Below, one piece after another: positions 1 through 33,672 of a stretch of DNA of 33,672 bases. Numbering within the stretch: the first letter of the stretch is position 1; the number at the start of each line of letters is the position of its first letter. The stretch is from Octopus bimaculoides (taxonomy: Eukaryota): positions 13,334,828 to 13,368,499 of the forward strand of contig NC_069006.1 of the NCBI RefSeq assembly GCF_001194135.2, in the 5' to 3' direction. The notes below the pieces were generated by a model, which searched no databases, had not been told where the DNA came from, and worked only from the letters and a program-made list of their open reading frames with translations. A program made the position numbers and the translations under genes.

Positions 1-36
<36 letters not shown>

Positions 37-399
37 CTAGTTTCGCTTCGTTCATGAGACAGTTGTCTACCCTGTCAGTATATATATGAATGTGCATTTA
101 CATAGATATAAATGGTTTAACGGTTATTTCGAGCAATATATGTGCTTGTGGCAGAAGCAATCACAGTTAGTGACAACTAAATTTTGCCTGTACAGCTTAT
201 ATTGCACCCAACTACACACATTAATTTTTGTGTGTGTGTGACTGCTCTAGTAGATTCTATACGCATATAAACAAGGAGTGTATTGTAGTGACATTAATGT
301 GTAAGAAATATACAGGGGTAGACATCTACTGATAAATAGGGGTGCATAAGGAAAGAGAAGGGTATGCCATCACTAAGCAGGGAGCATATGTCCCATACA

Positions 400-610
400 G
401 AATGTGTAGGTCACCGATAATAAAAAACTGTATGTTGCTGATGGTGAAACATGTCTGTGAGAGACAGGGATCCAGAATCAAGCAGCTCTTCAGTTTTTTA
501 CAATCCTGGAGAGGAATTACAAATGTCAGGCAAAAGAGACAGGTGATGAGTAGAAAATATTTTTCTTCACACTTGACTGAAGCTCCAGTTAAAAAAAGAT
601 GCTGAAATTT
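400..610 (-). mobile_element. Possible highly decayed LINE (L2/Crack-like) ORF2 C-terminal remnant
   Basis: Frameshifted minus-strand peptides QHLFLTGAS / LQDCKKLK / SLTDMFHHQQHTVFYYR loosely follow the HIWAGA..LLDRIQKKA..SLTD.L..L.HRR..SL.LFYRYY pattern. Similarity is weak and judged by eye. Confidence 0.25.
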
Positions 611-962
611 GATAACGCACAAGAATAAGGAGAAGACAAGGATAGCTACATCATCTGCCTGGTTTCACATTCACTATGTACACACACACACACAAGCCGT
701 ACCTATGCATGTGTGTGTGCATGTGCTATGATGAATAGAGCTATCACTAGTTAAGGTTATGAAATACTGGACTTTATATTTAGTTTTGTCTCCCTCCTTG
801 CAGCAGTTCTATAACTCCCAAGTTGATTCAATAAATCCCAGTAATATCTATGGGGACTACACTAACCAACAACTATTTCAGGATGCATCACTGCTGGTAT
901 AACTGACTATTTTATGTAGAAATACATATAAATGTATGAAATACGTGTGTGTGTGTGTGTAT

Positions 963-1088
963 ATCATCATCATCATTTAACGTCTGCTTTCCCTGCTGGC
1001 ATGGGTTGGACAGTTTGACATGGAGCTGTCCAGACTCCAATGCCTGTTGTGACATGGTTTCTACAGTTGGATGCCCTTCCTAATGCCA
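963..1088 (-). mobile_element. RTE-type 3' tail (truncated LINE or SINE tail)
   Basis: (CAT)n-TTTAACGTCTGCTTTCC..CATGGGTTGGAC..GGATGCCCTTCCTAATGCC is the same sequence as the 3' end of the RTE copy at 31967-32185. Confidence 0.85.
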
Positions 1089-1519
1089 TATACATAAGGC
1101 ATCAGAATGAAACATCAGTTGTGTACAGAGCAGTAATAAGGAATAAGAAATTATGGCATGTAAGGGACTTCATTAGCTTATAGCTGTTTCTGCTATAAGA
1201 CTCATGGTTGTAACACCAAGCACTAGTGGTTGAGTATTTGGAGCTTCAAAAATGAAGCACAATTTTATTTGAGGAAACACACATACACACACACACAGAA
1301 AAGCATTAACAAAATAAGATTGCACTTCGCTATAGCTTATGATAACACAAGCATTCAATAATAAGTGCAACGCACCTCAAAGTAGAAACAGATGTAAACT
1401 AATGAAGTTCTTGACATAATTTCTTGTTCTTTTATCATCATAATTCCTTATAACTGCTCTGCACTCAACTGGCACTTCATTTTGAAACATGTATACTGCG
1501 TGCAAACACCAGGTTATTA

Positions 1520-1692
1520 GTATCATCATGCCAGAGTGAGATAATCCTTTCTGTTATAGACACAAGGTCTGAAACTTGGCAGGAGGGAGCCAGTCAATTA
1601 GATCGACCCCAGTATGCAACTGGTACTTAATTCATCCTGAAAGGATGACAGACAAAGTCGACCTCGGCAGAATTTGAACTCAGAACGCCGGA
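1520..1692 (-). mobile_element. tRNA-derived SINE family B (GTTCAAATTCCGCCGAGGTCGAC type), partial
   Basis: B-box-like GAGTTCAAATTCTGCCGAGGTCGAC on the minus strand plus AAGTACCAG..CTGGGGTCGAT body. Homologous to 8367-8577, 10057-10230 and 27835-28041. Confidence 0.8.
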
Positions 1693-1719
1693 GTGAAATA
1701 ATAACATATGTGTTTTTTT

Positions 1720-1941
1720 ACCTTCCACTTGTTTCTGTCATTAGACTGTGGCCAGGTTGGGGCACCGCCTTCAGGAATTTCTTAGTTGAAGTAACTGACG
1801 CCAGTGCTTATTTTCTTTTCAAGCCTGGCACTTATTCTATCAGTCTTTTCTGCCAAACTGCTAGGTTACAGCAACATAAACACATCAACATTGGTTGTCA
1901 ATCAGTGGTAGGGGGACAACCACAAGATACAATGACACACA

Positions 1942-2005
<64 letters not shown>

Positions 2006-2150
2006 ACAGGCCTCTCTCAGTTTCCATTTACCAAATCCCCTCACAAGGCTTTTGCTGACCTGAAGCTATAGAAAATGACAGTTGCCTAAAATGATATGTT
2101 ATGGAATTGAACCCAGGACAAATTTCTTACCACACAGCAACTCCTGCGCT
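1720..2150 (-). mobile_element. tRNA-derived SINE family A (CORE-like domain, internal microsatellite), near full length
   Basis: Homologous along its length to the young copy at 30262-30686. Internal (AT)n at ~1945-2002. Confidence 0.85.
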
Positions 2151-2152
2151 TA

Positions 2153-2185
<33 letters not shown>

Positions 2186-2187
<2 letters not shown>

Positions 2188-2478
2188 CCCTGTCAGGTGC
2201 CACTTAAATGCACCCAGTTCACACTGTAAAGTGGATGGCATTTGGAAGGGCATCTAGCTGTAAAACCCTTACCAAAACTGACTTCCCCTGTGCATGTGCC
2301 ACATAAAAACACTAAGTCCACTTTGCTGAGTGATTGGTGTTAGGAAGGGCATCCAGCTGCAAAACTTCTACCAAAACAGTCACATAAGTCTGGTGAAGGC
2401 TTCTGCCTGTCTGGCTCTTTTGAAACTGCCCCACCCATGCTAGCATGGAAGGCAGATGTTAAACGATGATGATGATGA
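2186..2478 (+). mobile_element. RTE-type 3' tail with internal duplication
   Basis: Two consecutive GTGCCAC.TAAA.GCACC..GGAAGGGCATC.AGCTG units, ending ACCCATGCTAGCATGGAAGGCAGATGTTAAAC(GAT)n. Confidence 0.85.
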
Positions 2479-2480
2479 TA

Positions 2481-2537
<57 letters not shown>

Positions 2538-3364
2538 NNNNNNNNNNNNNNNNNNNNNNNNNNNNNNNNNNNNNNNNNNNNNNNNNNNNNNNNTATCAAA
2601 CAATCTGTTGAAAGCAAGCAGACCAAAACTACAAAGTCACTGTCACCCCACTTCTTGTAAAAGTATAATAAACATAGACTCTACAAATTCTTCAGTTTTA
2701 TATTGTTTTTATTATAATTTGGTGTATGTGTGTGTGTGTGTGTATGCATAAATGAAGGAATCTATTCTAATTATAAAATATTTTAAGACAAAACAAGTCT
2801 TCTAATTCCCTGAGAAATTCTACTGAATATATTAATTCTAAGACATGGAAGTTTGCAAAGAATTAAAAACAAAAACAAAAACAACCCATTCCTTTTACAT
2901 GCCTCACTTGGAAATATTAAAAGGATTATCATTATTTTTGTATAATGCTGGGGTGGAGTGGGGGCCTGCAGGAAGAATTCACAAGATTTCAAGAATGGAT
3001 AGATATCAAATTGGATTCTAGTTGCCATCTCCAGACCAATAGGAACATAAAAACCCAGTAATGTAGTACCGTATAATTAGCACTTGTTAATTATAGTGCA
3101 TTCCACATTGCTCAGAACATATAGGCTTGTTTATAGTAACACATGGTCCTAGTTAGAAGTCAATAACCTTGGGGAGTTAGGGTATGGCACTGAGGCTGTT
3201 TAGAGATGAGGATGTAGTTCATACTTATTGAAGATAACCGATTTTATGCGAAGGAGAGACATCTGTTGGAAATATTTTATTGACACTATGAGGTTTGGTA
3301 AAAGTTTGTGTGTGTATGTATTGTGTGTGTTTATTTATAGGTACACACATATATATATATATAT

Positions 3365-3665
3365 CTTTTACTAGTTTCAGTTGTCAGACCGTGGCCATGC
3401 TGGATCACTGCTTTGAAGAATTTTAGTTGAATGAATCAACCCCAATACTATTTTTTTTTAAGCCCAGTAATTATTGCACCAGTCTCATTTGCTGAATTAT
3501 GGGGATGTAAACAAACCAATACTGGAGGACAAACACAGACACACGACAGGATTCTTTCAGTTTCCGTCTACCAAATCTATTCACAAAGCTTTGGTTGGTC
3601 CAGGGTTATAGTAGATGACACTTGCCCAAGGTGTAACACAGTAGGACTGAACTTGGAACCATGTG
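3365..3665 (-). mobile_element. SINE family A
   Basis: CAGTTTCCGTCTACCAAATC..GACACTTGCCCAAGGTG (reverse complement of the CORE-like domain) plus the family 3' end GGCCATGCTGGA. Confidence 0.85.
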
Positions 3666-4014
3666 CATGTGTGTGTGTATATATATATATATATATAAAC
3701 ATGCAAATGAGTGCATATAAATATATAAGTATTATAAACAAACAAGAGAGACATTTCATTTGCCACATGACAGCTTGTATATAGATTTATTCTTTACAGA
3801 CATTCTCTGCGAATCTTTACATTTTTTTTTTACAGAATACTACTTGAAATCCTGCTCCATTCCAGATGGGTCTCAAGCAGTGAAATCCTTTTTTCACTAA
3901 CCCAACTAACTGTAACATGTAGCAAGAACCACTTCTAACAACCCAATTAGAAGTATATGCATATGTGCATACACATGTGTGGGCATACACATTTTATTTT
4001 ATTTATTTTTTTTT

Positions 4015-4200
4015 TATTGTGGTTTCACTCATTGACTTCAGCCATCCTGGTAAGGTTTTAGTCAAATGAATCCAACCCAATAATGTTTTTAAGCCTGATA
4101 CTTATTCTATCAACCCATTGTGCTGAACCGCTAAATCATGGAGACACAGACAAACCCACACCAGTTGTCAAGTGGTGATAGGGGACAAACACACACACAC
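4015..4200 (-). mobile_element. SINE family A, 3' half, decayed
   Basis: TACTTATTCTATC..CTGAACCGCTAA..CCAGTTGTCAAG motifs. Confidence 0.7.
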
Positions 4201-4218
4201 ATTGTGTGTGTGTGTGTG

Positions 4219-4830
4219 TCATCATCATCATCATTTAATGTCCGTTATCCATGCCAGAATGGGTTTGACGGTTTGACCGGGGGTTGGCACGCTGGAAGGC
4301 TGCACCAGAGTCGTCTGATTTGGCATGGTTTTTCTATGGCTGAATGCCCTTCCTAATGGCAACTACTCCAAGAGTGTAATGGGTGCTTTTACATGCCACC
4401 AGCTAGGGGGACCTTTATGTAACACCAAGGTTCTTTTATGTGCCAGTTTGCATGAAACCGTTATCTGCCGTGACTGATTTTGCTCGGCTTGATGGGTCTA
4501 TTCAAGCATGACATAATGTCAAAGGTCTTGGTCATTGCCTTTGTGTGGTCCAACACTCAAATGGAACTCAGCTACTTTGCCTCCGTGAGGCCCAACACTT
4601 GAAAGGTGTTCTTTACATGCCACCAGCATGGGTGCACTCGGCTTGACAGGTCTTCTCAAGCAAAGCATATCGCCAAAGGTCTCGGTCACTAGTCATTGCC
4701 TCTGTGAGGCTCAAAGTTCAAAGATCATGCTTCACCACTTCGTCCCATGTCTTCCTGGGTCTACCTCAACCACAGGTTCCCTCCACAGATATTGACATTT
4801 CTTTACACAACTGTCCTCGTCCATATGCAT
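4219..4830 (-). mobile_element. 5'-truncated RTE LINE: ORF2 end, 3' UTR and (GAT)n tail
   Basis: (CAT)n tail at 4219. Minus strand near 4700-4825 encodes frameshifted MDEDSCVKKC..GRPRKTWDEVVKHDL, the typical RTE C-terminus. Confidence 0.85.
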
Positions 4831-4835
4831 CATAT

Positions 4836-4975
4836 GAGCTTCATTCAGTTTCTGTCTACCAAATCCACTTACAAGGCCTTGGTTGGCTTAGGATTATAAT
4901 AAGAGACTTGCCCCAAAAGTGTCATGAACCTAGAATCGTGGTTTGGAAGCAAACTTCTTGCCACACAAGCACGCC
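4836..4975 (-). mobile_element. SINE family A, head and CORE-like part
   Basis: TCAGTTTCTGTCTACCAAATCCACTTACAAGGCCTTGG..GACTTGCCC. Confidence 0.75.
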
Positions 4976-5520
4976 AAGCCACGCGCACACACACGTTTAC
5001 TATTTAAGCATTGAGGGAGCTTCGTGAAAAATAGAAAAGGAAAAAAAAATAAGGTAAAAAACAGAAAATTAAAGAAAAAAAATAAAAGAACAGTAAAAAA
5101 ACCTGGAGTCCATTTTATTATCGAATCGTTTGTGAAGCAACTCTGATTCCAACCAGTTTAATAATTTTTAATTAAGCAAGCAGTCAAGTACAGGTTAATT
5201 AAAACAGACTAGTGTGGAGCTCTTCTATTATGAAGTCAAATATAGTCTCGGCGACTAAAGATAACTTTCCAATAACAGAGCTTTTTTTAAACACTTCCGG
5301 GGAAATAAAAATATGGATTTTTTTTTAGTAAGAATAATATCGGTAAAAATAATGATTAATATTAAAAAAGAAACAATATTTTTAATAGCAAAGGCTGTCA
5401 CCGAATTCAATATTTGTTGCTAATTATTACGGATCGACAACATTCACCTTTGTATAACCAAGTTGTCTTAATAATCCTAATATAAACCGACACCCGATAC
5501 ATACACACACACACATATAC

Positions 5521-5557
<37 letters not shown>

Positions 5558-5758
5558 CGTCGGACAAATGGCCAGCAATAGCAATTACTCCGGCTCAATC
5601 CGTTTTAAGTTCAAATGTTTGTCAAGATCAGCGTTGGCTTTCGTCTTTCCCGGGGGGTCCATAAAGTATCTGTCGACGATCGTATCGATTATTCAACAGC
5701 TACCCCCACCCCACTCCACCCGGTTATATGGAGGATTGTTTAGCGAGCAGCTTCTCAC

Positions 5759-5850
5759 CTAGCAATCAACGTTGCAACAAAATCGTCCAGAAAAAGAAAT
5801 CAGCGAACAGGTTGAGCAAGGACAGACTGGTGTATCAAAGCACGAATGTG
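5759..5850 (-). other. Candidate non-coding first exon (minus strand)
   Basis: Pyrimidine-rich leader ending TAG|GTGAGA (donor GT at 5758-5757). No upstream acceptor seen. The start is a guess. Confidence 0.3.
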
Positions 5851-6170
5851 TGTGTGTGTGGTTGTTTGTAGTTGAATTATATTGTAATCCATACTTGGAT
5901 TTATCTAATTGTTTGAGTTAGATAAACGAGGCAAGTTCAAGATGGTTACCCGAACTTCTAGAAATAGCAGTCAAACTCCCCTCCCATCCAAATACACGTT
6001 GCAGACATAAAGTAGGACGACGTCTACTGGAATTAATGAGTGACAGATCTCTTCAGTCGAAGGCCGAAACTGATACACCCGAATGTTGGGTAGAAGCAGC
6101 GACATTGAGACAACCAAAGACGTACTGCCGCCCTTCCCATATTTATTCTCAATTTATATATTGGATATAA

Positions 6171-6385
6171 CGAGGGGACCTCTACGTAGCATACTAGAAA
6201 CAACAACGAAATCTCCCTCAAATCACATCACACCATCTTAAAAAAGAAATAAGATGGGGAAGACATATTGAACAAAGTAGTTGTGGATATATAAACAAAT
6301 CAAGATGGTCACGACTGGAACGTCTTTAGTCACGAGTCAATTCAATCAGAGTTAGGAGGGGTGCTGGGGCTAAACAATAACAGCA
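6171..6385 (+). mobile_element. Unclassified ~200-bp (AAC)n-tailed repeat (family D), one full unit
   Basis: GAGGGGACCTCTACGT..CTAGAAA..AAATCTCCCTCAAATCAC..GATGGTCACGACTGGAA..GGGGCTAAACAATAAC. Fragments also at ~5945-5985 (+) and ~6415-6445 (-). Confidence 0.75.
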
Positions 6386-6883
6386 CCTTATTGACGACAG
6401 ACTGCTAGTTCAGTGAATTTGGCTGCTATTTCTAGCGCTCCCAACGCCCGTTGGCTCTCACATGCATGAAGTAATGCGTTTGTATATGTATATAGGCATG
6501 TATGTATGTGCGTGTGTGTGTGTATCGAACAAGGAGTGGGGGAAAACTGAAACATATGGCTGGTTTGTTATAAAGTGTTTGTACATAATAATTCCTTCTA
6601 AGTCAGCAATTTTAAGGAGATTGGGTAAGTCGATTAGATCGACCCCAGTATTTGACAAGTGATTTGGTTTATCGAACGAAACTCATTAAACTCCGAACAT
6701 AAAGAGCTGAGTGTTTATATATATATATATATAATGTGGTACAATATTGTTGTATAACGTTTTATATTTTATAATGCGTCGTACAAACAAAACAGCATTT
6801 AAATGGAAAATTTAATGAAAATATATATATATTTTTAAGTAGATTCCATTCACTACATTAATGTATATGTATGTATGTATATG

Positions 6884-6914
<31 letters not shown>

Positions 6915-6987
6915 CTATATATATACACACACACGCGCACACACAGAGAATGTGTGGATGGGTGTGTATGTATATGTATATACATAC

Positions 6988-7055
6988 ATTCTTTAATTCT
7001 TTTACTCGTTTCAGTCATTTGATTACGGCCATGCTGGGGCACCGCCTTTAGTCGA
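6988..7055 (-). mobile_element. SINE family A, 3' end
   Basis: TTTTACTCGTTTCAGTCATTTGATTACGGCCATGCTGGGGCACCGCCTTTAGTCGA, with CpGs intact. Confidence 0.8.
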
Positions 7056-7861
7056 TGATCTATATATATATATATATGTGTGTGTGTGTGCGTGTGCGTG
7101 TGTGTGTAACACACAGATGCACATGAAGGTCACAAAGTGTTCGCTCGTCAATAAGTCCTACGTCACATATTGAGTACTTTTTGTGTGTGTCTACTGTCAC
7201 AAACTCATATTCAATGGCCTAGAAACACCAAATTTACGACGTTGTTACTCTGAGTTTCGCGTTACGACTTTCCGACTCGCAGTCTCTCTCTCACACACAC
7301 ACACACAAGCAGGTATATAACGGCGGAAATTTTAAGTCCGCTTCAAGTGTTTTGAAATATGTGAGATACAATAAAATGTGGAAAATTCCCGGAAAAAAAA
7401 AAAAAAAATCGGAGAAATTCCAATTTAAGCGCGACAGCTCTTCCGAAAATCCTTCTAAATATATACACGCACACATGCGTGTGTGCGTGTTTGTACGTTT
7501 ACATATATACACCGACAGGCATGAGAGAGAGAAGAGGGGGAGTGTACATGTGTATGACACGTGTGTGTGTGTGTGTGTGTGTATGTGTGTGTGTGTTGTA
7601 ATTCATGAATAAATTAAACGGGTGTAACTCAAGTGAGAAAGTCCAAGACGATCAACGGTATCATGATACCGTACTATATAATCGTACGTGGCCCAGTTAT
7701 TAAGTCAAACCGCCACGTTTCAATATTTTATCTCAAATTACTTGTTGGTACTGTTCTTAATTCTCAGCATAACCACGTTTCACAAACGTGAACAACTCGT
7801 CGTTTTTCTTAAGACTGCCTACAATTTCATGATCAAGAGTAGCTTTTAAATGCTAGAATGA

Positions 7862-8000
7862 GATATGAGTGATCTGGCTGCTGTTTCTAGTGAGAAGAGC
7901 GGCCACGTAGACGCCATTATCGCTGCTGTTGTTTAACCCTAAGTATCGATGATCGGTAAAACCTGACATACGCCAAGACGTGACCATCCAGGTTTATTTT
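7862..8000 (-). mobile_element. Family D tandem junction (tail of one unit followed by head of the next)
   Basis: Minus strand reads GATGGTCACG..GGGTTAAACAACAGC then AGCGAT..TCTACGTGGCCGCTC..CTAGAAACAGCAGCCAGATC. Confidence 0.7.
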
Positions 8001-8069
8001 CTCCCTGAGAGTGAATCGTATTTCAGGTTATTTATTACTTAATCACTTTTAAGTCTTAGCCAAGCAGAC

Positions 8070-8270
8070 AACAGGGACCTTCTTTCTACACAACCAACTA
8101 GAAACAACAGCCAAATTACCCACAAAAAACATACCATCGTCCTAGAAAAAATAAGGGTAAACTGGTCGTTGTCATGAACCGAGATACACTGCATCTGAAA
8201 ATACGATGGAATGGATCATGGTTGGATTGTGTTTGAGCATAGCTCTGCTTCATCAGGATTTCCCTGGGGT
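8070..8270 (+). mobile_element. Family D unit, decayed
   Basis: CAGGGACC..CTAGAAACAACAGCCAAATT..GATCATGGTTGGA..GCTCTGCTTCATCAGG..CTGGGGTCAAA. Confidence 0.65.
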
Positions 8271-8366
8271 CAAAAAAAAAACCCAGCTTATGAACCTCAC
8301 GCACCCTCTTTCACTTGGTGCTAACGATTCTACCAGCTCACCGCCTTATGGTTGGACAAAATAATG

Positions 8367-8577
8367 ATTTCAAATTTTTGCCACAAGGGCAGCTTGGGGG
8401 AGGAGATTAAGTTGATTACATCTACCCCAGTGTGTAACTGGTACTTATTTAATCAATCCTGGAAGGATGAAAGGCAAAGTTGACCTTCACAGAATTTGAA
8501 CTCAGAACGTGGCAACAGACAAAATACCGCTAAGCATTTCACCCAGTGTGCTAACAATCCTGTCAGCACGCTGCCTT
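8367..8577 (-). mobile_element. SINE family B, full length, flanked by a ~20-bp direct repeat
   Basis: Complete head-to-tail homology to other family B copies. Flanks GCCTTATGGTTGG(A/T)CAAAATAAT at 8343-8365 and 8573-8595. Confidence 0.85.
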
Positions 8578-8759
8578 ATGGTTGGTCAAAATAATAAAAA
8601 CACCATATTTTATTTACTGTGTGAGCATATAAGTCACACCCATAACTTAGGGTTCGCCTTAATAGTCCTAGCTTTGCCCTGTGTATAATTCACATCCAGA
8701 TTGTTTTCAGTTAAAATCAAGAATGAAATAGTGCAACTTCCACACCAGTAAATATGGTA

Positions 8760-9380
8760 ACTATTTTTCCTATTAGCAACAGGGCAAATTTAAGACTGTT
8801 CTCATCAATACAGGTGACAAAAACTGTAATGCCTGAATTTGCACAATGTATAGCTCTGACTGCAAAATATTCTGGTAATATGTACATTCAAAGCAGAGCC
8901 CTCACTCTCCAGGTGACTCACTTTACAATTCCCATGCAGGTCGATTACTGATAATCTCAAAGAATGTGCAGAACTTATTGCTGAATGCTATGCTGGCATT
9001 TTTACTGCTGAAAATCCAAACGTAGATGTGTGCATAAATATTATGTAAGTCTTGAACTAAAACTACTGAATTGTTTAATGTTTTGAAAGGTGTAAGTCTC
9101 TAGGTGTAAATCAAGTGGACGTTTTGAAACCAAAGTAAAACCAGTTCTGGTTAGTGTAAAACTGGGTGGAGGGCAAAGCTCACAGGGAAGGATTGCCGAA
9201 TAGTGAAATGTATTGGGTCTGGAAAAAAAAAAACCCATCAAATTATAGCAGTAAAAGTGAAAGTAGAGTAAAGCTTTTACCTTGCCAACCCAGTATGAAC
9301 TAAGACCATCTATTGTGAGCTTTATAAAGTTAGATATCATGGCAGAACTTCAATTGGTAAACCTCTCCTGTTCCCCATCA
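8760..9380 (+). mobile_element. Decayed CR1/L2/Jockey-type LINE ORF2 remnant (endonuclease-RT linker)
   Basis: DCKIFW*YVHSKQ..(frameshift)..RSITDNLKECAELIAECYAGIFTAEN follows the K.FW.YV.SK..ITD..EKAE.L..YF.SVFT.E linker pattern. VNQVDVLK and FIKLDIMAELQLVNLSCSP lie downstream. Confidence 0.65.
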
Positions 9381-9646
9381 ATACTAATAAAAATCGATAA
9401 ATAAAAATAAAATAAAATGGTATCTAGACTATCAGATGTGGTAAATGGCTTATTGGAACAAGTTCATCATCTCTGACAAACGATCATTCAGCTTTTTTCC
9501 CCACTCTGGGGTTAGTTTATGTTTGGAGACAGCCCAAAGCTTTCAATTCTGATTGTATGACCCCCAACTGTGAGAGATAGAGGAGATATAATTTGGGTAG
9601 CCATATCATGGAATTCTCTTTTTTTTATATATATATATATATATAA

Positions 9647-10013
9647 ATCATCATCATCTTTTAACATCTGTTGTCCATGCTGGCATGGGTTGGACAGTTT
9701 GACTGGGCTGGCACACTGGAAGGCTGCACCAGACTCCGGTCTGATTTGGCAAGGTTTTCTACAGCTGGATGCCGTTCCTAACACCAACCACTCCAAGAGT
9801 GTAATGGGTGTTTTTACGTGCCATTTGTGACACTAAGGAGCATTTATATGCCACCAGCAGGGGTGCCAATTTGCATGGCACCGATATCTGCCACGACTGT
9901 GATTTTGCCTGGCTTAGTGGGTCTTCTCAAATCCAACGTAATGCCAAAGGTCTTGGTCATTGCCTCCGTGAGGCCCAACACTCAAAAGGAACTCAGCCAC
10001 TTTGCCTCTGTGA

Positions 10014-10016
<3 letters not shown>
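9647..10016 (-). mobile_element. RTE-type 3' UTR and tail sitting within an (AT)n tract
   Basis: (CAT)n..CATGCTGGCATGGGTTGGAC..CTGGATGCCGTTCCTAAC..CATTGCCTCCGTGAGGCCCAACACTC. (AT)n on both sides. Confidence 0.85.
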
Positions 10017-10056
<40 letters not shown>

Positions 10057-10059
<3 letters not shown>

Positions 10060-10230
10060 CAGTAAGCTGGCAGAATTGTTAGCACATTGGGCAAAATGCT
10101 TAGCAGTATTCCAACCATCTTTACATTTTGTGTTCAAATTCTGACGAAGTTGACTTAGCATTTCATCTTTTGGGATCAATTAAATAAGTACCAGCTTTAC
10201 ACTGGGGTTGATGCAATCACTTAACTACTC
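10057..10230 (+). mobile_element. SINE family B
   Basis: AGGCAGTAAGCTGGCAGAATTGTTAGCAC..GTTCAAATTCTGACGAAGTTGAC..AAGTACCAG..CTGGGGTTGATG. Confidence 0.85.
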
Positions 10231-10625
10231 CAGGGTATGAGTATAAAAAAAACAAAAACAAACCTGCTTTCCTCTGCCAAACTAGTGTGGCAGAGCAGGC
10301 TCATTAAAACCAGTGTGACCTCTATGGTGGAGGGAACATGTTGAGGCCCTTACTCTGCAGTGGACTAAACATGGGCCATCCAATACAAATACACACACAC
10401 ACACACACACACACAAACTCTCCTCTTCAATATTAAATGTTTTAAAATCCTTTTATTTTCTCAGAAGAGGGAAGGACTTATTCTTTCATTACTGAGAGGA
10501 TCAGTTATCAAACGCCATACCCACCTCTGACAAATGGCTCCATTATCTTGTAGTAGTTCTTTATTTTCAGTTTCAAATCAGTCTCAATTGAGAGCACTTG
10601 TGATCAAACATGTTCCAGATATAAT

Positions 10626-10869
10626 CAGGGCTGTGGAATCTGAGTAGGAGTCAGAAACAACGGGTAGCTGGAGTTGGAGTCGGAAAAACTATATCAACTT
10701 TGACCGACTCACAATGTCTTTATTCTTTAGGCCTACTCAAAATACAAGCATATGCTTTATGAGATATGTAGTCCACAATTACTTAATTACATAAAGAGGA
10801 ATCGGAGTCAGAGGTGCCAATAGTAGAGGAGTCAGAGTCAAAGTTTTTTGTTTCGACTCTACAGCCCTG
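10626..10869. mobile_element. Non-autonomous hAT-type MITE (244 bp)
   Basis: TIRs CAGGGCTGTGGAATC / GACTCTACAGCCCTG, repeated subterminal GGAGTC(A/G)G motifs, degenerate 8-bp TSD GATATAAT/GTTATGAC. Inserted in a family D copy (~10560-10930). Confidence 0.75.
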
Positions 10870-11039
10870 GTTATGACCATCCTGACTTTTCTTATATTAG
10901 GGATTATATCATCCAATATCTTTCATTTATACACTGCATCCATGTTGAAGTACTGCCTTGAAGAATTTTTGTCAAACGAATCAGTCCGGTTTTTATTCTA
11001 TCAGTCTCTTTGCCAAGCTGCTAAGTTACATGGATGTTC

Positions 11040-11110
11040 TTTCTTTTAAACAGATAAGATTTGGCTGCTGTTTTTAGCAGATCAAGAGACCATGTAGAGG
11101 CTCCCGAGTT
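11040..11110 (-). mobile_element. Family D head
   Basis: Minus strand GGGAGCCTCTACATGGTCTCTTGATCTGCTAAAAACAGCAGCCAAATC. Confidence 0.75.
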
Positions 11111-11454
11111 GGTTAATAAATGTCTTGCGGTATTTTAATCAGGTCACCTATTTAGGGATTCTACCCAGGTTCATTTGCTTCTCATTACTCTAGAATTGAC
11201 AAGCTAGTGAACCCTGGACCCCCGTAAAAGAAGAAATTTGGCCAGGTATCTTGTCAAATAATGACTTTCAACTTCAACAAAGTTGGCTCACATTTTGCTA
11301 TTAAGTTTCCATACAGAAAACGTCCCTGGGTACTCATTTGCTACCAAATGTCCAATACATATTTCTCTGGTCATCTAAGATTTGGAGGAACTTTGACAAA
11401 ATCTAAATAAATCCAAAACAGAGCGGAGTCATTACTGGGATGCCAGTTAATTAG

Positions 11455-11881
11455 GTGGAGATGCAGCTGTGTGGTAAGAAGCTTGGTTCCCAACCACATG
11501 GTTCTGGGTTCAGTCCCACTGCTTGGCACCTAGGGCAAGTGTCTTCTACTGTAGCCCCAGACTGACCAAAGCTTTGTGAGTGGATTTGGTAGATGGAAAC
11601 TGAAATAAATTTACCCCAGTATTTATTGAAAAAAGCCTGTTGTGTGTGTGTGTGTGTTAGTATCTTCTTGTCTTGACATCATGCAATAGTTGTAAATGAG
11701 CTTCACTGTTATACAAGCAGTGTCATTCATTTTCAATATTCTACAAGAACAAGTCTGGCCATGGGAAAATATTACCTTTCCACGAAATAGGGGAGGGTTG
11801 GCAACAGGAAGAGTGCCTGGCTATAGAAAATCTACCCCGTCCGACCCATGCAAGTATAGAAAAGCAGATGATGATGATGAT
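11455..11881 (+). mobile_element. SINE with family A head/CORE-like domain and an RTE-type 3' tail
   Basis: A-box-like CAGCTGTGTGG, B-box-like GGTTCAGTCCC, CACCTAGGGCAAGTGTCTTC. Ends GGTTGGCAACAGGAAG..ACCCATGCAAGTATAGAAAAGCA(GAT)n. Confidence 0.8.
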
Positions 11882-12171
11882 AAACCTGCCGGATATTTCT
11901 ACAAGGAATATTCTTGTAGATAATCATGGTTCTCATCTCTGAAGGTGTAATTATAATAGATGAGGGGTTTTTTTTGCATTGATTTACATCAAACATTACA
12001 AATCACCTACTTTATTAACATTAAAAGCACTAGTGACCCATTTTAATTAACATTAAAGTAAATAACTAACAGTTAATTAAGCCAGTGACCAGGTGCAAAG
12101 CATGACTGCCACTATGTTTTGGATTTCCTCTCAAAATAGAAAAGCTTCAACTTTTAAACAAACTCTTTCAG

Positions 12172-12207
12172 TAGATTTGTCAGAAACTCTGGGACATCCA
12201 CAAATAC
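12172..12207 (+). other. Candidate 36-nt internal exon
   Basis: AACTCTTTCAG| acceptor and AC|GTAAGT donor. Open frame (x)DLSETLGHPQI. No partner exons identified. Confidence 0.25.
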
Positions 12208-13049
12208 GTAAGTCCATATATATATATATATATNNNNNNNNNNNNNNNNNNNNNNNNNNNNNNNNNNNNNNNNNNNNNNNNNNNNNNNNNNNNNNNNNNN
12301 NNNNNNNNNNNNNNNNNNNNNNNNNNNNNNNNNACTGAACCTGGAACCATGTGGTTCGTAAGCAAGCTACTAACCACACAGCCTCTCCTAACCAGCTGAA
12401 ATTGCACAGATAATCTGTATCTCGACTGAAGAGAAAAAACTCCGAATGACCTGTCCGTGTTTTCTTTGTATCGTCTATCTGTATGTTTTGTCCCTTTCTT
12501 GTATCACCTGTCTGGATGTTTTGCGTCCTTGTTCCATTCTGTATTATTTACACACACACACACAAGAAAGAAAAAAAGTTGAATAGAAATGGCTTTTCTG
12601 ATCCTTTTCTAAGTACTTAAGTGGAAATATTATCGGAAAAGCCGTTTCTATTCATTTCTTCCCCATATAAAATACAGTACTAAGGGCTTCCTATTTCTTG
12701 TTCTGCTAAATAAAGAATATGGAGACAGGAAGGGACATCATCAAATTTTTCTATTAATTCTACAGTTGGTCATACAGCATAACTAATTGGCTGATTGTAA
12801 AATTAAAAGAAAAATATGATGGTGTTACAGTTTCCATATTCTTTGTAACTGTTTGAAGTTTACATTGCTGATAATATTCATATTCCAGAGAAATGAACCT
12901 GGAGTTGCTCATCGGAAGAATTACAGTGGGATTGCTAACACAAAGCAATCATTGATGCTTATCACTACTTGATGCAGCTAGTTGTAACCTGGAATATACC
13001 TGAGGGCTACCACGGTTCCTGCATGGATAATTTATCCCTATACACTCAC

Positions 13050-13092
<43 letters not shown>

Positions 13093-13468
13093 TATATAAT
13101 ATATAATNNNNNNNNNNNNNNNNNNNNNNNNNNNNNNNNNNNNNNNNNNNNNNNNNNNNNNNNNNNNNNNNNNNNNNNNNNNNNNNNNNNNNNNNNNNNN
13201 NNNNNNNNNNNNNNNNNNNNNNNNNNNNNNNNNNNNNNNNNNNNNNNNNNNNNNNNNNNNNNNNNNNNNNNNNNNNNNNNNNNNNNNNNNNNNNNNNNNN
13301 NNNNNNNNNNNNNNNNNNNNNNNNNNNNNNNNNNNNNNNNNNNNNNNNNNNNNNNNNNNNNNNNNNNNNNNNNNNNNNNNNNNNNNNNNNNNNNNNNNNN
13401 NNNNNNNNNNNNNNNNNNNNNNNNNNNNNNNNNNNNNNNNNNNNNNNNNNNNNNNNNNNNTATATATG

Positions 13469-13516
<48 letters not shown>

Positions 13517-13523
13517 CATATGT

Positions 13524-13856
13524 TCTTTTATTCTTTTACTTGTTTCAGTCATCTGACTGCGGCCATGCTGGAGCACCACTCTTAGTCGAACAAACCGACA
13601 CCAGGACTTCTTTGTAAGCCTAGTACTTATTCTCTCAGTCTCCTTTGCTAAACCACCAAGTTACGGAGACGTAAACACACCAACATCAGTTAAGCAATGG
13701 TGAGGGGAGGGAAGAAACAGACACAAATATATGTGTTTGTGTGTGTGTGTGTGTGTATGTATATATATATACATATACACATACATACATACATACATAT
13801 ATATATACATACATATATATATATACACATACATACATATATATATATACACATAC

Positions 13857-13887
<31 letters not shown>

Positions 13888-14002
13888 CATATATACATAC
13901 ATACATATATATATACACATATATATATACATATATATATATACATATATACATACATACATATATATATATACACACATATATATATATATATACACAT
14001 AC

Positions 14003-14033
<31 letters not shown>

Positions 14034-14370
14034 CATATATANNNNNNNNNNNNNNNNNNNNNNNNNNNNNNNNNNNNNNNNNNNNNNNNNNNNNNNNNNN
14101 NNNNNNNNNNNNNNNNNNNNNNNNNNNNNNNNNNNNNNNNNNNNNNNNNNNNNNNNNNNNNNNNNNNNNNNNNNNNNNNNNNNNNNNNNNNNNNNNNNNN
14201 NNNNNNNNNNNNNNNNNNNNNNNNNNNNNNNNNNNNNNNNNNNNNNNNNNNNNNNNNNNNNNNNNNNNNNNNNNNNNNNNNNNNNNNNNNNNNNNNNNNN
14301 NNNNNNNNNNNNNNNNNNNNNNNNNNNNNNNNNNNNNNNNNNNNNNNNNNNNNNNNNNNNNNNNNNNNNN

Positions 14371-14425
<55 letters not shown>

Positions 14426-14512
14426 CACACATATATACACACATATATGTACAATGGGCTTCTTTCAGTTTCCGTGAACCAAATCCACTCAAGACGTTTG
14501 CCCAAGGTGCCA
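13524..14512 (-). mobile_element. SINE family A copy with a greatly expanded internal (AT/AC)n microsatellite
   Basis: 3' half at 13524-13730, CORE-like part at 14453-14512, microsatellite (partly N) between them. Confidence 0.8.
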
Positions 14513-14852
14513 GGCTCCCATGCCAGTGGCATGTAAAAAGCACCATTTGAGTGTGGTTGTTGCCAGTACCGCCTGACTGGCTCCGGTGCTAGTGGCACTA
14601 AAAAGCACCCACTACACTCTTGGAGTGCTTGGTCCAGCTGTAGAAATATATATATATATAATACACACACACACACACACATAAATGTATACTCAGTCAT
14701 TTGACAACGGCCATGCTGGTGCATCATCAAAGGATTTAGTTGAACAAATCTTCTTGGTAAAGCTTAATACTTATTCTAACAGCTTCTTTCTACTGCACCA
14801 CTAAATTATAAATTAAAAACACACACATAAATAATGTTTTTTTCTGTCTCAT

Positions 14853-15207
14853 TGTGGCTGTATGTTAAGAAACTTGCTTCCAGGTTCATTGCCAGTGTGG
14901 CACCTTGGGCAAATGTCTTCTACTATAGTTTTGGACCGACCAAAGCCTTGTCAGTGGATTTGGTAGAAACTTAAATAAACCCGTCACACACATATATAAA
15001 TATATATGGGGGAGGTTGTTCCCCCACTACCGCTTGACAACCAGTGTTGGTGTGTTTACGTCCTCGTAACTTAGAGGTTCGGCAAAAGAGATCGATAGAA
15101 TAAGTACCAGGATTTTTAAAAAGTACTAGGGCAGGGCCAATTCGACTAAAAATTCTTCAAGGTGTGCCCCAGTATGGCCACAGTCTAGTGACTGAATCAA
15201 GTAAAGG
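14853..15207 (+). mobile_element. SINE family A, near full length
   Basis: GTGGCTGTATGTTAAG..GTGGCACCTTGGGCAAATGTCTTCTACTATAG..CCAGTATGGCCACAGTCTAGTGACTGAA. Confidence 0.85.
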
Positions 15208-15677
15208 ACGCGCACGCGTGCGTCAGTGTGTGTGTGTGTGTGTGCGTGTGTTCATAGGATCATACATATACCTCGCCCACGTCAGCAAGTGTCATCACAG
15301 CGTTGACAGATGGCGATATATCTCTACCTTAACCATTTCGTATGTCCCAGGCAAGCATGGAAAAGTAGACATTAAAACGACGATAACAATGATTATATTA
15401 AACACATACAAGTCTCTAAAACGCTTCCATCAATCAAATTCCACACGCAGGTAACACTTGCTGACGTGGGCACGGTACATGGTGCCACATGGTTGATAAT
15501 CCATGTTTACATCACGTACAGTGAATTACATGGGTCACAATTTATAGGCTATACACCTCTTGTAAAATGTATATCATAGTACATGCATATATAACAAAGT
15601 ACTTGGTAAAATAAAGATTTACCGTATACTCTATAATCTATGTTTGGTCTTAACCTAATGCTTCATTCACATTTATA

Positions 15678-15719
<42 letters not shown>

Positions 15720-15748
15720 CACACGTGAGTGTGTTACATAATTTATGT

Positions 15749-15838
<90 letters not shown>

Positions 15839-16204
15839 TACACATGAAATGTACTGAAGTTTTATATATACTTTTAACTGCCAAGTCACACATATCTAGG
15901 TCTGGTGCGTGTTTGTGTGTATGTGTATGTGTGTGCACATGCGTTTATATAGATGTGTGTGTGTGTGTGCGTGTAACGAAAGAATTAAGAAATGCAAAAA
16001 TGCACCACCACGTCAACATATTTGGTATAGTCGGCCAGAAACTATATTTGGGGAATTAGTGGTAGGGATCGAGACGGGAAAATAAATAAATAGCAAGAGA
16101 GTGAGAGAGAGGGTTTCCAAGAGAAAAAGAAGGCCAACTGCTGTTAAAATTGTTGACGTGTCCATCGCGAGTATGACAAGTTGCTAAGTCTTGCTTAGTT
16201 GGCA

Positions 16205-16300
16205 CTACTCAGGGTGGCGAAGGAGGCGGTGACGGTGAGGGTGGCGACGGCGGCGATGTCGTGGTGGTAGTGGTGGTGGTGGTGGTGGTGACGGTGGGAT
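16205..16300. repeat. GC-rich cryptic trinucleotide tract, (GGT)n/(GGC)n
   Basis: GGTGGCGAAGGAGGCGGTGACGGTGAGGGTGGCGACGGCGGCGATGTC(GTG)n. Confidence 0.8.
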
Positions 16301-16412
16301 TTTGAGGGCAACTGACTTCTTCGCACAACTTGGCATTTTGGCACACACCATCGCATTCGTGTGTGTGCGTGCGTGTATGTATGTATATATATATATATAT
16401 ATATATAACCAG

Positions 16413-16443
<31 letters not shown>

Positions 16444-16491
16444 CATACATACACACACACACACAACACACATACATATATGTTAGTGTGT

Positions 16492-16527
<36 letters not shown>

Positions 16528-17404
16528 CCATCGAGACATTTATATGTAGGTATACATCATGCACATACGTTCGTTCTGCAGACGTCCAGAGAAAAAGATC
16601 TTGTGATACAAATATTCAGTAATACACAGTAAATGCAAGAGATAATTATCTTTCTTATAAAGTAACATAAATACATACGTATATATATATATATATATAC
16701 ATACATACATATACACACACACATCGACACGTATATATAGTAGTAACATCAACACGATTAGGCGCTCACGAAGGTAGACACGTATGTGTATATTATGTAT
16801 ACATCGACACAAATACATAACCAGACACGTATGCAGAGGCAGATAAAGGCAGGATCACATATACACATCGATATACATCGGGAACAAGCTCTTAGCTACA
16901 CATACACACAGTCACTGATCATGCATACATACATACATATTGTACCAAGATACGTTTTTGCACATAGAAACAGATATGTGCGTGTGTACAAGTATATCAT
17001 TAAATTAGGAACAAATATGTCCCACTAAGTCCAGTGATTTTCTTTTTTAACGGATGTGGTGAGAAGATAAACTTGTGTAATATAAAATTACTGACACCTA
17101 CACACAGGTACTTACCTCCTCCCAACATCCGTTATATATATATATATATATTAGATAGATAGATATAAACATACCATATATACAATTATACACGTATGTC
17201 CTACCAAATTAATAATTATTTAGGTATATATATATATATATATATAGATATCAAAGCTCTTCAATTAAAAAAAGCAAGATCATCATCATATAATTATATA
17301 CACACACATCTAACACACGAAGACTATTATCTGAGATACGATCCTCCTATACACACCTATATCCATCTTAACAAGTCTATATATATATATATATATATAC
17401 TCAC

Positions 17405-17480
17405 TGTACTGCGTCCGTAAGAAATCCGTCCTAAATATGTTATTTTACCCGCTTAGCCTCCACCTTGGTTCGCCTTCGTT
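17405..17480 (-). other. Candidate 76-nt internal exon, probably 5' UTR
   Basis: Acceptor TTTATTGTATTTGTTTACAG| and donor ACA|GTGAGT. No ATG, stops in all three frames. Confidence 0.5.
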
Positions 17481-18963
17481 CTGTAAACAAATACAATAAA
17501 CAGATTTAATTTAAAAAAATACACGTTTACATTTGCCCTAATAACATCAAATTAAACATGATTACGAAATAACGATATCAACAAAAATGGGATAGTTAAT
17601 TAAGGGACGTGTATGTATAAAATATATATATATATGTATGTATACATATATATAGGAAAGTGGTGGTGATTTCGTAAAAGGGACTCCAGATATGAATGAA
17701 AAAATACATTCAAGCATTAATTATCTTCTTTTTTTTTTCCGTATTACAAACTAACAGACAGACAGACAGACCAACTAATGAATGGAGACAACAAGCGAGC
17801 AAGTGGTTAATTTAATTATAAGGTTAAATTAAACGACAGTGCGTCCAGATAAAAGAGCAGATCATTACCCACCCCTTTTCGCGTGTCTAAATGTGGTTCT
17901 ACTAAAAACACAGGTAGTGTACAGAAGACACAACCTTTATCTATCATATATATATATATATATATATTTATAATCACGAAATAAGGGCAAAGGTCATTAA
18001 AAAAATCTCAATTTCATGTGATTATAGAGAATGGGAGAAAGGAACGAAAGATAATAGACCCTAGTCAAGTTACATGGCAAACAATCTGACTAAATTAAAA
18101 CAATGTTGCATATCTTTACATATACATATATACATACAACAATCAGCCGAAATATTTATTTAAGGCATTACAAGACTGACATACGGCTTATTGGCCAACA
18201 TATTTTGAAGGAGAAACGACAGATTGTGAGGGGAAAATGATGTTGAACACATCCAAAAATAACGATACTAAGAATTTTAAATATATAGATATATATATAT
18301 GTATTTAAAGTATAGGAAACGACTGTCTGAGAACGATTTGTGAACATCTAGAATTAGACACGAAAGAATCTGGTAGGTTACATTAATACAATTATACAAT
18401 CAATGTAACATTTCACATGTGATCACTACGTGGATGGCTTTCAAAGCTGAACACACACACACAGGCATGTACATACATATATAGGTATGTCTATATATGT
18501 GTATATACGCATGTACATATTATATATTATACAAACTATATATGTATACATACATATTATATATATACACACACACACAAACTACATACATGTATCTATA
18601 CATGTCAGTGTATATGTGTATAAACTAGATCGTTATTTTTTTTTTCTTCTTCTTCGGGCTTCTTGTAAGCCATACACGTATACAGAAAAACTAGGAGAGG
18701 GACAAGAGCAGTAGAAGAGAAACGTCAGATGATGATTAAAGGGAGGGAGATGGTTAGACGGGAAGCGATCTCCCGTCAATGAGAAAAGCGATCGTTAGAT
18801 GAGTCAATAGAAATGAAAAGAAAAAGAGAAAAAAAGCTAGAGGAAACAATGGCAGAGACATTATTAGAGAAAATGGTGACGAATGTTAAAAATCAAAGAA
18901 ATTGGAAGTACGGTGAGCAAAGTGTTTTCCCTACCAGCAGGCAACAATAGCTACCGTCCAACG

Positions 18964-19078
18964 TTTTATACGTACCCCGGTTAGAAAGAGAACAGACTCT
19001 CTCCGCCTGCGCACATGTTATTACACTCAGATACGAATGAAAGGGTCTTCTGATTGGCTAATGCAATCACCTACGTCA
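18964..19078 (-). promoter_or_regulatory. TATA + CCAAT + CRE-like core promoter (minus strand)
   Basis: TATAAAA at 18970-18964, AGCCAATCA at 19059-19051, TGACGT at 19078-19073, GGCGGAG/TGCGCA near 19001-19013. Confidence 0.5.
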
Positions 19079-19445
19079 TAATAGTGTGTATATATATACA
19101 TGTATATATTATATATGTGTATGTATGTGTGTATGTATGTATATATATATGTGTGTGTGTATGTATATCTATGTGTATATATTTATATATACATACAGCA
19201 ATGTGTGTGCCAAATATGTGTATTGGTATGGCTTTCCCTTGGTAAATCCCCTCTCTCTCTCTCCTCACGCCACACAAATGCTTATTTTATTTTTTTTTTT
19301 TTTTTTTNNNNNNNNNNTTTTTTTTTTTTTTTTTTAGTCGTATAAAATGTCTCGTAGATGGCTGCTTGCATCAAGAATTGACCCCTTTTTTCCCGATATT
19401 TTTCCCCCCAGAAGAGAAAGTAACAAACAAGGTAACAGAAACTTT

Positions 19446-19456
19446 CAGCCAATCAG
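19446..19456 (+). promoter_or_regulatory. CCAAT box (NF-Y consensus), plus orientation
   Basis: CAGCCAATCAG. Confidence 0.4.
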
Positions 19457-20138
19457 TGAAGCCGTAACATAAACGCTCGTGTCGCTATGGCAAGATATTT
19501 TTTTCTTATGACTGATTCTCGTTCTCAAAGTTTGAGTCAATAATAATTACCATTATATTTTAGTTCTTCTAGGAAGGCACCGAACAAAATTTAAAAAAAA
19601 GCAAGAAACATTAACTGTAAAATACATCAAAGTCTAATGTACTATATACATATATGTGTGTGTGTGTTACATATTCTATATATATATATATATATATATT
19701 AGACGTGTGTGTTCTTGAGAAACTATTTCCTCTATTATTGGAGCAAAAGAGGCCGCCGTCTCCTCTGTGTTGACGTCCACATTTGCTAGGAGCCACGTGT
19801 GACAAAGACTTGCTAGAGTGTCAGAAGAAATGGGTAAAGCAAATAAATAAATAAAAAATATCTTGACAGTTTAGCACAATGAGAGAACGAGGGGGAGCGG
19901 TGAGTGAGTGTAGACACACACACACACACACACAGAGCCATCACCACCTCACATATTGGGGCGGAGACGGAGAAAAAGAAATACTCTTTTAATAACGAAA
20001 AGGACTTGATCGATTCTGTTTGTTTGGTGTTTGCCGATTTGATTAATACAGTTACTGATCTTTGATAAACTTAGACAGACACACACAAATATATAAATAT
20101 ACATGTGTGTCTATGTATATATAATTATATATGTATAC

Positions 20139-20171
<33 letters not shown>

Positions 20172-20619
20172 CAAACAGACAGACAGACAGACTGACAGAC
20201 AGAGCTTTATATACTAACAAATGTACGTATATAAAAAAACTATATATATACACACACACATTCATACACGCACCCAATAGGTATGTGACATGGGTAAATA
20301 TTTAGGTAGCAGAACTTAAATTGTCAACGGAAGGTTTTATCACAATGAAACTATTTCTCAAAAAAATACTTTTGTGAGCAAAATATATTTACTTACATAA
20401 ATATATATTCTCATTTCGCTTATTGTCTGCTTTTTCATGTTGACATGGCATGGACGGAGACGTACTTAAAAGACAGGATTTTACACCCGGACGCTCTTCC
20501 TATTACCAACTCTCATTGTTCTAGTGCGAGATTTCCTATTCCACACGTTTTGAAAACCCAAAACGACTGAGTATAATGCCAACATTTACACACACATTAA
20601 ATTATATATACAATCGCCC

Positions 20620-20947
20620 TGTGACACTTCTGGCAAGTGTCTGCTACAAAAGCCACGGGCTAAGGCCTTGTGAATTCATTTGGTAGATGGAAACTGAAAG
20701 AAGCCTTTTGTGTGTATATATATGTGTGTCTTCGTTCTATGTTTTCCTTAACCACTGCTTGACAGCAGGTGTTGGTGTGTTTACATCCTCGTAATGTAGC
20801 GGTTCGGCAAAACAGACCAATAGAATAAGTACAAGGTTTTTAGAAATAAATACTAGGGTTTATTTGTACTAAAAATTCTTCATGGCAGTACTCCAGCATG
20901 GCCATAGTCTAATGAATGAAACGAGTAAAAGAAAAAGAAAAAAAAAA
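20620..20947 (+). mobile_element. SINE family A, 5'-truncated
   Basis: GGCAAGTGTC..TTTGGTAGATGGAAACTGAAAGAAGCC..CTCCAGCATGGCC..A-rich tail. Confidence 0.85.
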
Positions 20948-21235
20948 GCAAAGATATAGTCATCATTGAATGTCTGTTTTCCATGCTGGCATGGGTTGGA
21001 CAGTTTGACAGGATGTGATGGGCTGCCTCAAATTCCATTGTCTGTTTTGGCATCGTTTCTACAGCTTACAGAGTGAGAGTGCGTGCTTATTATGTGGCAC
21101 CGATACCAATAAGATCACCAAGTAATAGGTAAGACAAGAACAAAGCTGTCTTGCTATAAAAGAGGTACATGGCTACCCTGCATTAAATATTATTTAATAG
21201 GCAGGAGTAGCTGAAAAGAAGATAAAAATCTTCAT

Positions 21236-22140
21236 ACTCCTCAACATTTAACGTCTGTTCTCCATGCTAGAATGGCTTGACTGGCTTGACAGGAACTGGC
21301 AAGACCAGGGGTCACACCAAGTTCCATTGCCTGTTTCGGTTTGGTTTCTACAGCTGGGTGCCCTTGTAATGCCAACCACTCCATGAAGTGTACTGGGTGC
21401 TTTTATGTAGCACCATTACCAGTGCTTTTTACATGGCACCAGCACCCACACTAATGCTTTTTACGTGGCACCTTGGTTTTAGGATCTCAATTCTGTTGTG
21501 GTGGGCAGGTCTTCTTGAGAACAGCAATGTGCAACATGTCTTGATCCTCTGTCATCTCCTTCATAAGGTTTAGCATTTTGAGATCAGCCTTCAGTACTTC
21601 GTCCCATGTTTTCCTGGGTCTCCCTCTTTCACAACTCGTCCCCACTTTAAGTGATTGGCAATTCTTTATGCAACTTTCCTCATCCATCTGCATCACATGA
21701 CCAAGCCAGTGCAGCCTCCTCTCTTGCATACAGCATATAATTCCTCTTATGCCCAATTTCTCTCTCAATACACCAATGCTCTGTTGCACATGCACACTGA
21801 CATCTTACTCTAATGGAGCATACCAGCTTTGTTTCTCTCTAACCTTTGCATGTCCCCTATATTTAGGGACCATGTCTCACTACCATACAGCATCGCAGTT
21901 TGTACCCATGCATCATACAATCTTCCCTTCACTTGAAGAGAGAAACTGTTGGTTGCCAACAGAGGTAAAAGCTCTCTCAACTTTCTCCATTCTTTTCATA
22001 CTCTTGAAATTACACTTTCAATTACACAGCTAATTAAGTAGCAAAAATTATCTATAACTTCCAGAGGGCCACCGGGACATTTAAGGAAATTCGTTTCCTG
22101 TGAAATGGTGGTGACAATTTGTGAAAGCATCTCTAGATAG
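21236..22140 (-). mobile_element. Decayed RTE LINE: ORF2 C-terminal part, 3' UTR and tail
   Basis: LEVIDNFCYL; GIRGI..MQERRLHWLGHVMQMDEESC..RGRPRKTWDEVLKADL (RRLRW.GHV / GRPRKTW motifs). Tail at ~21240. A second tail fragment lies at ~20958-21100. Confidence 0.85.
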
Positions 22141-22149
22141 GAAAAACAA

Positions 22150-22415
22150 AATGTGTCTTCATCAGTTACAATGAAATTAATGTGCAAGTGGCTGAGTACC
22201 CCACAGACATACATACCCTTAACATAGTTCTCTAGGAGATTCGGCATGACACAGAATATGACAAGGCTGGCCCCTATGAATTACAGGTACAATTCACTTT
22301 TGCCAGCTGAATGGGCTGGAGGAACATGAAATAAAATGTCGGACAAAACATGCTGCTGGGAATCAAACTCACAACCTTAAAATTGTGAGCGAAATACCCA
22401 AACAACAAAGCCAAA
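22150..22415 (-). mobile_element. tRNA-derived SINE family C
   Basis: Minus strand has a tRNA-like head (GGTTGTGAGTTTGATTCC), then TTTATTTCA..CAGCTGGCAAAAGTGA..TACTCAGCCACTTGCAC. Homologous to 30935-31243. Confidence 0.75.
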
Positions 22416-22984
22416 TGCCTTCACTTTAAGATAGAAAGTGATTTTAAGAAAGAATATGGAGAGTGGGTCAGGTGGAGTGCCTCCACTTATATGCGTGTAT
22501 ATGTGATCATCATCAGTTTTCCACCCATTTTTCTTTGGCCTTCGTGGTTCTTAAAGCAGCCCTACTTCAGCTGTAATCTATGGTTGGATGCCCTTCCTCT
22601 TAACAATCCTAGCTTTGCTCTGTATCTTATTCATTTATTACTCCTCTGATCTTTAAATGTCAAAAAACTTGTCAGGTTTTAGGTTGTTTTATTTATGGCA
22701 GACGTAAATAAACGTCACTAATTGAACATCAGTGACACTGGAAATTTATTGAGACAAAACACACACACACATACACACACACACACACAAAAACACATAT
22801 ATGTATACATGTAAATACAAACATATACGTATATAAACACATTGATTTATTTAATTTTCTATTTTAAAATAATAGAAATTGTGTGTGAGTGTATATATGT
22901 GTGTGTGTATTTACATACATATGTTTATAAATATGTGCATTTGTGTGCATGTTTATGATCATGTATGTACATATACATTTAATA

Positions 22985-23480
22985 TACTAGACATAAGTTT
23001 CATAAGACTACAAAATATAAATATCCACACTACCACGCTCGAAACGTACCTGTTATAACTCTTTGTCTCGATTTGAATGTACGTGAAGGTATTTAGAAGG
23101 CCCAAACTTATTTCTGCAAATGTGCAAAGCACTGATGCTGATCATAGTTGAATCAATAAGCGTAGGAGTAAAGTAAATGTAGTAAAATTAGGGGGTGTCA
23201 GTGGGGCCCTATTTAAGCGGCCCTTCAGAAATTGAATCTCCTTACGATACTCCTTGAGAATTCATTGTCATTGTTCCAATTTGGTCGCCAATGCTGTGTA
23301 TTTAATTTAAGATACAGTAAAAATAGGGGTGGAGCCAATTAGGTGGCCCTTTAAAAAAATAGACCCCCTTAGGACATTCCCTGGGATTAGGGGAGTTGCT
23401 GGTTTGAGTTTCATTTACCTTGCACCAACAGTTTAGGAGGAGTTAACGAACATAAAAATGTAACAGATAGAGAAACATCA
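22985..23480 (+). mobile_element. Possible non-autonomous Helitron-like (Lep1/DINE-type) element
   Basis: Starts TACTAG and ends GTTTCAT..AGTTTAGGAGGAGTT..ACAGATAGA..TTTTATAATAGGAT. Resemblance only. Confidence 0.3.
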
Positions 23481-24161
23481 CTAAAATTTATAATAGGATA
23501 TGCATGCATATGTATGTATGTGCATAAACACACACACACACACACACAAGTAGTAAATTGGCTTAGTTTTTAGAGCATTGGATAGATTTATTGAGGTATT
23601 TCTTATGAGTCTCTGAGCTACAGGTTCAAAATCCTTCCATGGTCAACGTTGCCTCTCATCCTTTGCAGGGGTTGATAAAAAAAAATTCCCCTCGAGGGGG
23701 GTAAAATGGCAGAACTGTAAAAAGCTTGGGGGAGATGATTTGCTGTCTCTATCTAAGCTCTTTTTTTCTATGTTCCAGTAGGAATTGGTGCCAAAATTGG
23801 GGCCAACTAATTTCTGACTTGTTTGTTGGATAACCATGGTGGTATGGAGATGAGAGTATTGATTGCATTTTATCAGTTGCCTAATGGCAACGTTCAGCAT
23901 GAAACTGACAATAACATTCTAACCAGTTCTTTACCAAATCCACTCTGAAAGCTTTGGCAGAGTTTGGGTGATGGTTGAAGACACTTTCCATGTGTTATAC
24001 AGTAGAACTGAACTTGAAGCTATGCAACTGCCAAGCAAACCTCTTAACCATGCAGCTATGCTTCTGTCTTTGCCAGTCATAGCAAGGACATTTGTGCTGA
24101 CCAGCAGATCAATGATGAAAAGCAGTCAGGCTTTCACCACCCGATCATTTTTCGTGTAGGG

Positions 24162-24694
24162 TGTGATTTGCGTGAAATTTTGTGATTTGTGTGGAATTTT
24201 GTGATTTGTGGAATTTTGTGATTTGTGTGGAATTTTGTGATTTGTGTGGAATTTTGTGATTTGTGTGGAATTTTGTGATTTGCGTGAAATTTTGTGATTT
24301 GTGTGGAATTTTGTGACTTGCGTGAAATTTTGTGATTTGCGTGGAATTTTGTGATTTGTGTGGAATTTTGTGATTTGTGTGAAATTTTGTGATTTGCGTG
24401 AAATTTTGTGATNNNNNNNNNNNNNNNNNNNNNNNNNNNNNNNNNNNNNNNNNNNNNNNNNNNNNNNNNNNNNNNNNNNNNNNNNNNNNNNNNNNNNNNN
24501 NNNNNNNNNNNNNNNNNNNNNNNNNNNNNNNNNNNNNNNNNNNNNNNNNNTTGTGGAATTTTGTGATTTGTGTGGAATTTTGTGATTTGTGTGGAATTTT
24601 GTGATTTGTGTGGAATTTTGTGATTTGCGTGAAATTTTGTGATTTGTGTGAAATTTTGTGATTTGCGTGAAATTTTGTGATTTGTGTGGAATTT
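24162..24694. repeat. 19-bp minisatellite GTGATTTG(T/C)GTG(G/A)AATTTT
   Basis: At least 20 visible units. N gap at 24413-24550. The 19-aa periodicity in the ORF track confirms the unit length. Confidence 0.95.
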
Positions 24695-24736
24695 CTAGCA
24701 TGTAGCTTCCCCCTTTGGCTTGTCTTAGATGATGCA

Positions 24737-25300
24737 TGTAGGAGAATCAACCATGCTGCTTATGGTCATGTGACTTGAATGGACAGTAGCCATCAGGTGG
24801 AACAGATGTAGCCTACTGTCAAGACATTATATAGCAGGAACAAACTACTTCATGGCATTGTAGGGGTGATTTGAAACTTAACTCCCAAGTAACTGGTCAG
24901 ATACCATGACTGCACTACAATAGTTTCACTTGATTGGCCTATTAGGCAACCAGTCAGTATCAGGCCATTGTGAGATTTGATCTTCTAGAATCTTCTTGTA
25001 GCATATAAAAGGCCACTTTTGGCAGTAATCAGTCACAGAATGCTGGAAGCAGCTGAGTGACATGTGCCTTCTTCTTACTATTTGATGGTGTCAGACATTT
25101 GCGCAGACAACTCCAGGGTCTTGGACAGACTGAGCCAAACATTCATACCGTGTCTCAAAAGTAACTTCTTTGAATGTGATGTGGCTTCCCTTTCTCTCCC
25201 AGATTGTAATTATGGCTGTTGTTAACTGTAAACGGTCAACTCAGTTTGTCCTTATGTGCAACAATAAAGCCTTTGGTTAAATGTTTGCGGGTTTTGTTCA
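24737..25300 (+). mobile_element. Solo-LTR-like element
   Basis: TG...CA ends, ATTGG 24933-24937, TATAAAAGG 25004-25012, AATAAA 25263-25268. No TSD found. Confidence 0.4.
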
Positions 25301-25304
25301 GGTA

Positions 25305-25575
25305 CTTCTTGTGAGTGGATCTGGCAGATGGAAACTGAAAGAAGCCCATCATATATGGATATATACCTATGTGTCTGTGTTTGTCCCTGTCACCACCTGA
25401 CAACCGGTGTTGATGTGTTTATGTCCCCGTAACTTAGCAGTTCGGCAAAAGAGACTGAAAGAATAAGTACCAGGCTTAAAAGATAAGTACTAGGGTCGAT
25501 TCATTCGGTTAAAAATTCAAGGTAATGGCCGCAGTCTAGTGACTGAAATTGGTAAAAGGTAAAAGATTAAAAGAA
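25305..25575 (+). mobile_element. SINE family A, 5'-truncated
   Basis: TTGTGAGTGGATCTGGCAGATGGAAACTGAAAGAAGCCC..GTCCCCGTAACTTAGCAGTTCGGCAAAAGAG..GGCCGCAGTC. Confidence 0.85.
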
Positions 25576-25740
25576 TTAAGTTTTATAGAATATGGTTACT
25601 TTCGGTAGAGTGGAGGCATAATTTACAAAATGGAGATGGGGCATGGAGCGTATTTTCTGTTGTCCCGATCCAAAAAGCCATTCCTATCTTGGGCATCATT
25701 TTACACATTGGTCCACATATAAGTCTTTATTTGAGAAAAT

Positions 25741-26180
25741 CATGTGATTTGAGGGAGATTTGGCTGCTACTTCTAGCAGATCAAGCGACCACATAGAGTC
25801 TGCCTTGTTACTTGAAAGTATTTTGAAGTTATTTAGCCCTAGACCCACTTTGATCAAAAGCATTCCAGCCATGACTATCCCACCTTTTTAAAGCTATCTA
25901 AGGACTACATTATCTAATGTGTTCACTTTTTTTCAACATATAACAGAAAATTTGGCTGCTATTCCTAGCAGATCAAGCAACTGCATAGAGACTCCTTCAT
26001 CACTTCAACATATTTTCAATTGTTGTTTAGCCCTACATCAACTATAATGAAAAGCACTCCAACTATGACCCCCTCACTTTTTCAGAGCTAATTTAAGGAC
26101 TACATTATCTAATACATTCTTCACTTTCTCTAAGGCAACATGATACAACTGAGGGATGTTTGGCTGCTATTTTCTATGAG
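25741..26180 (-). mobile_element. Family D head-to-tail tandem (two units plus part of a third)
   Basis: TGGCTGCTA at 25761, 25953 and 26161 (periods 192 and 208). TTTAGCCCT at 25832 and 26026. Confidence 0.85.
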
Positions 26181-26191
26181 ATCACACAGAA

Positions 26192-26252
<61 letters not shown>

Positions 26253-27344
26253 CATCCTGCCCGCCCTCTTTCTGTGTCTTTATAGACTTGAACAATAATA
26301 TTTAATGCCTGGTGATAATGCTTCCAAGATTTCTTCCCTAATTTTGGGTGGAGATCAAACAATAATCTTCACTGCCGCCACTACCAAGTCTACGTAATTC
26401 CTATGCCTCTAATCAAACCTCTGACACGTTGTTACAGACAAACAAATAGGTCAATAACACTTGTTTACCTTCCATTGTGTGACCTAAATATCCCTCTTTG
26501 AATGCATTCACAGGGGAATATTTCCAAGTGTCAGATGGAGCAGTCGGTGAAGGAACCAGTAGCTTATACCTCATTAAATGCACACACACACACACACGCA
26601 CACGCACACATGCATGCACACACACACACACACCGCACACACATGTACATACACACACAAACACATACATATATACATACACACACACACATGCACAAAC
26701 ATTCACATGTGCATATATATATATGTGCAGATGTGTATGTGTGTGCATGCACATGTATGTATGTATGTATATATACATATATATATATATATANNNNNNN
26801 NNNNNNNNNNNNNNNNNNNNNNNNNNNNNNNNNNNNNNNNNNNNNNNNNNNNNNNNNNNNNNNNNNNNNNNNNNNNNNNNNNNNNNNNNNNNNNNNNNNN
26901 NNNNNNNNNNNNNNNNNNNNNNNNNNNNNNNNNNNNNNNNNNNNNNNNNNNNNNNNNNNNNNNNNNNNNNNNNNNNNNNNNNNNNNNNNNNNNNNNNNNN
27001 NNNNNNNNNNNNNNNNNNNNNNNNNNNNNNNNNNNNNNNNNNNNNNNNNNNNNNNNNNNNNNNNNNNNNNNNNNNNNNNNNNNNNNNNNNNNNNNNNNNN
27101 NNNNNNNNNNNNNNNNNNNNNNNNNNNNNNNNNNNNNNNNNNNNNNNNNNNNNNNNNNNNNNNNNNNNNNNNNNNNNNNNNNNNNNNNNNNNNNNNNNNN
27201 NNNNNNNNNNNNNNNNNNNNNNNNNNNNNNNNNNNNNNNNNNNNNNNNNNNNNNNNNNNNNNNNNNNNNTATATATATATTAATAATAATAATATGACAA
27301 CAAAATAATGAATGAGATCTCAATACTGTGTAAATAAAGGAATT

Positions 27345-27480
27345 TATCTATTGAAATTTGTAGAAAGACAAAAGATGAAGACAGATGTATAAACAACAAG
27401 CAGGTGTATAAGTTTGACGCTTGAGAAGGTGAGAAAGTCTTTTACACTTCGAGCCTACTCTCTTCAACAGAAAGAAACAC
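27345..27480 (-). mobile_element. Penelope-like terminal repeat fragment
   Basis: Homologous, in opposite orientation, to 31694-31835. Carries a degenerate hammerhead-like motif. Confidence 0.5.
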
Positions 27481-27834
27481 GAGGAAATAAACAGAGAGAA
27501 TAAAAACGTATGGTATAGGAAAAAACAGAGTAAGAAAAAGCAGAAAGTTAAAAAATGAAGACATCAAGTGTAGGTAGGATCCTGTAGAGATGCATGTATC
27601 AAACCCAATTTATAACCATTGATTGGACTCTGGGGTTGGTTCTTCATGTGGTGTAGGTATAAAAAGTAAGCACAAATGGTGCTTACTTCATGTGTGTGTG
27701 TGTGGAAGGTGTATTGGCAAGCTACTTCACAGTTTCTATTAAAATTCAATCACAAATCATGGAAGTTGTTAATTCAATAAGTTGCTTAATCAATTGATGG
27801 CCTGGCCAACTGGTCAGTCATCTGTCAATATCAA

Positions 27835-28041
27835 TGAGCTGGCAGACTCATTAGCATGCTGGGTGGAAAGGTTTAGCAGTATTTCATGTCTTTACATTCT
27901 GAGTTCAAATTCTGCTGATGTCGACTTTGCCTTTTATCTTTTCAGAGTCGATAGATTGAATACCAGTTGCATACTGGGGTCAATCTAATTGACTGGCCCC
28001 TTCCCCCAAAATTTCAGGCCTTGTGCCTAGAGTAAAAAAAA
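27835..28041 (+). mobile_element. SINE family B
   Basis: GAGCTGGCAGA..GAGTTCAAATTCTGCTGATGTCGACTTTGCC..CTGGGGTCAATC..GGCCTTGTGCC + A tail. Confidence 0.85.
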
Positions 28042-28504
28042 ATATCAATAAGGTGGAGAGCAACTAGGTTTGAGAACAACTTTATCCTTTCCTCCCAGCA
28101 GTTTCACAAAACCATGTCCATGATCCCCCCCCCAACCCACCAATGCTCACCATCGTTGTTTTCCCTCTTTCCTCCACTCTCCCTCATGTATCCTCCTACC
28201 TGCCTAACATATGCCCCAGTTAAATCCCTTACCTTTCCTCCTGCCTCTCCCTCCCACTCTTTTTTGGGAATCATGTGCACTCACCTGTCCACTTACCCCT
28301 TCCTATTATATGCACCACCCTGTAACCTAGCTTACAGTTCCTGCACCCACCCCTCTCCCTGTCACCTCTTCACCATCTTTCCTCTCTCTCATTTCTCCAT
28401 CTGAGGAAGCCACGTCTCTCTTCTAATGCAAGGCACCCGTTCTGTCCCTCAATACTACTCCACCCAGTTGAGTGGGGGGTCGTGTCCTGAAAGTTACCTG
28501 GTGT

Positions 28505-28675
28505 CCTCACAGTTACTGGCGCCACATAAAGAGCACCCAGTACACTCTGTAAAGTGGTTGGCATTAGGAAGGGCACCCAGACATAGAAACCATGCCAAAA
28601 CAGACAGCAGAACATGTTGTAGTCTTAAACTGTCCAACCCATGCTAGCATTGAAAACGGTTGATAGATGATGACG
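28505..28675 (+). mobile_element. RTE-type 3' tail
   Basis: GAGCACCCAGTACACTCTGTAAAGTGGTTGGCATTAGGAAGGGCA..CCAACCCATGCTAGCA..GATGATGA. Confidence 0.8.
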
Positions 28676-28922
28676 AAAAAGAAGAAAGGGGCCAGAGAAA
28701 CTGAAATTCTGTTTCTAAGTCATTAAAACAATGTTAATCCAATTGCAGAAGCTAGATGGCACATCTTCCAGCTGAAAGGAAATTAAAATCAATATTTCTT
28801 AGTAAAGAATGTTCCTGTCACAAAACAACCAGTTTGTTTGTTTTTACTGATAACTAATTCTCTGACCTTGCTGATATAGAAACTCATATGTATGTATGTG
28901 TGGTGAGTGTGTGTGGCATGTA

Positions 28923-28959
<37 letters not shown>

Positions 28960-29419
28960 ACGTGTGTGTAATCATTCAGTTTTATTTCAAGATTTCTTGA
29001 ATAGAGATAGAACCGGTTTCTAACCTAGATCCAAGGCTCCTTCACTGGAATTTCAACAACATCAGTAGGTATGTATGCATGTAGGTGTGCATATGTCCAG
29101 TATTTGGACATGGTGCATGTGCAGATTTGTACGTTTTGTTTTATGCATGCGTTCTCATGTGTATATTTGCATGTTAGACATGTGCATAAATACTAAATTT
29201 CTGGAAAGTTTTACCAATTTCTACAGTTCCATTGATGGCTTACACCTGAAGTCTTCAAATCAGCTTTCTCCTTACTGATTTTGAGAAGCCTAATTTCTAA
29301 GACTGGCATTTAGGCACTGTGTTACATATCCTAGTGTCCCAATAATTACAGGTATAAATCTGAACTTGTAATTCATGGAGAGTAACTGTAGATTTCTCAA
29401 TAATTCAACATAGAGGTTG

Positions 29420-29683
29420 TACGTATGTATGTATGCATGTATGTGTGTGTATGTATGTGTGTATGTATGAATGTATATATGTGTGTGTGTATGTCTGTCT
29501 ATCTGTATGTGTGTGTATGTATGAATGTATGTATGTGTGTTTGTATGTAAGTATGTATGTATGAATGTATTATGTATGTATATATGTATGAATGTATGTA
29601 TGTGTGTGTATGTATGTGTGTATGTATGAATGAATGTATGTGTATGTATGTATGTATGTTTGTATGTATGTATGTATGTATGA
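29420..29683. repeat. Compound (TATG)n/(TG)n microsatellite
   Basis: Direct inspection. Other large tracts: 1-34, 15680-15835, 26580-27280 (mostly N). Confidence 0.95.
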
Positions 29684-30261
29684 GCTGCAAAATGGCTGCA
29701 TTGCTATGGAAGTCATATGTTTAAATAAACACATATATTTATCTCTCATACCTTCTGGCTTTATGGGTTTGTACACTCCTCATGAAGTACCTTTGTTGAT
29801 TGGATTTTATAGATTTTTCAGTTTCATGGATACTCTACATTACACTTCTTTGTAATTGAGTACTTTGTGAACAGGTAGCCAAATCCAAAGAGGAGCTTAC
29901 TGTGACAGCCACACGATGTTCTGAATCTACATTTTATAGCACTATTTGTTCCACCCACATGTAACAATGAAACTTTTCACACACTCCACCACAACAAACC
30001 AAACTGTGTCTCCTCTTCTCTTCTACACATTTCCTCTTCTTCATGTACGACATTTACGCTTATCTCTTGTTCCCCAATCCTGTCCTTACAGCTCTGCTCA
30101 CTGTATCATTACTACCTTTGTTTTACCCACCAGTCACTGCATTCCCCACCCCCCACACTCTTTGCATATATGTGAATTCTGTACTCCCTATTCATGCACC
30201 TCTGGCTATACCTTACCATTTATACAGTTCTATATTTAAGAGATGAGGAATTATGTACATT

Positions 30262-30686
30262 ACTCTTTACTCTTTCCTTGTTTCAGTCATTTGACTGCGG
30301 CCATGCTGGAGCACCACCTTTAGTCGAGCAAATTGACCCCAGGACTTATTCTTTGGATGCCTAGTACTTATTCTATCGGTCTCTTTTGCTGAACCGCTAA
30401 GTTACAGGGACATAAACACACCAGCATCGGTTGTCAAGCGATGTTGGGGGGGGGGAACAAACACAGACACACAAACATATACACACATATACACACACAT
30501 ACATACATATATACATATATACGACGGGCTTCTTTCAGTTTCCGTCTACCAAATCCACTCACAAGGCTTTGGTCGGTCCGAGGCTATAGTAGAAGACACT
30601 TGCCCAAGGTGCCACACAGTGGGAATGAACCCAGAACCATGTGGTTGGTAAGCAAGCTACTTACCACACAGCCACTCCTGTGCCTA
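30262..30686 (-). mobile_element. SINE family A, full-length and least decayed copy
   Basis: Minus strand: GGCACAGGAGTGGCTGTGTGG (A box), GGTTCATTCCC (B-box-like), GTGGCACCTTGGGCAAGTGTCTTC (CORE-like), internal microsatellite, (GTAAAGA) tail. TACATT on both flanks. Confidence 0.92.
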
Positions 30687-30734
30687 CATTTGACGGATAT
30701 TTGTCCTTATCTTGTTTATTGTTAATTGAGCATG

Positions 30735-30925
30735 TGTGTTTGTCCCTCCACAATCACTTAACAACCAATGTTGGTGTGTTTACATCCCCGTAACTTAGCG
30801 GTTCATCAAAAGAGACCAATAGAATAATGACTAGGCTTATAAAGAATAAATACTGGGGTCGATTTGTTCGACTAAAGGCAGTGTTCCAGCATGGCCACAG
30901 TCAAATCACTGAAAAGAATAAAAGA
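30735..30925 (+). mobile_element. SINE family A, 3' half
   Basis: GTGTGTTTACATCCCCGTAACTTAGCGGTTC..CTGGGGTCGATTTGTTCGACTAAAGG..CCAGCATGGCCACAGTC. Confidence 0.85.
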
Positions 30926-30934
30926 ATCTGTCAG

Positions 30935-31243
30935 TAACGACAAGGAGTGTTGCAATTGATCCGATCACCAGAACAGCCTACTCTTGAAATTAGCATGCAG
31001 GTGGCTGAGTACTCCACAGACACATGTACCCTTAATGTACTTTTCAGCGAGATTCAGCAAGACATACAATGGGACAAGGCTAGCCCTTTGAAATACAGGT
31101 CCAACTCACTTTTACCAGCTGAGTGAACTGGAACAGTATGAAATAATGTGTCTTACTCAAGAACAAAATGCCTCACTGAGAATCAAACTCACAACTTTAC
31201 AGTCATGAGCTGTATACCCTAACCATTAAGCCACACACCTTAA
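30935..31243 (-). mobile_element. SINE family C
   Basis: Homologous to 22150-22415. Minus-strand head GGTGTGTGGCTTAATGGTTAGGG..GTTGTGAGTTTGATTC. Confidence 0.8.
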
Positions 31244-31693
31244 CTCTTGCCATTTATAGAAGGCTCTAGAATATGTCATGGCTGTTGATAAATATTTTAC
31301 TCACAGTCTATATTTACATTATTTTTATGGGAATATTTTTGTTTTATTTTAAAATTCCTAGAGTGGCAATGTTCAGCATGTTTTTACAACAATCAATGGT
31401 TTTGACAATGTGTTTGTGCTTTGTCATTCATAACATGAGAAACTTTCTGTTCAACATCTCACCTGACTACTTTATTTACCTGTGTATACATGTAATAAAT
31501 GGGTGTAGGTTTATACGTACCTGTATATGGCTATATGCTTATGCATGTACATATTTGTGTGTGTGCGTGTGTGTACAATTGTAAAAACACTCTTTGATTG
31601 TTCATTCAGTATTGTTTTTCTCCTTGTACATGAGAAACAGTTGGCTAAAATGGGTGACTACTTTGAACCTTAGATCTGGGTGTAGGGTTAGTG

Positions 31694-31835
31694 TATCCTT
31701 TCTGTCAAAGGGTGTAGGCCAGAAATGTCAAAGACTTTTCCATTCTTCCCAAGCGTTAAACTAATACACCTGCTTGTTGTTCCTTCACTTGTCTTCATCT
31801 TCTGTTTTCTATAAATTTGAACTGTATCTCTCCGT
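31694..31835 (+). mobile_element. Penelope-like terminal repeat fragment
   Basis: CTTTCTGTCAAAGGGTGTAGGCCAGAAATGTCAAAGAC..AAGCGTTAAACTAATACACCTGCTTGTTG. Homologous to 27345-27480. Confidence 0.5.
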
Positions 31836-31875
31836 TTTCAAACTTAATAAATATATAATATATATATATATATAC

Positions 31876-31945
31876 AAAGTGGGTGGTATTGCCCCCACTG
31901 GGGGCAGTGGAAAGTTCCAAAGGGGTAATGAAGAAAAATGGGGCA
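31876..31945. mobile_element. hAT/Charlie-type MITE fragment
   Basis: CAAAGTGGGTGGTATTGCCCCCACTGGGGGCAGTGG, with palindromic GCCCCC/GGGGGC core. Confidence 0.35.
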
Positions 31946-31966
31946 ATATATATATATATATATATA

Positions 31967-33672
31967 TCATCATCATCATCATCATCGTTTAACGTCCGCT
32001 TTCCATGCTAGCATGGGTTGGACGATTTGATTGAGGACTGGTGAAACCGGATGGCAACACCAGGCTCCAATCTAATTTGGCAGAGTTTCTACAGCTGGAT
32101 GCCCTTCCTAACGCCAACCACTCAGAGAGTGTAGTGGGTGCTTTTACGTGCCACCCACACGAAAATGGCCACGCTCGAAATGGTGNNNNNNNNNNNNNNN
32201 NNNNNNNNNNNNNNNNNNNNNNNNNNNNNNNNNNNNNNNNNNNNNNNNNNNNNNNNNNNNNNNNNNNNNNNNNNNNNNNNNNNNNNNNNNNNNNNNNNNN
32301 NNNNNNNNNNNNNNNNNNNNNNNNNNNNNNNNNNNNNNNNNNNNNNNNNNNNNNNNNNNNNNNNNNNNNNNNNNNNNNNNNNNNNNNNNNNNNNNNNNNN
32401 NNNNNNNNNNNNNNNNNNNNNNNNNNNNNNNNNNNNNNNNNNNNNNNNNNNNNNNNNNNNNNNNNNNNNNNNNNNNNNNNNNNNNNNNNNNNNNNNNNNN
32501 NNNNNNNNNNNNNNNNNNNNNNNNNNNNNNNNNNNNNNNNNNNNNNNNNNNNNNNNNNNNNNNNNNNNNNNNNNNNNNNNNNNNNNNNNNNNNNNNNNNN
32601 NNNNNNNNNNNNNNNNNNNNNNNNNNNNNNNNNNNNNNNNNNNNNNNNNNNNNNNNNNNNNNNNNNNNNNNNNNNNNNNNNNNNNNNNNNNNNNNNNNNN
32701 NNNNNNNNNNNNNNNNNNNNNNNNNNNNNNNNNNNNNNNNNNNNNNNNNNNNNNNNNNNNNNNNNNNNNNNNNNNNNNNNNNNNNNNNNNNNNNNNNNNN
32801 NNNNNNNNNNNNNNNNNNNNNNNNNNNNNNNNNNNNNNNNNNNNNNNNNNNNNNNNNNNNNNNNNNNNNNNNNNNNNNNNNNNNNNNNNNNNNNNNNNNN
32901 NNNNNNNNNNNNNNNNNNNNNNNNNNNNNNNNNNNNNNNNNNNNNNNNNNNNNNNNNNNNNNNNNNNNNNNNNNNNNNNNNNNNNNNNNNNNNNNNNNNN
33001 NNNNNNNNNNNNNNNNNNNNNNNNNNNNNNNNNNNNNNNNNNNNNNNNNNNNNNNNNNNNNNNNNNNNNNNNNNNNNNNNNNNNNNNNNNNNNNNNNNNN
33101 NNNNNNNNNNNNNNNNNNNNNNNNNNNNNNNNNNNNNNNNNNNNNNNNNNTTGTGTTTTATCTACCTTCATACTTATTAGGATTTTGGTTTTTGCTAGGT
33201 TGACTCTAAGGCCCTTCAATTCTAGTCCTTGCTTCCACACCTGAAACTTCTCCTCTAGTTCTGATAGTGACTCCGCAATTAGTGCAAGGTAATCAGCATA
33301 GAGGAGCTCCCAGGGGTAACCTGTCTTGAATTCCTCTGTGTTCGCCTGGAGGACTATGATAAATAGGAGGGGGCTGAGGACGGAACCTTGGTGGACCCCT
33401 ACCTCTACCCGGAATTCATTACTGTACTCACTTCCAACCCTCATCTTACTGGCAGCATCTCTGTACATGGCTCGCACAGCTCTCACTAACCATTCTTCTA
33501 TCCCAAGTTTCCTCATTGACCACCAGATAAGGGATCGGGGGACCCTGTCAAAGGCTTTCTCCATGTCAACGAAGGCCAGGTACAGAGGTTTATTCTTGGC
33601 TAGGTATTTCTCCTGCAGCTGTCTCACTAGAAATATGGCATCAGTGGTGCTTTTACCTGGCACGAACCCAAA
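31967..33672 (-). mobile_element. RTE-clade LINE, continuing beyond the window: RT domain, N gap, 3' UTR and (GAT)n tail
   Basis: RT visible at 33151-33663, tail at 31967-32185, with an N gap at 32186-33150. That they form one element is inferred from orientation and spacing. Confidence 0.9.
33151..33663 (-). pseudogene. RTE-type reverse transcriptase fragment with YADD changed to YADY
   Basis: FMPGKSTTDAIF, AFVDMEKAFDRVPR, GVHQGSVLSPLLF, WELLYADY, GLRVNLAKTK. TATGCTGATTAC at 33300-33289. Confidence 0.92.

What the first reader, a model, noticed from the sequence alone, without database searches (positions are those of the whole stretch)
25741..26180. Tandem ~200-bp (AAC)n-tailed retroposon whose 5' end has HDV/CPEB3-ribozyme-like topology (retrozyme-like candidate)
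Seen: at least nine pieces of family D in the window, with head-to-tail junctions here (periods 192 and 208) and at ~7920. A consensus rebuilt by eye from the copies at 5945, 6171, 7862, 11055, 25750 and 25945, correcting CpG decay, reads TCAAGCGA-Y-GAGGGAG-CC-TCTACGT-GG-TCGCTYGA-T-CTGCTA-GAAA-TAGCAG-CCAAAT-CTCCCTC. The helices fall in the order P1a-P2a-P3a-L3-P3b-P1b-P4-J4/2-P2b. Established: this is the nested double-pseudoknot order of HDV-like ribozymes; CPEB3 L3 is UUCACGU and J4/2 carries C-N-A-A; HDV-like ribozymes process 5' ends of R2/RTE/L1-type elements; and metazoan retrozymes are short tandem units delimited by ribozymes. Inference: a non-autonomous element that self-processes multimeric transcripts into monomers. 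Mismatches to the canon: P3 is only 2 bp (3 with a G-U), there is no GG in J1/4, J4/2 is longer, and G1 is not evident. All copies here are decayed, so it may be a non-catalytic pseudoknot.
Basis: partly seen in the sequence, partly recalled or inferred. Interest (0 to 1): 0.75.

Follow-up and report, generated by a model that had tools for sequence, protein, structure and literature searches.

The report
Decayed octopus retroposon with ribozyme-like head
This is an old, mutated, roughly 200-base mobile-DNA repeat of an octopus genome, sitting head-to-tail in short arrays; its rebuilt ancestral 5' end can be drawn as an HDV-like self-cleaving RNA, but no copy here still folds that way and cleavage is unproven.

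Summary
The repeat is real. I count eleven pieces in the window and at least three more in an Octopus vulgaris locus. Sense is the minus strand at 25647-26184. Units are about 170-230 nt and about 76% alike. They have an A-rich, AAC-containing 3' end and variable 5' truncation.

The ribozyme reading rests on a reconstructed ancestor, not on any copy.
- A hand-made, CpG-corrected consensus passes a literature-style HDV-like descriptor. Human CPEB3 also passes it. It found nothing in about 220 kb of real strand sequence or 286 kb of shuffles.
- L3 (UCUACGU), the P4 hairpin and J4/2 (CCAAAU) are the best-kept parts of the element.
- No genomic copy passes. Copies A and B score inside the window's background.
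- P1 and P2 pair no better than when slid by one column.
- There is no covariation, and RNAalifold finds no pairs.
- Automated consensuses do not recover the P1 5' strand.
- Rfam gives no ribozyme hit.

Best reading: a dead, promoter-less, non-autonomous non-LTR retroposon. Its 5' module is, with about 40% confidence, the relic of an HDV-like 5'-processing ribozyme. The retrozyme or circular-RNA idea is untested.

The parts
25647..25815 (-). Unit A of the array: 5' module, body, 3' block remnant and A-rich end GGGACAACAG followed by AAAATACGCT.
   Evidence: nhmmer; unit extraction; sequence.
25816..26007 (-). Unit B, a complete 192-nt unit.
26008..26184 (-). Unit C. Its 5' part is broken by the (CT)n microsatellite at 26193-26252, which sits in the P2a position.
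25751..25815 (-). 5' module of unit A, the best-kept copy. Proposed parts: P1a 25808-25815, P2a 25800-25806, P3a 25798-25799, L3 25791-25797, P3b 25789-25790, P1b 25781-25788, P4 stem-loop 25764-25779, J4/2 25758-25763, P2b 25751-25757.
   Evidence: Read. In this copy P1 has 7 of 8 pairs, P2 has 5 of 7, P3 has 1 of 2 and P4 has 6 of 6. The MFE z-score is only -0.16.
25943..26007 (-). 5' module of unit B. P4 is intact at 25956-25971, J4/2 CCAAAT is at 25950-25955, and P2b is decayed.
   Evidence: MFE z-score +0.89.
26008..26033 (-). C-to-B junction: A-rich end GGGCTAAACAACAA (26020-26033) plus the 12-nt segment TTGAAAATATGT (26008-26019).
   Evidence: The same 12-mer class recurs upstream of D, upstream of Y in L001, and at the end of E.
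25816..25839 (-). B-to-A junction: GGGCTAAATAAC (25828-25839) plus TTCAAAATACTT (25816-25827).
25855..25881 (-). Conserved 3' block of unit B. The family consensus is roughly RGATGGTCAYGGCTGGAAYGYYTTT.
   Evidence: Alignment; present in G, C, X2, E0, H, D and Y.
5925..6392 (+). Units F (5' module followed by a different body) and G (a complete unit with a deleted P1b). G ends in GGGGCTAAACAATAACAGCACC.
6387..6470 (-). Copy I: an inverted 5' module fragment abutting the end of G.
7723..7998 (-). E0 (5'-truncated at about unit position 131, 7998->7925) joined tail-to-head to the full unit E (7926->7723).
8059..8300 (+). Unit H, ending in GGGGTCAAAAAAAAAA.
10871..11148 (-). Unit D (longer body), preceded by a tail-and-spacer piece of another unit at 11117-11148.
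24104..24740 (-). Copy M. A 5' module remnant is at about 24690-24727 and the 3' block is at 24104-24153. A 19-bp minisatellite and an assembly gap have expanded between them.

Best explanation
Family D is an ancient, now dead, non-autonomous non-LTR retroposon of octopods, about 170-290 bp long.

Shown:
- It has no tRNA or other Pol III-type head (ARAGORN and Rfam found none) and no ORF.
- It has a fixed A-rich, AAC-containing 3' end and variable 5' truncation.
- It is often found head-to-tail.
- About 65 nt at its 5' end form a conserved module.

Inferred, about 40% likely:
- In the active master copies, that module was an HDV-like self-cleaving ribozyme.
- Its proposed parts are: P1 CAAGCGA/UCGCUUG; P2 GAGGGA(G)/(C)UCCCUC; P3 (G)CC/GG(U); L3 UCUACGU; a weak P1.1 of U:A plus C:U; a P4 GAAA-capped hairpin; and J4/2 CCAAAU, whose first C would be the general acid.
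- The ribozyme would cut the RNA free at its own 5' end from read-through or multimeric transcripts, as R2, RTE and L1Tc/NARTc do.
- A LINE reverse transcriptase, not identified here, would then copy the RNA from its 3' end.
- The head-to-tail arrays would arise in one of two ways: insertion into the A-rich ends of older copies, or the reverse transcriptase jumping from the 5' end of one RNA to the 3' end of another.

Every copy in this window is too mutated to cleave today.
For: Retroposon part:
- In a dimer-HMM map, 3' ends cluster at the unit end and 5' starts lie at unit positions 7-16, 37, 131 and 188.
- The ends are A-rich.
- There is no tRNA, no Rfam family and no ORF longer than 62 aa in the units.
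- Mean pairwise identity is 76%. CpG observed/expected is 0.40 and TpG+CpA is 1.29, which indicates old, methylation-decayed copies.
- Copies are also present in O. vulgaris.

Ribozyme part:
- The CpG-corrected consensus passes a strict descriptor: P1 of 6 bp, P3 of 3 bp, a 7-nt L3 with U1 and G6, at least one Watson-Crick P1.1 pair, P4, J4/2 beginning C with A at +3, and P2. Human CPEB3 also passes it.
- That descriptor gave 0 hits in the masked window on both strands and 0 in 286 kb of shuffles. It gave 0 in L001, L002, L023 and L024 on both strands. An earlier, stricter version gave 0 in 1.66 Mb of shuffles.
- Leaving P1 out altogether, a fully automatic G-INS-i majority consensus still passes. 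The chance rate is 1.3e-5 per base, about 0.006 for one 220-nt unit on both strands.
- The segment GAAATAGCAGCCAAAT, which covers the P4 loop, the P4 3' strand and J4/2, holds all six invariant and all four near-invariant columns. TCTAYGT is kept in 8 of 12 copies.
- P4 pairs in 65% of cells, against 8-51% when slid.
- The held-out test supports a CAAGCGAY-like P1a.

Precedent:
- L1TcRz is active with C at +1 and a one-pair P1.1. It is shared by the non-autonomous element NARTc, whose RNA also self-cleaves, and both elements occur in tandem (PMC3185411).
- R2 ribozymes have a P1 of 6-7 bp, a P2 of at least 5 bp, and a variable P4 (PMC3774820).
- A fast C. briggsae HDV-like ribozyme has a P1.1 made of U:A plus C:U (PMC13635239).
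Against: - No genomic copy passes any of my descriptors.
- Copies A and B lie inside the window's background in a permissive scan.
- Their folding energies are not unusual: z-scores are -0.16 and +0.89.
- P1 and P2 are no better than the -1 slide.
- There is no covariation: 146 of 500 shuffles reach the observed pairing.
- RNAalifold finds 0 pairs.
- Five automatic consensuses do not give TCAAGCGA.
- The descriptors were written after the candidate had been seen.
- P3 is only two G-C pairs plus a possible G.U pair.
- There is no G1.U wobble.
- P4a position 3 is A in 7 of 12 copies, which gives an A.C mismatch in P4.
- Some O. vulgaris copies (Y, X2) keep the upstream 12-mer but lack a recognisable P1a.
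- No autonomous partner was found.
- No RNA data were available.
Confidence: 0.4

Rival explanations
1. It is the same retroposon, but the 5' module is a non-catalytic structured or sequence element. It could be an internal promoter, a protein- or reverse-transcriptase-binding hairpin, or a 5'-end integration signal. The HDV-like drawing is then a coincidence helped by consensus-building by eye.
For: - Only the P4 hairpin is register-specific across copies.
- P1 and P2 are not. P2 is a purine run facing a pyrimidine run, which pairs in several registers.
- The automatic consensus lacks P1a.
- Topology-only matches are common: 5.6e-5 per base under the strict rule and 5.7e-4 per base without P1.
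- Rfam is silent.
- P3 is short and there is no G1.U wobble.
Against: - The conserved single-stranded letters fall where HDV-like cores need them: L3 U1 and G6, and J4/2 beginning C with A at +3.
- With these letters required, the chance rate is about 0.006 per unit without P1. With P1 it is below detection.
- The element has no recognisable promoter, so it needs some way to gain a defined 5' end.
Confidence: 0.38
2. It is not a retroposon. It is a roughly 200-bp satellite-like repeat spread as short arrays by DNA-level events. These could be unequal exchange, or carriage inside a DNA transposon as in the Helentron-borne repeats of bivalves (that comparison is from my own knowledge, not a tool result).
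For: - Almost every copy has a neighbour: tail-and-spacer pieces lie upstream of A, B, D and Y.
- The 12-nt spacer belongs to the repeated unit.
- Microsatellites and a minisatellite are embedded in copies.
- Units within an array are as diverged as units between loci.
Against: - 3' ends cluster at one unit position while 5' ends vary. That is the signature of target-primed reverse transcription.
- The ends are A-rich, including a pure A10 run in H.
- No conserved array flanks or terminal inverted repeats were seen.
- Arrays hold only 1.3 to about 3 units.
Confidence: 0.1
3. The pieces are merely variably 5'-truncated 3' UTRs of a LINE. This is the alternative the reader named as one that would refute the finding.
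For: - 5' truncation occurs (E0 at unit position 131).
- LINE fragments of the RTE type are abundant in the window and in L001.
Against: - Many copies (A, B, G, X2, E, H, D) carry the same 5' module at a similar distance from the 3' end, so there is a discrete full-length unit of about 170-290 nt.
- No copy continues upstream into coding sequence.
- The 3' end of the local RTE, downstream of its ORF at 21487, is a different sequence with a different end.
Confidence: 0.05

Closest known systems
NARTc / L1Tc of Trypanosoma cruzi (L1TcRz, an HDV-like ribozyme in the first 77 nt)
   Same: NARTc is a short non-autonomous, non-coding retroposon. Its first tens of nucleotides are an HDV-like ribozyme that sets its own 5' end. 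That ribozyme is active with C at +1 and a one-pair P1.1. Copies occur both singly and in tandem (PMC3185411).
   Different: - The L1Tc ribozyme is proven to cleave, doubles as a promoter (Pr77), and is shared with a known autonomous partner. None of this is shown here.
- It has a 3-bp P3, whereas this candidate has two G-C pairs plus a possible G.U pair.
- There is no sequence similarity between the two.
R2 ribozymes and R2-derived internally deleted non-autonomous elements (SIDEs)
   Same: A 5' HDV-like ribozyme frees the element RNA from a co-transcript. P1 is 6-7 bp, P2 is at least 5 bp, P4 is variable, and L3 has a conserved U...G pair (PMC3774820). The existence of SIDEs that keep the ribozyme and the 3' UTR, and of end-to-end template jumping by the R2 enzyme, is from my own knowledge.
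   Different: R2 is specific for a site in the 28S rRNA gene. Family D is dispersed in A/T-rich, repeat-rich DNA. No R2-like partner was seen.
CPEB3 and C. briggsae HDV-like ribozymes
   Same: - L3 is UCUACGU, against UUCACGU in CPEB3 (CPEB3 written from memory).
- J4/2 begins C-N-A-A.
- The possible P1.1 of U:A plus C:U matches what is described for the C. briggsae ribozyme (PMC13635239).
- CPEB3 and the family-D consensus pass the same descriptor.
   Different: - CPEB3 (G1.U wobble from my recollection of its sequence) has a G1.U wobble and a 3-bp G-C P3, and both it and the C. briggsae ribozyme are proven catalysts.
- Family D has C1-G (or U1-A) at the cut site and a weaker P3.
- Rfam models of these families do not hit any copy.
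Animal non-LTR retrozymes
   Same: Both are short tandem units of about 170-400 bp, non-coding and dispersed as monomers, dimers and multimers. Each retrozyme unit carries a small self-cleaving ribozyme (PMC7229834; bioRxiv 10.64898/2026.07.22.740005).
   Different: - Retrozymes are defined by type I hammerheads and are linked to Penelope-like elements. I saw no hammerhead core (CUGANGA ... GAAA) by eye on either strand of the 5'-module consensus, and Rfam reported no hammerhead.
- Circular RNA is unproven here.
- The 3'-anchored, 5'-truncated copy pattern fits linear target-primed reverse transcription better than rolling-circle copying.

Membership tests
HDV-like self-cleaving ribozymes | Nested double pseudoknot in the order P1-P2-P3-L3-P3'-P1'-(P1.1)-P4-J4/2-P2'. 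| tested here: inconclusive
   Present in the hand-made, CpG-corrected consensus. Absent from every genomic copy and from automatic majority consensuses.
HDV-like self-cleaving ribozymes | P1 of 6-7 bp starting at the cleavage site. | tested here: inconclusive
   47.6% of cells are paired, against 49.4% with the partner slid by -1. P1a is recovered only by hand alignment. The held-out test gives P = 0.005 and P = 0.016.
HDV-like self-cleaving ribozymes | P2 of at least 5 bp closing the outer pseudoknot. | tested here: inconclusive
   The consensus GAGGGAG/CTCCCTC is complementary. Across copies, 54.5% of cells are paired against 53.2% at the -1 slide.
HDV-like self-cleaving ribozymes | P3 of 3 bp, usually G-C rich. 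| tested here: inconclusive
   The consensus has CC/GG plus a possible G.U pair borrowed from the ends of P2 and P1. 70% of cells are paired for the two pairs.
HDV-like self-cleaving ribozymes | A 7-nt L3 with a U...G reverse-wobble pair (U at position 1, G at position 6). | tested here: met
   The consensus is TCTAYGT. T1 is kept in 10 of 12 copies and G6 in 7 of 12. The importance of this pair is described in PMC3774820 and PMC13635239.
HDV-like self-cleaving ribozymes | P1.1 mini-helix between L3 and J1/4. | tested here: inconclusive
   With a 6- or 7-bp P1 (6 bp is the register that passes the descriptor), L3 U3 can pair with A of J1/4, and C2 faces U or C. This resembles the U:A plus C:U described for C. 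briggsae (PMC13635239). It amounts to only one Watson-Crick pair.
HDV-like self-cleaving ribozymes | Catalytic C opening J4/2, with A three positions on. | tested here: met
   CCAAAT lies within the most conserved stretch of the element. It is exact in 6 of 12 copies.
HDV-like self-cleaving ribozymes | G1.U wobble at the cleavage site. | tested here: not met
   The consensus P1 starts C-G (or U-A if P1 is 8 bp). This is not universal: the L1Tc element begins with C at +1, as the primers in PMC3185411 show.
HDV-like self-cleaving ribozymes | Mg2+-dependent site-specific self-cleavage. | not testable with these tools
   This needs a bench experiment.
Animal non-LTR retrozymes | A type I hammerhead in each tandem unit. 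| tested here: not met
   No hammerhead family was found in Rfam at the gathering threshold or at E <= 10. I saw no CUGANGA core by eye in the 5'-module consensus on either strand.
Animal non-LTR retrozymes | Unit-length circular RNAs. | not testable with these tools
SINE (canonical) | Head derived from a Pol III gene (tRNA, 5S or 7SL) with A and B boxes. | tested here: not met
   ARAGORN found 0 genes. Rfam gave no hit.
Non-autonomous non-LTR retroposon | Common 3' end with an A-rich or simple-repeat tail, variable 5' truncation, and no coding capacity. | tested here: met
Non-autonomous non-LTR retroposon | A 3' end shared with an autonomous LINE partner, and target-site duplications. | tested here: inconclusive
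   No partner was found in 54 kb of octopus DNA. The 3' end of the local RTE is different. The copies are too decayed for target-site duplications to be read.

The most novel reading that the evidence does not exclude
Family D was an HDV-type 'retrozyme'. Tandem units were transcribed as multimers. Each unit's HDV-like ribozyme cut them into monomers of about 200 nt with 5'-OH and cyclic-phosphate ends. The monomers were circularised by the cellular RNA ligase and copied back into DNA, which seeded new short arrays. This would be the first retrozyme class built on a ribozyme other than the hammerhead, and the first self-cleaving mobile RNA described in cephalopods.
Probability: 0.08. Interest if true: 0.8.

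Novelty: new member of a known kind. Interest (0 to 1): 0.42.

Why it matters
HDV-like ribozymes are known to set the 5' ends of R2, RTE and L1Tc-type retrotransposons. They are also known in a few non-autonomous derivatives of these. My literature searches turned up no report of one from cephalopods, although octopus genomes are packed with short retroposons.

If the reconstruction is right, several things follow:
- An abundant octopod repeat family would have used self-cleavage instead of a promoter.
- That would explain how a head-less, SINE-sized element got a defined 5' end.
- It would give a cheap, directly testable ribozyme candidate: one consensus transcript and one C-to-U control.
- It would raise the question whether tandem HDV-type units can behave like hammerhead retrozymes.

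If the reconstruction is wrong, this is an ordinary old repeat.

Tried and rejected
No RNA or DNA reads could be laid, and read laying was never used.

Attempts to get more octopus copies
- Metagenome scan for CTAGAAAYAGCAGCCAAAT: 20 hits, all without family-D context, so chance matches.
- Protein search with a SINE-derived peptide that I wrote from memory: no candidates. This was a wasted search.
- RT fragment search: only one Octopus protein, P0003. It gave the 20.9-kb O. vulgaris locus L001.
- P0001, P0013, P0002 and P0121 turned out to be other invertebrates or metagenome contigs with no family D.
- A nuclear-receptor query gave no further octopus loci.
- A window ORF is not on record in the collection.
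- Full-text search for sequence strings of the element found only unrelated primer matches.

Other identities considered and dropped
- Rfam at the gathering threshold, and at E <= 10 over the copies: only microsatellite artefacts.
- Hammerhead: I saw no CUGANGA core by eye in the 5'-module consensus on either strand, and Rfam reported no hammerhead.
- U2-snRNA-like resemblance of the plus strand (UUUGGCU ... AGAUCAAG ... GUAG): seen by eye, but there is no Rfam support.
- tRNA-derived head: ARAGORN found none.
- The octopus RTE as partner: its 3' end differs.

Other notes
- TRF does not report the ~200-bp array, because the units are only about 75% alike.
- Two first runs of my topology scan timed out on (TA)n tracts before I masked simple repeats.
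Full report
**What the window is.** The window is eukaryotic, about 36% G+C and full of microsatellites and assembly gaps. It carries RTE-type LINE fragments: an RT ORF at 32122-33663(-) and a C-terminal ORF at 21487-21795(-). The RT fragment is 79% identical in protein to a hypothetical protein of Octopus vulgaris (P0003). Its DNA, and several SINE-like repeats, match the O. vulgaris chromosome locus L001 at 81-95%. So the window comes from an octopod genome. I could not name the species.

**Is the repeat there?** Yes.
- Self-BLAST of 25741-26180 finds two internal shifted matches of 74-75% identity over 222-235 bp, and weaker matches at 6194-6228 and 11035-11137.
- Profile searches and direct reading give eleven pieces in the window. 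They are listed under parts.
- At least three more pieces lie in O. vulgaris L001, at 18654->18584, 18543->18329 and 8875->8795.
- The sense strand is the one that ends in an A-rich stretch. At the finding's coordinates that is the minus strand.
The junction near 7920 is also real.
- TRF misses the array because the units are too diverged.

**Anatomy of a unit.**
- A conserved 5' module of about 65 nt, followed by AAATCACA.
- A poorly conserved body of 70-130 nt.
- A conserved 3' block (about RGATGGTCAYGGCTGGAAYGYYTTT).
- About 30 nt later, GGGGCTAAAC(AAC)1-2 or a purer A run (GGGGTCAAAAAAAAAA in H).
- A 12-nt segment, TTGAAAATATGT. It recurs after the A-rich stretch in separate loci and in O. 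vulgaris.
- The '(AAC)n tail' is therefore only partly right.

**Retroposon features.**
- Units are 72-83% identical pairwise (mean 76%). CpG observed/expected is 0.40 and TpG+CpA is in excess. The copies are old and decayed by methylation.
- There is no ORF above 62 aa, no tRNA-like head and no Rfam family.
- On a dimer profile, 3' ends fall near the unit end. 5' starts fall at unit positions 7-16, 37, 131 and 188.
- A fixed 3' end with variable 5' truncation is the mark of LINE-mediated target-primed reverse transcription.
- The E0-E pair is a 5'-truncated unit whose end abuts the first bases of a full unit. This is what insertion into an older copy's tail would give. It is also what a reverse transcriptase jumping from the 5' end of one RNA to the 3' end of another would give. 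That mechanism is my inference from established knowledge of R2-type enzymes, not a tool result.

**The ribozyme claim: real copies.** Three independent checks on the real copies are negative.
- Rfam has no HDV-like, CPEB3 or any other ribozyme hit over the copies, even at E <= 10. This is weak evidence, because these models are narrow and cannot score pseudoknots.
56.6% of cells pair, against 31-44% when the 3' partners are slid. But the shuffle control gives 55.5%, reached in 146 of 500 shuffles. So the complementarity belongs to the consensus and nothing covaries.
- Helix by helix, only P4 is register-specific: 65% against 8-51%. P1 (47.6% against 49.4% at -1) and P2 (54.5% against 53.2% at -1) are not. 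RNAalifold predicts no pair at all.
- A permissive scan for the HDV helix order scores copy A at 18 and copy B at 17.5, and finds nothing in D or E. On the masked minus strand of the window, 146 start positions reach 18 or more, and unrelated sequence reaches 21.
- The minimum-free-energy folds of A and B are unremarkable, and D is marginal: z-scores are -0.16, +0.89 and -1.90.
- So what sits at 25741-26180 today is not distinguishable from chance as an HDV-like fold.

**The ribozyme claim: the reconstructed ancestor.** Dead copies decay independently, so neither covariation nor intact folds are expected. The fair question is whether the master sequence had the fold.
- Majority rule alone recovers (G/A)AGGGAG-CC-TCTATGT-GG-T(C/T)GCTTGA-(C/T)-CT(A/G)CTA-GAAA-TAGCAG-CCAAAT-CTCCCTC.
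- The C/T and G/A splits at TCTAYGT and TYGCTT are what decayed CpGs look like.
- The P1 5' strand is the weak point. Five MAFFT settings give GAACAAAC, AAACTAAC or GAACTAAT, not TCAAGCGA.
- My own column tally, allowing one-base shifts, does give T-C-A-A-G-C-R-A-Y. Examples: A TCAAGTAAC, B TGAAGTGAT, E CA-GCGAT, H CAAGC(A)GAC, M CAAGCCAA, I TCATGC-AT, X1 AAAGCTAAT.
- A fairer held-out test took the motif from A, B and E only and fitted it to the 24 nt upstream of P2a in ten other copies. It beats 99.5% of shuffled flanks, and it is equalled or beaten by only 27 of 1680 permutations of itself. A cruder pairwise test was only about 2 SD above random.
- I rate P1a as probable, not established.

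**Does the consensus look like an HDV-like ribozyme?** I wrote a descriptor from published features:
- P1 of 6-7 bp.
- P2 of at least 5 bp.
- P3 of 3 bp.
- A 7-8-nt L3 with U at position 1 and G at position 6.
- At least one Watson-Crick P1.1 pair.
- P4.
- J4/2 of 4-7 nt, opening with C and with A at +3.

The sources are PMC3774820, PMC3185411 and PMC13635239.

Results with this descriptor:
- The human CPEB3 ribozyme, written from memory, passes. So does the CpG-corrected family-D consensus.
- In the family-D consensus the parts are: P1 CAAGCG/CGCTTG, J1/2 AC, P2 GAGGGA/TCCCTC, P3 GCC/GGT, L3 TCTACGT, J1/4 AT, P4 CTGCTA-GAAA-TAGCAG and J4/2 CCAAATC.
- The descriptor has no hit in the masked window on either strand or in 286 kb of dinucleotide shuffles. 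It has no hit in four other loci on both strands. A stricter first version had none in 1.66 Mb of shuffles.
- Dropping P1 entirely and using the untouched G-INS-i majority consensus, the remaining pattern still matches. That pattern is P2, P3, L3 with U...G, P4, and J4/2 with C..A. Its chance rate is 1.3e-5 per base, about 0.006 for one unit on both strands.
- These figures are optimistic, because the rules were fixed after the candidate had been seen. One of the five automatic consensuses I ran it on (L-INS-i) fails even the P1-less rule.

**Position of the conserved letters.** The invariant and near-invariant columns of the 12-copy alignment all lie in GAAATAGCAGCCAAAT. That stretch is the P4 loop, the P4 3' strand and J4/2. 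TCTAYGT (L3) is kept in 8 of 12 copies. Dead copies are not under selection. Uneven conservation is therefore better read as several master lineages sharing these parts, which is where an HDV-like core would be constrained. This is an inference.

- Missing G1: L1TcRz cleaves with C at +1 (primer sequences in PMC3185411).
- No GG in J1/4: L1TcRz has a one-pair P1.1. The fast C. briggsae ribozyme has U:A plus C:U (PMC13635239). Family D would form the same combination if P1 is read as 6 or 7 bp.
- Short P3: this remains a weakness.
- In addition, P4a position 3 is A in 7 of 12 copies and G in 4 (A, B, D, I). So most copies have an A.C mismatch in P4, and there seem to be at least two subfamilies.

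**Weighing.** I am confident (about 0.85) that this is an old non-autonomous non-LTR retroposon family in head-to-tail arrays. Whether its 5' module was a working HDV-like ribozyme is open. I put it at about 0.4, slightly ahead of 'conserved but non-catalytic 5' structure' at 0.38. A DNA-level satellite or transposon-borne repeat (0.1) and plain LINE 3' fragments (0.05) fit the 3'-anchored, discrete-unit pattern less well.

**The retrozyme idea.** Known animal retrozymes carry type I hammerheads and are tied to Penelope-like elements (PMC7229834; bioRxiv 10.64898/2026.07.22.740005), and I saw no hammerhead core here. The copy pattern also favours linear target-primed reverse transcription over rolling-circle copying.

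**Limits.** Only 54 kb of octopus DNA could be examined (the window plus L001), giving about 14 copies. All attempts to reach more octopus sequence failed (see Tried and rejected). A proper genome-wide consensus and one in vitro cleavage assay would settle the question.

Noticed in passing
window 24104-24740 (-): A 19-bp minisatellite (TRF 24162-24412 and 24552-24694, with an N gap between them) lies inside a family-D copy. It sits between a 5' module remnant (ACAAGCCAAAGGGGGAAGCTACATGCTAGAAAT) and the 3' block. Its unit looks like an expansion of the family's AAATCACA segment.
   Followed up: partly
window 26193-26330: The (CT)n microsatellite at 26193-26252 sits where P2a (GAGGGAG) of unit C should be. 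Beyond it, in sense orientation, GTTCAAGTC (P1a-like) and GGCATTAAATATTATTG (tail/spacer-like) suggest that the array continues past the finding's end.
   Followed up: partly
window 25816-25827 and 26008-26019; about 11120-11135; L001 about 8875-8890; end of E about 7723-7740: A 12-nt segment, TTGAAAATATGT, follows the A-rich 'tail' in separate loci and in both genomes. Terminal units (G, H, E) seem to run on into a P1a-like 7-9-mer before homology stops. This could be terminal redundancy, read-through into a lost next unit, or a target-site preference. It is unexplained.
   Followed up: partly
window 32122-33663 (-) and 21487-21795 (-); L001 9357-11243 (+): RTE-type LINE fragments: an RT domain, a PHD-like zinc finger in the L001 copy, and a conserved C-terminus. 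The 3' UTR downstream of 21487 resembles the 3' ends of the abundant octopus SINEs, not family D.
   Followed up: partly
window 13108-13479 and 26775-27146: The '100% complementary, 372-nt inverted repeat' reported by the repeat finder is two runs of N (assembly gaps), so it is an artefact. In all, 2427 N are present in the window.
   Followed up: yes
window 14987-15114, 20712-20839, 25350-25477, 30711-30838; also 30281-30451 / 30744-30914 (inverted): A different short interspersed repeat family is present: four direct copies of about 128 nt at 64-75% identity to the reference copy, and an inverted pair at 85%. One copy lies 170 bp from the family-D array.
   Followed up: no
window 5990-6164 (+): Copy F has the 5' module but then a different body with a 44-aa ORF (6036-6170, MSDRSLQSKAETDTPECWVEAATLRQPKTYC...). 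It could be chance, or the start of a longer relative of the family. I did not search with it.
   Followed up: no
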